The translations under genes and the position numbers were made by a program. From contig OY759316.1 in NCBI GenBank assembly GCA_963662275.1, positions 3,008,001 to 3,072,000 on the forward strand: a stretch of DNA of 64,000 nt, given 5' to 3'. Shown here piece by piece: positions 1 through 64,000 of this stretch. The notes under the pieces are model-generated. The model was not told the origin of the DNA, did not search any database, and was given only the letters and a program-made list of their open reading frames with translations. The stretch comes from Candidatus Cloacimonadales bacterium. Lineage in GTDB: Bacteria; Cloacimonadota; Cloacimonadia; Cloacimonadales; DAONDQ01. Within the stretch, counting starts at the first letter, position 1, and every line of letters starts with the position of its first letter.

Positions 1-576
1 GGGGAATGGACAATTGGAACAACAGAAGTGTTAACTGTACCTAATCCTGTAACCCTGACAACGCCTGTTAATAATGCTGCAAATCTGGCACTTGCACCTA
101 CAGTAAGCTGGACTCCATCACTTCTGGGAACTCCCGCGACTGTTTTTGATGTTTATTGTGATACAAACGCAGATCCGGTAACATTAGTCGGTTCTCCTAT
201 AGCATCTCCATTTACATTTACAATACCTCTCGCTTATTCAACAAACTACAATTGGAAAGTTGTTGCACGTAACGCTATAGGAAATTCTATCAACAATACA
301 GTTCGTTCATTTACCACAATCGATTTGAATACACCGACAGTATCATTGACAATTGATATTGCCACCGGGCAGCCCAAGCTTTCCTGGAATGCGATCCCAG
401 GAGCCAATAGCTATTACATTTATTGGGATGATAACCCTTGTGGGAATTTCCCTCCTGCTAAATTGATCAACCAGATTCAAACGACCAATTGTCTTCTCGA
501 TAGTACTGAATCCATGAGATTCTACAGAGTTGTTGCTTCTTCGAATGTAGTTCAAGCGAAGAACGGTAACAAATAG
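1..576 (+). CDS. 5'-truncated secreted/surface protein with FN3/Ig-like domain and C-terminal LSW..GA..Y.IY..P..FYRVVA domain
   Basis: Frame is open from base 1 (GGG GAA TGG...). Thr/Asn-rich beta-sandwich sequence; tail resembles that of 2428..7779. Confidence 0.75.
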   Translation, partial: GEWTIGTTEVLTVPNPVTLTTPVNNAANLALAPTVSWTPSLLGTPATVFDVYCDTNADPVTLVGSPIASPFTFTIPLAYSTNYNWKVVARNAIGNSINNTVRSFTTIDLNTPTVSLTIDIATGQPKLSWNAIPGANSYYIYWDDNPCGNFPPAKLINQIQTTNCLLDSTESMRFYRVVASSNVVQAKNGNK

Positions 577-614
577 TAACCTATAGAACATTGCATTGAT
601 CCCCTAGTCAAATA

Positions 615-640
615 GCGCAATCTCAGAAATGGGATTGCGC
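615..640 (+). terminator. Putative intrinsic terminator hairpin
   Basis: GCGCAATCTC-agaaat-GGGATTGCGC followed by TTGTT, ~40 bp after the stop codon. Confidence 0.6.
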
Positions 641-659
641 TTGTTAGTTCTAATACCCT

Positions 660-1291
660 CTACCTCCCCTCTTGAGAAGGGAAGTAGTTACTAAGCTAAT
701 TCGAAGTATAGGGGAGTCTCTTTTATCTGTAAATCTTCAATCTACAATTTTCAATCTGACTCTGTGGAAAAAAGTAGCTAAGGAATACTGGAGTCCAAAT
801 CGCCACCGTGACTTGTTGATAATCGATTAATTATAGGCGATACGGACTTCCGTATTCCGATTACCTAAACAATTGTTTATTATCACTTTAAGTTCGTTAA
901 TTTCGCTAATGCCGAAGTCCGCAATTCCTATAAACTGGTAGTAGTATGGTTGTTTTCGTAGGAATTTTGAACTCCGGCATGCTTGTCTGGACTTTTTTCC
1001 ACAGAGTCTCAATTTTAAATGAACTGTTGTATAATTACTATATCAAAACGGTAGCAATACGGTTTTTTACCGTAATGCTACCGTATTGCTACCGTATTGG
1101 TACCGTAATGCTCATTAGGATTTAAGATTGAATTTATGATTGAAGACAGAACTTGGGAATTCTAAATGAATGTTAGATATTGGAAAATTGTTATTCTGTT
1201 TTTTGGATTCGTACTTCGTAAATCGAACTTCGGACTTCTCTTGATTCCCATCGGGAAGACAGATATTAACACTGGATTTCAATCCGGTGAT
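660..1291 (+). repeat. Composite dispersed intergenic element (CCCCTCTTGAGAAGGG hairpin, heptamer runs, 11-bp ACCGTAATGCT repeats, REP-like hairpin); inverted homolog at 34702-34970
   Basis: Blocks 660-750, 1011-1120 and 1237-1291 align by eye to the reverse complement of 34702-34970. Confidence 0.75.
758..1008. mobile_element. MITE-like insertion, 251 bp
   Basis: Perfect 18-bp terminal IR GACTCTGTGGAAAAAAGT (758-775 / 991-1008); absent from the homologous element at 34.9 kb; flanks TCAATCT / TCAATTT. Confidence 0.6.
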
Positions 1292-1485
1292 ACGAGTCTC
1301 ATACACAGCGGGATGATAGATTCTCTTTACCTATTTCGCCGGATTGAAATCCGAACGTTATTACCTGTCGTCAGTACCTGACTAATTTTATATCGTAATA
1401 TAAATAAATGTAGACTTATTTATATTATGTTGGTAGAAAGTCAATATGAAGGAATTGACTCTTTATATTTCCATGAGGGGTATTT

Positions 1486-2232
1486 ATGAGTAATTTATGC
1501 AAGAATTGTAATTCTGAAACTACAGATTTGTTTTGTCCTCATTGCGGACAGTCCACTTCTACAAAAAAGATCGATTGGGCTTTTTGTTTCACGGAATTTA
1601 TCTTCAATAACTTCACTTTCCATAAAGGGATGCTTTTTACTATAAAGTCACTGGTTCTGAATCCAAAAAAAATGGTGGAAAACTACCTGGAAGGAAAAAG
1701 AATCGGCTATACTGGAGCTGTTCAATTCTTCTTATTCATTCTCATTTTTAAAGGTATTATTTCTCTCATAGTGGGAGATGTTGGATCTGAAAAACCGGTA
1801 ACGATTACGACCAACGGAAACAGCTCACCAATTGACATGCAAAGTTATATTAGACCCATGATCTTTATTTTTGTTACCATTTCTTCTCTTGGAAATTACC
1901 TGATCTATAAAAACAGGAAATTTAGTCTTGCGGAGCATTTTGTTCTAAACTTCTATATTATTGGCATGTGCATTTTCCTCACTCAAGTATTCGATTTAAT
2001 CACATTTAACAAATCCCAATATTTGCATGTATTAATCATGGCATTGATCATTATTTCTTATTACATTCGGATATTCTATGATAGGAAAATCAGGATTGTA
2101 GATTTTATTAAGGGGATTTGGTGTATGATCGTGAACCTGATCTTTGCGATAATTGTAGTGCTTAGCGGAATAATTATCTATGGGTATCAGCATAATTTAT
2201 TACAGAATCTGAGTTTCTCCCAATGGTGGTGA
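1486..2232 (+). CDS. DUF3667-like membrane protein with N-terminal zinc ribbon
   Basis: CKNC..FCPHCGQ, P..MVENYLEGKR..Y motif, HFVLNFY, several TM segments. Confidence 0.8.
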   Translation: MSNLCKNCNSETTDLFCPHCGQSTSTKKIDWAFCFTEFIFNNFTFHKGMLFTIKSLVLNPKKMVENYLEGKRIGYTGAVQFFLFILIFKGIISLIVGDVGSEKPVTITTNGNSSPIDMQSYIRPMIFIFVTISSLGNYLIYKNRKFSLAEHFVLNFYIIGMCIFLTQVFDLITFNKSQYLHVLIMALIIISYYIRIFYDRKIRIVDFIKGIWCMIVNLIFAIIVVLSGIIIYGYQHNLLQNLSFSQWW

Positions 2233-2327
2233 TTACTTCAGGAATCGTGGCAGCATCGTTTACGTTGCTTTTCTGCAGAGCAGTCAATACTTGAAGAAAT
2301 TTCCACACAGCTAAAGGAGTAGCCACC
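2226..2327 (+). ncRNA. Candidate structured RNA/DNA element, copy 1 (copy 2 at 32343-32466, minus strand)
   Basis: 44/45-nt identity at the 5' block, shared AAGGAGTAGCCACC end, ends can base-pair. Confidence 0.4.
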
Positions 2328-2374
2328 TTTATTGTCACCAGTAATGAAAAGAATAATTCATCAAATTACCCAAT

Positions 2375-2406
2375 AAAAAACCGGGATCAGTATTATCTGA
2401 ACCCGG
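2375..2406 (-). terminator. Putative intrinsic terminator of the 1783-aa gene
   Basis: CCGGGATCAG..CTGAACCCGG stem next to A6 (U-tract on the minus strand). Confidence 0.6.
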
Positions 2407-2427
2407 CATTATGTTATTGTTTGTTTC

Positions 2428-5400
2428 TTATTTACCTGAAGGGCTGCTCAAGGCAGTTACTTTGAAGAATTTATATCCTTGTGAGACAGGTATTCCGATA
2501 GTAGTTGTGGCGATCACAACCGTGCTATACCAGGCACCTGGTTCGGGTGAGTTATTCATATATACACGATAGGCACCTGCACCGCTCACAGAGTTCCAAA
2601 TCAGGCTGATGATACCGGTTTCGTTGTTTATGGCTATCTGCAGGTTCTGTGGAGCAGTTAGAGTCAGCAAAGTATATTCATAACAGCCCATATCCGGTGT
2701 ATTACGAAAACTGCCAGCAATGTCAGTGTTGATACCACTAATTGCTGTTCCTGCATTGATTGCAGGAGAACTGCTCAGCAGCTCATAAGTGCTACCATTC
2801 AGCATAGGATCTGCAAAGATGGAATATTGATCACCTGTATTTTGATTCCACCAATAAGAACTATTGATGATCGTGCTGCCAAGCTTCACTGCCTGGATGC
2901 CAGTACTGTAATAGAGATTATGCGTCCATTTCTGTGATTCAAAATCAAAAAGCTGAGAGAAGATCGCTGCTGAACTAGCTCCGGCTTTACAGATATTATC
3001 CATAAAAGCAAGTTCTGAACAACTCGCACCCTGTCTAAAGGCTGCGCCATCGGAACCAGTGTATGTGTTGACGAATGTATTGTAGTACATCTTTGCATTC
3101 GGGACGTTCTCTAAGTTTACCGAATATTGAACATTGGCACCGGTTTGAACATAGTTATTCACGATAGACTGAGTTCCACCTGTTGTACCAAAGCCATTGA
3201 GCGAGATTCCGGAATAGCCGTTCCCTGTAATTTTGTTTTCTTTGATCTCAGCATTTGAAATTCCATTGTTTTGTGTGATTCCCATATACTTGAAGGAGTT
3301 AATTGTATTCTCGTTTGTTTTTGGAGCAGACATGTAACTAATTTGAATTCCTGTATACGGATTCACAATTGTATTACCGGTAATTTGCAATCCTGTACTA
3401 TACTGAGGAAAATTACTAATTCCGTAGAGATTGAATCCATAGGATAGATTTGATATCCAGTTGTTTTCAAAAAGCAGGTTGGTAAAAGGAATACCAATTC
3501 CACTGATTGCTGAGCTATTGGTCGTATTTTGGGAATTCGGTGTGAGCAGGAAAGAACAGTTTGAGACTGTGAGATCCTCGGTATATCTTTCCAGTTCCAA
3601 ACACTTCGCGTAATGGGTATTCTGCGGCATAAAGGCCAGGTTGGATAAGGTTAGATTCCGAGTATTAAACAGTTTCAACATTCCGTTTGTCTCTTCAGTA
3701 GAAGCGTTTCCATTAAATATTGGTGAATTACCAAGAGTTCCTGTTATTGTGAGATTATTGCTGAGAGAGTTGGGAACATATCCCAGGTCTGCATCAAGAG
3801 AATAATTACCTGCCTGCACATCCAATATCACATCACCTGATATTCCACGTCTCATCAGATCAAGCCAAGCTGTGCTGAGATCAGTATAATTTCCGGTGAC
3901 GCCAACGGTCTTTGTCCCTGTGACTTCTGTGCCGTAATTCGGTATCACACTTGCACCTAAATCATGATTCGTTGGGAAAGCAACACCATCGATATCTGAA
4001 GCAACAGTTGTATGAATCCCTTTGCCACGTAAATAAGAACACTTCGTGTAGCCATTGGCATCAGGCAATGGATTGGCATAAATACCACTCTGATTCGTAA
4101 ATAAACTGGAGATGAATTCTGCTACACCATATCTCACACTGGCTATCTCTGCTATATGCTTGCCACTGTTATAGAAAGCATTATTCCAGTAACTGACGTC
4201 TGTAGCTGTCGCCACATTCAATGCTAAACCTGAAAACGGTGAAGAAAGGATATTATTCTGTAAGATCGTATTCGGACTTTGATAGATCGTCAATGCACTG
4301 CCATAATCAAAGCTGGCAGCACCTGAATTCTCTATGTTGATAGTATTGTTGGTGAGGGTTACAAAAGAGGAATACGCTACGCTCATACCATTTGCATTCG
4401 GACAGCTGCTGTTGCGCAGAGTTACGATATTGTCATACACTCTGACAGGATTTGCCAGCGTGCCTAACACATTGGAGAGACTCACAAGAGTTATCCCTGA
4501 GTAGATTCCTGTAGCATGAAAACGGTTCTTATAGACACTTACATTGCCATCCACATAGTAGAGCGTCATGCTATTGTTGAATGCAGTACAGGTGTTCCCC
4601 GTTATTTCCACGTTGGTTGTTTTGGTAATGCTGATCGGGTTCGCGGTTCCGGTGAAAGTGCAATTTGCCACCCTGACATTACTGTAATACGCACCGTTGT
4701 AATAATCACCAACATACACACCATTTGTTCCATTCTGGAAAATGCAGTTTTCAACAGTCAACCCACTCGCCACAGAGTATCTTGTCGGATAAATTCCTGT
4801 ATTCATGTATGTGGTAAGTATGAAGGTACAATTAGTGAAAATGATATTATCGCAGGCACCTGTCAATTGGACAACACTGCTATAATTGGTCGCAGAATTC
4901 GTACTGAACCGGAATCCAGTGAAAGTGACGTTATCAGCACCCTGTAGTTTGAAAAAGTAATTATCATCAGTTTGAGGATTAACAGCATTAAGTACAAACT
5001 GACAGCCCGCTGCTGCGATCCAATTGATTTTATAGAGAGGTGAAGTCGTTGGGTATTGTTTTATCTGATTGTATCCTGCATAGGTTCCAGCAGTGATAGT
5101 GACATTCACGTTGCCATTGATGCCGTAGAGGTTAATGTCATTGAGGAATGCTTGTATCGTAGGATAATTGCAGCCTGTGGCACCGATGGTGTAATTCCCG
5201 GATAGTCTGGTGGTAATTAGAACACCTGTCTGCTGATCAGCACCAATATCAAAACCACCCGTACGAATTTCGCTATCCATATCATCATTGATTTCGGTTC
5301 TATTAGCCCCGACATGACGGAGCCAAGGACTCCCTGTGTGAATATCAGTCGCTAAAAATGGATTCAAATTCAAGGAAGCGCTGTTGATTTCAGGGATAGC

Positions 5401-7779
5401 TGCCTGCATAGCAGTCAACGAAGAATAATAATTACCGATTCGGGCAAAGTAAGTGCCCTCACCGTAATAACAATTGTTGTTGATCACTTTATCTGCTGAA
5501 TGAGTGTAGGATGTAATATCGAAAGAAATCCCTAAAGGAGCAGTGAAGATATTATTCACAATATCCACGCCGGTACCTAGCCCACCGGTATAGAAAGCAG
5601 TACCGTTGCCCTCGTTCAATATAGAGTTATTGAGAATATTAAATCCATTCCCGTTGAAAGTAAGTCCATTACTGCCATTGGCTTCACCTGTTACCTTGAT
5701 CACATTGTTGGCAATGAGATTACGATCTGTGTTGAGAGGGTTCAGATTGTAGGCTGCGATTCCAGTGAACTGACCAGTTCCCTGGATGTAATTTTTGATG
5801 ATCCTCACACCGTTATCACCATTGATATGTATACCTGCAGAACGCATGTTCGTCATACGATTGCTAATGACTTCAGCATCACTGATCTGGGTAAAAACGA
5901 TCCCTTGAAGTTGGTTATCAAACAAACAGCTTGCGATATCCCATTTAGTCCCACTAACATAAATACCATATCCATTGCCTGTGAAAGAAGATCCGAGTAA
6001 GAACATCTCAGAGGCATTTGAGCCATAAGGCATATAAAGACTCGCACCTGCATTGTTATTGGGAGCAATAAAATCGCAATAACGGAACTGCAGCTTTGTA
6101 TTGTACCCCGATAAAAGAACGAGGTTCGAATAGGAAGTGGCAAGTGTTTGGAAAGTGATGTTATCAAAAATAACTTCTTTCGTTCGGGTTAGTTTGAGAA
6201 GATAGCTATCAACCTCATCCTGTGTGGAAAAGCGAATGATTGCATTTACCGGAGTTGAGGAGGTTATGGTAAGCACAGCACCTGGACCGCTGCCGGGTAT
6301 CTTCTCTAGTATGAATTGTTCTTCATAAAGTGCATTTGTGAGATTCGCCGTTACATTGGCACTCATCCCTCTCAAACCAATACCTTGGGCAAAAGCTGCC
6401 ATCGTTGTATAAGTCCCGCCTGTACCAACAGTGATCGTACCGGAAAGTGGAGTCATCGCAGGATTGGAAGTATATTCCCAGGCACCGATATCCGGTGTTG
6501 TTAGGCTGCGTGGATTACCGTTATAATCAATTGTCACACCACAGGCAGCATAAAGATTGTCTAACCTGGGAGCTGTATTATGCAGTAACTCATCCGAGAA
6601 GAAAGGATTCAGGCTTTGGTTGGTCGTGCCTGTGAGAGCATTGAAATCCTCGATCTCTATGTAACTGGCATTATTCACATTTGCAATATACATTGCTCTT
6701 GTATATAAGTTGTTGTTTTCAATGATGTTGTGGCTGCCTTGAAGAGGATCAATATTACTGGCGAAAACAGCGTATGCTCCTCCCGTGCTGATGAAGTGAT
6801 TTTGTCTGATGATATTAGAATTGCCACTGACTGAGAAAGCTGCAGTTTGATATGTAGTGGATGATGTGCATAAAACACTGTTATGGGCTGCGAATACATT
6901 GTTAGCATTGATCTGCATCCCTGGTGAGGCACTTACAGTAATGATATTATTGCTGATATGCGGTGTTGCTGAAGTACTTGGTGTTACGTAATTCAAGGCA
7001 ATTCCATAGTAGGAAGCGCTGATCCTGTTTCTGCTTACATCGAGGCTTCCTGCTCCATTTTCGAGGTAAATACCTGACGTAACACCTGTCATAATTTCAT
7101 TTCTGATTGCAACATCTGACGCTCTGGATAGTGATATTCCACTACCTCCTGTGTGAGTGTTGGAAAGAATCTGCCAGGCAGATAAATTACTCAAACTGCT
7201 TCCGGCATACAGCGAAATATGCAATCCGCCATTATTGAAAACATTCCCTGATATCAAGATATTGTCTTCATCGTTTGTACCATCTGTTACGAAGTACAGT
7301 GTTTGATTGTAGCTTGTATCCGTACTGATAACCCCTTCAAAACGATTGTTGCTGAAGGTCAGGTAATCAGAATTGCCCTGGACATCAATGCAACGGGAGT
7401 AAGTGCCTGTTGGGGAAAAAGTAACATCGTCAATAGTAACCTTGCTGGTTTGATCGATTTTCAGTATATAATTACTCTCGTATGTTGAGGAAGGATTCGT
7501 AAGAATCACTTGACTGTCATCATAGATACCCGAAGAGATTGTTAATACATAGGAATTGCCAGGAATATTGATCACAAACGGTCCTGCATAAGTTCCCGGA
7601 TTCAGGTTAAAAGTTACAGCAGCGCTTAATCCCTGCGCATTTGCAGCAGCGATTGCTGCGGTCAAAGTTGCATAATTGGCTGTTCCGCCACCAACAGTAT
7701 AACTGCCGGTCAATGGCAAACAAAAAGCCAATGTTGTCATCAGTAGCAAAAACAAGGTTACAGTCAGTCTCATGTACAA
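2428..7779 (-). CDS. Large secreted protein with four tandem right-handed beta-helix modules
   Basis: Signal peptide; four modules starting (L/V).G..T(V/I)G..Y and ending D(I/L/M)G(A/C); Asn-rich PbH1-like repeats; C-terminal LIW..VSGA..Y.VY..FFKVTA domain. Confidence 0.85.
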   Translation of the reverse strand: MYMRLTVTLFLLLMTTLAFCLPLTGSYTVGGGTANYATLTAAIAAANAQGLSAAVTFNLNPGTYAGPFVINIPGNSYVLTISSGIYDDSQVILTNPSSTYESNYILKIDQTSKVTIDDVTFSPTGTYSRCIDVQGNSDYLTFSNNRFEGVISTDTSYNQTLYFVTDGTNDEDNILISGNVFNNGGLHISLYAGSSLSNLSAWQILSNTHTGGSGISLSRASDVAIRNEIMTGVTSGIYLENGAGSLDVSRNRISASYYGIALNYVTPSTSATPHISNNIITVSASPGMQINANNVFAAHNSVLCTSSTTYQTAAFSVSGNSNIIRQNHFISTGGAYAVFASNIDPLQGSHNIIENNNLYTRAMYIANVNNASYIEIEDFNALTGTTNQSLNPFFSDELLHNTAPRLDNLYAACGVTIDYNGNPRSLTTPDIGAWEYTSNPAMTPLSGTITVGTGGTYTTMAAFAQGIGLRGMSANVTANLTNALYEEQFILEKIPGSGPGAVLTITSSTPVNAIIRFSTQDEVDSYLLKLTRTKEVIFDNITFQTLATSYSNLVLLSGYNTKLQFRYCDFIAPNNNAGASLYMPYGSNASEMFLLGSSFTGNGYGIYVSGTKWDIASCLFDNQLQGIVFTQISDAEVISNRMTNMRSAGIHINGDNGVRIIKNYIQGTGQFTGIAAYNLNPLNTDRNLIANNVIKVTGEANGSNGLTFNGNGFNILNNSILNEGNGTAFYTGGLGTGVDIVNNIFTAPLGISFDITSYTHSADKVINNNCYYGEGTYFARIGNYYSSLTAMQAAIPEINSASLNLNPFLATDIHTGSPWLRHVGANRTEINDDMDSEIRTGGFDIGADQQTGVLITTRLSGNYTIGATGCNYPTIQAFLNDINLYGINGNVNVTITAGTYAGYNQIKQYPTTSPLYKINWIAAAGCQFVLNAVNPQTDDNYFFKLQGADNVTFTGFRFSTNSATNYSSVVQLTGACDNIIFTNCTFILTTYMNTGIYPTRYSVASGLTVENCIFQNGTNGVYVGDYYNGAYYSNVRVANCTFTGTANPISITKTTNVEITGNTCTAFNNSMTLYYVDGNVSVYKNRFHATGIYSGITLVSLSNVLGTLANPVRVYDNIVTLRNSSCPNANGMSVAYSSFVTLTNNTINIENSGAASFDYGSALTIYQSPNTILQNNILSSPFSGLALNVATATDVSYWNNAFYNSGKHIAEIASVRYGVAEFISSLFTNQSGIYANPLPDANGYTKCSYLRGKGIHTTVASDIDGVAFPTNHDLGASVIPNYGTEVTGTKTVGVTGNYTDLSTAWLDLMRRGISGDVILDVQAGNYSLDADLGYVPNSLSNNLTITGTLGNSPIFNGNASTEETNGMLKLFNTRNLTLSNLAFMPQNTHYAKCLELERYTEDLTVSNCSFLLTPNSQNTTNSSAISGIGIPFTNLLFENNWISNLSYGFNLYGISNFPQYSTGLQITGNTIVNPYTGIQISYMSAPKTNENTINSFKYMGITQNNGISNAEIKENKITGNGYSGISLNGFGTTGGTQSIVNNYVQTGANVQYSVNLENVPNAKMYYNTFVNTYTGSDGAAFRQGASCSELAFMDNICKAGASSAAIFSQLFDFESQKWTHNLYYSTGIQAVKLGSTIINSSYWWNQNTGDQYSIFADPMLNGSTYELLSSSPAINAGTAISGINTDIAGSFRNTPDMGCYEYTLLTLTAPQNLQIAINNETGIISLIWNSVSGAGAYRVYMNNSPEPGAWYSTVVIATTTIGIPVSQGYKFFKVTALSSPSGK

Positions 7780-8156
7780 TTCTCCTTTTCAGAATCAGAT
7801 TCAATTATTTTTCGAATTATTTTCAGATGGAATTTCAAAGAGTGTATTACAGATAAATAAGCAATAACTACAAATGAATGTGTATTTTTTTATTTTGTCC
7901 TGTTTAAGTCAAGGAAAAATGCGGTACTTTTACGATCCCACCCATATTTAACCAGCCTGATTTTTTTTTGTTTTAACGAAAACTCAGATACTTCAGACTA
8001 TTATTTTGCACATTGCCATGATCTAGATAATTCTTGTTTTTTATAAAGACTAGTAGGAAATTCGAACATCCATGTAGTAATCATAGGATTATCAGTTTGA
8101 TATATATTAAATCATATTGATATTTTCCCGACCATCATTCAAGCTAGATTTCTTTC

Positions 8157-8185
8157 TTGACATAAATGTGCCAATACAGTAAAAT
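8157..8185 (+). promoter_or_regulatory. Sigma70-type promoter
   Basis: TTGACA-17 bp-TAAAAT, ~90 bp upstream of the 8274 ORF. Confidence 0.6.
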
Positions 8186-8273
8186 TATAACAATTAGTGA
8201 AGCATCTAATACAAGGATAGAATTGTTCTTGGTTTCTGAAATTTGAATCAAATAACCTTGAGAGGAACTCATA

Positions 8274-11200
8274 ATGATGATTAGAGAATTTATTTCTTAT
8301 TTATTCAAAGAGCATGATCTATTTCTATTGTTTGTGATCATCTTATCTACTCCATTGAGTCTTTTAGCACAGTTTACCGAAATTAATACCAACTTACCTA
8401 ATGTTGGAATTAGCTCTGCTGCCTGGGGTGATTATGACAACGACGGTGATCTGGATATTCTCCTTACGGGATACGAAATCAATATCGGAGTTTATTCTAG
8501 AGTCTATCGGAATAATGGTAACAGCACTTTTACAGATATATATGCGGGTTTAACTCCCGTGCAAGTAGGCTCTGTTGCCTGGGGTGATTATGACAACGAT
8601 GGTGATTTAGACATTCTGCTAACTGGACGAACAATCGATGGTGTTTGTATTTCCAAGATCTATCGAAACAACGGTAACAGCACCTTTACTGATATTAATG
8701 CCGGCTTAACAGGTGTATGTTATAGCTCAGTCGCTTGGGGTGATTATGACAACGATGGTGATTTGGATATCTTGCTGACAGGAGCTCAAGGTGTATTTCC
8801 TAATTATAATCAAGTCTCTAAAATCTATCGAAATAACGGTAACAGCACATTTTCTAGCATTACTGTTGGTTTGATAGCAGTTCATGATGGTTCCGTCGCC
8901 TGGGGTGATTATGATAATGATGGCGATTTAGATATTCTGCTAACCGGACAATCAACCGGATATGAATATAATATAAAAATCTATCGTAATAACGGTAACA
9001 ATACATTTACTGAGATTGCTGCCAGTCAAGTAATTGTATCGGTAGCATTTAGCTCCGTTGCCTGGGGAGATTATGATAATGATGGTGATTTGGATATTCT
9101 CATAACGGGAGGTGGTTTTTCCTTAGTTTATCGAAACAATGGAAATAGTACCTTTACTAACATAGGTGTTGGTTTGACCTTAACAGGTGTCGATAATAGC
9201 TCCGCTGCTTGGGGAGATTATGACAACGATGGTGATTTGGACATTCTGCTGACGGGATATGTTCAATCAGATAGCACAAGGATTGCCAAGGTGTTCCGAA
9301 ATAACGGTAACAGTACATTTACCAATATTGGTGCCAACCTGACAGGTGTCTCTCAAGGTTCTGTTGCCTGGGGTGATTATGACAACGATGGCGATTTGGA
9401 TATTCTGTTGACGGGTTGTTTTTATAATTACAATAATAATAGTTGGATTAATCTCACCAAAGTCTATCGTAATGATATCACTGTTCAAAATACTATTCCA
9501 ACAGTACCCTCAAATTTACGGTTGAACACTGTTGGAGATTATATAAATTTTCAGTGGAATGCAGCAACTGACACTCAAACTCCGGCATCGGGATTAAACT
9601 ATACAGTAAGAGTAGGCTCTACTCCTGGAGGAAACCAGATTTCAGCTTCGATGTCTAATACTACAGGGTATAGATTAATACCTGTCAAAGGAAATGCCAA
9701 TGGGACGTGCAGTTGGAAAATAGCTGCTTCGGTATTATCTAATTATAATAAGTTCTACTGGAGTGTACAGGCAATAGATGGGGCGTATGCAGGATCAGAA
9801 TTTGCCTCGGAAGCAATCTATCAATCGATAAGAGTAATCGCACCTTACGGAGGAGAAAACTGGCAGACAAATTCAGCTAAGACAGTGTACTGGACTGCTC
9901 AACCAGCAATTAGCCAAGTCAATATTTTGCTATCTACCAACAACGGGGCTAATTGGAACACTCTCAATACAAGTCCGGTTTCAGCAGCGTTGGGCAGGTT
10001 CTCCTTTACCGTTCCTTCTACTGTATCAAATCAATGTCGAATCAAAGTAATCAGCACTGCCAATAATAATTTATTTGATACTTCTGTGAATGTCTTTTCC
10101 ATTAGCAGCAACCCTGGTTCAAGTTTGTCTTTGACTGCCCCGACTAATACAAAGCTGCAAGCCGGAAATATCTATAACATCACTTGGATAGCAAACGGTA
10201 TACAAAATATCAAGCTGGAATATACACTTGATGCCGGACTAAATTGGAATTCCATTGTATCTTCCTTACCAGCCAGCAACGGGACATATACCTGGACAGT
10301 TCCCAATACTCCTGCGGCAACCTGCTATCTCAGAATATCCGGAGTAACAAATCCAACTGTTTATGATTGGAGCGACGAACCATTTTGTATATATAACTTA
10401 CAACTCACCAGCCCAAATGGAGGCAATCTGTTCCAAGCCGGTTCTTCACAAAACATAACTTGGTCATCCGCCCAGATTGCTAATGTTAAACTGGAATATT
10501 CACAGAATAATGGCTCAAACTGGACACAAATCATTGCAAGCACAGGAGCTTCAACTGGAACCTATAGCTGGTCTGTACCAAACCTAGCAGCAAGCCAGTA
10601 TATCATCAGGATTAGTGATACAACAGATAGTACTATTAACGATTTTTCTGATAATATCTTCACTGTAGTATTACTGAATATCACTTATCCAAGTGCCCCA
10701 AGTACCAAGCTTCGAGCAGGTAATCTTTGTAATATTACCTGGAATCAGCAAGGTTTGTCTGGGACCGTAAAACTGGAACTGACGACTAACAATGGAAGCT
10801 CTTATACTTCGATAGCCACAGGAATAAATGTATCTGAAGGAACATATTCCTGGCTTATCCCAGATATATCCTCTTTGAATTGTAAGATAAGAATCACTTC
10901 TGAACTGTATGGTTTGATTTTAGATAGCAGTGATAATAATTTTACAATCTGCAGACTGATACTGAACACTCCAAACGGTTCTGAAATATGGAGTTCCGGA
11001 TCAGTTCATACAATTTCTTGGACAAGTATCTATATTCTTGCATTAAAACTGGAATATTCACTTACAAATAGTAATAATTGGATTCAAATAGCACCAACTA
11101 TTTCAGCTTCATTAGGATCATATTCCTGGACGGTACCTGCGGTTAATTCAAATCTGTGCAGAGTACGCATTTCTGATGTGACTTTCCCTCAAATATTAGA

Positions 11201-12677
11201 TATTAGTGATACAACATTTACCATCCAACCATCGATCAATGTTATTGCTCCAAACGGAGGTGAGTATCTGGTTATTGGAAATGTTTATCATATTCAGTGG
11301 AACGCAATTCCAGATATTTCCTCCGTTTCTATCGTATATTCTGTAGATAATGGTGCGAGTTGGATTCCTATTCAGGCTTCATCTTATCCAGCTTCGGCAG
11401 GAAGTTACGAATGGGTGATACCGAATACTACTTCGACACAATGTAGGATGAAAGTTCAAAATTTTGCTAATAATAATGTTTATGATACATCAGATAGCGT
11501 CTTTACCATTTCGGATGGGAATTTAGCTCCAATAGCGCAAATATCAGCCGATATCACTTCCGGAAATGCACCTTTGACAGTACATTTTACTGACCAATCT
11601 ATACATGGATCTTGTCCAATAACATCCTGGGATTGGGATTTCGGTGATAACACTCCTCATGCGAATACTCAGAATCCAACACATTTATATGCAAATAGAG
11701 GTATTTATTCAGTTTCATTAAGCGTATCTGGTGCTAATAACATATCTAACTCGATAACAGCAGCGAATCTGATTACTTTATCAAATCAAGCACCATATGT
11801 TTCAGAGCCATTGCCAGACATAATCGTAAACGAAGATTTTGCGACAATCTTCACTAATCTGAGCAGTAATTTTACTGATAACGACGGAGATATCCTAACG
11901 TATTCAGTTTCATTTGATTCAACGACTATTCATGCTAGTATTGTTAATAATACGCTTGAATTGTCATCTCTTCCGAATGTCAACGGGCACACAAATATCA
12001 TTATCACAGCTAATGATAATTATCAATTAGAGCGTTTGTTAAAATCCTCTAATTCTAAAAATCGCGATATCTGTACTTGCAGCTTTTCTGTAACTATCAA
12101 TCCCATTAATGATCCACCTCAAATTATCAGCTATTTACCAACGCAAACAACTTTTACCGTAGTGCAGAATGAAACTCAGAACTTCAGCATTAATGCCTTA
12201 GATATTGATAGTCAGATCAATTACCACTGGTATATAAATAATGTTGATCAGAGTATCAATACGAATGAGTTTGCCTACCAATTCACTCAAAACGATACAT
12301 ATCAGGTTAAAGCAGTTGCGTATGACAGTATATCTTCGGTTGAGCAATTATGGACAGTGACTGCTACTGTTGAGAATAATGACCCTCAAGTAACACCCTT
12401 GGAAACCAGGATGTATACTAATTACCCTAATCCGTTTAATCCGGAAACAACTATCAGGTATAGTTTAAAATCAACTGGATGGGTGAATATCTCGGTTTAT
12501 GATATTAAAGGGCAACTGCTAAGGATACTCACAAATAGTAATCAAAAACCTGGTCGTTATCATGTGATTTGGAATGGTCGAGATAACCATAATGATGCAG
12601 TTGCATCCGGTATTTATTATATTCAGATGAAAACAAACGAGGGGAATGATATAAGGAAGATAACACTAATCAAGTAA
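8274..12677 (+). CDS. Secreted FG-GAP/VCBS-repeat propeller protein with Ig-like repeats, PKD domain and FlgD-Ig/T9SS-like C-terminal domain
   Basis: Seven WGDYDNDGDLDILLTG-type repeats; PNGGE..ITW Ig repeats; WDFGD PKD motif; NYPNPFNP...ASGIYY tail. Confidence 0.9.
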   Translation: MMIREFISYLFKEHDLFLLFVIILSTPLSLLAQFTEINTNLPNVGISSAAWGDYDNDGDLDILLTGYEINIGVYSRVYRNNGNSTFTDIYAGLTPVQVGSVAWGDYDNDGDLDILLTGRTIDGVCISKIYRNNGNSTFTDINAGLTGVCYSSVAWGDYDNDGDLDILLTGAQGVFPNYNQVSKIYRNNGNSTFSSITVGLIAVHDGSVAWGDYDNDGDLDILLTGQSTGYEYNIKIYRNNGNNTFTEIAASQVIVSVAFSSVAWGDYDNDGDLDILITGGGFSLVYRNNGNSTFTNIGVGLTLTGVDNSSAAWGDYDNDGDLDILLTGYVQSDSTRIAKVFRNNGNSTFTNIGANLTGVSQGSVAWGDYDNDGDLDILLTGCFYNYNNNSWINLTKVYRNDITVQNTIPTVPSNLRLNTVGDYINFQWNAATDTQTPASGLNYTVRVGSTPGGNQISASMSNTTGYRLIPVKGNANGTCSWKIAASVLSNYNKFYWSVQAIDGAYAGSEFASEAIYQSIRVIAPYGGENWQTNSAKTVYWTAQPAISQVNILLSTNNGANWNTLNTSPVSAALGRFSFTVPSTVSNQCRIKVISTANNNLFDTSVNVFSISSNPGSSLSLTAPTNTKLQAGNIYNITWIANGIQNIKLEYTLDAGLNWNSIVSSLPASNGTYTWTVPNTPAATCYLRISGVTNPTVYDWSDEPFCIYNLQLTSPNGGNLFQAGSSQNITWSSAQIANVKLEYSQNNGSNWTQIIASTGASTGTYSWSVPNLAASQYIIRISDTTDSTINDFSDNIFTVVLLNITYPSAPSTKLRAGNLCNITWNQQGLSGTVKLELTTNNGSSYTSIATGINVSEGTYSWLIPDISSLNCKIRITSELYGLILDSSDNNFTICRLILNTPNGSEIWSSGSVHTISWTSIYILALKLEYSLTNSNNWIQIAPTISASLGSYSWTVPAVNSNLCRVRISDVTFPQILDISDTTFTIQPSINVIAPNGGEYLVIGNVYHIQWNAIPDISSVSIVYSVDNGASWIPIQASSYPASAGSYEWVIPNTTSTQCRMKVQNFANNNVYDTSDSVFTISDGNLAPIAQISADITSGNAPLTVHFTDQSIHGSCPITSWDWDFGDNTPHANTQNPTHLYANRGIYSVSLSVSGANNISNSITAANLITLSNQAPYVSEPLPDIIVNEDFATIFTNLSSNFTDNDGDILTYSVSFDSTTIHASIVNNTLELSSLPNVNGHTNIIITANDNYQLERLLKSSNSKNRDICTCSFSVTINPINDPPQIISYLPTQTTFTVVQNETQNFSINALDIDSQINYHWYINNVDQSINTNEFAYQFTQNDTYQVKAVAYDSISSVEQLWTVTATVENNDPQVTPLETRMYTNYPNPFNPETTIRYSLKSTGWVNISVYDIKGQLLRILTNSNQKPGRYHVIWNGRDNHNDAVASGIYYIQMKTNEGNDIRKITLIK

Positions 12678-13113
12678 TAACGCTGTAAGTTAAAAATAAT
12701 CCAGAATGGAAAAATTGAATGCTATCTTCCAGATAAGAAGATTCTTTTTTCACACTTTATGAGCATGTCAAGATTTCTGTATTTTCTTGAATACCTGCTA
12801 AAAGAGTAAATTGACTTTACATGAAAGCTAATAGACGGTTCATAGAGTGATTTCGACGAAGGAGAAATTGTATCGAAATGAACTGATATTGCCCTCATAA
12901 CTGTAATGTCCTCTCCTCGATACAAATAGATAAATCAATTCACTCGGAGAACTCAGCTTTCATCCCCGCTAGCGAAAATCCTTTTCAGGGAAGTTCAGAA
13001 GCAACCTTATCTGTTAAATTCAACTTCGTAGAAAGCCCAATCATTCCCCAAAGAGCCTACCTATATCAATGCAAATTGTAAGCAAGCATAATCCAGTCTC
13101 CTTCCAATGTCGC

Positions 13114-13179
13114 GAAACAGGAATGAAACAGGTATGAAATTGGTATGAACCTGGATTGAACTTTGTATGCTCTTTGTGG
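13114..13179 (+). repeat. Degenerate 11-bp tandem repeat (GAAACAGGTAT, ~6 copies)
   Basis: gaaacaggaat gaaacaggtat gaaattggtat gaacctggatt gaactttgtat. Confidence 0.6.
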
Positions 13180-13295
13180 AGTTTTAAATAATTTCTGGAC
13201 AATATTCATATTTTCTCCTTGACTCTGTTTAAAATCATACATATAAAGATTTCAGTTAGATGAATAAATCAATATTCTCAACCCTTGGAGGAAAA

Positions 13296-15911
13296 ATGAA
13301 AGTCATGATTTTTACTCTATCTTGTTTATTCTTGATATTTCCATTATTAGCAATTCAGGTTTCCGGTAATCAAAGCGGGACTTGGACAGTTGAAAATAGT
13401 CCCTATATAATGATAGGAGATGTAACTGTCTCTTCAGGACAAACTCTTACTGTTGATCCGGGAGTTACTGTTTTGTCTCAAGGTAACTATCAAATTACTG
13501 TCCAGGGTTTGCTGTTAGCATCCGGTACCCAGGCAGATTCTATTCTCTTTGGTATTTCTGCTGATAATACTGGTGGTATTTGGCAAGGTATCAGATTGGA
13601 GAATGTCACCGGGACAGATGAATTACATTACTGTGATATTCGTTATGCTGAAACCGGGGTCAATGTCATAGCTGCACAAGCAGTTATTATGAACTGTCAC
13701 TTTTATGGTAATAAGAAAGGAATCAACTGCTTTGGTATCGGTTCAGATGATCCTTCTTCCATAATGATTTCGCGCTGTAATATCGAATACAGCAAGGAAA
13801 ATGCTATTTATATTGTAGAACACCGTAATGTTTCCGTTATTGATTGTGATATCTCCAATAATGGTGTAGCTTCATCATTCAGAGCAGCTATCCATCTTAG
13901 TATTCAATCTGCCGGAGCGAACTGCAGTCCTTTCATTGAAAACAATCATATTCACCATAACCGCTGGCAGGGGATCACAGCTGCCGATACTTTTGTGCAG
14001 GGTACAATGGAACCCCAGATAACCAATAATAACATTGAGTATAATTATACAGGTATTTATTTACTGAACTCTGATGGACAAGTTCAGCATAACGACATCA
14101 CAAATAACTTTATCCCCGGCAATATGAATTCCGGTGCCGGCGTTATGGTGAGTGGGGCTTCTTCCACACCGATGTTCTATGATAACGTAATAACCGGCAA
14201 CTATACAGGCTTTTACCTGGCTAGTAACGCCAATCCATGTATCGGTGATCTCAGTGAAGACGTTATTACTTATTGGGGCAGAAATACGATCAGTAACAAT
14301 ATTGATGCCAATGGAACCCTTCATAGCATATATCTCTACCAGTATACGAATGCTGCTATTGTTGTGAAAGCAGAAAATAACGATTGGGGAACTGAGGATA
14401 CTTTAGCAATTGCACTATCCATTCAAGATCATGCAGATGATCCGGCACTGGGAATAGTTGATTTTATGCCGATTTCGAACGGAACACCTGTTCAGTCTAT
14501 TAGCGGGAGAATTTACCCTCTCGAAGGAATGATTTCTTGCGAAGTCCGTGCAATTTCTGTCAGCAATCCTAATGATTTCGTTTCCGTCATGATGAACCAG
14601 AATCATACATATATGATTCCTCTTGAAAATCCTGGTGTGTATTATGTGACAGCTTACGGTTATATGTTTGAAGACATCAATCCTTCCATATTTAGTGCTT
14701 ATGGAGATACCTATGAACCACAACCTGTGGATGTCTGGCTCACTTCACATGTGGAGAATATTAATATCATTATGCATGACTTGCCAGAGTATTTGTATTC
14801 AAAAGTTGGTGCTTCATTCCAGCAGGATAACCTGACGCTGTTTCCCCTTCAGCAAGGTCGTTTTGTCACACCAATCCCATATATCACTAATCTGTATAAG
14901 GATAATACAAGCGGAAATATCAAAATTCATTCTTTCTCTTTCAGTACAGGTAATCCCATCGTTCTAACAGATAATAACATTCTTGTCCCTGTAGATGTGA
15001 TGAATTATGGACAAACTTGGAGTTCATCAAGAATGATCTATAATGAAGATATATGGGAATGGCAATTAGCCCAAGTTACAAGCACCGTGGTGGGAAATGA
15101 AAATTTATTGTTCAATGACAATATAATCAATTGCTGGATTGTTGAAAACAGTAATGCAAGTAATGAGATTATCAGTAAGGAATGGTACGCATTAACTATG
15201 GGATTAATGAAAGCTGTTTACTACGATGCACCATTTATGAATCATACAAAGTTCGTACAATACATGTTTGCTGGAGTCGAGAATTCTTATCTGCCACTCG
15301 CTTCAGGTAACCAATGGTTCTATTTCTTTGAACAGCCATCAACTCCGACAGAATTAGTATGTATGCCTGGAAATGCCACTAATTTCTTCTCCTGGGAACC
15401 ACCAATCCAGGGAGGAGAAACTCCATGGACACATTACAAGTTCTATGAAGATGATGTCATACTGGCTCAATTGCCTATTGAACAGCCAAATTACGGCGTG
15501 TTGCAGGATTTCTATCATACGCATCGTTATTATGTTACAGCCTGGAGAGAAGGTTGGGAATCCAGTCCCAGTAATATTGTCATAATCGACGGTGTACCCA
15601 ATTCAGACAACATTGAAACACCAATGGTTTCCAAATTATCCATATATCCGAATCCATGTAATATGTCACAATCAAATATGAATATCAAGTTTAACTTGCA
15701 GAAAACCGAATCTGCAACTATCTTAATCTATAATGTTCGTGGACAAAAAGTCAGAACCCTTCATTTCGATTCTTTAGCCAAGGGTTCACAGACGATTACC
15801 TGGGACGATAGGAATGATGATCATAAACAAGTTGTTGATGGTGTGTATCTTGTGAAGATGGATTTGAATAAGCAATCAGTTACACAAAAGGTCGTTTTAC
15901 AAGTTAAATAG
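13296..15911 (+). CDS. Secreted beta-helix protein with FlgD-Ig/T9SS-like CTD, paralog 1
   Basis: GGAGG RBS before ATG 13296; signal peptide; SG.QSGTWT..SPY start; IYPNP..GVYLVK tail. Confidence 0.85.
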   Translation: MKVMIFTLSCLFLIFPLLAIQVSGNQSGTWTVENSPYIMIGDVTVSSGQTLTVDPGVTVLSQGNYQITVQGLLLASGTQADSILFGISADNTGGIWQGIRLENVTGTDELHYCDIRYAETGVNVIAAQAVIMNCHFYGNKKGINCFGIGSDDPSSIMISRCNIEYSKENAIYIVEHRNVSVIDCDISNNGVASSFRAAIHLSIQSAGANCSPFIENNHIHHNRWQGITAADTFVQGTMEPQITNNNIEYNYTGIYLLNSDGQVQHNDITNNFIPGNMNSGAGVMVSGASSTPMFYDNVITGNYTGFYLASNANPCIGDLSEDVITYWGRNTISNNIDANGTLHSIYLYQYTNAAIVVKAENNDWGTEDTLAIALSIQDHADDPALGIVDFMPISNGTPVQSISGRIYPLEGMISCEVRAISVSNPNDFVSVMMNQNHTYMIPLENPGVYYVTAYGYMFEDINPSIFSAYGDTYEPQPVDVWLTSHVENINIIMHDLPEYLYSKVGASFQQDNLTLFPLQQGRFVTPIPYITNLYKDNTSGNIKIHSFSFSTGNPIVLTDNNILVPVDVMNYGQTWSSSRMIYNEDIWEWQLAQVTSTVVGNENLLFNDNIINCWIVENSNASNEIISKEWYALTMGLMKAVYYDAPFMNHTKFVQYMFAGVENSYLPLASGNQWFYFFEQPSTPTELVCMPGNATNFFSWEPPIQGGETPWTHYKFYEDDVILAQLPIEQPNYGVLQDFYHTHRYYVTAWREGWESSPSNIVIIDGVPNSDNIETPMVSKLSIYPNPCNMSQSNMNIKFNLQKTESATILIYNVRGQKVRTLHFDSLAKGSQTITWDDRNDDHKQVVDGVYLVKMDLNKQSVTQKVVLQVK

Positions 15912-15933
15912 AAAACTCCCGCTTGGAGGAATA

Positions 15934-18552
15934 ATGAAAGCAATGTTTTTTATCCTATTTTGCCTGATTCTAGTTGTCCCTATGATAGCTACACAGGTTT
16001 CCGGTACCCAAAGCGGAACATGGACAGTTACAGACAACCCGTACATTCTAATCAGTGATGTAACTGTTCCGGCAGGTCAATCCCTGATTTTAAACCCGGG
16101 AGTCATTGTTCAGTCACAGGGGAACTATCAGATCATCGTACAAGGGTTGCTTTCAGCAATAGGTAGCCAAGCGGATACCATTCGCTTCAGTATTACTTCT
16201 GATAATGCGGGTAATATCTGGAAAGGATTGAGATTCGAAAACCTAACGGGAATGAATGAGCTGTCCTTTTGTGATATCCGTTTTGCAGAGAATGGTGCGA
16301 ATATCATTTCAGCACCTGTTAGTATCACGGATTGTCATTTCTACGGTAATACAATTGGAATCAACTGCTCTGGCATCGGGTATCCACAACCAGCCCCAGT
16401 AATAATCACTCGCTGTCTAATAGAATATAGTAAAAATAATGGTATTTTCATTGTAGAAAATCACGAAGTTCTGATCACTGATTGTAATATTTCAAATAAT
16501 GGGGTGGAATCAACTTATCAAGGCGCTATCCAGCTCAGTATTCAATCAAACGGTGCAGATTGCAGCCCAAGGATTCGATCCAATCATATACATCATAACC
16601 GTTGGCAAGGAATCACAGGTTTGGATTCTACTGGACAAGGAATTATGCAGCCCGTCATTTCTGACAATATCATTGAGTATAATTATTCAGGTATTTATCT
16701 GCTGAATGCTGATGGGCAAGTGCTAAATAACCAGATTTGCAACAACTTTATACCTGGTAATATGAATTCCGGTGCTGGTATCATGGTGGGAGGAGCTGCT
16801 TCAGCTCCTTTAATCTATCGAAATACAATCACCGGTAATTATCAGGGTATTTACTTGGCAAACAATGCCAATCCCTGTATTGGTGACCTCACTGAGGATG
16901 TTCTATCGTTTTGGGGACGAAACACAATTAGTAACAATATCGATGCGAATGGCACTCTTCGTAGTATCGTGCTATATCAGTATACAGATTCTTCAATCCT
17001 TGTAAAAGCAGAAAATAACTCATGGGGAACTGAGGATACTTTGGCAATTGCGCAATCCATCACTGATCATGCCGATAACCCGACATTAGGGACTGTAGAT
17101 TTTATGCCCTTGGAAACTCCCGGTCCCCTACAGTCGATTAGCGGTATAATAACACCTATTGAAGGTATGTTGGGTTGCCAGATTGTCGCAGTACCAGTCA
17201 ATGATCCAACGAATATTATTACCACCCAAATGAACGTTGATCATACATATCAAATACCTCTTGAAAGCCCTGGAGTATATTATGTGACTGCGTATGGAAA
17301 TAGGTTTGAAGATATTATACCTTCCATGTGTGGAACTTATGGGAATATCTTTGATCCTCAAGCAGTTGAAATTTGGTTATTGGATCATGCCCAGAATATT
17401 GATATTACAATGCACCCTTTTCCAGCTTATATGTTTAGCAGGATGGGAGCTTCCTTTCAACAGGATAATCTAACAGTTTTTCCATTCTTACAAGGAATTT
17501 TCGTCACTCCTAACCCCATTGTAATGAACTTATTTGAAGACAACACCACATCAAATATTCTAATTCATTCCTTTACGGATAGTTCAAGCAATCCACCAAA
17601 TACTATCACACTGACATCAAATAATGTTTTAATACCCAAGGATAATATTGAGATTGGAGATTCATGGGCTTCAAGCAGGATGATCAGTAATAATGAAGAA
17701 AGTGTCTATGAACTCATAAATGTCAACTGCACTGTGACCGGCGCAGAGAATATCTTATTCAATGATGTTAGTTATCAGACTTGGATCATTGAAACTCGAA
17801 CGCAGGAGAACGCACTCTTCAGCACGGAATGGTATGCTTTTAACCTCGGAGTAATGCGTGCAAAGTTTTATCATGGACCTTTCATTGTTTATAAAATGAA
17901 CCTGCAAAGTGGACTTACAATTTCTAATGACTCTTACATGCCTCTTATAGAAGGGAATAAGTGGTTCTATCAGTATACCATGCCTATTGTTCCAAACGAA
18001 TTAACCTATATGCCTGGTGATGCAACAAACTTCTTTTCCTGGGAACCACCAACTCAGGGTGAGGTACCTTGGACACACTATAAGTTCTATGAAGATGATG
18101 TGATGCTTGCACAATTGCCGATAACACAAACTAATTATGGTGTACTGCAGGATTTCTATCATACGCATCGTTATTATGTTACTGCTTGGAGAGAAGGTTG
18201 GGAATCCAGTCCAAGTAATATTGTCACAATTGAAGGTGTACCCAATTCAGATGACACTGAAACTCCAATCTTATCCAAGTTATCAATATATCCGAATCCA
18301 TGCAATTTGTCTTCAACGAATATGAACATTAAGTTCAACATGCAGAAAACAGAACCAGCAACCATGACGATTTATAATATACGTGGTCAGAAAGTCAGAA
18401 CACTTCATTTCAATTCTTTAGCCAAGGGTTCACAGACGATTACCTGGGACGGCAGGAATGATGATCATAAACAAGTTGTTGATGGTGTGTATCTTGTGAA
18501 GATGGATTTGAATAAAAAGTCAATTACACAGAAGGTGGTGTTGATTAAGTAG
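15934..18552 (+). CDS. Secreted beta-helix protein with FlgD-Ig/T9SS-like CTD, paralog 2
   Basis: Colinear full-length similarity to 13296..15911; GGAGG RBS. Confidence 0.85.
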   Translation: MKAMFFILFCLILVVPMIATQVSGTQSGTWTVTDNPYILISDVTVPAGQSLILNPGVIVQSQGNYQIIVQGLLSAIGSQADTIRFSITSDNAGNIWKGLRFENLTGMNELSFCDIRFAENGANIISAPVSITDCHFYGNTIGINCSGIGYPQPAPVIITRCLIEYSKNNGIFIVENHEVLITDCNISNNGVESTYQGAIQLSIQSNGADCSPRIRSNHIHHNRWQGITGLDSTGQGIMQPVISDNIIEYNYSGIYLLNADGQVLNNQICNNFIPGNMNSGAGIMVGGAASAPLIYRNTITGNYQGIYLANNANPCIGDLTEDVLSFWGRNTISNNIDANGTLRSIVLYQYTDSSILVKAENNSWGTEDTLAIAQSITDHADNPTLGTVDFMPLETPGPLQSISGIITPIEGMLGCQIVAVPVNDPTNIITTQMNVDHTYQIPLESPGVYYVTAYGNRFEDIIPSMCGTYGNIFDPQAVEIWLLDHAQNIDITMHPFPAYMFSRMGASFQQDNLTVFPFLQGIFVTPNPIVMNLFEDNTTSNILIHSFTDSSSNPPNTITLTSNNVLIPKDNIEIGDSWASSRMISNNEESVYELINVNCTVTGAENILFNDVSYQTWIIETRTQENALFSTEWYAFNLGVMRAKFYHGPFIVYKMNLQSGLTISNDSYMPLIEGNKWFYQYTMPIVPNELTYMPGDATNFFSWEPPTQGEVPWTHYKFYEDDVMLAQLPITQTNYGVLQDFYHTHRYYVTAWREGWESSPSNIVTIEGVPNSDDTETPILSKLSIYPNPCNLSSTNMNIKFNMQKTEPATMTIYNIRGQKVRTLHFNSLAKGSQTITWDGRNDDHKQVVDGVYLVKMDLNKKSITQKVVLIK

Positions 18553-18554
18553 AT

Positions 18555-19129
18555 TCGTAGGGGTCCGCGTCAGCAGACCCGTTATCAATTAAAGCTCGTT
18601 AGGTCTGAATCGTAGGGGTCAGCGTCAGCAGACCCGTTATCAATTAAAGCTCGTTAGGTCTGAATCGTAGGGGTCCGCGTCAGCAGACCCGTTAAAAATT
18701 AAAGCTCGTAGGTCTGAATCGTAGGGGTCAGCGTCAGCAGACCCGTTATCAATTAAAGCTCGTTAGGTCTGAATCGTAGGGGTCCGCGTCAGCAGACCCG
18801 TTATCAATTAAAGCTCGTTAGGTCTGAATCGTAGGGGTCAGCGTCAGCAGACCCGTTATCAATTAAAGCTCGTTAGGTCTGAATCGTAGGGGTCCGTGTC
18901 AGCAGACCCGTTATCAATTAAAGCTCGTTAGGTCTGAATCGTAGGGGTCAGCGTCAGCAGACCCGTTATCAATTAAAGCTCGTTAGGTCTGAATCGTAGG
19001 GGTCAGCGTCAGCAGACCCGTTATCAATTAAAGCTCGTTAGGTCTGAATCGTAGGGGGCTGCGTCAGAAGACCCGATTTCTTTTACCATTTGCACTCTTT
19101 TAACGGGTCTGCTGACGCGGACCCCTACG
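18555..19129 (+). repeat. Tandem array of GTAG-type REP units (55 bp x9 plus a partial 10th) followed by one inverted REP
   Basis: Unit TCGTAGGGGTC(C/A)GCGTCAGCAGACCCGTTATCAATTAAAGCTCGTTAGGTCTGAA; inverted copy at 19101-19129. Confidence 0.95.
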
Positions 19130-19156
19130 CTGCAACAACTTTTATGGAGGGTTGAC

Positions 19157-19684
19157 GTGAGTTATGATTATTATAGTAATCGACATTCAGTTCGTTTACG
19201 AGGTTATGATTATGCTCAAAATGGTGCATATTATGTGACTATTTGTGCATATGAGAAGCAAAAACTTTTTGGTGAAATCCGCAACAACATTATGAATGTT
19301 AACGATCTTGGGGCTATATTAGAAGAAGAATGGTACAAAGTAGCTCAAATAAGAAATTATATGATTTTGGATGATTACATCGTGATGCCTAATCACTTTC
19401 ATGGAATCTTTTTCATTAGCAATGATAGTAATATCCAACTGCCTTATCATGAAGATGACAAACCTATACTATATCAAAATTCATTGGGTTCTATAATTGG
19501 AGGTTTTAAAGCGGCAGTTACCAGACATTGTAGAATCATATTAAATAGTCCAAAACAAGAGATCTGGCAACGTAGTTTCTATGATCATATTATACGTAAT
19601 GAAGATGATTTGAACCATTGCAGAGAATATATTATACAAAATCCAGCCAATTGGAATAAAGACGAAATGTTCATGAAATCGTAG
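19157..19684 (+). CDS. REP-associated tyrosine transposase (RAYT, Y1 HUH family)
   Basis: R.SVRL.GYDY, YYVTIC, VMPNHFHGI (HUH), WQRSFYDHIIR, YI..NP; flanked by REPs. Confidence 0.9.
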   Translation: MSYDYYSNRHSVRLRGYDYAQNGAYYVTICAYEKQKLFGEIRNNIMNVNDLGAILEEEWYKVAQIRNYMILDDYIVMPNHFHGIFFISNDSNIQLPYHEDDKPILYQNSLGSIIGGFKAAVTRHCRIILNSPKQEIWQRSFYDHIIRNEDDLNHCREYIIQNPANWNKDEMFMKS

Positions 19685-19760
19685 GGGTTCGCATCAGCAG
19701 ACCCGTTCCACGAGTATAAATGGCAAAAGAAATCGGGTCTGCTGACGCGGACTCCTACGA
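19679..19760. repeat. Inverted REP doublet downstream of the RAYT
   Basis: TCGTAGGGGTTCGCATCAGCAGACCCG ... CGGGTCTGCTGACGCGGACTCCTACGA. Confidence 0.9.
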
Positions 19761-19768
19761 AGCAATGT

Positions 19769-20566
19769 TTACAATTTGTAAAACTCTGTTCTTCTATCTG
19801 CAAAAGCGTCATTGTACTTTGTAACCTGTTTATCCAATGCAATACTAGGATCTATTTCTATAATTACATGTTCTTCTTTATCTTCTGAAAGACGAGTCAA
19901 TATCTCGCCTTTTGTAGATATCACCTGGCTCATACCCGTAAAATACATTTCTTTCACACCATTTACTTCTTTTCCTATACGATTGCAGGTGATGCTGAAC
20001 ACCCTATTTTCAAGAGAACGTGTTAACATCGATTGCTGGCACCAAGGCAGAACAAGATTGGAAGGATGGCAGATGATCTGTGCTCCCTTCAAGGCAAGTG
20101 TTCGGGCTGCTTCGGGGAATTGCCAGTCAAAACAAATCATGAGTCCTACTTTCACTCCATTCTTAGCTTCGAAGATGGGAAAGCCGGTATCACCAGGAAG
20201 GAAGAACTGCTTTTCTTCAAAAAAGAGATGTGTCTTTCGATATATATATATCTTCCCATCAGGATTCACTAACATAGCTGAATTGAATACACCATTCAAA
20301 GTCCTTTCCGGAAAGCCAATTACATAGCTCGTATTCTTAACTTTGGAAAACTTCCTCAAGAGAATAGCTGTCTGTCCTGTGAAAGTATCTTCCGCTATAT
20401 CATTGACTTCCTGCTGATTGGCAAAGACATAACCGGAAGTTGCCAATTCAGGCAGTACAACCAAGTCTGCTTCTATCTTTGAAAGCATTTCTTCTATCTT
20501 GTTAAGATTGAAATTCCTGTTATTCAGAATAGGTTGGAATTGGCATACGGCAACACGATAATTCAT
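19769..20566 (-). CDS. Carbon-nitrogen hydrolase (nitrilase/amidase family)
   Basis: VLPEL, YRKTHLF, ICFDW catalytic E-K-C motifs; likely start MNYRVAV after AGGAG. Confidence 0.9.
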   Translation of the reverse strand: MNYRVAVCQFQPILNNRNFNLNKIEEMLSKIEADLVVLPELATSGYVFANQQEVNDIAEDTFTGQTAILLRKFSKVKNTSYVIGFPERTLNGVFNSAMLVNPDGKIYIYRKTHLFFEEKQFFLPGDTGFPIFEAKNGVKVGLMICFDWQFPEAARTLALKGAQIICHPSNLVLPWCQQSMLTRSLENRVFSITCNRIGKEVNGVKEMYFTGMSQVISTKGEILTRLSEDKEEHVIIEIDPSIALDKQVTKYNDAFADRRTEFYKL

Positions 20567-20694
20567 ATTTTCTCCTAAAATTTGTAGCAACAACTTCAGT
20601 CGTTGGAAAAACTGCTTCAGCTGTTTTAGGGTTTTAACCCATTGAAATGGGTAACGGTTTGATAAATCAAACCGTACGTTGACTAAAGTCAACG

Positions 20695-21888
20695 CTACGA
20701 TTTCAATGGCTTTACCACTCTCTCCAATACCCCTTGCAACTTGGATATGGCTAACCCATAATTGGTAATAGGCACACCCCGTCTTTCACATTCGATGATA
20801 CGTCTTCCCATTTCCATCTGGTTGATCATGCAACCGCCACAATGAATAGCGAGAGCAAAGTCCTCCAGGTTATCTGGGAAATCATGTCCTGCAAAGACCT
20901 CAAATTGCAAATCCTTCCCCGTATACTGGCTGATCCAGCGTGGTATCTTGGTTCTTCCGATATCATCTGCCTGCACATGATGAGAGCATGCTTCGGCAAT
21001 CAATACCTTATCTCCGTCTTTAAGCTTATCCAACATTGCAGCACCAGCAATTAAGGCATCTAATTCCCCTTTATAACGGGCAAAGAGAATGGAAAACGTA
21101 GTTAGCTTAACTGGTTCAGGAACATCTCCGGCAACCTTTAAGACTACCTGCGAATCTGTGATAACAAGGTCAGGATTCTCTTTCAAGGACTCCAGGGCTG
21201 CTTCCAGTTCACGTTCCTTGACAGTTGTAACGATCACATCATTATCTAAAAGCTCTCTGATCACCTGTACCTGGGGAAGTATTAATCTGCCTTTCGGAGC
21301 AGCAAGATCGATAGGAACGACAAGTACTACCCTGTCCCCCGCTTTCACAAGATCGCCGACCAGCACTCTTTCCTTCATCAGTTCCTTAGGAGCCAGATTC
21401 ATGAGAAGTTCTTTACATTCCCGGATACTATCACCTGTTTTAGCTGAAACACTGATGAAGGTGATGCCGTGTTCCCGGCAGAAAGCTATCTCTTCTGATT
21501 CAGCTGAACGTATATCTGATTTATTGAAGATAACGAGTATCGGTATTTTGAGTTGCTGTATCTGGTTGATGAAATCCTTTTCATAGGTTCCCAATCCCTG
21601 TTCACCAATCACAACAAGGGCTATATCCGTACGATACAGTACTTTCCTTGTTCCTTTGATGCGCATGTCACCAAGCTCACCCGTGTCATCGATACCGGCA
21701 GTATCATAGAATGTAACGGGACCTAAGGGAAGCAGTTCATAGTGTTTATCAACAGGGTCTGTTGTTGTCCCCGGCACATCAGAAACGATGGCAATATCCT
21801 GTCCTGTGAGAGCATTGATCAAAGAGGATTTCCCTGCGTTGCGTCTGCCAACCAGGGCTAATATGAGTCTTTCTCCGCGTGGTGTCAT
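20695..21888 (-). CDS. hydF: [FeFe]-hydrogenase maturation GTPase HydF
   Basis: GRRNAGKS, DTAG, NKSD, APKGRLILPQVQ, EACSHH, HCGGCM, TNYG. Confidence 0.92.
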   Translation of the reverse strand: MTPRGERLILALVGRRNAGKSSLINALTGQDIAIVSDVPGTTTDPVDKHYELLPLGPVTFYDTAGIDDTGELGDMRIKGTRKVLYRTDIALVVIGEQGLGTYEKDFINQIQQLKIPILVIFNKSDIRSAESEEIAFCREHGITFISVSAKTGDSIRECKELLMNLAPKELMKERVLVGDLVKAGDRVVLVVPIDLAAPKGRLILPQVQVIRELLDNDVIVTTVKERELEAALESLKENPDLVITDSQVVLKVAGDVPEPVKLTTFSILFARYKGELDALIAGAAMLDKLKDGDKVLIAEACSHHVQADDIGRTKIPRWISQYTGKDLQFEVFAGHDFPDNLEDFALAIHCGGCMINQMEMGRRIIECERRGVPITNYGLAISKLQGVLERVVKPLKS

Positions 21889-23297
21889 TTACTTTCCTTT
21901 TTTATATCATCTTCGGTAAAACCGAGCTTGCGCATGTGCTTTGCAGAAAGGTGTTTCTCAAGTTCTGTCTTCGACATCACACCCTTTTCAATGACCAAAT
22001 CGCTGAATGAACGATTCGTTTTCAAAGCTTCATGAAGTATCTCTTCCACTTTGTGATAACCGATAATGGGAACAAGCACTGTAGCTAAAGTCTTACTATT
22101 CAATACCAGTTCCTTGCACTTTTCTTCATTGGCAGTCATACCTTTCAGGCATTTCTCACGAAGAATGGTAGTGGCATTCACCAATAGATGAAGTGTCTCC
22201 AACATGGTAAAAGCAATTAACGGAAAATACTGGTTCAGTTCAAGCTGCCCCATTCCGCAGGCTATTGTTATGAGGTTATCATTGGAAATGACACGTAATG
22301 CCACCTGCCCTATCGCTTCCGGTATCACAGGATTGATCTTACCCGGCATGATGGTGGAACCTGCCTGCATTTCAGGAAGACGAATCTCTGAAATACCTCC
22401 ATCCGGTCCCATGTTCATCAGTCGCAAGTCATTTGATATCTTCAATAGGTTGGAAGCATAAGTTTTAAGCATACCTGAGATTTCCACAAAAGGGTCGAGA
22501 TTCTGGGTGGCATCGACGAGGTTTTCACTGCGGGAAATACTCAATCCAGTTAAGGAACGAAGCACTTCTCCCACTTTAAAGATATATTCTCTCGGTGCAC
22601 CGAGACCAGTACCGATCGCAGTTCCACCGAGATTGATGACTTTTATCCTTTCCCTGCATTTGAAGATACGCCAGCGGTCACGAGCAATGGCTTCCGCATA
22701 AGCACCGAATTCCATGCCAAGTGTTAAGGGAACTGCATCCATCAGCTCTGTGCGTCCCAACTTCACGACATGTCCAAATTCCTGTTCCTTAGCCTGGAAC
22801 TCTTCCTGTAACCAGGATATCTCTCTTTCCAAATCTTTAAGATAGAATAAGACAGCCACTTTCAAAGCTGTTGGATAGACATCATTCGTTGATTGGTGCA
22901 TATTCACATGTTCAAGAGGAAGCACAGGATCATTGGAACCAAATGTATCATCCAATTTGCGATCTGCAATAAAGGCGATGACTTCATTAAAATTCATGTT
23001 TGTGGAAGTACCTGCACCACCCTGGAAAGGATCGACCACAAACTGGTCATGATGCTCACCTTCGATGATTTCATCACATACTTGGATGATGGCTCTTGCA
23101 GTTTTTTCTTCGAGATAGCCCAGGTCAGAGTTCACCTGCGCTGCTGCTTTTTTCACATAGGCAAAAGACTTTATGAAATATGGTTGCATCTTATAGCCTG
23201 ATAATGGGAAGTTGTTGATCGCACGCTGGGTTTGCACACCCCACGCTGCATCTTCCATGATCTCGATCGTTCCCAATCCGTCTGTTTCTAATCTCAT
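21885..23297 (-). CDS. aspA: Aspartate ammonia-lyase (fumarate lyase family)
   Basis: QGGAGTSTNMN, QSTNDVYPTA, KLGRT, GSTIMPGKINPV. Confidence 0.85.
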   Translation of the reverse strand: MRLETDGLGTIEIMEDAAWGVQTQRAINNFPLSGYKMQPYFIKSFAYVKKAAAQVNSDLGYLEEKTARAIIQVCDEIIEGEHHDQFVVDPFQGGAGTSTNMNFNEVIAFIADRKLDDTFGSNDPVLPLEHVNMHQSTNDVYPTALKVAVLFYLKDLEREISWLQEEFQAKEQEFGHVVKLGRTELMDAVPLTLGMEFGAYAEAIARDRWRIFKCRERIKVINLGGTAIGTGLGAPREYIFKVGEVLRSLTGLSISRSENLVDATQNLDPFVEISGMLKTYASNLLKISNDLRLMNMGPDGGISEIRLPEMQAGSTIMPGKINPVIPEAIGQVALRVISNDNLITIACGMGQLELNQYFPLIAFTMLETLHLLVNATTILREKCLKGMTANEEKCKELVLNSKTLATVLVPIIGYHKVEEILHEALKTNRSFSDLVIEKGVMSKTELEKHLSAKHMRKLGFTEDDIKKESK

Positions 23298-24478
23298 CCC
23301 TTCCTCCGTAACAGTCTGTCTTTCCGTTTATTCCAATCTATCAGCACTTTCTCATTTTCATTTGAATCATTTTCCAGATAATATAATGCCTTTTCCACCC
23401 ATTTCAAAGCTTCACCGGCATTCTTTCCCGTGTGTTCAGCGAATATCGCCAATTCGCGAATAGCAAACAACTCACCTTTCTCGGCAGCTTCTTCCCATAG
23501 TTTCAGGGCTTTTTCCAACTGCTGTTCCTTTTTGAAAAGAAAGGAAAGCTGCTTCAGTACAGCGGTATTATCAGTGGAAAGCATAGTCTCGTAGATGTCA
23601 ATCGCCGTCTGTGTCTCCCCCATTTCCTCATAAAGACGACCAACAGCAAAAAGATCAAACTCTGTATGAGTTTGACGTGAATGTGGCACTTCCAGTTCAT
23701 CAGAAATGAGATGCAGCAGCACGGGCATACTGAGGATATCACTGCGGTTATGATTAAAGATATTCACGATCTCTTCGGCATTGTGCGTATCCAGGTAATG
23801 GAAATATACTTGTGGTATATGACCACCCCATATATCCTGGGAAGAGTCGCGCATACTACCTAAAATGTAGTACTCGAGACTTTCCAGGGCACAGCTTTCC
23901 AACTGGTGTTTCCACAACCTTCTTGCTAACGGAAGTAAATCTAGATGCGGAATCCGCTTCCAGGAGAAGTCCACTCCCTGCAGGATGCATCGTGTTTCCA
24001 AAAGATTCGTATCGAATGACTTACCATTGAAGGAAACAATGATTTGAAACTTCCTTGCCCTTTCCACAACCTGTTCCAGCATACCTTTTTCATATCCAAG
24101 ATTGGAAAGAAAATACTGCTCGATAACTACTGAGTTCTCTCGAATGAAACCCATGCCCACCATGAAGACATACGTACCTGTACCCCCTGAAAGACCAGTG
24201 GTCTCAGTATCGAGAAAGAGCATCTCTTCGGGTGTGAAATCTATATCCTTGAGCTTAGCCCATTTCCGTATCAGATCATGAACGGCAGGACTTTGCACTT
24301 TATGCTTACCAACCTCAAAGCCAAAAGGAAAGGAAATCGATGCCTTGAAGACTGAACCATATTGAGTTTCTATCAGTTCACCTTCCATCATATCCCAGAT
24401 ATCATTGCCCGTTTCCTTGGGCTTTTGTACCTTCTGCTCTTTCGGATAGCTGCGTTTCAGGATATCAAGATCATTCAT
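23294..24478 (-). CDS. YprB/MrfB-like DEDD exonuclease (RNase_H_2) with TPR-like C-terminus
   Basis: FLDTETTGLSGG.GT, SFNGKSFD, HLDLL..ARRLW, HNRSDI; downstream of a YprA-like helicase. Confidence 0.85.
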   Translation of the reverse strand: MNDLDILKRSYPKEQKVQKPKETGNDIWDMMEGELIETQYGSVFKASISFPFGFEVGKHKVQSPAVHDLIRKWAKLKDIDFTPEEMLFLDTETTGLSGGTGTYVFMVGMGFIRENSVVIEQYFLSNLGYEKGMLEQVVERARKFQIIVSFNGKSFDTNLLETRCILQGVDFSWKRIPHLDLLPLARRLWKHQLESCALESLEYYILGSMRDSSQDIWGGHIPQVYFHYLDTHNAEEIVNIFNHNRSDILSMPVLLHLISDELEVPHSRQTHTEFDLFAVGRLYEEMGETQTAIDIYETMLSTDNTAVLKQLSFLFKKEQQLEKALKLWEEAAEKGELFAIRELAIFAEHTGKNAGEALKWVEKALYYLENDSNENEKVLIDWNKRKDRLLRRKG

Positions 24479-24492
24479 ATTTCAATTGCTCC

Positions 24493-24540
24493 TATTCCTC
24501 CCTTATGCTAAGGGAGGTGGCATTTATGCCGGAGAGTTAG
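24493..24540 (+). repeat. REP-like hairpin copy downstream of the DUF559 gene
   Basis: TATTCCTCCCTTATGCTAAGGGAGGTGGCATTTATGCCGGAGAGTTAG; 47/48 identical to 25214-25261. Confidence 0.9.
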
Positions 24541-24566
24541 ATATCTATACGTTTTAACAAATATCT

Positions 24567-24953
24567 TTATCTCTCTTCGGTATTCATCACATTTTCTGGT
24601 TCTTCAATAACACATCGAATATATTCCATAACACCATCTATATTCGTGAGCACATTATAATTTGTTAACCTTAATACTCGTATATCATGCTCTTGAAAAA
24701 ATAATGTTCTTTTCCGATCGTATTCTGCATTCTCTTTTTCAAAGTGCTGACTTCCATCAACTTCTATTATTAACAATTTATCCGGACAATAAAAATCAGC
24801 GATATAGTTACCGAAACCGCTCTGTCTATAGAATTTTAGCCCCAACAATCTTTTATTTCTCAATCGTGACCATAGCTTGCGCTCAGCTACAGTTTGCTCT
24901 TTCCGGAGTTCAAGCCTTTTGTCTTTGGTTGAGTACAAATTAATTAATTTCAT
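24567..24953 (-). CDS. DUF559 (Vsr-like, PD-(D/E)XK) endonuclease-domain protein
   Basis: LR..QT.AE..LW..LR, KF.RQ, YIADFYC, IIEVDG..H, YD..RT, VLRL.N. Confidence 0.9.
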   Translation of the reverse strand: MKLINLYSTKDKRLELRKEQTVAERKLWSRLRNKRLLGLKFYRQSGFGNYIADFYCPDKLLIIEVDGSQHFEKENAEYDRKRTLFFQEHDIRVLRLTNYNVLTNIDGVMEYIRCVIEEPENVMNTEER

Positions 24954-24979
24954 TTACTCCCTCCTATTATTTTAACCTC

Positions 24980-25261
24980 CTAACTCTCCACCCTGAAGGG
25001 TACCTCCCTTAGCATAAGGGAGGTGGCTTTTGTACCCGTCTTATTCCTCCCTTATGCTAAGGGAGGTGGCATTTTGCTCCGTCCAATTCCTCCCTTATGC
25101 TATGGGAGGTGGCATTTTGCTCCGTCCAATTCCTCCCTTATGCTATGGGAGGTGGCATTTTGCTCCGTCCAATTCCTCCCTTATGCTATGGGAGGTGGCA
25201 TTTTGCTCCGTCTTATTCCTCCCTTATGCTAAGGGAGGTGGCATTGATGCCGGAGAGTTAG
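24980..25261 (+). repeat. One inverted copy plus five tandem 43-bp palindromic units upstream of the DUF559 gene
   Basis: Core CCTCCCTTATGCTA(A/T)GGGAGG in units at 25043, 25086, 25129, 25172, 25215; inverted copy at 24980-25023. Confidence 0.95.
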
Positions 25262-28124
25262 TTCTTCTTTTATCAACAAAATACTCCAAAAGCGCCAATG
25301 TCTCCGCCTTCGCCCCTTCCCCATTCTCTGCGACCGGACCGACACAGGCGGGACAGCCATCCTTACACCCACAGGTCAGAATGACTTTCATGGATTCATT
25401 CATTATGGTATTATGAATTTCATACATCTTCTCACTTAAACCAATACCACCCGGTACCTGGTCATATAAGATAACCGCAGGCTTTCCATTTGCCACAGAA
25501 GCATTGGAACTGCCCATCACACCAATATCCTTGATATCGCACATCAGATACAATGGAGCCAGATTACCAAGTACATAGGCAAGACCAGCCATACCACTTT
25601 GGATGCGGGCTTGCTGCTCTGCCAACTTGTGACAGGAAGAGCAGAGGGTTGTCAAGTTCTTAAGTGCGTTGGCTTCATCCCGATTCATGAACTTGCGGAA
25701 AGGCACTATATGATGCACATCATGCGGTCTGTCAGTTTCAGCGATATGGCAATGCGTGCATTTGAATTCATCCCGTGTCCTTGCAGCCTGGCTGATTTCC
25801 TTCCACTTCGGACCATAGGAATTCGGATTGTTCTTCCACTTCTCGGCTTTCTCTAATTCATCCACTACCTGGTCTTCGATTTCAAACCAATAACCATATG
25901 TGATCAGCTCTGTCTTGGGCAGATCAAGCTCACCATAGCCCAATATCTCCTGGGAATACCATTTCACTTTCTTGAAGCCAGTCACCTGGTTAGTTACCAG
26001 CAGTTTTCCATAATGAATGGAACCACCCATCACAGGCATCAATTTATCTTCATGAATCAATTCAATTTCTGTGTTGCTCATCGGCTGTGTGTAGAATCCT
26101 TCCGAGAAAGGTCTCATCTGCACAGTATGTGTCTTTGTATCAATGCTTTCCACGAGGTATGATTCCCCATCCTGAAGATATACAGCCTGGGGATGCACAA
26201 GCCAATACACGCTTTTATCATCTACTTCCCCGATCACGTTGCCGTTCACGATGAGATTATATCGATCCAAACCGGCATTACGCAGCGATATCTCATCCGC
26301 TGGATAATCCTCTGATTTCCAGAAATACTGTTCATTGGATTCGATCGCTTTCCCCAATTGCTGAAGAAAATCGAGATAATCCTTCAATTCATCGATGGGA
26401 AGAGCACCGAATGTCTCATTCTTGGAGAAAGGCTTCTCGAATAAGGCACACTGCAAATGCTGCATGAGAATGAACGGATTGTTCGGATTCAACAGCGCCA
26501 TTTCCGGTGAACCACCGAAGAGAAAGTCAGGATGCTGAAGAATATACTGGTCTAATAGGCTGGCAGAAGCGATCATGAATGCAACGGATGACTCCGCTTT
26601 GCGTCCTGCTCTTCCCGCTTGCTGACGTGTAGCAGCGATCGTACCGGGATAACTGCACAGCACCACCGCATCCAGGCTTCCGATATCGATACCCAGTTCC
26701 AGGGCATTGGTGGAAACAACCGTCGAGATCGTTCCTTCCCTGAATCCCTTTTCAATCGCTCTTCTATCAGTTGGAAGATACCCACTGCGATAGCCTTGAA
26801 TCTTTTCTTTATGCTCTGAAGCATTCTGTAAATAGGTAAGAATTAGCTCAATCGCCTTCCGTGCCTGGGCAAAGACAAGCGTCTGGAATCCGCATGGCAT
26901 AATGTTTTCTGTAACTCTCACCGTTTCCATGATCACACTTCTTCTAATTCCCAAATCCTTATTCACGAATGGCGGATTATAGAGCAGGAAATGCCTCTCT
27001 CCCTGGGGTGAACCATCCTGCTCGATAAGGTCGAAGTCTTCTTCCAGTAAAGTCGAAATGAATTCTCTTGTATGTGAAAGAGTAGCTGAAGTGAGAATAT
27101 ATTGAGGATAAGCGCCATAGAAATTTGCTATTCTTTTGAAACGCCTAAGCACATTGGCAAAATGAGAACCGAACACTCCGCGATACACATGCACTTCATC
27201 GATGATGACAAACTTCAGGTTGCGAAAAAAATCCACCCACTGCGCATGATGCGGTAAAATGCCCATACTCAGCATATCAGGATTGGAGAAGATGAAGTTA
27301 GCACTGCTGCGTATCTGCTTCCGTCTTTCAGTAGGTGTATCACCGTCATACATCCCACAAGTGGGAAGTGCGAAGTTCGAAGTCCGAAGTGCGAAGTAGG
27401 GATTTACGGAAGGAAATCCATCATTGGAAGTTCGAAGTGAAGAATCGGAAGATTCAGAATATCCACCTTTGGGAAAGGTCTCCGATAATTTCCCCTTGGG
27501 AAGGGCTACCGAAGACAATCCCCCCTTGGGAAGGGCTACCGAAGACAATCCCCCCTTGGGAAGGGCTACCGAAGACAATCCCCCCTTGGGAAGGGCTACC
27601 GAAGACAATCCCCCCTTGGGAAGGGCTACCGAAGACAATCCCCCCTTGGGAAGGGGGGTAGGGGGGTCTATTCTTGGGGAAGTGCGAAGTCCGAAGTGCG
27701 AAGTCCGAACGGCAGAATCAGATGTATTATCACTTTGTTGATAAACCAAATTCAAAAACGCACTCAACTTCCCATACTGATCTTGTGCCAATGCTTTCGT
27801 GGGAAAAAGGAATAGCCCTTTCGCTTTGGGATTGGATTGTAAAGTCTGAAGTATCGGAAGCTGGTAGCAAAGGCTCTTTCCACTGGCAACACCTGTCGAA
27901 ATGACGATATTCCTGCCTTTCATGACAGCTTCATACGCCATCACTTGGTGACTGTAAATGCTGTACACACCGGATTTCAGCAGTGCATGCCGCACATTTT
28001 GATGCAAATCGTCCGGCAGATCTGCAAACACTGCTTCCTTGGCTTTATCGATATGATGCACAACGAAGCAATCCCTGAAATCAGGATCCGCCTTCATCGC
28101 CTCGATCAGATGTTCTACTTTCAT
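25224..28124 (-). CDS. YprA/MrfA/Hrq1-like DEAH helicase with C-terminal DUF1998 zinc domain, an internal HNH domain and an in-frame repeat insertion
   Basis: GVASGKS, PTKALAQDQ, YDGDT, IDEVH, SAT, TNALELGIDIG, QQAGRAGR, YD.VPGGIG, C.C..GCPAC. Confidence 0.9.
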   Translation of the reverse strand: MKVEHLIEAMKADPDFRDCFVVHHIDKAKEAVFADLPDDLHQNVRHALLKSGVYSIYSHQVMAYEAVMKGRNIVISTGVASGKSLCYQLPILQTLQSNPKAKGLFLFPTKALAQDQYGKLSAFLNLVYQQSDNTSDSAVRTSHFGLRTSPRIDPPTPLPKGGLSSVALPKGGLSSVALPKGGLSSVALPKGGLSSVALPKGGLSSVALPKGKLSETFPKGGYSESSDSSLRTSNDGFPSVNPYFALRTSNFALPTCGMYDGDTPTERRKQIRSSANFIFSNPDMLSMGILPHHAQWVDFFRNLKFVIIDEVHVYRGVFGSHFANVLRRFKRIANFYGAYPQYILTSATLSHTREFISTLLEEDFDLIEQDGSPQGERHFLLYNPPFVNKDLGIRRSVIMETVRVTENIMPCGFQTLVFAQARKAIELILTYLQNASEHKEKIQGYRSGYLPTDRRAIEKGFREGTISTVVSTNALELGIDIGSLDAVVLCSYPGTIAATRQQAGRAGRKAESSVAFMIASASLLDQYILQHPDFLFGGSPEMALLNPNNPFILMQHLQCALFEKPFSKNETFGALPIDELKDYLDFLQQLGKAIESNEQYFWKSEDYPADEISLRNAGLDRYNLIVNGNVIGEVDDKSVYWLVHPQAVYLQDGESYLVESIDTKTHTVQMRPFSEGFYTQPMSNTEIELIHEDKLMPVMGGSIHYGKLLVTNQVTGFKKVKWYSQEILGYGELDLPKTELITYGYWFEIEDQVVDELEKAEKWKNNPNSYGPKWKEISQAARTRDEFKCTHCHIAETDRPHDVHHIVPFRKFMNRDEANALKNLTTLCSSCHKLAEQQARIQSGMAGLAYVLGNLAPLYLMCDIKDIGVMGSSNASVANGKPAVILYDQVPGGIGLSEKMYEIHNTIMNESMKVILTCGCKDGCPACVGPVAENGEGAKAETLALLEYFVDKRRTNSPASMPPPLA
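27360..27715. repeat. In-frame insertion of heptamer repeats (CGAAGT[T/C/G]) flanking 30-bp hairpin tandem repeats
   Basis: GAAGACAATCCCCCCTTGGGAAGGGCTACC at 27511, 27541, 27571, 27601 and partial at 27631; degenerate copies at 27451 and 27481. Confidence 0.95.
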
Positions 28125-28191
28125 ACATATCCTTTATGCTTGTTATAGAACATCTGGCAAAGAAGATTTTCATGTCAAATGAAATGTAGTG

Positions 28192-29280
28192 TTACGGTGC
28201 AATCCTGCAAATGCGGAATCCTAAATCCTCATAACCAGTTGTTTCATTGTTGCTGTTCCTACTGTTAACATAGCAGAAATTTTCCTCCAAACTGAAACCG
28301 CCACCCCGAAGTGAACGATATGGACCACTCACTGCTCCATGGGGATTGATCTGCATACCACTAGGGTAATCTCCATATATATCCCAAACATACTCCATGA
28401 CGTTTCCGCTCATATCATAAAGACCCAATTCATTGGCAGTCTTTGTTCCAATTGTGTGAGTGCAGTAATCAGAATTTTCAGAATACCAGGCTACATCGTC
28501 TAAAGTGTTACTACCGCTGAAAGAGTAATTGTTCGTCTGGTTTCCACCCCGCGCTGCAAATTCCCATTCTGCCTCTGTAAGTAAGCGATAACCATTTGCT
28601 GTCCAATTGCATGTTAGATTAGTATGATTTAAATCATCTGTATTCCAGCCTGCTGGCCAATACTCAGGATTTGTACCGGAGGAAATATAACTGTAGCAAG
28701 GAGTTAAACCTTCGCTGATGCTTCTTATATTACAAAACTCAATCGCATTGTACCAGGATACAAGATATACTGGATAATTGCTGCCAACTCCATACCCGGA
28801 GGCAGGATTATTCCCCATGACAGTTTGATATGTTGACTGTGTCATCTCATACTTATCAAGATAAAATGAAGATACTGTTACTTCGGAAGTGCCATTATTG
28901 AATGTCCCTCCGGGAATAAGTTCAAAGCCATCTTCAGCAAAAACTTTTACCCTGTAATGGCTTCCAAGAATTTCAGTACTTTCAGCTCCAATGTCCCAGA
29001 TAATATGTTTTCCATAACCGGGAGCGACGCCAAAGCCAATATCTCCGCTCAGATTTGCAGGTGAAGGAATAATTGTAAATGTACTGCCTGAATCATTTGA
29101 AATGATGATTGAAACAGTGCAGGTATCGGATTCCGCATCCGATAAATTATAAGTAATATCCACAAGTTCACTGTTTCCGTGACGTTGAATCATCGTAGCA
29201 TTGGAAATTAATGGTGCTGTGACAGCATAAGATAGAACAGCAAACAGCAACAAACAAAAAGTAATTATTACGTGTTTCAT
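28192..29280 (-). CDS. Secreted FGE-sulfatase (SUMF1/CLec-fold) domain protein, paralog A
   Basis: Signal peptide, Ig-like N-domain, GYRLLTEAEWEFAARGG, ANELGLYDMSGNV, RGG...GFR. Confidence 0.9.
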   Translation of the reverse strand: MKHVIITFCLLLFAVLSYAVTAPLISNATMIQRHGNSELVDITYNLSDAESDTCTVSIIISNDSGSTFTIIPSPANLSGDIGFGVAPGYGKHIIWDIGAESTEILGSHYRVKVFAEDGFELIPGGTFNNGTSEVTVSSFYLDKYEMTQSTYQTVMGNNPASGYGVGSNYPVYLVSWYNAIEFCNIRSISEGLTPCYSYISSGTNPEYWPAGWNTDDLNHTNLTCNWTANGYRLLTEAEWEFAARGGNQTNNYSFSGSNTLDDVAWYSENSDYCTHTIGTKTANELGLYDMSGNVMEYVWDIYGDYPSGMQINPHGAVSGPYRSLRGGGFSLEENFCYVNSRNSNNETTGYEDLGFRICRIAP

Positions 29281-29295
29281 AGTTTTCCGCCTTTC

Positions 29296-29691
29296 CTACT
29301 TGAGCAGTACCATTTTTTTGGTTGTCTTTATAGAAGGAGTGATCAATTGATAGAAATATATACCACTGCTGCATCCTGAACTATTCCATGTCAGTGTATG
29401 AGTACCTGATGTCAGAGGAAAGGTTTTGACTGTTTGACCCAGGATATTGAAGATAGTTACATTACCTGCTTCCCCAGTTTTGATAGAAACATCAATATTC
29501 GTACTGCCATCAATATAGAAAGGATTTGGATAAGCACTACCCAGCACTGATCCATTCATTGGGGGAACAGGATCATCATTCAAAGTTCCTGTGTTATCGA
29601 GCGCTAAGTCCTCTACTGAGACTACAAAACTTGTGAGGGCAAATATGCTTGCCGATAGGCAAAGCATGGCAACGAATAAGATTGCTTTCAT
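29296..29691 (-). CDS. Small secreted protein made almost entirely of a FlgD-Ig/T9SS-like CTD
   Basis: Signal peptide, ~30 aa, then AYPNPF...IFNILGQ.V...SSGIYFY..KKMVLLK. Confidence 0.8.
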   Translation of the reverse strand: MKAILFVAMLCLSASIFALTSFVVSVEDLALDNTGTLNDDPVPPMNGSVLGSAYPNPFYIDGSTNIDVSIKTGEAGNVTIFNILGQTVKTFPLTSGTHTLTWNSSGCSSGIYFYQLITPSIKTTKKMVLLK

Positions 29692-29791
29692 CTCCGCTTC
29701 TCCTTATATGGCATTTTGATAGTACACATTTTGGAATATATATTAATGTATGGCTGTTTGTCAATAACAAAAAAATGATGTATAGCACAAA

Positions 29792-29869
29792 ATTGTATCT
29801 TGTTTTCACCGAAGGTTTGAAACCTCGGTGTTTTCTAGAGTTGTAGGGATACAATCCCAACAACATAAC
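29792..29869. repeat. ~78-bp double-hairpin repeat, copy 1 (copy 2 at 32481-32557)
   Basis: ATTGTATCTTGTTTTC.CCGA.GGTTTGAAACCTCGG...GAGTTGT.GGGAT.CAATCCCAACAACATAAC in both copies. Confidence 0.8.
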
Positions 29870-30179
29870 ATAATAAGCATTTCCCATCATAGGCATGATT
29901 GGATATGCTGTTGAACAAGCTCAAGTAGCAGGGTGATTTTGAATATGTATTTGGAAATTGCTTTTTGAAGATTTCTTGGGTTGAATTGGATTTTTACAAT
30001 TTTAGCAGAGTCTTTTACCAATGGAAGAGATGATTTTCTTTTCAGAAGTTATCAAATCACTTTGAGATCAGACTTTTTGTGTATGGGCTGATATTGTTTT
30101 CAAGTATTTTAGCAAATTGCCTGTAATATTTCGGTTGTTTCTATAATTTAGGCAAGACAATCCCGTCGGTAAAATTAAC

Positions 30180-31322
30180 TTACAGTTTACCGCCATCAAA
30201 GCAATTTGCCAAAAACAACAGCGACCAAGGCGGTGATCTTGGTTTTCCGGTAATTGAAGCATGCTGTGTCATCTTTGATTTGCAATTAGGGCAGAGGTCT
30301 TTTTCAAATTTGGGAATTACAAAAGTTTTAGCTGTCTGATTCTTGTCATTAGAATCGGACTTTGCTGGGAAAAAGCTGTTGACCATCTCCCAGACAGATT
30401 TTGCCGCCGGACTGAGAAATCCGTAGTATCTGATTTTCTGAAATCCCTGCGGCAGAACATGCATCAGGAACTTATTGATAAACTCCACGGAGTCGACGCT
30501 TTTAAAGGCGAATTTAGCTGAACCTGCCGGCTTGTATTTAAAGGTTACCAGCCCGTCCTTTTCCCAAAGGATGCGATTGTTGGTGATGGCGGTCCGATAC
30601 ACATAATTGGCCAAATAAGTCAGAGCCTCCCGACCTTTTCCGACGGGTCGGGAGTCTGTGACAAACTCTTTTTGCTGCCAGACTAGCGGGGATATCCGAC
30701 CAAACAGATGCTGATTTTCCAGTCGAAGCAAATCACGGAATTTTGCCCGGTAAATCACCGAAAGAGCTTTGACCGGAATCAGGAACTTATTGCCTGCTTT
30801 TTGCCATTCCTTTCGTTCTTTATTCCAAGCTCCGCCGGGGACTATATAATGAATATGAGGATGATATTCAAGCTGCCTTGTCCAGGTATGAAGTACCCCG
30901 GTAAAGCCTGAAACGCCACCGGCATATTTGGGATCTGAAAGCAATGTCTTTAAGGCTTCAGATGATGCTTTGAACTGAAGATCATAAAGCAGTTTCTGAT
31001 TTGACAGGCATGTTTTGTGCAGTTCCCGGGGTATGGTGAAAGTTACCATGAAGTACTTAACCGGCAGCAGTTTGGCAAGCTGCTTTTCCAGCCATTTCGC
31101 TGAATCATTACGGCCACACTTCGGGCAGTGACGGTTTTTGCAGGAATGATAGGAATAATGCAGTTCCGCACATTCCTGGCATAAATAGACTTCTCCGCCC
31201 AGTTCAGGTGTCCGGCAAAGGAGAATATCTCTGATCGCTCTTAAATGGCTTTCCGGTGACTGGTTTCCATATTTTTCCAGATACTCGGACAGGTTGTTTT
31301 TGAGAATCCTGCTAAAATCCAT
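30180..31322 (-). CDS. IS91-family (Y2 HUH) transposase with zinc-binding domain
   Basis: CRT..LGG..Y.C..C, SCKNRHCPKC, LHTW...YHPHIH, YLANYVYR, HVLP.GF.KIRYYG. Confidence 0.92.
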   Translation of the reverse strand: MDFSRILKNNLSEYLEKYGNQSPESHLRAIRDILLCRTPELGGEVYLCQECAELHYSYHSCKNRHCPKCGRNDSAKWLEKQLAKLLPVKYFMVTFTIPRELHKTCLSNQKLLYDLQFKASSEALKTLLSDPKYAGGVSGFTGVLHTWTRQLEYHPHIHYIVPGGAWNKERKEWQKAGNKFLIPVKALSVIYRAKFRDLLRLENQHLFGRISPLVWQQKEFVTDSRPVGKGREALTYLANYVYRTAITNNRILWEKDGLVTFKYKPAGSAKFAFKSVDSVEFINKFLMHVLPQGFQKIRYYGFLSPAAKSVWEMVNSFFPAKSDSNDKNQTAKTFVIPKFEKDLCPNCKSKMTQHASITGKPRSPPWSLLFLANCFDGGKL

Positions 31323-32195
31323 TTACATCTTATTCATCAGTTCATTGATGATTTTACATGACTGCTCTCGGGAAACGTTAGTCAAATGCACGTATACCAT
31401 GGTCGCTCTAAGACTTTCGTGCCCGAGCAAGTCTTTGATGATGATGATACTGACACCTGCTTCCAATAAATGTGTGGCATAAGAATGTCTGAGTGTATGA
31501 CAGGTTACATGCTTAGGGATGCGTGTCTCCTTTAAGGCTGACTTCAGAGCTGACCGAAGAGTTTGGACAGAAATCTGGTTCGAGGTTGTCATTCTGTTAA
31601 TATCAGCCTGTCTGGTGCTTCTGCTCGGGAATAAAAGCTGTCTGTTCTGATGGGTTTTCCAATATTCCCGGAGTTCCTGATACAATTTTTCAGGCAGAGG
31701 TATTGACCTGTCTTTGTTGCCTTTGGATTGCCTTACCGTGATGGTCATCAATTCCCGGTTGATATCGGCTATTTTAATCTTGACTGCTTCCGAAATCCTT
31801 AATCCGCATTGATAGGTAAGAGTCAGTAAGAGTCGATAATCATAAGTATGAATGCGGGAGATAAGCATTCTAACTTCGTCTGTGGTCAGAATCACAGGAA
31901 GTTTGTGCTCAATCTTTGCCTTAAAAAAGGTAAAATCCTCTTGCCTGAAACCAACAACATGGATGAAAAAAAATCTGATGCCATAATAGGCTGATTTTAA
32001 ACTCTGAGGACTATAATTCTTGACGTTATGCAGGTAGACAAAATATGTTCTTACCTGTTCAATAGATAGTGTGCCGGGGTCTTGACCATAATATGATGCT
32101 AAAGAAGTGACTTGTCTGATGTAATTGTATTTTGTCTCTCGGGACACGCCTCGAAGATCAAGGCACTCTAAAAAGCGAACTTCGTATGATTCCAT
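31323..32195 (-). CDS. Tyrosine recombinase (phage integrase family, SAM-like N-domain)
   Basis: GLRISE, KGNKDR, HTLRHSYATHLLE, LLGH, catalytic Y in MVYVH. Confidence 0.92.
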   Translation of the reverse strand: MESYEVRFLECLDLRGVSRETKYNYIRQVTSLASYYGQDPGTLSIEQVRTYFVYLHNVKNYSPQSLKSAYYGIRFFFIHVVGFRQEDFTFFKAKIEHKLPVILTTDEVRMLISRIHTYDYRLLLTLTYQCGLRISEAVKIKIADINRELMTITVRQSKGNKDRSIPLPEKLYQELREYWKTHQNRQLLFPSRSTRQADINRMTTSNQISVQTLRSALKSALKETRIPKHVTCHTLRHSYATHLLEAGVSIIIIKDLLGHESLRATMVYVHLTNVSREQSCKIINELMNKM

Positions 32196-32342
32196 ACTTA
32201 CCTCCAGTTAATTTTGGGGGTAAGTATGCTTTTAGTGAGGGTTCAGTATATCAATAGTTTAAATGCATGAAACACGAGTTTACTGCGAACGGTACTGCTG
32301 CTTGCAGCTTCGTTCAACAGCTTACAAAGCTATGGTACAGTC

Positions 32343-32466
32343 GGTGGCTACTCCTTCAGACTGTGAAAAGTTTACTTCAGTAAACTGAGAAACACTTATG
32401 ACCCTAAAGTGTCCTTTACATAAGCAACGTAAACGAGGCTGCCACGATTCCTGAAGTAATCACCAC
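32343..32466 (-). ncRNA. Candidate structured element, copy 2
   Basis: Reverse-complement homolog of 2226-2327 with an extra internal hairpin. Confidence 0.4.
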
Positions 32467-32480
32467 ATTCGTTGCATAAG

Positions 32481-32557
32481 ATTGTATCTTGTTTTCTCCG
32501 ATGGTTTGAAACCTCGGAGTCTTCCAGAGTTGTGGGATTCAATCCCAACAACATAAC
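32481..32557. repeat. ~78-bp double-hairpin repeat, copy 2
   Basis: Direct repeat of 29792-29869. Confidence 0.8.
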
Positions 32558-32592
32558 AGCTTACAAAGCTATGGTACAAGCATTCTGTAAAA

Positions 32593-33690
32593 TCAAGGGG
32601 CAATCCTACACACTCGGAAGCCCAGAGCGGTGTCGTAGAAAGTCGCATTGATACCGCTCCGTCTTGAAAGGTGGCAATCGCCTAAATAGTAGGGAAAACT
32701 ACCACCGCGGTACACACGACCAACCCCACTGACAGCACCATGGGGATTGGTCTGTGTACCGCCAGGATAATCACCCTCGATATCCCAATTCCATTCCCAG
32801 ACGTTACCGCTCATATCAAAAAGACCCAACTCATTCGCAGTTTTTGTGCCAACTGTATGAGTCGTATTACCTGAATTCTCCCCGTACCAAGCTACTTCAT
32901 TGATATCTTCGCTACCGCTATAGGCATAATTGTGCGTCGAGTTACCACCTCGAGCTGCAAATTCCCATTCAGCTTCAGAAGGAAGTCTATAGCCATTGGC
33001 TATCCAATTACAGAATTCATTGGTATGATTGCCATCGCTTGTATTCCACCCCGAAGGCCAGGTAGCAGGATTAGTACCATAAGTAAGATAACTGTAGCAT
33101 GGGGTCAGACCTTCGTTGATGCTCCGCTTGTTGCAATACTCAATCGCATCGAACCAAGATACCTGCTCCACAGGACCATTAACTACATTCGTAAACCAGG
33201 ATGGATTACTCCCCATCACTGCTTGATATTCGGCTTGCGTTAGCTCATATCTTTCCAGATAAAAGGATGATACTGTCACATTTGAAGTGCCGTTATTGAA
33301 TGTTCCACCGGTAACCATTACAAAGTCAGAAGGTATTTCACCATCATCAGCATAGACACGATACAGATAATTATTAGCATTCAAGGTGTAGCTTTCTGCA
33401 CCTGCATTCCAGATGATATGTTTACTCGTTCCTGCAGGCAGGTCATTGCCTATATCACCGCTGAGGTTGGCAGGACTGGGGACGATGTCATAGCTGGTAC
33501 CACCATTGGCAGAGACTCTAACTGTAATGTCGCATAAGTCATTATCTGCATCTGCCAGATCATAATGGATGTCCACGATCTTACTGCCATCGGTGCGCTG
33601 GCTGGCAGTAACATTGGAAACTATTGGAGCAATGGAATATATTCGGCTGTATATTGCTATAATAGCTATTAACAGTATTATGCGTTTCAT
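32593..33690 (-). CDS. Secreted FGE-sulfatase (SUMF1/CLec-fold) domain protein, paralog B
   Basis: Signal peptide, SQRTDGSKIVDIHYDL N-domain, GYRLPSEAEWEFAARGG, DMSGNVWEW, RVYRGGSF...GFRVCR. Confidence 0.9.
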   Translation of the reverse strand: MKRIILLIAIIAIYSRIYSIAPIVSNVTASQRTDGSKIVDIHYDLADADNDLCDITVRVSANGGTSYDIVPSPANLSGDIGNDLPAGTSKHIIWNAGAESYTLNANNYLYRVYADDGEIPSDFVMVTGGTFNNGTSNVTVSSFYLERYELTQAEYQAVMGSNPSWFTNVVNGPVEQVSWFDAIEYCNKRSINEGLTPCYSYLTYGTNPATWPSGWNTSDGNHTNEFCNWIANGYRLPSEAEWEFAARGGNSTHNYAYSGSEDINEVAWYGENSGNTTHTVGTKTANELGLFDMSGNVWEWNWDIEGDYPGGTQTNPHGAVSGVGRVYRGGSFPYYLGDCHLSRRSGINATFYDTALGFRVCRIAP

Positions 33691-34460
33691 TCTGCACTTC
33701 TCTCAAGGGTCTGTAACGCATCTTTCCATAATAGTCGCTTTGTAAGAGCATTCTTTTCAAGCTCTTGAAGGCTTTCCTCACGGTAATTTTTATAGGCAAC
33801 AACTTTATAATACATTTGAGAGCGGAATTCTGCCACATCATGATGTGTATAAGTATTGGTGAAACTTCTACCGAGGAAATAATAGAACTGCGTCCCCTCA
33901 TATGGTGTTTCATTGTATAGCACGATATAGCCATCCGGCGCGATGGGAGTGCTGTAAATCGTCTGTGTGACCGGTTGCCAGGTGATAACTGCATCGAGAT
34001 TATTGGAAGTATCGATGTTTACTCCCAGGGGTGCAGAAGGTGGTACGTAGGTAATAGAAAAAGGAGAAGCAGAGGATTTTTGGGTGAAGTTGCCAAAGCT
34101 GTCACTAACCTTGATACGAACTTTGGTGTTGTAACTCTGAATGGATGGCATTGCCCAAGGGTAGCTGCCGCTATTTGTGATAGCTGACGCGATTGGTGTA
34201 TAGCTCGTTCCGCCATCCATCGTGTACCATAGATAAATGCTATTTGGGTTGAGATTGGTGTCAGTAGCAGTCCAGGTGATGTTATTAGTATCACCTATGT
34301 ACCAGGCTTCACCACCATTGGGAGCAAGAATAGTAAGAGATGGATCGACGTTATCATTTGCCACAGGTGCTGAAGTACCATATCCGATAAGCCCTGAGAG
34401 TCCGCCTGTAAGGATGAAAAACATACTGACCAGCAATAGTATTTTCATTATTACCTCCAA
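33687..34460 (-). CDS. Secreted Ig-like protein (PNGGE domain plus C-terminal FN3-like anchor-type domain)
   Basis: Signal peptide; APNGGEAW..ITW; ITWQPV...YIV....P...MYYKVVA; ATGA overlap with the FGE gene; start may be 4 codons later. Confidence 0.8.
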   Translation of the reverse strand: MEVIMKILLLVSMFFILTGGLSGLIGYGTSAPVANDNVDPSLTILAPNGGEAWYIGDTNNITWTATDTNLNPNSIYLWYTMDGGTSYTPIASAITNSGSYPWAMPSIQSYNTKVRIKVSDSFGNFTQKSSASPFSITYVPPSAPLGVNIDTSNNLDAVITWQPVTQTIYSTPIAPDGYIVLYNETPYEGTQFYYFLGRSFTNTYTHHDVAEFRSQMYYKVVAYKNYREESLQELEKNALTKRLLWKDALQTLERSAE

Positions 34461-34701
34461 TTAAGTGAAATATTATAATTACAACGCCAATAAATGAAAA
34501 TATCTAATAGAATGTCAACATCTAAAGTGCACTTCGAAGCAATCGTTGGAGTTTACAAAAAAGCTAAGGCTTTGGAGTTCAATTGCCCTAACGGATTATC
34601 AATGAATACCTGGCTAATAGGGCAAATGGACTTCAAACTGACATTTTCATCTTCGGTAGCGAAAACAAGCAATTCATTACAAGTGGGAGAACTGCCACTC
34701 A

Positions 34702-34970
34702 ATCACCGGATTAAAATCCAGTGTTAATATCTTTCTTCCCGATGGGAATCAGAAAAGAAATCCACCCTCATTCCTAAAGTGCATTACGGTATCAATACGG
34801 TAGCATTACGGTAGCATTACGGTAAAAAACCGTATTAGTACCGTAATTGTATAGTAATTGTACCACAGTATATTTAAGATTTAAGAAGGAGGATTGAAGA
34901 TTTTGCAGAGAAGAGAAGAAATGCCCCCCCTATACTTCGACTTCGCTCCCCTTCTCAAGGGGGGATGAAA
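34702..34970 (-). repeat. Composite dispersed intergenic element, inverted homolog of 660-1291
   Basis: GCATTACGGTA 11-mers, CCCCTTCTCAAGGGG hairpin, CACCGGATTAAAATCCAGTG hairpin. Confidence 0.75.
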
Positions 34971-34976
34971 TTCATT

Positions 34977-35049
34977 GTAGAGACGTGCAACTTGCGCGTC
35001 TCATTCCCCTACTCATTCAAATAGAGACGCCCAAGTTGGGCGTCTCTAC
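34977..35049. repeat. GTAG-type REP doublet of a further family
   Basis: GTAGAGACGTGCAACTTGCGCGTCTC ... GAGACGCCCAAGTTGGGCGTCTCTAC. Confidence 0.8.
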
Positions 35050-35121
35050 AAATTCTCCTTGTCACGAAAAGCCTGTTATTAAATATCAACCTATTGAAAT
35101 AACTTACAAAAAGGAATTGAT

Positions 35122-36300
35122 ATGAAAAAAGATGCAAAATTCACGACCCGACTGATTCATGCGGGTTTTCACGAAAATGAAGAACTGGCAGTAGTAACCC
35201 CGATCTATCAAACTTCCACATTTGCTTTCAAAAATGCCCAGCATGGTGCTGACCTCTTTGCCGGTGAAGGCGAAGGCTACATTTATACACGCTTGGGCAA
35301 TCCTACTATCCGTGCTTTGGAAGATGCTGTTGCTAATCTCGAAGGCGGTTTCGGCGGTATTGCTGTTGCTTCCGGAATGGCTGCAGTAACCACGATTTAT
35401 ATGGGCTTACTGGGAGCAGGAAGTCATATTGTTTCCACAGATGCTGTCTATGGTGCATCCCGAGGCGCATTGGAAAAACATTTTCCCCGTTTTGGCGTGG
35501 AAGCTACTTTTGTTGATACTTCCAATATCGCTTTGATCGAACCTGCCATCAAACCGAATACAAAGGTTCTCTTCATCGAAACGCCAGCGAATCCCACCAT
35601 TGCCATCACCGATATCGCAGCCTGTGCTGAGATCGCTCACCGTCATGGCTTGAAACTGGTTGTGGATAACACATTCTGTTCACCATATCTGCAAAGACCA
35701 CTTGAACTCGGTGCTGACATCGTTTTCCATTCCATCACTAAATTCATCAATGGTCATGCGGATGTCGTCGGTGGCATTATCGTTACTAAAACAGAAGAAG
35801 ATTACAAGTACTTATACAATGTCATGACTACCATGGGACCAAACATGGATCCGCACCAGGCGTACCTGGTCAGCCGTGGACTCAAGACTTTAGCCATCCG
35901 TATGGAAAGAGCGCAGGAAAATGCCATGAAGATCGCAGAATATCTTGAGAAACACCCCAAGATCGCTTGGGTTCGTTACCCCGGGTTAAAATCACATCCT
36001 CAATTTGAACTGGCGAAACGTCAGATGAGCGGTTCCGGCGCTATGATTTCTTTCGGTCTCAAAGGTGGCTTTGAAGCTGGCAGAATCTTGATGGATAATG
36101 TGCATATTGCTGAACTTGCAGTATCATTGGGTGGAATTGAAACTCTCATCCAGCATCCTGCTTCCATGACCCATGCGAAAGTTTCTAAAGAAGCCAAGCT
36201 CCTTGCCAATATCACAGATGATCTTGTACGTTATTCTGTCGGTATCGAAGATGCCGATGACCTGATCCAGGATTTGGATGAAGCGTTAGCGTTGATATAA
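35122..36300 (+). CDS. megL: Methionine gamma-lyase / Cys-Met metabolism PLP enzyme
   Basis: PIYQTSTFAF, YIYTRLGNPT, ETPANP, VDNTF, HSITKFINGHADV (PLP lysine), AVSLGG.ETLIQHPASMTH. Confidence 0.8.
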   Translation: MKKDAKFTTRLIHAGFHENEELAVVTPIYQTSTFAFKNAQHGADLFAGEGEGYIYTRLGNPTIRALEDAVANLEGGFGGIAVASGMAAVTTIYMGLLGAGSHIVSTDAVYGASRGALEKHFPRFGVEATFVDTSNIALIEPAIKPNTKVLFIETPANPTIAITDIAACAEIAHRHGLKLVVDNTFCSPYLQRPLELGADIVFHSITKFINGHADVVGGIIVTKTEEDYKYLYNVMTTMGPNMDPHQAYLVSRGLKTLAIRMERAQENAMKIAEYLEKHPKIAWVRYPGLKSHPQFELAKRQMSGSGAMISFGLKGGFEAGRILMDNVHIAELAVSLGGIETLIQHPASMTHAKVSKEAKLLANITDDLVRYSVGIEDADDLIQDLDEALALI

Positions 36301-36309
36301 GAACGCTGT

Positions 36310-36358
36310 CCGGAACGCCGATTTCTTATCGGCGTGCGAGGCGAATTCCTTTCGCCTC
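36310..36358 (+). repeat. Double-hairpin REP-like repeat downstream of RAYT2
   Basis: CCGGAACGCCGATTTCTTATCGGCGTGCGAGGCGAATTCCTTTCGCCTC; inverted copies at 37063-37112 and 37139-37188. Confidence 0.9.
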
Positions 36359-36412
36359 CTCCCCTCTGCAGTATGTTTTTTTTGGGGCGAATTCTTTTCG
36401 CCCCTCTTTCTT

Positions 36413-37036
36413 TTACAGCTCACAAACCCAACTCCATTTCCACTCACTAGCTTCTTTAACAAGTCCCGCCTTCACCGGATTCAACAGAATATAATTTGTA
36501 ATATTCAACATTTCAGTTTCACTTCTCGCACAATAATCATAGTATTCTCTCTGCCAAAATCTGCCTTCACTACCTATAATTCTATTAATTTCACGTGTTG
36601 TTATGCTTTTGATCTTTTTTACAATGAAAGCCATTTCATGTGGTTCACCAGATTCTCTGTTCAGGATGCGGAAAAGAATATGCACATGATTCGGCATGAT
36701 CGTATAACAGAAAAGATTATAAAGAGTGCCGTCGAATTCATGAAGAGTATCAGCGAAAATCTGAGAAATATCAGAATTTGAGAGGAAATTATTTTTAAGG
36801 TCGCTTTTACATAACAGGGAATCATAGAAGGCGAATATCTTTTTTTGGCGAACGTTTTGGTAATCTGAGCGGTCTTTGGTAGTTTTTGAGATTTGTAATT
36901 TGTAATCGTTGAATTGTCTGATTATTTCATTTGGCATTGTCTCTGATAATCTGAAAGTGAGAAAGAGTGTTGCGTCTTTGGGTTGGATATGAGGAATTCG
37001 ACGCCAGTAGTACTTGGTTTCGTCGTTATCTAACAT
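36413..37036 (-). CDS. Second REP-associated tyrosine transposase (RAYT-like)
   Basis: RRIPH, FLTFRL, IMPNHVHIL, FWQREYYD, YILLNPVKAGLV, W.WS; AAGGAG RBS before ATG 37036. Confidence 0.9.
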   Translation of the reverse strand: MLDNDETKYYWRRIPHIQPKDATLFLTFRLSETMPNEIIRQFNDYKLQISKTTKDRSDYQNVRQKKIFAFYDSLLCKSDLKNNFLSNSDISQIFADTLHEFDGTLYNLFCYTIMPNHVHILFRILNRESGEPHEMAFIVKKIKSITTREINRIIGSEGRFWQREYYDYCARSETEMLNITNYILLNPVKAGLVKEASEWKWSWVCEL

Positions 37037-37062
37037 AGTGATCTCCTTTATACCAGAAAAGA

Positions 37063-37188
37063 GAGGCGAAAGGAATTCGCCTCGCACGCCGATGAGGAAT
37101 CGGCGTTCCGGACATTTTGCATTCGATTGCAGAGAAGAGAGGCGAAAGGAATTCGCCTCGCACGCCGATGAGGAATCAGCGTTCCGGA
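37063..37188 (-). repeat. Two tandem REP-like copies (76-bp spacing) upstream of RAYT2
   Basis: GAGGCGAAAGGAATTCGCCTCGCACGCCGATGAGGAATC(G/A)GCGTTCCGGA twice. Confidence 0.9.
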
Positions 37189-37189
37189 T

Positions 37190-39745
37190 CTACATCTTTA
37201 CTATCTTCTTACATACAATTCTGTTATTAGCTGAAACACGAACTATATACACCCCTATAGCCACTTCCCTATGATTCTCATCCTTTCCATTCCACAATAC
37301 ATCTATCTGTTGAGATTTGGTTTCAGGAAAATGATAAACTTGCTGCCCTCGAATATTATAAATATCGATATTTGAAATGCCTTTATCGGAATTCGCAAGT
37401 TGAATCCTGCATTGTGAATGAAATGGATTAGGAAACACGGATAATGTAGGAAAAGGTTGAGGAATAGAAATATCTTCATTACCCACATATCCCCCATCAG
37501 AAATGACCTTGAACTCATCCAAGGCAAACATACAGCAATCATAAGAAACACATTGCACTGCAATCAAAATATCCTGACCATCATACATAGATAGGTCATA
37601 TGAATACTCTATCCAATGATCAGGAGCCTGTAGATACGGTTCATCGCTGATCATTTGAAATGAATCCGGATCTGCAAGATTTGTTGATATCCCCACTCTG
37701 AAGCGCTCAGCACCGTATTCAGTAGAAAGTGAACGCGCTTGAAAAGTGAGAATTGAACCTGTTCCCATGTGTAATTTAGGAGTAATCAGCCAATCATTGT
37801 TGGGCGGTGGGGAATCAGGAAAGACAGCCAGGTACTGTTGTCCCTCAAATGCTTCAACATCATTGAAGATTGGATTACACTCTCCTGGATTGAACACTAT
37901 GAAAGCTGAAGGTTCCTCTTCATTGGGAAAATCGGTTGTTGGCAGACCGAATGTATCATGCTGATCAATATCAAGATCGAACCAGGGGACAGATACTCTT
38001 ATAAAAGAATCGTACATTTCAAAACCATCATAAAAAAGCGGTTCTTCAGTAAACAGACAGTTCAGGCTTGTGGAGGCACTGGTTGCTGATTCCGAGCCAC
38101 TTTCATTTAAAGCAGTTATGAAATAGGAGTAATTCTGTCCCTGGACGACCGAAGCATCATTATACTCTGAGATAATGCTTGTTCCCAATAAATGATTATT
38201 CCGGTAGACCTTATATCCTGTAGGAATGTAAGAAGTAGGAGCAGTCCATTGGAGATGAATAATATTGCCTACAACCTGCGCTGAAGGATTTCCTGGAGGC
38301 TCGATTGATAAAGAACTTTCCATCATGATTCTTAAGTCATCAATAAATAGATCGCAGTCCTGGTTGGATACAGTTGATTCACCATAAAAACCAATGCGGA
38401 ATATACCTGCAGGTAATGATAGAGAGATGTTATTATCGATTGGCAGGGGATCTTCAACAGTCCATTCATGCAAGGCACTTGCTGTTGAAAGAGTTGCGTT
38501 TGTCCCTGGAAATAAAACCAGCTTAAATGAATCATCAACACCCAACTGCCCCTGGTTTGTGGAATTCCAGTTTGTTAAAAGTGCTTGAAAAGAAATGACT
38601 GCTTGTGTTCCAATCACACCGGATAGAGGGGGGGAAATCAGCCAGTGAAAGCAGTCACGTCCATATATATTCAATTTGGCTGAACCGTTGGGAGAGTTTG
38701 ACTGGTTTCCAAAACAATCCCAATTCCATCCATGTGTAGTGGGAACAAGCGATGCGTTAAGCTGATACAAACCTTCCATTCTAAGCCATTGATCAGGGGG
38801 AAAGGCATTTAAATCGTAACACTCCAGGAAAGGAATGCCCATACCAATCGTACTACCTGTCGTAAAATGCCAGATTGGACTTTCAACAGTTTGCGCACCA
38901 TAATGGGCACGGATTTGCCACCAATAAGTCGTATTCGCTAGTAAAAGATTACTACTCGACCAGCTTTCAACGGTTAATGAAGAAGCTTGCACTGACAATT
39001 GATCTGATTGTTGACCAATTAGTAAATCATAATTATCTGCACTACATGTCCATGTGAATTGAGGCAGCAATTCTACGAATTCTGCTACATTGGCAGGATA
39101 TGGATTAGATGGAGGAGGGAAATCCGTTATCATTTGCAACCTGATATTCGCAATATAGAATCTTGGATTAGAGGAATTTGCACTTGGAGGTGAAGCAGGA
39201 TCAGGATTGATTGTATCATTATGATATTCGATACTTTGAGCCCTATTCGCTTGAGAACATATGAATTTATCTGATAAGATTGTACAACCTGGTTGATTCT
39301 CATCAAAAGCAATAATCAAATTATGGATATTATCGTAATCAAAATTTGTAGTAAGAGGAATAGATACCCACCCATCTCCGGGTGGACCAATAGAAAAGTT
39401 GGATACATCCCAATTCCCATCAAATACAAGTTGCAATGAATCCAAGGGAAACCAATCTGAATTTGATTGAAAACAAGTTCGATCCGAAAGCCCCATATAT
39501 ATTTTTAATTGGTTTACATTACTCATAAAATTATTCGAAACGATATGATATGGGTAGCAAATCTGAGTTATCATGCCATTCTGATTGATTTCAGATCTAT
39601 TATAAATAACTTGTGAATAAGAATAATGATAGGGAGCATCAAACGGCAAAGGTTGATTATTTATCTGTCCCGTTCCGATACTGATAGTAATCGCACTAAT
39701 TGATAATTGAAATAAAACCAGGAAAAAAATTAAAACCCATTTCAT
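37190..39745 (-). CDS. Secreted protein with FN3 and cleaved-adhesin-like domains and FlgD-Ig/T9SS-like CTD
   Basis: Signal peptide; NDWLITP, ERFRVGIS, YSYDLS.Y.GQ.I.IA; VFPNPF...GVYIVR tail. Confidence 0.85.
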   Translation of the reverse strand: MKWVLIFFLVLFQLSISAITISIGTGQINNQPLPFDAPYHYSYSQVIYNRSEINQNGMITQICYPYHIVSNNFMSNVNQLKIYMGLSDRTCFQSNSDWFPLDSLQLVFDGNWDVSNFSIGPPGDGWVSIPLTTNFDYDNIHNLIIAFDENQPGCTILSDKFICSQANRAQSIEYHNDTINPDPASPPSANSSNPRFYIANIRLQMITDFPPPSNPYPANVAEFVELLPQFTWTCSADNYDLLIGQQSDQLSVQASSLTVESWSSSNLLLANTTYWWQIRAHYGAQTVESPIWHFTTGSTIGMGIPFLECYDLNAFPPDQWLRMEGLYQLNASLVPTTHGWNWDCFGNQSNSPNGSAKLNIYGRDCFHWLISPPLSGVIGTQAVISFQALLTNWNSTNQGQLGVDDSFKLVLFPGTNATLSTASALHEWTVEDPLPIDNNISLSLPAGIFRIGFYGESTVSNQDCDLFIDDLRIMMESSLSIEPPGNPSAQVVGNIIHLQWTAPTSYIPTGYKVYRNNHLLGTSIISEYNDASVVQGQNYSYFITALNESGSESATSASTSLNCLFTEEPLFYDGFEMYDSFIRVSVPWFDLDIDQHDTFGLPTTDFPNEEEPSAFIVFNPGECNPIFNDVEAFEGQQYLAVFPDSPPPNNDWLITPKLHMGTGSILTFQARSLSTEYGAERFRVGISTNLADPDSFQMISDEPYLQAPDHWIEYSYDLSMYDGQDILIAVQCVSYDCCMFALDEFKVISDGGYVGNEDISIPQPFPTLSVFPNPFHSQCRIQLANSDKGISNIDIYNIRGQQVYHFPETKSQQIDVLWNGKDENHREVAIGVYIVRVSANNRIVCKKIVKM

Positions 39746-39878
39746 AGATCACACTCCGTTTATATATTATCCCGTTTAATCAAAAAATAAACAAAATGTA
39801 TGGAAAGTCAAGAAATAATCTTTACTAAGTTAAGACTATTATTCAAAATAGTCTGGATAAAAATAAGATGAGGTTTGA

Positions 39879-40904
39879 TTGGCAAAACAGATACGCATCC
39901 TATTCATTGCTGATACGCATTTGGGATTCGATTATACTTTCAATGCACGGATAGAGCGAAGGCGTCGAGGCAATGATTTTTTTGGAAATTATGAATTAGC
40001 ACTTCAGCCAGCTTTTAAAAAAAAAGTTGATATCGTTGTACATGGCGGTGATTTGCTTTTTCGTAGTAAAGTGCCTTCTAAGCTTGTCTGGATGGCATTT
40101 CAGCCTCTTCTTAAAATCGCTGATCTTGGAATTCCTATTTATCTTGTTCCTGGGAATCACGAACGATCCGCAATTCCATATGAACTTCTAGGGGCACATC
40201 CGCTTATACATATTTTCAGGGAACCTCAGACATATCTCTGGCAAAAAGATGATATCCGTTTTGCATTCAGCGGTTTTCCTTGCGACCGCGATGAGGTCCG
40301 TGATAATTTTCGTTCACTTCTATCTGAAACTCAATGGAACGAAGTACCTGCAGAATATCGTTTTCTTTGCCTGCACCAAGCTGTTGAAGGAGCTCAAGTA
40401 GGGGTACAAAACTACACTTTTCGTTACAATTCAGATGTGATAAAGGGTAATGATCTCCCTCCAGAATTTACGGCTACTTTGACCGGGCATATTCATCGGG
40501 CACAAGTATTATCATATGATCTGCAAGGTAATCCGCTCCCCTGCCCTGTTTTTTATCCCGGTTCTATCGAAAGAACTGATTTTGCTGAAATGAATGAACA
40601 AAAAGGTTACTATATTCTCAAGATAGATCCTCAGCTAACTCCTCCATTATCATATGAGTTTATCGAATTGCCTACGAGACCTATGTTCAAAATTGAAGTT
40701 CCTGCAAGTATCGCGACTGAAATCGAGATGGAGACTTTTATCAGGGAGTCTGTGGAGAATTTACCTCCAGATGCAATTATCAAATATCGTTTCAGTCAGA
40801 GTATGGATATCTCATATTTTCCTTGTCTTCATGCTAATAATATGAGAGAAGTAATTCCTGGAACCATGAATTACGAAATCTCAACCAGGAGAAATTATGC
40901 TTAA
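39879..40904 (+). CDS. SbcD/Mre11-like metallophosphoesterase nuclease
   Basis: ADTHLG, GGDLL, PGNHE, GHIH, YPGSIER.DF.E..KGY. Confidence 0.85.
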   Translation: MAKQIRILFIADTHLGFDYTFNARIERRRRGNDFFGNYELALQPAFKKKVDIVVHGGDLLFRSKVPSKLVWMAFQPLLKIADLGIPIYLVPGNHERSAIPYELLGAHPLIHIFREPQTYLWQKDDIRFAFSGFPCDRDEVRDNFRSLLSETQWNEVPAEYRFLCLHQAVEGAQVGVQNYTFRYNSDVIKGNDLPPEFTATLTGHIHRAQVLSYDLQGNPLPCPVFYPGSIERTDFAEMNEQKGYYILKIDPQLTPPLSYEFIELPTRPMFKIEVPASIATEIEMETFIRESVENLPPDAIIKYRFSQSMDISYFPCLHANNMREVIPGTMNYEISTRRNYA

Positions 40905-41484
40905 GAAACTGGACATTGCTGATGAAAAACCTTCCTTTTCGAATCCTGTACTTAGTTCCCTTTCGGAAATACTATCATTAAAATTCCTCTTTCGCCAAGG
41001 TTGGTTACAAAAAGGTTTATCAAAAGGTCTGTGTGAATCAGTAGCTGATCATAGTTTCAGCACAGCAATGATGGCTTGGATTCTAGCTATGGAGTATTTT
41101 CCTGAATTGGATGCATCTAAAGTCCTGCAATTAGCCATAATGCATGAGATCGGTGAAATTTATGCTGGAGATATTACTCCATCTGATGCTATTTCGAATT
41201 CAGATAAGCATAATTTGGAAAAGGATTCAGTGTACAAAGTCCTTGAGAAGCTATCGAAGGGTTCACATTTGATTGCAATTTGGGATGAATTTGAAACAGG
41301 CAATACATTAGAAGCTGATTTTGTGAGGCAAATAGATAAACTTGAAATGTCATTCCAAGCTCTGCATTATGAAGCAGCCACAGGTATGGATGTACATACA
41401 TTTATTGAGAGCACTGATAAGGTGATTACCAGTGAAAAGTTAAGGGAGATTTGGCAGGAGGTGCTAGGTGCTAGGTGCAAGTAA
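40897..41484 (+). CDS. HD-domain hydrolase (YfbR/HDDC2-like)
   Basis: RQGW, ESVADHS, HEIGE..AGDITP, EA.FV.QIDKLE. Confidence 0.85.
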   Translation: MLKKLDIADEKPSFSNPVLSSLSEILSLKFLFRQGWLQKGLSKGLCESVADHSFSTAMMAWILAMEYFPELDASKVLQLAIMHEIGEIYAGDITPSDAISNSDKHNLEKDSVYKVLEKLSKGSHLIAIWDEFETGNTLEADFVRQIDKLEMSFQALHYEAATGMDVHTFIESTDKVITSEKLREIWQEVLGARCK

Positions 41485-42547
41485 GCTGCTGCTTCAGTAC
41501 ATCCACAAGAGCATTCAATGCTTTATCCGAGTCATCAACATCTACGATCTCTAATTCCCTCCAATCTGTAAAAAGAACAAGTTTCACATCATGTTCAGCT
41601 TTTTTATCCTGGGAGAGGGCATCTATTCCATCTTTTTGCACATTATGAATCAGTTCTTCAGTAACATATTCTGCCAAAGGAAAATCATGAAAGAGGTTAC
41701 GAATCCTGTTCATTGTTTTTTCGTTGATTCTACTCAATCTAAAGCTAAGCAAGGCTGCAGCATGTATGCCAAAAACCACAGCAATCCCGTGAGGTATATC
41801 GCAAAGAGATATCGATTCCAATACATGTGCAAATGAATGCCCAAGATTCAACATTCTGCGTCCTTCTCTGTCCCGTAAGTCAGAAGCACAAATAGCCATT
41901 TTCAATTTGGCTGCTTCCCATATCACTTCCTTAGGAGGCAAATAGTTAATATCAAGTTTTTCAGGTAATTCCATCTCTTTATGAATCAAGTATATCTTCA
42001 CAATTTCTGCCCATCCATTCAGAATATCAACTGGTTCAATTGACTTCAGAAAATCATGGCAAAAGTAGACTACACTGGCAGGATAGAACGTTCCAATCAT
42101 ATTTTTCAGATGATGAATATCAAATGCAGTTTTTCCACCAAGTGAAGCATCAACCATACCTACAACCGTTGTTGGGATCAATTCCAGATGAACACCACGC
42201 TTAAAAGTGGATACAGCAAAAGCAGCTAAGTCTGTAAGTGTACCGCCTCCAAAAACAAATACAGTCATGTTCCGTTGAACTCTTTCCTTGAGAAGGAACT
42301 CATAGATAAGGTTTAATTCCTGGAGATTCTTCGTATTCGATTTGACTTCAATCGGCAAAACTGGTATGGAAATAGGGATACTACGAAAAAAAACCGAATG
42401 TCTTTTCATAAAAACTAAATCAGATATGATAACAGCGTTGAACGGGAAGTTGGACATCACTGAAGCCAGTTCAGCTTTAGTAACTTGTTGAATTTCCGTA
42501 TCGAAAGCTATTTTAAAGCGAAATTTGAGACGATTTGTTTGCTTCAT
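41471..42547 (-). CDS. aroB: 3-dehydroquinate synthase family protein
   Basis: GGGTLTDLAAF, PTTVVGMVDASLGGKT, KNMIGTFY, LNLGHSFAH, HGIAV, DKK. Confidence 0.8.
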   Translation of the reverse strand: MKQTNRLKFRFKIAFDTEIQQVTKAELASVMSNFPFNAVIISDLVFMKRHSVFFRSIPISIPVLPIEVKSNTKNLQELNLIYEFLLKERVQRNMTVFVFGGGTLTDLAAFAVSTFKRGVHLELIPTTVVGMVDASLGGKTAFDIHHLKNMIGTFYPASVVYFCHDFLKSIEPVDILNGWAEIVKIYLIHKEMELPEKLDINYLPPKEVIWEAAKLKMAICASDLRDREGRRMLNLGHSFAHVLESISLCDIPHGIAVVFGIHAAALLSFRLSRINEKTMNRIRNLFHDFPLAEYVTEELIHNVQKDGIDALSQDKKAEHDVKLVLFTDWRELEIVDVDDSDKALNALVDVLKQQLTCT

Positions 42548-42565
42548 TTTGCATCCATATCTTCA

Positions 42566-45049
42566 TCAACCTCGAATTAAAGCAATCTTACCTCGAACCG
42601 TATCGCCATCTTTGACTGAAATTACATAGTAATAGACACCGGAACTGCATTTTTTACCACTACTATTCAGTCCATTCCAAGTAAAAGGAAGATAACGGTT
42701 TTGCTTTAACTCCAGGACAAGATCACCGCTGAGGTCATAAATTCGACAGAAGCTGGTCGGAAAAACACCTGATGATGAAGCTGTATTTTCTATAGTAACC
42801 ACTTGATCACGATCAGGTTTGAAAGGATTTGGGTAGGCTCTTACTTTTTTCAAACTGACTTGAGGAGGATTTTCAAACCCGATTTGAAAAGTGTTCAACC
42901 CATCCGGAGTTCCGATATAAAGTGATCCTTGAGAAGGATCATAACCTAAAGAAAGTACATAATTTGAAATCAAAGGAGAATTGGATATATTATAATTAGT
43001 AAATCTCTCGGTGGAAGGATCGTACATACTAAAACCATTATCACGACTTCCAAGCCAGATTCGACGGAAAGGATCGAGGTATATTGCAGTAGGATTCGTA
43101 TGAACCGATCCAAAAAGCCTTTCTTCATCATAATAATAGAGACCATTCAGATCAGTTTCCCAAGTTCCATTACGAAAGATTCGTCTTTTCACATCAACAT
43201 CATATTTAAACCAATTTGTGCCATTGTATGAGTAAATACCATTTGAAGCAGCGATCCATGTTTCATTTTCACCAAAATCATTCGTGAAAGAAACGATGCC
43301 ATAAACCCAGCAATTATTCAAATCGGTTGATTGAGGATTATGCCAATAGTTATTGTTGCTCGCAGAAGGTAAAAGATCCATATTTGACCAATATGATACC
43401 CCATGATCATTTGCTGTTCCAAAGAAATATGCTGATTCGGATTCAGCAACCAGGATGACACCTTGCCTGGCACTGTTTGGAATCTGGAAACTTGTAATTT
43501 TTTGGTAAAGGGAATCCAGAACTATGATCCCACCATTATAGCAGCAAACGAACATACGATTATCAGAATCGTGGTAAACATATGTCAAAGTTTGAGATAA
43601 CATAGCCGGAGTTGTAGAAATCTGACGATATGTTATAACGGGATCAATATAGTGATACAATCCATATGTATCCATCCAATCCCAAGAATTATTACTAGGA
43701 TCATAGATATTCAAGCCATTACCCCAACCATACGTATTATTAGTTGGTGTATAGTAAGCCGCCATCCATAATCTATCTTTATCGTCTACAGCCAAAGAAA
43801 GAATATTATCACTAATCAGGGGACTATTTTTTACTGTGAATGTTTGCCAGGTATTGCCATCAAAACTACTAATTCCTCTAGTTCCCTTCTTTGTTTTACC
43901 AATACCAAGATTACCACTTCCAAACCAAGTCTTACCTTTTGAATGAGTAATACAACTAACTGTATTGAAACCGATAGAGTTCGTGATTACATTGAACCAA
44001 TTAGGTGTGGCATCGAAAAACAAACCATCTCCCCAAGAAGATAGAGACATCTTTCCATTCAGATTCTTAATCTTAGTTACAGCTTTATTATTTAATCCTA
44101 AAGTACCTTCAGGAATCTTCGTTAAATGCCCATCAGCAGATAAGATATTCAAAGCAGTATTGCTCTCATTATTTAGTGTCATGATGTTTTCATGCCAAGC
44201 GCCATAAGAGAAATATAGATCCCCAGAAGCGGAATAATTAATCGAATAAACAGAATCCGATTCAAGTCCATTTGAAGAATTATACTCAATCCAATTATTG
44301 GGAAAAACACTTAAATCGACAATTCCTAATCCCTTCGTTGTTGAAACTGCAATCTTCTGCTCAAATAGAGCTATTTGAGAAATTCTATCCCCAGGTATAT
44401 TGGAATTAGTTGTGTTCCAAGTATGCCACCTGGAATTAATATTTAATGAATCAATGTGAACATAACTTAGCCCTTGTGGCGTTCCTAAATATAGATAATT
44501 GGTTGGGGCAAGTTTCATAAAGAAAAGGCTATCATTAACTAAACCACCTTCTGTATATGAATTTGTATAAACCTGACTCAATAGGGGAAAACTGACTTGA
44601 GCCATTTGATAGAATACAGCAAGCCCCTTATCAGTAGAAACAAAAAAAAGCGTATCGGAATGAGCAATACCAGTGATCTTATTCGAAGGTAAACCTGATG
44701 TCTCATTCAGAATTTTGATGCCTTGAGGAGTCAGAATATTTACTCCACCTGCATAAAGACCCATCCATAACTGATCCGTTGCAGGTATATAATCCAGTAC
44801 TCTTACATCGTTATTACTTAACCCATCAATATTTGTGTAGGTATGGTCTAGTTCATAAGCCTCTGCACCGGTTAATGTGGTGTCATGCTTAAAGACAGCC
44901 AAGCCTCCCCAAGTGGCAACATAAAGCTTATTGTTCGCTTCAATATAATCATTAACATACGTAGTATTCGTATATGTTTTCCACCTTGTTGCAATAAGAG
45001 GTGATAAAACCACCAGGCACAGTGCTAATGTCAGTAGATGCTTATTCAC
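42566..45049 (-). CDS. PorZ-like beta-propeller protein with FlgD-Ig/T9SS-like CTD
   Basis: Signal peptide, Reg_prop-type repeats (GLSNN.V, NSPLIS, LYIGTPDGL), AYPNPF...SSGVYYY..GKIALIR. Confidence 0.7.
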   Translation of the reverse strand: MNKHLLTLALCLVVLSPLIATRWKTYTNTTYVNDYIEANNKLYVATWGGLAVFKHDTTLTGAEAYELDHTYTNIDGLSNNDVRVLDYIPATDQLWMGLYAGGVNILTPQGIKILNETSGLPSNKITGIAHSDTLFFVSTDKGLAVFYQMAQVSFPLLSQVYTNSYTEGGLVNDSLFFMKLAPTNYLYLGTPQGLSYVHIDSLNINSRWHTWNTTNSNIPGDRISQIALFEQKIAVSTTKGLGIVDLSVFPNNWIEYNSSNGLESDSVYSINYSASGDLYFSYGAWHENIMTLNNESNTALNILSADGHLTKIPEGTLGLNNKAVTKIKNLNGKMSLSSWGDGLFFDATPNWFNVITNSIGFNTVSCITHSKGKTWFGSGNLGIGKTKKGTRGISSFDGNTWQTFTVKNSPLISDNILSLAVDDKDRLWMAAYYTPTNNTYGWGNGLNIYDPSNNSWDWMDTYGLYHYIDPVITYRQISTTPAMLSQTLTYVYHDSDNRMFVCCYNGGIIVLDSLYQKITSFQIPNSARQGVILVAESESAYFFGTANDHGVSYWSNMDLLPSASNNNYWHNPQSTDLNNCWVYGIVSFTNDFGENETWIAASNGIYSYNGTNWFKYDVDVKRRIFRNGTWETDLNGLYYYDEERLFGSVHTNPTAIYLDPFRRIWLGSRDNGFSMYDPSTERFTNYNISNSPLISNYVLSLGYDPSQGSLYIGTPDGLNTFQIGFENPPQVSLKKVRAYPNPFKPDRDQVVTIENTASSSGVFPTSFCRIYDLSGDLVLELKQNRYLPFTWNGLNSSGKKCSSGVYYYVISVKDGDTVRGKIALIRG

Positions 45050-46098
45050 TTAAGATTCTCCCTTTTAAAAAGCATATATGATATAACTAATAATACAAAC
45101 AATAAAACGACAAAAATCATAAACAGTAATTTTTTTGTTGAAAAAGAAAAGCCAAATGCCATCAAAGCAAAGAGAAATGTAATAAAATAGGCAATTAAAG
45201 CTACCGTTTTCTGAGATAAACCAAGATCAAGCATTTTGTGATGTAAATGTGCTTTATCAGGTTTGGAGATGTTTGTTCTATTCTTTATTCGTCTGCATAC
45301 TGCAAGAAATATATCAAAAAATGGCAGTAGCAGTGCAATGATAGGAACAAGTAAAGTCATTGCTGTGATACCCTTGAACTGTGAGTTTCCGGCAGTGGAT
45401 ATCGCTGCAATATTTAATCCGAGGAACATACTGCCAGAATCGCCCATGAATATGGAGGCTGGATAAAAATTAAATCGCAGAAAAGCCAAGGTTCCAGCAA
45501 CCATAATTAGAGAAAAGAAACTGACTAATGGATTATGGCTCATGATTCCCAAAACGGATAGTAATAGAGAAATAATCACAGTTATTCCTGCTAAAAGTCC
45601 ATCAAGCCCATCAATAAAATTGATAGCATTAATCACGAGTACATACCAGAAAATTGTGATGGGAAATGACAGATATCCCAATTGGAATTCACTTCCCAAA
45701 GGATTTGTCATCGTTCTGATTTGGAAACCACTAAAATACATGACAACGGCAAGCAGAACTTGGTATAATAATTTGAATCTTGCAGAAGACTCATATTTAT
45801 CATCCATTAAACCAACAAATAAAGTCAGAATACCCAGTAGGACAAGTTTCTGCGTCTGGGCTGCAAAAGGCTGTCCGATAGGTAAAAGTGAAAAGACATA
45901 TTGCATAATTATAATTGGAATCGCAAAAGAAAATCCTCCTGAGGAAGGAATAGCAATTGTATTTATCCTCCTTGGTCCAGGTTTGTCAATAATACCGAAC
46001 CTTGTTGACAGTTTTCGGTTCAAAGGAACGATGATAATAGTGGCAATAAAGACGAGTATAAAACCAGCAACTAATAGCGTCAGTGTATTAGGATTCAT
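45046..46098 (-). CDS. MraY-family polyprenyl-phosphate HexNAc-1-P transferase (WecA/TagO-like)
   Basis: GLMDD, NAINFIDGLDGL, FNFYPASIFMGDSGS, DKAHLHH; multi-TM. Confidence 0.9.
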   Translation of the reverse strand: MNPNTLTLLVAGFILVFIATIIIVPLNRKLSTRFGIIDKPGPRRINTIAIPSSGGFSFAIPIIIMQYVFSLLPIGQPFAAQTQKLVLLGILTLFVGLMDDKYESSARFKLLYQVLLAVVMYFSGFQIRTMTNPLGSEFQLGYLSFPITIFWYVLVINAINFIDGLDGLLAGITVIISLLLSVLGIMSHNPLVSFFSLIMVAGTLAFLRFNFYPASIFMGDSGSMFLGLNIAAISTAGNSQFKGITAMTLLVPIIALLLPFFDIFLAVCRRIKNRTNISKPDKAHLHHKMLDLGLSQKTVALIAYFITFLFALMAFGFSFSTKKLLFMIFVVLLFVLLVISYMLFKRENLK

Positions 46099-47194
46099 AA
46101 ATTCCCTGATATCTCTTAATGAATTCTTTCATGCTAAATCTCTGCAAAACTTCTTTACGAGAGTTTTCTCCCCAATTCTTGATTTCATTTTTCCTTTCCG
46201 GTAAACCATGCAATATCTCAGCCAAGATTTCAGGTTTTCCGGGAAGTACCAATATACCATTCAAATCGCTTACCAATTCATTATTTCCCTGGATATTTGA
46301 AGCGATGATTGGAAGTCCGACTGCCATTGCTTCCAATATTGATAATGATAATCCTTCCCAAAGTGAGTAAAGGAGAAAACAGTTAAATTGCAGCAACCAG
46401 GTTTGTATGTTTTTTTCCCACCCAGGTAGAAAGATGGAATCTGCTAGATTAGCTGTTTTTACCATTTTTAAACATAATTGATAATATTCGCCATCGCCAA
46501 TGAACACAAAAGCGAGGTGTGGATTTCTTCTACAGGCAATAATTGCCGCTTCCATCGTCTGAACAATATTCTTCTGTTTTGAAAACCTAAGACTACTTCC
46601 AATGACAAAACGATCCTTAAGAAAGGCAAATCTCTCAACCTCCGTATTTTTTTTGGGAATCAATACTCCGTTATATATGGACTGAGTGTTTACTCCATGA
46701 AATAATAGGTTATTTTCTGTAAATATCCTATCAGAATCATTCACAAAGATCATGAAATCACAAAAATGCGCAGCAAAAGCTTCCATAAATAAGTAAAATA
46801 GCTTTGGAATAATAGGTTGATATGGATGAAATGAAAAGCCGTGAACTGTATGTATGATTTTCGGTACACCAGCCAATCTTGCGGCAATTCGTCCAATAAA
46901 ACCTGTTTTAGAGGAATGCGTATGAATGATATCAAATCGTCCTCTTCGACAGATTCTATAGAGTTCTATAAAAGCCAGCACATCCTTGATTGATAGATGG
47001 TGTTCCATCGCATACAAAGGAATGAAGTGATATCTGCGATTTTCAATTTCTTGAATCAGTTCACCATTGGGACGGCACGCTATAAAAATCTCATATTTGT
47101 CCTGATCTAAGCCATCAAGGAGATTCAGCATCATGTTTTGGACACCAGATAAAAGAGGTAATAATTGGATGTGAAGGATTCTGATTTTCTTCAA
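46088..47194 (-). CDS. GT4 glycosyltransferase
   Basis: HTHSSKTG, HTVHGF, SLWEGLSLSILEAMA.GLP. Confidence 0.9.
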   Translation of the reverse strand: MKKIRILHIQLLPLLSGVQNMMLNLLDGLDQDKYEIFIACRPNGELIQEIENRRYHFIPLYAMEHHLSIKDVLAFIELYRICRRGRFDIIHTHSSKTGFIGRIAARLAGVPKIIHTVHGFSFHPYQPIIPKLFYLFMEAFAAHFCDFMIFVNDSDRIFTENNLLFHGVNTQSIYNGVLIPKKNTEVERFAFLKDRFVIGSSLRFSKQKNIVQTMEAAIIACRRNPHLAFVFIGDGEYYQLCLKMVKTANLADSIFLPGWEKNIQTWLLQFNCFLLYSLWEGLSLSILEAMAVGLPIIASNIQGNNELVSDLNGILVLPGKPEILAEILHGLPERKNEIKNWGENSRKEVLQRFSMKEFIKRYQGIYES

Positions 47195-49578
47195 GAATGC
47201 TGTCCTAAGCGATTTTCAACAAACTTGATAAATTTTTTTGTTTGTTCTTCCCTGGAATATTCTTGGAATAACATACCTTCACCTGCTTTCAGAGTTGCTT
47301 TTTGATAAGCTTCAAGTATTAGCTCCTTAATCTTTTGTACATCTTCCATAGGACAGATCAGGCTATGTCCAAACTTACGCAGGATCATTGCTGCATCACC
47401 ATTCGGAGGCACTAATCCAAGTATAATACTTTGACATCTTACATATTCGAATATCTTTCCGGTCGATATATAATCACCATCAACAGAAGCAACTATCAGA
47501 ACCAGGATATCTGAATTATACATCAAATCTAATGCTTCCCGATGTTGTTGCTGAGTGATAATCTTCAACTGTGATCCAAGACGGGACTGTAACAATACGT
47601 TTTGTTCTTCAGCATAATAATTTCCAAGAAAAGTAATCTCTAAATCAGAGGGCAAAGCATGATTCTGTTTCAGTTCCCTCATCGCTTGCAGTAAATACTT
47701 GGCAGTTCGATTTCCATACAGTGATCCAATATAGGACATCCGTATGATCTTACTGGGTTCTTTTTTTACTAAATCCGTAAAATCAGTTTCATCCCAACCA
47801 TTAAACATCACATGGATCTTATCAGCCAGATGATCGCCAAAGTTCTTACACAAATCATTCTTCATACCTTCGCTGATTACCGTAATGCCTGTTGAATAGT
47901 TAAGCAATTTCTTTTCCCAGGAATGGGCATGTCTGAAATGTAATTTTGATATATATGTTAAATAATGATATAGCGTCCATGGATCACGATAATCCATAAA
48001 TAATGGTATTTGACGCAGTTTGGCTAAGCGATAGGCTGCTATTGCAGCAGAATATGGACCAACAGTAACCAGGATAGCATCGTAATGCCTCATTGAAGTA
48101 GCTTTTACTCCAGCTAGATATGCAAAAGGAATCCACCCAATCTTGTCATCAATAGGAAAGCTTCTTCTTATGAAACGCTTGATTTTTTCAGGAGTTCCAA
48201 AATAGATTTTCTGATTTGATTCTTTGCTTATCGTTGCTTTCTTCATCAAAGCCATTGGATCTAATGATGATGTTCTATATACGTGAGTTGCTCTTGATTC
48301 CTGGAGTAAAGATTCATCTTCAGAATGGAAAACAATATTCTTCACCGTAATGACGTCTGTATCCCATCCTTCATTCCATAGGTATTTTGTCAGTTTTACA
48401 GGTCTCTGCACTCCAGATCCCCCAAGTGGTGGATAAAAATAGGCAAATAACAACATGTGTTTCTGATTCGTCAGAATGGGCATAAGAGACTGTATTTTTG
48501 TCAGCAGCAAAGGTTCCTGGGTTTCCCAGTTCAATTCAGTGCGTACAAGTTCTCTGCTTTTCATTGCAGTCTGGAGGAAATAGTCATCGTTTTTTTGTAA
48601 TAGAAGGTCGATTTTATCAGACAATACTCTGGAATTATATGGAATGCAATAACCCAATTCCTGGTGCTCAATAATATCCCTGATTTGCTGAAAATCATTT
48701 GCTATAATTGGCAGACCGGCTTCCAGGTATTCAATAACCTTAATAGGAACTCCTAACTGATATCTCTTTATTCTTGGATCAAGAAGGCATATACCAATTC
48801 GGGATTTCACTAATAGATCGTACACCTGGCAATGAGGCAACATTCCCATGAAGAGAACATGCTTCGTAAGATTAAGGTCAATAATCGTTTTTTCATATTT
48901 ATTTTGAAAGTCACGATTTTTGAATTCTCCAGCAATAACCGCTTTAAAATCAGGATGTTTGTTTTTTAGAATGGAGATTGCTTTTAATATCTTCAGTATT
49001 CCTCTTTCCTGATAAACGCCTCCAACATAAACAATGTCATACTGTTTCTTTCCTTCATGTTGTTCGCATCCCTTGAGATGTGGATAATTTGCGCAAGTTA
49101 TAGTGTCGAGAGAATAACGCCGGTAGTACTTTCGTAAATGATTGTTTACAGTAATTACTAAGTCCGTTTTTGAGAAGAGCTTTTTTTCTATTCGAGAATA
49201 AAGAAAATTAGCTAACTGCTTAAATGGAGAAAATAGCCTTTCACCCATTGCCAAGGAAAAATATTCATGAACATCATATACTAACTTACAACCAATCTCA
49301 CGCTTTAATTTTTGCCCGACAATCAATGTGAGAGGTTCAACACAAACAATGATATCCGGTTTATAGGATTTAATTAAGTGATATGCATTTTGCAAATAAG
49401 TGAACTTAGTTGCATTGGGAATAATAGAAACAGATGGATTAAGGTCAAAATCGTCTAATCCAATCGGAGCAAAAATCCTTACATCAGCAATCTTAGCCAG
49501 GCTTGTGCCAATCTTGCCATGAAGTCGAACATCATCAGAACGATGAGAATTTGTCAGGATCGCAATCTTACTCGACAT
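47191..49578 (-). CDS. Tandem double GT4-type glycosyltransferase
   Basis: Domain 1 YDVHE...KVIEYLEAGLP; domain 2 YFYPPLGGSGVQR...DYRDPW...GKIFEY; likely start MSSKIAI. Confidence 0.85.
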   Translation of the reverse strand: MSSKIAILTNSHRSDDVRLHGKIGTSLAKIADVRIFAPIGLDDFDLNPSVSIIPNATKFTYLQNAYHLIKSYKPDIIVCVEPLTLIVGQKLKREIGCKLVYDVHEYFSLAMGERLFSPFKQLANFLYSRIEKKLFSKTDLVITVNNHLRKYYRRYSLDTITCANYPHLKGCEQHEGKKQYDIVYVGGVYQERGILKILKAISILKNKHPDFKAVIAGEFKNRDFQNKYEKTIIDLNLTKHVLFMGMLPHCQVYDLLVKSRIGICLLDPRIKRYQLGVPIKVIEYLEAGLPIIANDFQQIRDIIEHQELGYCIPYNSRVLSDKIDLLLQKNDDYFLQTAMKSRELVRTELNWETQEPLLLTKIQSLMPILTNQKHMLLFAYFYPPLGGSGVQRPVKLTKYLWNEGWDTDVITVKNIVFHSEDESLLQESRATHVYRTSSLDPMALMKKATISKESNQKIYFGTPEKIKRFIRRSFPIDDKIGWIPFAYLAGVKATSMRHYDAILVTVGPYSAAIAAYRLAKLRQIPLFMDYRDPWTLYHYLTYISKLHFRHAHSWEKKLLNYSTGITVISEGMKNDLCKNFGDHLADKIHVMFNGWDETDFTDLVKKEPSKIIRMSYIGSLYGNRTAKYLLQAMRELKQNHALPSDLEITFLGNYYAEEQNVLLQSRLGSQLKIITQQQHREALDLMYNSDILVLIVASVDGDYISTGKIFEYVRCQSIILGLVPPNGDAAMILRKFGHSLICPMEDVQKIKELILEAYQKATLKAGEGMLFQEYSREEQTKKFIKFVENRLGQHS

Positions 49579-51259
49579 CCGGTTTATGATTCCCTGTTTT
49601 GATTTCAATAATGGCAATTTGATTTGCTTTGATATCACTGAATGTTACATTCTGTTTGTTTACAACAGCCTCAGCGCCACTGATATCCCCAATTTCCGTA
49701 TCCCCAAGAACTTTAATCGTAAAAAACTTGATATCACTGGGAAAATAGATACTTATTTCATATTCACTTTCTTCAATCGTGACTTGACGTCTCATATCCC
49801 ACCAGGTAGCAATTTCTTTGGCTGTCGTGAAATATACTGATTTTGTTTGCAGCAATTCCAACACATAAGAATAGATCTTCTCCAAATATGGTAATTCTTC
49901 GAAATTAGATAAACAAAAATCAAAAGATATTAAACCGTTAGAACGTTGTGTATTTTCTATCAATTTCTTGATATGATTTTTACTCTTCTCCAGTGGTACT
50001 TGTTTATATTTAGAGATACGTAGAGATTCATCTTTGACATTAATTGGAATTTCCACATGATTACTCCGCTTATTGTCAAAATAGGGATAAAAAGGATAAG
50101 CTATACCGCGCATAAAACCCATTCGATCCGTGTAACCTAGGGAAGAATCATATAAAAAATGTGTATGTTGCTGCTGTTCCAGTTTCTGATGTTGAAAATA
50201 TGTATTCATATTCCTGATACCATAAGTAGTTAATCCAGTCAGCTTTTGAAAAGCCATTTTCTGATGTCTCAAATAATCAGAATCTGTTTTTCTTCGTGTA
50301 TCATAAATACCGATATCATGTCCTTCAGCCAGTATATGTTTAATTGTAGATTGTATTTCTTCATCATTACCCGCATCATAATCTATGTGATCTGATTTCA
50401 AAGGTGCGAGATAGTAGGTTGTCTTGACTTGATAATTCTTATCTAGACTCAGATACTCCTCAAAGTTCCAATACATTTCATAATTAGTAAATATGTATTT
50501 GATCTTACTTGCCATATTTTTGGAAAGAGATGCCCAGCGAAAAGTGACTAATAACTTAATATCTTCGAAAACAGAATACATGAGAGAATTCAGATTCCAT
50601 TTCTGAAGATGATCAACATCATGAGAGACTGTAGCAGCAAATGTCTGTGCCTGGGGCCAATATGTTCTCTGTGCTAAAACCATCTTTTTCTTTGTTACCT
50701 GATCACCTAGCATCTTGTCCATTGCCCAGAAAAAATTATGAAGAAAAGGCATGTCTCGATATTCATTAAAAACACTGGCATTATCAGGATATCTCCCATT
50801 ATGATCATGTTTTTTCTCTACTGATTCTTCCATTCCGGCAATATGAAAATAGATATTACCTATCAAGTCGAAATTGAACTTCCCCCCATAGATCTCTGAC
50901 CCTGAAAATACTTCTAATGGGATTTCTGTAAGTTTCTTTTCAGAAAGTACAGGAGTTGTAGTATGAATCTTAATTTGATAAAGTTGATTACGAATCTGCT
51001 CCGCATTCATATCACATTTTTGGAACAAAAAAGGTTCAGCAGGGATATAGATCGTAATATTATTTTTTGCATAATTATAAAGCTCTTCTGGAGAAGGATG
51101 AATCATCCAATATAGGATCAGAATATCACGTGTTCCTACTTGGCTGGGATCCTGGATAAAACGATGACTATAACCTAAAGTCTGAAATAGAAAGTCAAAA
51201 CTATAGCGAATTTGACTATCAATTTTTTCAAGTAGATGATCTATGTTAACAGTGATCAT
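49568..51259 (-). CDS. Polysaccharide deacetylase-like (NodB-related) protein
   Basis: D..GRY, VSHDVD, YDSSLGY..RMGF.RG..YPF. Confidence 0.65.
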   Translation of the reverse strand: MITVNIDHLLEKIDSQIRYSFDFLFQTLGYSHRFIQDPSQVGTRDILILYWMIHPSPEELYNYAKNNITIYIPAEPFLFQKCDMNAEQIRNQLYQIKIHTTTPVLSEKKLTEIPLEVFSGSEIYGGKFNFDLIGNIYFHIAGMEESVEKKHDHNGRYPDNASVFNEYRDMPFLHNFFWAMDKMLGDQVTKKKMVLAQRTYWPQAQTFAATVSHDVDHLQKWNLNSLMYSVFEDIKLLVTFRWASLSKNMASKIKYIFTNYEMYWNFEEYLSLDKNYQVKTTYYLAPLKSDHIDYDAGNDEEIQSTIKHILAEGHDIGIYDTRRKTDSDYLRHQKMAFQKLTGLTTYGIRNMNTYFQHQKLEQQQHTHFLYDSSLGYTDRMGFMRGIAYPFYPYFDNKRSNHVEIPINVKDESLRISKYKQVPLEKSKNHIKKLIENTQRSNGLISFDFCLSNFEELPYLEKIYSYVLELLQTKSVYFTTAKEIATWWDMRRQVTIEESEYEISIYFPSDIKFFTIKVLGDTEIGDISGAEAVVNKQNVTFSDIKANQIAIIEIKTGNHKPDVE

Positions 51260-51579
51260 ATTATTTCCTTCTTCTCAAGCAGGTATCATTTTAATTTTCA
51301 CGATGCTTGCTTGTGTGTCAAGCCTTTATGAATTATTTCTTTGAATATTCTAATTATTCAGTATTGTTTATCCAAAATTTCCTGAGTGATTTATTTATTA
51401 AAACTCTATCATGACTTAGAATACGGAAAGCTTTAAAAAAAAGGTATTTTTTTATTGACCGATTGGAGATTAATGACTTACTTTGTAATATTAGAAGTTG
51501 GAGTTAATCAAATCATTTTGGATACTTCTAATTATGAATTATTATATATACTTCTAAAGTGAACATAATGGAGTCAATA

Positions 51580-51939
51580 ATGAACCGTCTTATTTTACTT
51601 GTCGATGATGACTTATTACTACGCGAAGTAGTCAGCGACTATTTAGAACGCTTTGATTATGTCGTTGAAACTGCTGAAAATGCTGAGCAAGCTCTGACAA
51701 TGTTCGAACCTGGAAAATACAGTTTAGGTATCCTGGATTTGGTTATGCCTGGAATGAATGGACTTGATCTGATGAAACAACTCCTCAAACAGGATCCAAG
51801 TTTCTTTGTCATCATTATGACCGGATATCCTACAGTAGATAGTGCTTATAAGGCTATGGTGGAAGGAATTTCCGACTATATCATCAAACCCTTCCGGTTT
51901 GATGAACTGCTTCAGACTGTTCAAAAATACGTTCCATAA
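51580..51939 (+). CDS. Stand-alone response regulator receiver protein
   Basis: LLVDDD, LDLVMPGMNG, MTGY, YIIKPF; GGAG RBS before 51580. Confidence 0.9.
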   Translation: MNRLILLVDDDLLLREVVSDYLERFDYVVETAENAEQALTMFEPGKYSLGILDLVMPGMNGLDLMKQLLKQDPSFFVIIMTGYPTVDSAYKAMVEGISDYIIKPFRFDELLQTVQKYVP

Positions 51940-51942
51940 ATA

Positions 51943-52878
51943 ATGCAATATCAAATACATCATTTGCCTTTGGATAAACTTCCTCCCTTGGCAATGAAGT
52001 TTTCTCTCTATTGCCAACCGGATTTTCTTGCTGCATTTGCATCTGCATATCAAGCTGAAGTATTTTATTTAGCTACTTGGAATGGAACCGAATACGTTGC
52101 CTGTATGCCGGTCTTCGAACGAAAAAAACTGGGTTTTCTAACAATCATAAATCCACAGCTTTATTATTATCATTTTCTTTCTTTCAACATGCAGAAGAGT
52201 ATGCATCCGAATCGTATCCAACAACGAAAGCTGGATATATTGGAAGCAATCTCACATTATATGCAGAAAAACTACCATAAAGTATTGTTTAATCTGAACC
52301 CGGAAATCCAGGATATTCGAGGTTTCACATGGACAAAAATGAAAGCCATTCCATTGTATACATATCTTGTATCATTGAAAAATATCAACTCTTCTCACTT
52401 TTTTGTAAATGAACGTAATTCCATTCATAAAGCAGAAAGAGAGGGTGTTACTATTGCAGAATTTATCAATTATAATGAGTTTATCCGATTAATGAAAATG
52501 ACGAATCAAAGGCAGGGAAGAGAATTAGCTCTTTCGGAAGAACAACATATAAAATTACTTCAAGATTTATTCAATATCCAAGCTGTCAGACAGTTTAATG
52601 CGCTTATTGATAATAAGATCATTGCCGTTTTTCTTGTTTTGCAGGATCATGGATTGGATACCGTATATGCTTGGCAGCATTATACTGACCCTGCTTATTT
52701 CAATACAGGGGTCAGCCCTTTTTTCTTTAATACTCTGTTCAACCTTCTCAAAGATGACTTCTCCACATTTGATCTTTGTGGTGCCAACCATCCTGCGATA
52801 TCAAGATATAAAGCAGCACTGGGAGCTAATCTACAAGTATTCTTCAGGATTCAGGGAAATATGCTGACCTGGAAATGA
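51943..52878 (+). CDS. GNAT/FemAB-like acyltransferase-fold protein
   Basis: R.SI.KA, FDLCGAN.P.I.RYK..LGA. Confidence 0.7.
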   Translation: MQYQIHHLPLDKLPPLAMKFSLYCQPDFLAAFASAYQAEVFYLATWNGTEYVACMPVFERKKLGFLTIINPQLYYYHFLSFNMQKSMHPNRIQQRKLDILEAISHYMQKNYHKVLFNLNPEIQDIRGFTWTKMKAIPLYTYLVSLKNINSSHFFVNERNSIHKAEREGVTIAEFINYNEFIRLMKMTNQRQGRELALSEEQHIKLLQDLFNIQAVRQFNALIDNKIIAVFLVLQDHGLDTVYAWQHYTDPAYFNTGVSPFFFNTLFNLLKDDFSTFDLCGANHPAISRYKAALGANLQVFFRIQGNMLTWK

Positions 52879-52879
52879 T

Positions 52880-54337
52880 TTAGAAATCTGTTTCAGCAAT
52901 TAAAGAACAAATCGCATCCTGGATTTTAGTCATCTCTTCATCATTCTTATAATCGTTTATGAGTATCGTAATTGCAAACAGTGTATGATTTCGATTCATC
53001 GCATATCCGCTCAAATTCCTAACATATCGCATAGAACCTGTTTTGGCAAAGATTTTCCCTATCGTGGGAATTGCTTTCATTCGTTTACTCAAGGTACCAT
53101 CCATTCCTGCCATAGGTAATGATGCTAGAAATGTGGAAAACTCTGGTTTTCCAGCCATGTAAACCAGTAGTTTGGAACACTGGGAAGCAGTGCACATATT
53201 ATAGCGTGATAAACCTGAACCATCAGCTATGTATATGGAATCAGGGTTGATATTCATACTTTGCAGCTCATACTTCAAGATGTTAATCGAATTTTTATCC
53301 GTTCTGCCTAATGTAAGTAATAAGGCTTCCGAAGCTAGATTAAGACTTTGTTTATTTGTGAACCTGGTAATCTTCGCTAAAGTTGGAGAAGCATGTTCAA
53401 AAATTAGTGTCATTTTAGGATGTTTCAACTCTTGCATCGAATGAATCACCCGTACTTTCCCCTTGCACTTGATTCCTTTCTGCATCAAAATAGAATGAAG
53501 TATTTTACCGGAAACAACTTCAGGATTGGGAATAGCAAAGAACTCCTCATCCTGATGATTGGGTTTGAGTGAACCGGTAAGCCTGATACCTTTTCCATCC
53601 ATCATAGATGTTAACTGAACAGAGTCTTTTGTAATGTTTGAGTCTGTTACTACATCATTCTGAACAGGAATCTCAATATTCTCAGGTTTCATGATCATGG
53701 CAGGTGATTGACCATCTTCTGTACCGATAAGTACCAGGTAACCTCGATTTTCATTAAAAATGAAACTCGTTCTTTCTGCTGTATAATCATATGCGAGATC
53801 ATCCCAATTCCAGCCTGCCCCCCAGGATTTCACCTGAAAAAGAGTATCCAGGATCACAATATCCCCTTTAATCCTATGAATATGATGAGCCAGTAAGCTA
53901 TCAGCCCAATTTATAAAAACTGTTTCAGCATCTCCTTGATAAAAACGATCTGACATAGAAGGATCACCGGAACCGGCAATTATCAAGTCACCTTTGATCT
54001 TATGACCTTTCATCTTTCCGGTATACATTACTGGAGTTTTATATTGATAATCCTCTCCCAGCTTCAATAAACATACAGATGTAGTAAACAGCTTTTGGAT
54101 GGATGCAGGTGTCATGTAAGCATTGGCATATTTTGCATATAGCAGGGAATCATTTGATACATCCTGGATATCGATTCCTATACTGGCGCCATTATTCACT
54201 ATTGGAGCTAACAAACTATCGATTCTAGCCGATAGTGTTAATTTTGAATCAGGTATTGGAGTAATAATTTCTTGAGCAAAAAGAGGCAAAACACAGAAGA
54301 AAACGAAAATGGTAAGAACACATATTCTAATCGTCAT
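52880..54337 (-). CDS. dacB: D-Ala-D-Ala carboxypeptidase/endopeptidase (PBP4, peptidase S13)
   Basis: PASIQK (SxxK), GSGDP, SLN (SxN), DGSGLSR.N, AKTGS. Confidence 0.92.
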   Translation of the reverse strand: MTIRICVLTIFVFFCVLPLFAQEIITPIPDSKLTLSARIDSLLAPIVNNGASIGIDIQDVSNDSLLYAKYANAYMTPASIQKLFTTSVCLLKLGEDYQYKTPVMYTGKMKGHKIKGDLIIAGSGDPSMSDRFYQGDAETVFINWADSLLAHHIHRIKGDIVILDTLFQVKSWGAGWNWDDLAYDYTAERTSFIFNENRGYLVLIGTEDGQSPAMIMKPENIEIPVQNDVVTDSNITKDSVQLTSMMDGKGIRLTGSLKPNHQDEEFFAIPNPEVVSGKILHSILMQKGIKCKGKVRVIHSMQELKHPKMTLIFEHASPTLAKITRFTNKQSLNLASEALLLTLGRTDKNSINILKYELQSMNINPDSIYIADGSGLSRYNMCTASQCSKLLVYMAGKPEFSTFLASLPMAGMDGTLSKRMKAIPTIGKIFAKTGSMRYVRNLSGYAMNRNHTLFAITILINDYKNDEEMTKIQDAICSLIAETDF

Positions 54338-54409
54338 GATACCTCTTATGAAACCAGTTTTGTTACGTGATGATAAGTCAGTATTTGAGATTTTATGTCA
54401 ATGAAAAGA

Positions 54410-55511
54410 TGAACCGCCGACTTCAGGGGTGACACTTTTACCGGAACGCTGTTTTCAAACGGCTATGCTCTGCAACATCGAACTTCACACTTCGTACTTC
54501 CATAGAACGCACGGGGTGCGTTTTGCCACCTCACGGGGTGAGGCGTTCCTGCTCTGCGAATTCATACTTCCATTGATCCATCTGCTCTACTAATTCGTAA
54601 TTCCCCCTCCTCCAATCTCGTAGAGATGAAATCCGATAGCTAACGTGTAAGCCTCACGAAACCAATCACCAAATCCATCCGAATCTCGTAGAGATGGCAG
54701 ATCATAGCCTGTGGTGGAACGAAGTGGAACCACAGGAAACACGCAATACACCCCCATTTCAAACCCCTTCAAGGGTGACACTTTTACCGGAACGCTGTTT
54801 TCAAACGGCTATGCTCTGCAACATCGACATTGGATGAACTGCTTTAGCCGTTCATTAGGGTTTCAACCCAATCTGTAGCAACTACTTCAGTCGTTGGATG
54901 AACTGCCGTAGTTCGCGACCTCCGGGCGTGATATATGGCTGCCGGGAAGTCAGCCACTACTGATATAAGGCTGCCGGGACGTCAGCCCCTACTGTTAGAT
55001 TTTTACCATTGAAATGGATTTGGTTTGATGAATCAAACCGGTACAACGAATAAATTCGTTGCTACTGCTCTCCGGAACTTCTGACTTCGAACCTCGCACC
55101 TCACACTTATAAAATGAGCTGGGTTTCATCTAGGGATCATCTAGGGATCATCTAGGCATCATCTAGACTTTCTTAGATTTTCTTAGGAAGATGCTTTATT
55201 CATATCCTTTTTCAACCTTTTTGTATTAAAAGATATATCCATATGGCTCATGAACCGCTCCTAAGTCAGATAGTAACCAGGTACTAGTCAGATCCTAACC
55301 AGCTCCTAAAGTATTTTAGAGTTTGAATGGCTTCTGATTAGTAGGTTTTTAGTTTCACATATGTTTGTCTTTCAAGAGACATTTGAAGAAGGTAAGAAGG
55401 ACAGAAGGACAGGAGGAGAAGAGAAGAAGACCCCCCTACCCCCCTTCCCAAGGGGGGATGAAGATTTGCTGCCGTAAATCCCTACCATCTTCCATCTACA
55501 ATCTTAAATTT
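54410..55511. repeat. Non-coding patchwork of REP-like hairpins, a 55-bp duplication, heptamers and 11-mers
   Basis: 54427-54481 = 54773-54827; GTAG/CTAC-tagged hairpins; TCATCTAGGGA x4; hairpin 55428-55459. Confidence 0.7.
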
Positions 55512-57372
55512 GAGACTGTTCAGGCATTTATTCATAATATACAATAAGTTAGGAAGTATCAAGTTGCGAAAAGTGGTCGAAACGATCATAATTTGATATC
55601 ACTTCCAGAATTGACATATCGGCATCTCCTATAACCCAAACTCTCAAGCTAAGCTTTTTGATTAAAAGCAAAAGATAAGCGATAGTAAGTAATTTTTCGA
55701 CTCCACTATTGACTATAAGTGTATCTAAAAGTATATAAAATAGTTCTTTACAAGTTTATTGCTATAGCTTCAATGGCATTTGTTACCTGGTAACAAAAGG
55801 GAGGATATTATGACAAAAAAACACTCCAATTCAAGAAGCTGTAAGTGTCAGTCATGAAAGTAACCAATACCATGTAAGTATTAACGTACCATGTTCATTT
55901 TGTTTGCCTGAAACGACATCCAACCACAAGTTTTTAATGGTATTCCTCCGCTTAATAACAGGAATAAACGGAGGCAATCTTCTCACATTTCAGCAAATAG
56001 CTAATCTGTTTAACTATGCAGACCGCAGGAATGTGCATAATTTCTGGCAGGAGTTTGAGCAACATGGCAAAGATATTCTGGCGTATCTGAGCCGGAAAGT
56101 TGACCTGCTGGAGTGTATTCCTCAGATCGAGAGTTTTGTTATCGATAACCTGCTTTTACCTTTAAATGTAATGTATCAGGAGTTCATCAGCCATCATGAT
56201 TTTCAAATGTCGTATGCCACTTTCTGCAAATATGCTTCTCAGATCAATGTCCTGTCTGTGGTTAAGCAAGCTCAGAAGCTTCTTCTGAAAAAGACAGTAG
56301 GCAGTGATGCTGTACATCTACTGAAACTGCTTGCCGGTCAGCAAAATACACCTGTTATCTGTGACAGACTCCTGGAACAAATGAAGACTGCTAAAGGCAA
56401 TGCATCGCATAGAATAGCCGATTCAAAGCCATTCCATAGTCTGGAACGCAAGAACCTGTGTCTGCTTGTGCATTACCTGGTTGGAAGCGGTATGAACTTC
56501 GAGACAATAGCTTTGCTGCTCAACACCTGTAAAGCTACAGTCTCAAATCTCTGGCATGAAATCGGTGATTTGCAGAGCCTGATTCTGAACTCAATCGGTA
56601 AGTGGAGCGGAAAGATCAGCATTGATGAGAAATATGTGAAGATCAAAGGTATTCCGTACTATGTCATCAGTATTGTGGATTTTGTGACTCACATCCCTCT
56701 ATTTTGTGAGTTGTATCCTGACACAAAGAAAGAATCATTCGAAGCATGTTTCAGAACCTTCAGACAGCTCTATAGAAAAGATCCTATCCTGGTTGTCAGT
56801 GATGGCAGTAAAGCATTAGCGGCTGCCAGAAAAACCGTGTTTCCCAAAGTCCATTATCAGCTCTGCAAATTCCATAAAATACGAAACCTCTTCAAAAGAA
56901 TCAGTCAATGTCATCTCCCTGAAGAGGGAGACAAGTTCTTTAAGAAGAGGATTATGAAAGCTTTCCGAAGAGAAACGGCGGGCGGAAGGAAAAAGGGTAT
57001 CTCAAGCCTGACAGCTATTACTCCCCCAACCGCCGCCGAATACATCAAAAGCAATATCATTAGTGATTGGAGACACCTCAGCAAAGGTTTGACTTCCAAT
57101 GTCTCTGAACGCTGGAACCGCAAAATCAAGAAAGTGACATCCGGCAGATTTGGTCTAAAATCTGAAGAAACCACTCGCAACCTTGTGTTTTCGCTTTGGT
57201 TCAAAGAACTGGTCGATAAAGGACAACCAATCCTGCGTCAGGAATCGCTTTTAGCCAGTTTAAATATCTCTCGGATATGTCAAGAAAATGTGGACTGGTC
57301 GCACTTAGACCACTTTTTCTCTGTCAGTACCAATAAGGCTGCATAAAATGGAGGTTAATTTTGAACAGTCTC
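55512..57372 (+). mobile_element. Complete insertion sequence (DDE; IS6/IS256-like), 1861 bp
   Basis: 11-bp terminal IR GAGACTGTTCA / TGAACAGTCTC; 8-bp TSD TTAAATTT (55504-55511, 57373-57380). Confidence 0.9.
55904..57346 (+). CDS. DDE transposase (true start probably 55810, across a frameshift)
   Basis: SIDEKYVK, VVSDG, HYQLCKFH, TSNVSERWN. Confidence 0.85.
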   Translation: MPETTSNHKFLMVFLRLITGINGGNLLTFQQIANLFNYADRRNVHNFWQEFEQHGKDILAYLSRKVDLLECIPQIESFVIDNLLLPLNVMYQEFISHHDFQMSYATFCKYASQINVLSVVKQAQKLLLKKTVGSDAVHLLKLLAGQQNTPVICDRLLEQMKTAKGNASHRIADSKPFHSLERKNLCLLVHYLVGSGMNFETIALLLNTCKATVSNLWHEIGDLQSLILNSIGKWSGKISIDEKYVKIKGIPYYVISIVDFVTHIPLFCELYPDTKKESFEACFRTFRQLYRKDPILVVSDGSKALAAARKTVFPKVHYQLCKFHKIRNLFKRISQCHLPEEGDKFFKKRIMKAFRRETAGGRKKGISSLTAITPPTAAEYIKSNIISDWRHLSKGLTSNVSERWNRKIKKVTSGRFGLKSEETTRNLVFSLWFKELVDKGQPILRQESLLASLNISRICQENVDWSHLDHFFSVSTNKAA

Positions 57373-57406
57373 TTAAATTTTCAATCTTAAATCTTAAATT
57401 TATTTC

Positions 57407-57453
57407 TTGACAGCCAACTAGTTTGTAATAAATATAGGTTTGTATTGCAAACC
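57407..57453 (+). promoter_or_regulatory. Putative promoter (-35 TTGACA) with palindromic operator GGTTTG-TATTG-CAAACC
   Basis: TTGACA at 57407; palindrome at 57437-57453; related half-site GTTTGTAAT at 57421. Confidence 0.5.
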
Positions 57454-57507
57454 ACAAAGAAGAATGAAGTGATTTGATACCTGATCTAAAATATGGGAGG
57501 ATTAGTG

Positions 57508-58497
57508 ATGAAACAAAATGATGCTTTTGACTCGATCCAGCAATTTGGTCATGAATCGCTGAACAAATATGAAACAGCCGGAGGTTTACTGGATATCGGT
57601 TGCGGAATCTATCTCCTGGCTTCCAGTTCTTTTCTGTTCGTTCATAAGATTGGATATTGGATGTATCTTTGGTGGATCATACTGCTCGGTCTGTTTCTTA
57701 TCGCTCTGTACTTAAGAAAGAAGATCATCCTTCCCCGTATCGGTATGGCTAAATTCTCAAAACAAATTCAAGAGCCAAAAAGAAATCTGATTTCTCGCAT
57801 TGAGTTGATCATCGTTTTCTTTGTATATTCCTTATGGCTGATAGCAGATCCGCATTTCCTGCCAACTGCCAATATCGTCATGTGTTTCAACTTTGGAATT
57901 ATAGGTTCTAAATCCCTGGCGAAGGTAAAATACTACTTCATAGCAGCCTTTGCTTCTGTACCCTTCATTTACCCATATTTTAAACCGGATTACCAAAACA
58001 CACTGGTTGCAGCATTTTTACTCTTTGTTATGGCTCTAATTTCGAAATGGATTTGGACGAAATCTAGCTGGGAACCTTGTAAAAAAGAAGTGAAACCAAA
58101 GAACTTCCTGCAAATGATTTTTATGCTCATCATTGCATTGGCTATTGAATGCTTCCTATTTACTATTTTCAGACCTGATGTTGCAGAATTCATGAGGAAT
58201 TGGACATCTCATCATACAATATTGACCGTTGGATTGGTAATCTCTATCCTGATGATACTCCTGGGTATTTTGCAGCGGACTCCCCGTATGTATGGTTATG
58301 CCGTTCTTGTCATCGGCATGTCCTCTTTATCGAACCTCATGAATGCCATTCATATCAACCCAGGACTGCTGATACTGAGTTCCGGTATCATCATTCTCTT
58401 ATCAGGTATCCGGATATTGAGACAATTCATCAAAAATAATCCCATATTAGAAGACGATAACTTTCTAGAGGATAAGGTGCTATATGATACAAAATGA
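57508..58497 (+). CDS. Polytopic membrane protein, paralog 1 of 4
   Basis: MKQND start after GGAGG; G..DI, KIILPRIG, FIKNNP; ~10 TM segments. Confidence 0.8.
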   Translation: MKQNDAFDSIQQFGHESLNKYETAGGLLDIGCGIYLLASSSFLFVHKIGYWMYLWWIILLGLFLIALYLRKKIILPRIGMAKFSKQIQEPKRNLISRIELIIVFFVYSLWLIADPHFLPTANIVMCFNFGIIGSKSLAKVKYYFIAAFASVPFIYPYFKPDYQNTLVAAFLLFVMALISKWIWTKSSWEPCKKEVKPKNFLQMIFMLIIALAIECFLFTIFRPDVAEFMRNWTSHHTILTVGLVISILMILLGILQRTPRMYGYAVLVIGMSSLSNLMNAIHINPGLLILSSGIIILLSGIRILRQFIKNNPILEDDNFLEDKVLYDTK

Positions 58498-59458
58498 TAA
58501 GATCGACACAGTCATGAAAAACACATTTCTTATGTATAATATTGAAGATGGTTTTTTTGACATTCTTTTTGGGTTTTCATACTTGATCTACTCTTTTCTA
58601 TTCATGAAATGTAATACAAATCACTGGCTGGGTTTTGTTGTAATTAGTGCTTGTATCCTCATGTTTATCAAAGGAAAGATCGTAAAGCCTCGTATTGGTT
58701 ATGCAGTTTTCAAAAAATATTCCGCCCCTGCTTTTAACAGAGCGATGGTCGCAACGATTTGTACGATTCTAGTATCAACAGCAGGAATCATTCTTTCATT
58801 CCCTCTTGTCAACTCTGTAAAGGAAACTTATAGCTATTTCTATATTTGGGCATTTATCGGATTAGCAATCGTAGTAATTGGCGGAATCAGGCAGCAGGTA
58901 AGATATTACCTTTATGCAGCATTGATGATGGTACCTGTCCTATTTCCTGCTTTTTATCAAAAGAACCCTATTTTCGTTATCATAACTTTTATGTTATTTG
59001 CTCTTTCAATCATGATGATGGAAAAATTCTCAAAGAATGAGCTTTCTCCATCGATCAAACCGCATTATGTGAAATCATTGCATGCAGAAATGATAGTCTT
59101 TGCTTTGTTACTCGGATTGTACATAATACTTAGCTCTTTGTTTCCAAATCTATCAAAGTTCTTCAGCTCCTTATGGGATGAGGATGTGTTTTTTTTATTT
59201 GGTAATTACTTTGGTTTGATTATTTTTGGAATTGGATTAGCACTTTTAGTTAAAAGATTTATGATTTATGCTGCCTGTATTCTTGCGATTATTTATCTTC
59301 CCGCAATTATTCCCTTTTTTAAGCATGCTTTTCTGCCAATGATGATTTTACTTGGAATTTCCATGTTAACAATCGGGTTTGTTCTTCTATTTCGTTTTAT
59401 CAAGAAAAACCCGGTAATTGAAATTTCTGATCAGGAGGAGTTAAATGAAACAAAATGA
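58484..59458 (+). CDS. Polytopic membrane protein, paralog 2 of 4
   Basis: MIQND; EDGFFDI, KIVKPRIG, FIKKNP. Confidence 0.8.
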   Translation: MIQNDKIDTVMKNTFLMYNIEDGFFDILFGFSYLIYSFLFMKCNTNHWLGFVVISACILMFIKGKIVKPRIGYAVFKKYSAPAFNRAMVATICTILVSTAGIILSFPLVNSVKETYSYFYIWAFIGLAIVVIGGIRQQVRYYLYAALMMVPVLFPAFYQKNPIFVIITFMLFALSIMMMEKFSKNELSPSIKPHYVKSLHAEMIVFALLLGLYIILSSLFPNLSKFFSSLWDEDVFFLFGNYFGLIIFGIGLALLVKRFMIYAACILAIIYLPAIIPFFKHAFLPMMILLGISMLTIGFVLLFRFIKKNPVIEISDQEELNETK

Positions 59459-60413
59459 TGCAATCGAAACGGTGAAACAAAATACGTATGTCAGATACAA
59501 CATGGAAGATGGAGTGTGGGATATTTTACTTGGTTTTGGCATGGTATTCCTGGCTTTATGCTTACAGTATAACATGCTTTCATTTTTTGGCTTATTTGCT
59601 GTTTTTGCTCCAATGATAACCAGGATTCTAAAAAGAAAATATGTGTATCCCCGCATAGGAGTCGTTTTATTCAGAAAGTACCCGAAAGCTCATCGCCCAA
59701 GAATAATCATGGGTTCAATCTTTGTTATTATCATTTCTTTCATCGGAGTTGCTTTTACTCTTTATACAAAAGCCTCCCCCATCATTACATTCGCTTACTC
59801 CTACCCTTGGGGATTTATCATCCTGGCAATACTCATTGCAGGAGGAATCATGCAGGATAACAAATTCTACTTATATGCCTTCATGATGTGCATTCCCATA
59901 TATTTTACTCATCTATTCAATACCAATACGTATTACCGGAGCATTACAGTCATACTCCTGGTCGTTCTTCTGATTTGCATGGAAAAGATAGTGAAGAAGG
60001 GTACAGTCAAGAAAACGATACAAATCAAGCAGCGTTATGCTCGTTTCGAACATGATTTGGTCATTGTACTCTCTGTGATCGGAGGTATAGCTCTATACTT
60101 CAATATGAAAAATGTATCCCTGGCAAATCAATTAAGGGATTTTGGACTTACGCATCTTTCGATTGTAATTGGCAATTTTGTGGCGTTCCTGCTGCTGGTG
60201 ATCGGTATGGCTTTCACATCATTCAGATATATCCTATACGGGTTTCTACTGAGCGCTATCGTGTTTATCCCCTACCTAATTGCTGACGAAAAGGCTAATT
60301 TGTGGCATTTCCTGCTTTCACTAGGTGTCTTTATTATTTCGATAGGAATTACAGTTCTCATGAGGTTTATTAAAAAGTATCCTGTTCTCGAGGTGACAAA
60401 TGAAACAAAATGA
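59445..60413 (+). CDS. Polytopic membrane protein, paralog 3 of 4
   Basis: MKQND; EDGVWDI, KYVYPRIG, FIKKYP. Confidence 0.8.
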   Translation: MKQNDAIETVKQNTYVRYNMEDGVWDILLGFGMVFLALCLQYNMLSFFGLFAVFAPMITRILKRKYVYPRIGVVLFRKYPKAHRPRIIMGSIFVIIISFIGVAFTLYTKASPIITFAYSYPWGFIILAILIAGGIMQDNKFYLYAFMMCIPIYFTHLFNTNTYYRSITVILLVVLLICMEKIVKKGTVKKTIQIKQRYARFEHDLVIVLSVIGGIALYFNMKNVSLANQLRDFGLTHLSIVIGNFVAFLLLVIGMAFTSFRYILYGFLLSAIVFIPYLIADEKANLWHFLLSLGVFIISIGITVLMRFIKKYPVLEVTNETK

Positions 60414-61392
60414 TGTCATTAATGAAGTAAAACTCGAAACTTACTTCAAATACTTTCTGGAAGATGGGATTGCGGATATCAGAGGGGGTTTAAGCTTAAT
60501 AGCTTTAGGGTTTATATTTCTATACAATCAATTTTCCATAACTCCTATCCTGATCCTGATAGCAATTACATTCTTTCTTAGACCCATGACAAAAAGATTG
60601 AGTGAGAAATATGTATATCCGAGAATCGGTTATGTAGTTTTCAATAAAAAATGCAAAATCAATTTCGAAAATAAACGAACCTATATGCTGTCTGCTTATT
60701 TCGTGATCAGTATATGTCTCGGTGTTGTCTTTTCGCTATCTGTCACTGAATCGACTAAATTTGCCTTTCATTATGTAAATCTGTGGATAACTGGCATACT
60801 ATTTATTCTAACGCTTGGTAGTTTCATGAGGAATGCAAAGTATTATCTCTACGCTGCCATGCTAATTCCTCCCATTGCTTGTCCAGCAACCTTCGCATGT
60901 AATTTCTACTACATCATTGCTAACATTGTTTTCTTTCTGATCGCTATCTCTCTGTTTGAAAAACCGGGTTTCTGGAATGACCAGGAACCGGAGTTATCCT
61001 TGAAATATAGGATATTAGGACACAATATCATATTTATCTTGTCTTCTTTAGCCCTGATATATATGATTTTGATTGTGAGTCATTCGATATATGGAAAATC
61101 AATCACCCATTTCGTTAATCGTCTTTTTGGAACGACTTATGAGAACATAATGATCAGTGTTGTTATCATAATTCAGTTAGGCATCGGTTATTTCCTGCAT
61201 TCCTGGAGAAACATTCTATATGCATTCCTGCTAATTGTTTTAATCAATTTAAAGAGCCTTGCACCATCATTGCTTCTTAATCAGTGGCAAATTGTCATGT
61301 TTTCGGGAATAGTCGTCATGGGGACAGGAATCTATGTTTTGAATAGATTTGTCAGAAAATACCCCATAATAGAGGTTCCTGATGAAAGATAA
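60400..61392 (+). CDS. Polytopic membrane protein, paralog 4 of 4
   Basis: MKQND; EDGIADI, KYVYPRIG, FVRKYP. Confidence 0.8.
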   Translation: MKQNDVINEVKLETYFKYFLEDGIADIRGGLSLIALGFIFLYNQFSITPILILIAITFFLRPMTKRLSEKYVYPRIGYVVFNKKCKINFENKRTYMLSAYFVISICLGVVFSLSVTESTKFAFHYVNLWITGILFILTLGSFMRNAKYYLYAAMLIPPIACPATFACNFYYIIANIVFFLIAISLFEKPGFWNDQEPELSLKYRILGHNIIFILSSLALIYMILIVSHSIYGKSITHFVNRLFGTTYENIMISVVIIIQLGIGYFLHSWRNILYAFLLIVLINLKSLAPSLLLNQWQIVMFSGIVVMGTGIYVLNRFVRKYPIIEVPDER

Positions 61393-61726
61393 GCAAAAGG
61401 AAGTAACCTATCCCTTGAATCCAGAACCAGCAATTCCTAACATGGTTGCAGAGGATATCGATAAAATTATTCATGAACCGGGAAGACTGATGATCCTCCT
61501 GCATCTATTTGTAGTTGTGAGTGCTGATTTCATTTATCTGATGAGACAAACAGGACTTTCCAAGGGGAATCTCTCCTCTCATCTCAGCAAATTGGAAGAA
61601 GCCGGATATGTGATGATTATGAAGGAATTCATAGATAAGAAACCACATACCCTGATTTCACTTACGGAAGCTGGAAGAAAGGCTTTTGAAACGTACAAGG
61701 AAACGATTAAGGAGCTGTTGAAGTAG
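61382..61726 (+). CDS. Winged-helix transcriptional regulator (HTH_34, ArsR/MarR-like)
   Basis: D.IIHEP.RL.I, GLSKGNLSSHLSKLEEAGYV, P.T...LT..GR.AF. Confidence 0.9.
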   Translation: MKDKQKEVTYPLNPEPAIPNMVAEDIDKIIHEPGRLMILLHLFVVVSADFIYLMRQTGLSKGNLSSHLSKLEEAGYVMIMKEFIDKKPHTLISLTEAGRKAFETYKETIKELLK

Positions 61727-61732
61727 CCATTT

Positions 61733-62255
61733 GCGGAAGCGGACAGCATACAGGGTACAGCGTACAGCGGACAGCGGACAGGGCAGAGAAACAGAAGGGA
61801 ATAGCGAATAGCGGAAGCGGACAGCATACAGGGTACAGCGGACAGCGGACAGCGGACAGGGCAGAGAAACAGAAGGGAATAGCGAATAGCGGAAGCGGAC
61901 AGCATACAGGGTACAGCGGACAGCGGACAGCGGACAGGGCAGAGAAACAGAAGGGAATAGCGAATAGCGGAAGCGGACAGCATACAGGGTACAGCGGACA
62001 GCGGACAGCGGACAGGGCAGAGAAACAGAAGGGAATAGCGAATAGCGGAAGCGGACAGCATACAGGGTACAGCGGACAGCGGACAGCGGACAGGGCAGAG
62101 AAACAGAAGGGAATAGCAAAGCTGCAATCGATTTAACCCGGAGCTACATCTCACTTCTGCTCTGAACTATTCCCTGTATGCTGTCCGCTGTACCCTGTAT
62201 GCTGTCCGCTTCCTGTCTGCTGTACCCTGTTCGCTGTCCGCTGTACCCTGTACGC
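61733..62255. repeat. 78-bp tandem array x5, built from heptamers, followed by inverted partial copies
   Basis: Units start at 61733, 61811, 61889, 61967, 62045; internal ACAGCGG heptamers; complementary CCCTGTATGCTGTCCGCT block at 62172-62255. Confidence 0.95.
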
Positions 62256-62323
62256 TTTTTTCATTATTTTCTTTACAGCAAAAACTATGATAATATATGT
62301 AACGCTGGTATATGGGAGGTCTT

Positions 62324-63049
62324 ATGAGATTAAATCAAATGTTAATCTTATGTTTGTTATTTTTTACAATATCATGCATATCAGCAGAATCCAGACCTTA
62401 CTATAAATTAACTCTAAGCAATGGCAATAATTACGAAGGAACTATTCTGAAAGAAAAGCCGGATGGGAGTATCCTGTTCCGAACAAAAGACGGGGTAAAG
62501 TACTTATTACATAAAGATGAGATATCCAGTCTTACTGAAATGGCTATACCATTCGCGCAGACTAACAAGATACAGAATCTAGGAATTCCCTACAAGGGCA
62601 ATTTTGGTGTGGGAATAGGCATACCATATGGTATATTTGGTTTCGGAGCTGATTACTTTGTTAGACCTCGTATCGCAGCAACAATCGGTTTAGGGACTGC
62701 TTTCATCGGTGGCGCATATGATGTTGGGATTCGCTATTTCCTTCGGGACATGGACCATACATGGCGTCCAAGGTTATCTGCATATTATGGCATTAACTCG
62801 TTTGAACTCGTCCAGACAGCGGATAATGAATTGGATAAAAAAAATAGTGACACATTTGCTGGTTTGACACTTGGGATTGGACAGCAATGGTCATGGGGAA
62901 AAAGTAAGCATACCGGTATTGAATTAGATATGAATTACCTGGTCACAACAGGTGTTTTTGATCGTATAGATGAACTAAAAGCACATGGTTATGATGTGTC
63001 AGAAGCTAGTCGGATTCAAATGTCAATTGGTATCCGTCATAATTTCTGA
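62324..63049 (+). CDS. Putative outer-membrane beta-barrel protein with small N-terminal domain
   Basis: Signal peptide, alternating beta strands, C-terminal IGIRHNF; GGAGG RBS. Confidence 0.65.
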   Translation: MRLNQMLILCLLFFTISCISAESRPYYKLTLSNGNNYEGTILKEKPDGSILFRTKDGVKYLLHKDEISSLTEMAIPFAQTNKIQNLGIPYKGNFGVGIGIPYGIFGFGADYFVRPRIAATIGLGTAFIGGAYDVGIRYFLRDMDHTWRPRLSAYYGINSFELVQTADNELDKKNSDTFAGLTLGIGQQWSWGKSKHTGIELDMNYLVTTGVFDRIDELKAHGYDVSEASRIQMSIGIRHNF

Positions 63050-63095
63050 CCAGAATTATTAACATACATAATGAAACAATCTCAAAGGGGAATCT

Positions 63096-64000
63096 ATGAA
63101 TGTCAATCCTACTCCTACTACAAATGGAACACATCAGCAAATCCCACATATAACTTTTAATCTGCCGAAAAATAAGTCATTCAATATCCTATTCACGATC
63201 ATTTGTCTGCTGATCATTATTGGATTGTATTACTTCAATCTGCCAGTTTTCTCATTTAAATTTGCCAGTTTGTACATAAGTATAATGTTTGCTTTGTTAT
63301 TGCTAGCTAGGAACTTCCTTCCCAAAAACTTAAAAAAAGTTATGGTAGGATTGGCATTTCTAAGTTTTGCCTCAATGATCGTTTTCTCAATTTTATCTCA
63401 ACCTTTATTTAGATCTGCTGATTATCGTAATTTACTGGGTCAGGTAAAGGAAACTGAATTTCAGAAACTAATCTCACCCATCAATCTTGACCAAATACCT
63501 ATTGTTGATCCTGCCTTTGCTTTAAGTCTCGCTGAAAAGAAACTTGGTGATGATTTTGCCTTGGGAAGCAGAGTTATTCTTGGTAATCCAACTCGTCAAA
63601 TGATTAATGGTCATCTGTATTTTGCTATACCACTTCTTCATAGCGGTTTCTTTAAATGGCTTACCAATAGAGAACAGGGAACCCCTGGTTTTATTATTGT
63701 TTCTGCCACCAATCCACAGGACATTCAATTCATTAGGGATGTAAACGGAAAACCCGTGCACTTAATCTATCAGCCTAATTCTTTTTGGGATCAGAATTTG
63801 AAACGTATAATCTATATGAGTGGTATCAGGAATTTGGGAATTGGTGATTTTACCTTTGAACTGGATGATCAATTTCACCCTTGGTGGACAGTCACAATAT
63901 ATGATCATAAGATTGGTCTCATGGGTTCTGATGCCATTGGAACAGCAATTGTTAATCCTGAAACAGGAAATGTTACTTATTATGATGTAAAGGATACACC
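63096..64000 (+). CDS. 3'-truncated conserved hypothetical membrane-anchored protein (absent from the ORF track)
   Basis: AAGGGG RBS, ATG 63096, frame open to window end; N-terminal TM segments then IPIVD..A..LAEKKLG...GFFKW. Confidence 0.75.
   Translation, partial: MNVNPTPTTNGTHQQIPHITFNLPKNKSFNILFTIICLLIIIGLYYFNLPVFSFKFASLYISIMFALLLLARNFLPKNLKKVMVGLAFLSFASMIVFSILSQPLFRSADYRNLLGQVKETEFQKLISPINLDQIPIVDPAFALSLAEKKLGDDFALGSRVILGNPTRQMINGHLYFAIPLLHSGFFKWLTNREQGTPGFIIVSATNPQDIQFIRDVNGKPVHLIYQPNSFWDQNLKRIIYMSGIRNLGIGDFTFELDDQFHPWWTVTIYDHKIGLMGSDAIGTAIVNPETGNVTYYDVKDT

Follow-up and report, generated by a model that had tools for sequence, protein, structure and literature searches.

Repeats of the BoxC/PIT/"intrastrand triplex motif" (TM) class are reportedly the subject of earlier papers by Bergler (1992) and by Hoyne and Maher (2000). 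Holder et al. (2015, NAR, PMC4666352) record such repeats, TMECO among them, in E. coli, in cyanobacteria, and in over 260 genomes; they link TM sites to local genome instability and found neither a transposase nor an integrase nearby. In the account given there, TM repeats have been known since the 1990s with no established origin, partner gene, or function, and PIT elements had neither promoter nor terminator activity in earlier work. The main text of that paper names no partner gene, and the words "endonuclease" and "DUF559" are absent from it. A link between DUF559 and BoxC/PIT/TM repeats was not found among the matches listed for the literature on DUF559, ycjD, and intrastrand triplex repeats.

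DUF559 itself was grouped by Steczkiewicz et al. (2012, PMC3424549) with Vsr and the EDxHD nucleases (3HRL; homing endonuclease I-Bth0305I, 3R3P). Vsr, a repair nickase, is the best-known relative of the fold (PMC3424549), which is common to DUF559 and I-Bth0305I (PMC3424549, PMC9403480). "DUF559 domain-containing protein" was also reported as enriched among predicted inversion targets, with an odds ratio of 14.3 (Milman et al. 2023, PMC9881135), and this fits the flanking inverted repeats described below.

The closest parallel in layout is the REP/BIME/REPIN-RAYT system. Common to it and to DUF559 are a low-copy gene lying between inverted short palindromic repeats that are dispersed genome-wide, the arrangement of those repeats singly, in inverted doublets, and in tandem arrays, and the retention of the gene at a fixed locus under purifying selection. 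The enzymes differ, being an HUH/Y1 tyrosine transposase for REP-RAYT and a Vsr-like PD-(D/E)XK nuclease here, as do the repeats, since REP is a simple imperfect palindrome with a GTAG-type head and the cassette repeat is three-armed. The mobilization chemistry cannot match that of RAYT because no covalent tyrosine intermediate is expected. MITEs and TIR transposons resemble the present system in having few gene-carrying units, terminal inverted repeats, and many short gene-less derivatives; unlike MITEs, the gene-less units here are mostly single ends or opposite-polarity doublets with third arms outward, a DDE transposase is absent, and no target-site duplication was identified. The reading that we prefer, with confidence only slightly better than even, is that the DUF559 nuclease may recognize its own flanking repeat and maintain or spread it, so that DUF559 would be to TM repeats what RAYT is to REP/REPIN.

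Structure of the cassette

The window is the whole stretch of DNA analyzed, 64,000 nt of a Candidatus Cloacimonadales genome (contig OY759316.1, positions 3,008,001 to 3,072,000), and positions are given within it unless a genome is named. The features of the locus are as follows.

23294-24478, - strand: YprB-like RNase_H_2 + TPR protein, 394 aa, from domain matches; downstream neighbor
24490-24540, + strand: full repeat element on the downstream side of the DUF559 gene, with 11 nt between it and the yprB-like start codon
24567-24953, - strand: DUF559 (Vsr-like PD-(D/E)XK fold) gene, 128 aa, from Pfam and PDB 3HRL matches
24980-25023, - strand: full repeat element upstream of the DUF559 gene, inverted, hairpin at 25003-25023
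25039-25210, + strand: four partial 43-bp tandem units, each with hairpin and spacer GGCATTTTGCTCCGTC, none with a third arm
25211-25261, + strand: second full element, 49/51 nt identical to 24490-24540, overlapping the helicase stop at 25224-25226
25224-28124, - strand: MrfA/YprA-like DEAD-box helicase, 966 aa, with DEAD, Helicase_C, MZB ("MrfA Zn-binding"), WHD_HRQ1, and HNH matches

The 128-aa ORF matched Pfam DUF559 (PF04480) with an E value of 3.1e-31 and 107.9 bits (cut-off, 20.6), residues 11-116 aligning with profile positions 5-108 of 109, and it matched the sequence of PDB 3HRL with an E value of 1.8e-19. The motif D53 ... E64-x-D66-G-x-x-H70, numbered on the translation, is present, and the alignment to 3HRL conserves "iaDF" as well as "liiEvDGsqH" versus "livEaDGgqH". 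It is by the D ... E-x-D-G-x-x-H motif and the 3HRL match that the protein resembles the Vsr/EDxHD group. The score of 68.4 bits against the NCBIfam equivalog PRK09767 was below the cut-off of 218, and the protein is thus not an equivalog of that family. Pfam Vsr (PF03852) gave no match at E ≤0.001, only DUF559 and a weak MTES_1575 being found, and no cytosine methyltransferase was present among nine neighboring ORFs scanned by profile. I-Bth0305I is said to carry an extra DNA-binding domain; the cassette protein, unlike it, has none. The domains of both neighbors fit a yprA/yprB-like reading, the helicase matching TIGR03817 with an E value of 3e-180, below the family cut-off. The helicase is the upstream neighbor of the DUF559 gene, and an operon orientation is common to both.

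The cassette element, about 50 nt long, consists of a C/G hairpin of 9 bp, a mini-hairpin of 4 bp, and a third arm rich in G. At 24490-24540, the 9-bp hairpin occupies 24497-24517, the mini-hairpin (GGCA/TGCC) 24519-24530, and the third arm GGAGAGTTAG 24531-24540, directed toward the DUF559 gene; the DNA fold is -11.5 kcal/mol (z, -4.27), computed, like all folds here, with a tool that handles Watson-Crick hairpins only. At 24980-25023, the third arm (CTAACTCTCC on the + strand) likewise faces the gene, and the two hairpins give -11.4 kcal/mol, the mini-hairpin stem being kept with different letters (ACCC/GGGT). Full copies share the 9-bp stem CCTCCCTTA/TAAGGGAGG with fold z scores of -4.3 to -4.8. 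The inverted arms at 24497-24540 and 24980-25023 are 44 nt each and 84% complementary. The locus is a small cassette in which a DUF559 nuclease gene is bounded by two inverted three-arm DNA repeats.

On the helicase side, tandem units start at 25039, 25082, 25125, 25168, and 25211, and TRF reported a repeat at 25003-25245 with a period of 43, 5.7 copies, and 94% matches. The elements at 24980-25023 and 25211-25261 form a hairpin-to-hairpin doublet with third arms outward. The elements at 24490-24540 and 25211-25261 are direct repeats of 51 nt with 2 mismatches or, counted from 24493, of 48 nt with 1 mismatch. A 21-nt core allowing ≤3 mismatches gave 11 matches at 7 sites and 0 in 100 shuffles. 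The exact 21-nt core had no other occurrence in the 4.38-Mb genome and, at ≤1 mismatch over the whole genome, the cassette's own variant amounted to seven hairpin copies at the locus and none elsewhere. A ribosome-binding region could be provided by the G-rich arm together with AGGAG, situated 9-10 nt before the yprB-like start.

The helicase stop (TAA, 25226-25224) falls within the hairpin of the last repeat unit. The helicase C terminus runs into the repeat, its final residues being encoded by the element at 25211-25261, while the helicase gene of the same-genus genome G001 ends at a separate stop, 14 nt ahead of the repeat. The predicted C terminus is altered by the repeat.

These data bear out most of what the first-pass annotation had described at the locus, namely, a lone 128-aa DUF559 gene between yprA- and yprB-like genes (from PF04480 and the neighbor domains), an inverted pair of ~45-bp hairpin repeats around it, five tandem 43-bp copies upstream (from the unit starts and the TRF period), outermost copies forming 48-bp direct repeats with 1 mismatch, and a helicase stop inside the last unit. 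Its assignment of the enzyme to a Vsr-like PD-(D/E)XK fold rather than to the HUH transposases is likewise indicated by the DUF559 profile and the 3HRL match. The likeness that it saw to the RAYT locus at 18555-19760 was also found: that locus has an array of 9.5 55-bp units, an inverted copy, a gene, and further copies, and the RAYT-like gene has its own, different repeat.

19157-19684: RAYT-like ORF, NCBIfam REP_Tyr_transpos E 1.9e-17, 63.5 bits, cut-off 80; Pfam Y1_Tnp E only 0.031

Class of the repeat

The element had first been annotated as a simple CCCTT-N3-5-AAGGG hairpin. That description proved incomplete, as the element is three-armed and, judged by its letters and predicted fold, is a variant of the BoxC/PIT/TM class. 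Like TM repeats, the repeats described here join a C-rich arm to its G-rich complement and add a further G-rich arm in apparent mirror order, the second loop being short and frequently TTA or TA and T replacing A in the third arm. They are also multicopy, mostly intergenic, and highly uniform within a genome, with no transposase nearby. The window variant differs from the class in its arms (CCTCCCTTA/TAAGGGAGG) and in a 13-nt second loop that forms the mini-hairpin.

The window third arm GGAGAGTT agreed with the mirror of AAGGGAGG at 7/8 positions under the purine-motif rule (G on G, A or T on A), compared to 5 for the plain mirror and 6 for the direct order, as measured on the orthologous copy in L001. 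Both dispersed families of this genome (fam1 and fam2, below) fit a mirror-order third arm well. Among 152 informative hairpins near DUF559 genes at 80 loci, the mirror order was better in 68 and the direct order in 14, with 70 ties. The TMECO consensus CCCTCNCCC-N3-6-GGGNGAGGG-N3-GGGNGAGGG had 0 matches in the window, from which the window element is deduced to be a variant of the class and not TMECO itself. One match was found in E. coli K-12, 170 bp downstream of ycjD, which is a DUF559 gene; this gene has a repeat on just one of its sides, with the third arm directed away from the gene. The K-12 genome has 23 TMECO sites.

Insertion history and selection

In 11/11 relatives with the pair adjacent, the helicase stop and the yprB-like start overlap or lie ≤3 nt apart, as an empty yprA-yprB site of the kind suggested for relatives at first pass. 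These relatives belong to other families and are more distant, with no DUF559 between the two genes; the empty site is known from such distant relatives only. In the same-genus genome G001, the cassette is present at the same site, with 43 nt where this genome has the tandem array and the array itself absent. The cassette is evidently an insertion that occurred in an ancestor of the genus, exactly at the mrfA(yprA)-mrfB(yprB)-like stop/start junction and in operon orientation, and that has been kept since. The 51-nt direct repeats were considered as a target-site duplication and rejected, as the helicase-side copy is absent from the same-genus genome. That genome has instead a different extra copy on the yprB side, from which the duplication is deduced to be later and local. 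By this comparison, the helicase side in this genome acquired its copy of one end element later, with the 43-bp array.

The stretch is contained in 5/8 listed public runs (2 studies), with no RNA run among those listed as containing it. A cassette-less form was seen in none of the contigs of 4 runs from 2 studies, contigs being prone to drop rare variants. Contigs X1 and X3 from these runs reproduce the structure in pieces broken at repeats, with no joints and no other letters. No intron, intein, or phage context was found at the cassette locus.

The possibility that the hairpins are ordinary operon regulators (terminators, attenuators, or mRNA stabilizers) to which the DUF559 gene is close by coincidence is highly improbable. 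It draws on the intergenic position of the elements in a co-directional operon and on the possible ribosome-binding region before the yprB-like start. It is opposed by the absence of a T-run after the hairpins, by the three-arm architecture flanking DUF559 genes in many phyla, by the junction in relatives that lacks any intergenic spacer, and by the earlier work, as cited in PMC4666352, on PIT without promoter or terminator activity.

Comparison of the DUF559 gene with its same-genus orthologue gave a dN of 0.089 and a dS of 1.48; the resulting dN/dS of 0.06 indicates purifying selection. The flanking repeats agree at 55/56 nt on the 24490-24540 side and at 43/44 core nt for 24980-25023, while the neighboring genes have 69 to 74% DNA identity. 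The flanking repeats are near-invariant where synonymous sites are near saturation. Strong purifying selection on the window gene would suit a host enzyme that processes or repairs structures formed by TM repeats, the repeats themselves spreading without DUF559 by slippage, recombination, or another transposase. The gene would then lie among repeats through shared permissive spots or because the linkage aids its regulation. This explanation, which we consider distinctly unlikely, is also consistent with Vsr being a repair nickase (PMC3424549) and with the association of TM sites with genome instability and no nearby transposase or integrase (PMC4666352). It does not predict near-invariant flanking copies at such synonymous divergence, nor does it explain the insertion of a whole gene with its repeats at a tight operon junction.

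Repeat families and DUF559 paralogues in this genome

Two DUF559 subfamilies were found in this genome, each flanked by its own dispersed TM family. The first family (fam1) has 34 copies with the third arm GGAGAG(C/T)TAG and includes the cassette element. The second (fam2) has 116 copies within 4 mismatches of one 29-mer, 6/116 of them inside long open frames. Three genes of subfamily 1 stand between inverted fam1 elements whose third arms point toward the gene, the paralogue at G000:C1:1437008-1437376 being flanked by the main fam1 variant, and seven tandem subfamily-2 genes, 37 to 41% identical to the window protein, each lie between inverted fam2 elements. Tandem partial units stand beside subfamily-2 genes too, and every DUF559 gene in this genome has the same layout. 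The "related hairpins" noted at ~664, 27640, 34948, and 55440 at first pass were found to belong to the other family, fam2, which is paired here with a different DUF559 subfamily; full copies lie at 27640 and 55440, and degenerate or interrupted ones at 664 and 34948. On our reading, the window copy would serve a small local variant and the paralogous genes two large dispersed families.

Sorting of fam2 gave 48 solo elements, 29 outward-facing doublets (22 outward-facing doublets lying outside the gene array), and 6 inward-facing pairs. A DUF559 gene was enclosed by 6/6 inward-facing pairs of fam2 and 3/4 of fam1, or 9/10 overall; the tenth (fam1, G000:C1:2413566-2414212) has no ORF inside, and its right member is degenerate. 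Such strict inverted bracketing is not predicted for a host enzyme that only processes the repeats.

Pseudogenes also occur, in that an in-frame TAA interrupts the paralogue at 2244236-2244604 and stops are present in two tandem copies. Such pseudogenes fit a reading of the cassette, gene and two end repeats together, as an autonomous and wholly selfish element, mobile or homing, that moves rarely. Its nuclease would act on nothing but the element's own ends or the allelic empty site, like a free-standing homing endonuclease. Solo repeats, doublets, and arrays would then be decayed, abortive, or recombined ends and not trans-mobilized copies. We regard this as unlikely, if the most serious of the alternatives. 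The fold shared with the EDxHD homing endonuclease I-Bth0305I (PMC3424549, PMC9403480) speaks for it. Against it, solo and doublet copies outnumber genes at least 10-fold and are highly uniform (116 for fam2; 28 identical copies in G041), and this number and uniformity make the decay of a few cassettes hard to credit as their source. The common gene-less unit, moreover, is the outward-facing doublet and not a cassette remnant, and the window gene has stayed at one site with a dN/dS of 0.06 since the species split, more like a domesticated than a cycling homing gene.

Pairing across genomes

For a wider comparison, 80 DUF559 loci from many phyla were picked by protein patterns only. Less than 200 bp from the gene, C/G hairpins had densities of 3.8 and 3.0 per kb, compared to 0-0.21 per kb beyond 600 bp. 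Over the 80 loci, repeats of this kind were ~18 to 40 times denser at the ends of DUF559 genes. In 55/72 loci, one or more C/G hairpins lay within 200 bp. Three-arm motifs numbered 160 in 38.9 kb near the genes and 55 in 245 kb farther off. An inward-facing copy was found in 55/80 loci (on both sides in 28/80) and, under the criteria used, none in 25/80; orientation across phyla was only moderately biased, 96 copies facing inward and 64 outward. Of 20 DUF559 loci examined in same-order relatives, an inward copy was present in 14 and on both sides in 10, and a three-arm repeat was wholly absent at 3.

In 3/3 other genomes tested, the gene-flanking variant was a dispersed family, and the reversed-pattern controls gave 0. 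The counts were as follows.

G041: 67 repeat copies, 28 of them identical; 1.0 Mb; 3 DUF559 genes
G042: 42 repeat copies; 2.1 Mb; 4 DUF559 genes
G043: 16 repeat copies; 3.6 Mb; 2 DUF559 genes

The distribution was examined in 41 relatives, 21 of which are DUF559 positive. A narrow pattern, CCYCCC-N4-9-GGGRGG-N1-6-GGRG, found matches chiefly in G000 and G001, the variants present in other DUF559-positive relatives escaping it; it was replaced by direct inspection of the 20 loci and by a broader, generic TM pattern. With the latter, all 8/41 relatives having at least 30 matches were DUF559 positive, one of them (G033) with a noisy control (99 matches versus 45). The 20 DUF559-negative relatives had ≤18 matches each (G005, 18; G031, 13), and the pattern gave 0 matches in the DUF559-positive genomes G002, G010, G013, G014, and G019. 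The failure to detect TM families in some DUF559-positive genomes is a point for a host enzyme unconnected with repeat spread. The patchy occurrence within the order (21/41 genomes) favors instead a selfish unit, as does the spread of the closest proteins outside the genus over many phyla at a similar identity of 41 to 53%.

Specificity was examined in genomes with at least two cassettes, where the host is held constant. In 18/21 cassettes from 9 genomes, the match between a cassette's own upstream and downstream repeats exceeded every cross-cassette match (median score, 16 versus 8). For 18 cassettes, a Mantel test showed no significant correlation between the identity of the DUF559 proteins and that of the repeats (rho, 0.11; 266/2000 permutations equal or greater). 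That test was crude, its automatic repeat choice being faulty (a partial unit, for example, was taken for the window cassette), and for this reason it was replaced by the within-genome comparison of flanks. Cassette-specific variants inside one genome are not predicted for a host enzyme, while an end variant of its own for each cassette (18/21) is what a selfish unit would have. Cassette-specific flanks are also expected of any mobile unit with its own ends and are no proof of trans action on solo copies.

Two outcomes that the first-pass annotation had named as refuting were not observed: DUF559 homologues are strongly enriched for flanking hairpins, and repeats and DUF559 do not occur independently of each other, all repeat-rich relatives being DUF559 positive. 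As to covariation of protein and repeat, cassettes have their own variant on both sides (18/21), and the Mantel test was not significant.

Discussion

As an association, the RAYT-like partnership of nuclease and repeat is well supported by these comparisons. The notion of a repeat-associated nuclease with a RAYT-like layout, proposed when the locus was first annotated, stands as regards enrichment, empty site, codistribution, and own variants; the plain hairpin and the related hairpins that went with it do not. We propose that the nuclease would recognize its own flanking repeat, as a folded hairpin or triplex or as duplex DNA, and would nick at or beside it. The nick could then start repair synthesis or recombination, by which copies would be maintained, amplified, and occasionally dispersed. 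Arrays, hairpin-to-hairpin doublets, and solo elements would be the products of such nick-started copying. More tentatively, and at somewhat less than even confidence, we suggest that DUF559 proteins may be the missing partner enzymes of BoxC/PIT/TM repeats, acting as structure-specific Vsr-like nickases that would recognize the three-arm DNA of their own variant in folded form, as a hairpin or an intramolecular triplex, and would promote the copying of that variant.

Several observations count against the proposal that the nuclease spreads its repeat. We know of no strand-transfer chemistry for a lone PD-(D/E)XK nuclease. Since the window variant is confined to its locus, dispersal is not seen for the window gene. 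Neither a target-site duplication nor a precise filled/empty boundary of a solo element could be defined. To these were added the moderate orientation bias, the loci without an inward copy, the Mantel result, the exceptions to the generic pattern, and the one-sided repeat in E. coli.

DUF559 is among the commonest nuclease domains of "unknown function." The pairing of gene and repeat recurs in many bacteria and points to an enzyme that may spread TM repeats. A conserved and specific DUF559-TM pairing makes both the origin of the repeats and the role of DUF559 directly testable. If the proposal is true, arrays, doublets, and even in-frame gene insertions, such as that in the adjoining helicase, would be seeded by DUF559, and these proteins would possibly be nucleases for which the shape of the DNA, hairpin or triplex, counts and not just its sequence. 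The system would then constitute a second, mechanistically distinct repeat-enzyme symbiosis, or class of domesticated repeat-spreading enzymes, beside REP-RAYT.

The DUF559 cassette at a yprA/yprB-like junction

Three genes, all on one strand, make up the region of the cassette.

23294-24478, minus strand: RNase_H_2 and TPR protein, 394 aa
24567-24953, minus strand: DUF559 gene, 128 aa (Pfam DUF559, E 3.1e-31, 107.9 bits against a cut-off of 20.6)
25224-28124, minus strand: helicase, 966 aa (DEAD, Helicase_C, MZB ["MrfA Zn-binding"] and HNH)

The neighbours of the DUF559 gene are a yprA/yprB (mrfA/mrfB)-like pair. The DUF559 protein matched a solved structure, 3HRL, labelled "endonuclease-like protein" (E 1.8e-19), and retains its D...E-x-D-G-x-x-H motif. 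The gene is bracketed by a 44-nt inverted pair (24497-24540 versus 24980-25023, 84% complementary), and five 43-bp units lie at 25039-25261 (TRF: period 43, 5.7 copies, 94% matches), the last of which holds the helicase stop codon (25226-25224) within its hairpin. This layout is as the first-pass annotation had described it. The two full copies furthest out (24490-24540 and 25211-25261) share 49 of their 51 nt, and the 21-nt core was found at 7 sites in the window versus 0 in 100 shuffles.

As single-stranded DNA, a full copy folds into a 9-bp hairpin (CCTCCCTTA/TAAGGGAGG) and a 4-bp mini-hairpin and leaves a G-rich tail, GGAGAGTTAG, unpaired (-11.5 kcal/mol, z -4.3 to -4.8). Both direct copies have GGCA/TGCC as their mini-hairpin; the inverted one has ACCC/GGGT, which preserves the stem despite the changed letters. 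In the four inner 43-bp units the hairpin is present and the third arm (the second G-rich arm) is absent. Read in gene orientation, the helicase side consists of the helicase end, a full copy with its third arm outward, four partial units and then the gene-proximal full copy. The full copies on both sides of DUF559 direct their third arm toward the gene, and the downstream one adjoins the yprB-like start.

Class of the repeat

The window element was deduced from its sequence to be a variant of the BoxC/PIT/intrastrand triplex motif (TM) class. The E. coli TM consensus, CCCTCNCCC-N3-6-GGGNGAGGG-N3-GGGNGAGGG, is reported with 23 copies in K-12, all intergenic, and the motif is known from more than 260 genomes (Holder et al. 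2015, PMC4666352); neither "endonuclease" nor "DUF559" appears in the main text of that paper. What defines the class is a third arm, G-rich as well, whose order mirrors that of the G-arm. This trait holds for repeats adjacent to DUF559 genes in 80 loci from many phyla, which were picked by peptide patterns of the DUF559 protein alone (of 600 candidate stretches, 541 proved to encode a relative): among 152 informative hairpins, 68 favoured mirror order and 14 direct order, with 70 ties. Third arms beside DUF559 genes frequently carry T in place of A, as permitted under the purine-motif rule. The window variant agrees with the mirror/purine-motif rule at 7 of 8 positions, and its second loop contains the mini-hairpin; the E. 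coli form of the consensus (TMECO) had no match within the 64-kb window.

The DUF559 gene ycjD of E. coli K-12 has a TMECO match on one side only, at 170 bp downstream and between ycjD and fabI, and this match points away from the gene. The chance of this adjacency, given 23 genomic copies, was estimated at roughly 1%. The DNA downstream of ycjD (L114:5206-5480, L114 being the ycjD locus) also repeats part of the ycjD 3' end (GGAGACGGTGCTGGAGAATATTC...). Degenerate fragments of the repeat come next and the full TMECO match last, much as the decay of a second cassette end would leave them.

Two DUF559 subfamilies and their repeat families in one genome

Within the 4.38-Mb single-contig genome (G000), the exact core of the window element occurs at this locus only, and the cassette's own variant is not dispersed elsewhere. 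The element nevertheless belongs to a dispersed family, fam1, composed of a hairpin such as CCCCTCCC-ATTTGTAA-AGGGAGGGG, then TTA, then GGGGAGAG(C/T)TAGTTCTG. The string GGAGAGYTAG occurs 49 times versus 10.7 expected, with a G-arm just upstream at 34 of these sites. Two closer DUF559 paralogues were found by tblastn, each 62% identical to the window protein and one with an in-frame stop; inverted fam1 copies lie on both sides of each, their third arm turned to the gene. Seven tandem copies at 3581049-3587738, interrupted by an IS21-type insertion, make up a second subfamily, which shares 37-41% identity with the window protein by tblastn. Each of these genes is flanked by inverted copies of fam2, CCCCCCTTG(A/G)GAAGGGGGG-TA-GGGGGGTC, with tandem partial units of ~57 bp beside them; fam2 numbers 116 copies (within 4 mismatches).

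Arrangement of fam1 and fam2 copies in G000
Family; solo; outward doublets; same-strand pairs; inward pairs; inward pairs enclosing DUF559
fam1; 25; 1; 0; 4; 3/4
fam2; 48; 29 (7 within the gene array); 5; 6; 6/6

Of the four fam1 inward pairs, the one that encloses no DUF559 gene is free of ORFs and includes a degenerate member. Two DUF559 subfamilies are thus present in one genome, each with its own repeat family. That such elements are ordinary regulatory hairpins is considered very improbable. Of the hairpins listed earlier as related to the window element, those at 27640 and 55440 proved to be copies of a different element, fam2, and those at ~664 and 34948 degenerate or interrupted fam2.

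Further features of these repeats were recorded. The subfamily-2 array (G000:C1:3579500-3589500) comprises seven nearly identical tandem cassettes at ~590-bp spacing, two of them with stops or truncated, and the IS21-type insertion carries 528-aa and 248-aa ORFs. Open frames of 414-2389 codons contain 6 of the 116 fam2 copies, each with 80 or more open codons to either side, so genes can carry fam2 in frame. The MrfA-like helicase has an HNH endonuclease domain at residues 789-834 (Pfam E 6.7e-07), directly ahead of the MZB zinc-binding domain. Its ORF also contains a ~105-aa in-frame insert (27359-27709), between the first helicase motifs and the DEAD motif, in which a fam2 element is combined with a perfect 30-bp tandem repeat of 5.5 units (27492-27655) and runs of the heptamer ACTTCG(C/G). 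The helicase of the same-genus genome G001 lacks these 105 aa and holds at the same spot, in frame, sequence resembling the repeat of the window's RAYT-like gene. This gene (19157-19684, within 18555-19760; NCBIfam REP_Tyr_transpos E 1.9e-17, under that model's cut-off) has a third repeat, unrelated to fam1 and fam2, which forms a 9.5 x 55-bp array upstream of the gene and also flanks it with inverted copies on either side. Units of 7-11 nt recur in many short tandem arrays (1068-1112, 13114-13149, 34781-34824, 55126-55166 and 61733-62256), and a 78-bp unit is repeated 4.9 times at 61733-62117; in other parts of the genome, such heptamer or undecamer runs frequently adjoin the tail of fam1 and fam2 elements.

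Association across genomes

C/G hairpins were enriched beside DUF559 genes: within 200 bp their density per kb was 3.84 on the upstream side and 3.03 on the downstream side, versus 0-0.21 beyond 600 bp; at least one was present in 55 of 72 loci with enough flank, and both sides had one in 24. Three-arm motifs numbered 160 in 38.9 kb near the DUF559 genes of the 80 loci versus 55 in 245 kb farther off. The orientation bias across phyla was moderate (96 toward the gene, 64 away). An inward copy was present in 55 of the 80 loci, on both sides in 28; for 20 DUF559 loci of same-order relatives, 14 had an inward copy, 10 had both and 3 had none. A clear inward copy was absent from a quarter to a third of loci in these two sets.

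The gene-adjacent variant was a dispersed family in all three other genomes tested, with 0 matches for reversed-pattern controls.

Repeat copies in other DUF559-bearing genomes
G041; 1.0 Mb; 67 repeat copies; 3 DUF559 genes
G042; 2.1 Mb; 42 repeat copies; 4 DUF559 genes
G043; 3.6 Mb; 16 repeat copies; 2 DUF559 genes

Across nine genomes with at least two cassettes each, the match between a cassette's own upstream and downstream repeats exceeded every cross-cassette match in 18 of 21 cases. A crude Mantel test of protein similarity versus repeat similarity was not significant. When 41 relatives were scanned, at least 30 generic three-arm hits were obtained in G000, G001, G020, G021, G025, G026, G039 and G033, the last with a noisy control. 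All of these hold DUF559 and the 20 DUF559-less genomes had at most 18 hits, a comparison that is descriptive only, as kin are not independent. The generic pattern had no match in five DUF559-positive relatives and 13-18 matches in two DUF559-negative ones. The alternative in which DUF559 is a repair enzyme of the host, its link to the repeats incidental and their spread due to another process, is judged improbable.

Among the relatives, strong DUF559 matches were also observed inside open frames of 668, 726 and 1312 aa (e.g., G013:C37:20499-20780, G014:C1:3432942-3433259 and G026:C1:2834141-2834449), where DUF559 could be fused to, or inserted in frame in, larger genes.

Insertion and retention

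An empty yprA-yprB site was present in all 11 relatives from other families with the pair adjacent, the helicase stop and yprB-like start overlapping or lying at most 3 nt apart with no DUF559 between them. In G001 the yprB-like gene, DUF559 and helicase are in the same order as in G000; the 43-bp array and helicase-side copy are absent, and the helicase's own stop is 14 nt ahead of the repeat. The 51-nt direct repeats of G000 were considered as a target-site duplication; this was ruled out, and they are a later local duplication, since G001 lacks the helicase-side copy. This sole close relative has ~75% DNA identity, from which a target duplication and the exact solo-element boundary are not derivable. 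Public contigs contained no cassette-less or rearranged form.

Divergence between G000 and G001
Gene; aa identity; nt identity; dN; dS; dN/dS
DUF559; 86%; 80%; 0.089; 1.48; 0.06
Helicase; 81%; 74%; 0.138; not computable (pS 0.77); not computable
yprB-like; 73%; 69%; 0.199; not computable (pS 0.81); not computable

The flanking repeats of the cassette are identical at 55 of 56 and 43 of 44 positions between the two genomes. As they are near-invariant while synonymous sites are near saturation, the repeats are under constraint of their own. A gene and inverted-repeat unit was inserted at a tight operon junction, and gene and repeats have been under long-term constraint.

Proposed mechanism

The unit of gene and inverted repeats exists with cassette-specific repeat variants, and these variants have many gene-less copies as solo elements, outward doublets and arrays. 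A purely selfish cassette, with the solo copies as by-products, is regarded as rather unlikely. By analogy with REP-RAYT, a partnership in which the nuclease acts on its own repeat and spreads copies is judged somewhat more likely than not. DUF559 would recognize its own repeat and nick it, and the repair or recombination triggered by the nick would maintain and spread the copies. The first-pass annotation had likewise proposed a RAYT-like nuclease, acting on CCCTT-N3-5-AAGGG hairpins.

TM-type repeats and the DUF559 protein family are each already known. A published description of their pairing was not found in the literature searched; the nearest hint is a report that predicted inversion targets are enriched in DUF559 proteins, with an odds ratio of 14.3 (PMC9881135). 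The G000 locus contributes a series of empty sites, an estimate of selection, a flank test controlled for host, and a complete genome in which two subfamilies each pair with a repeat family.
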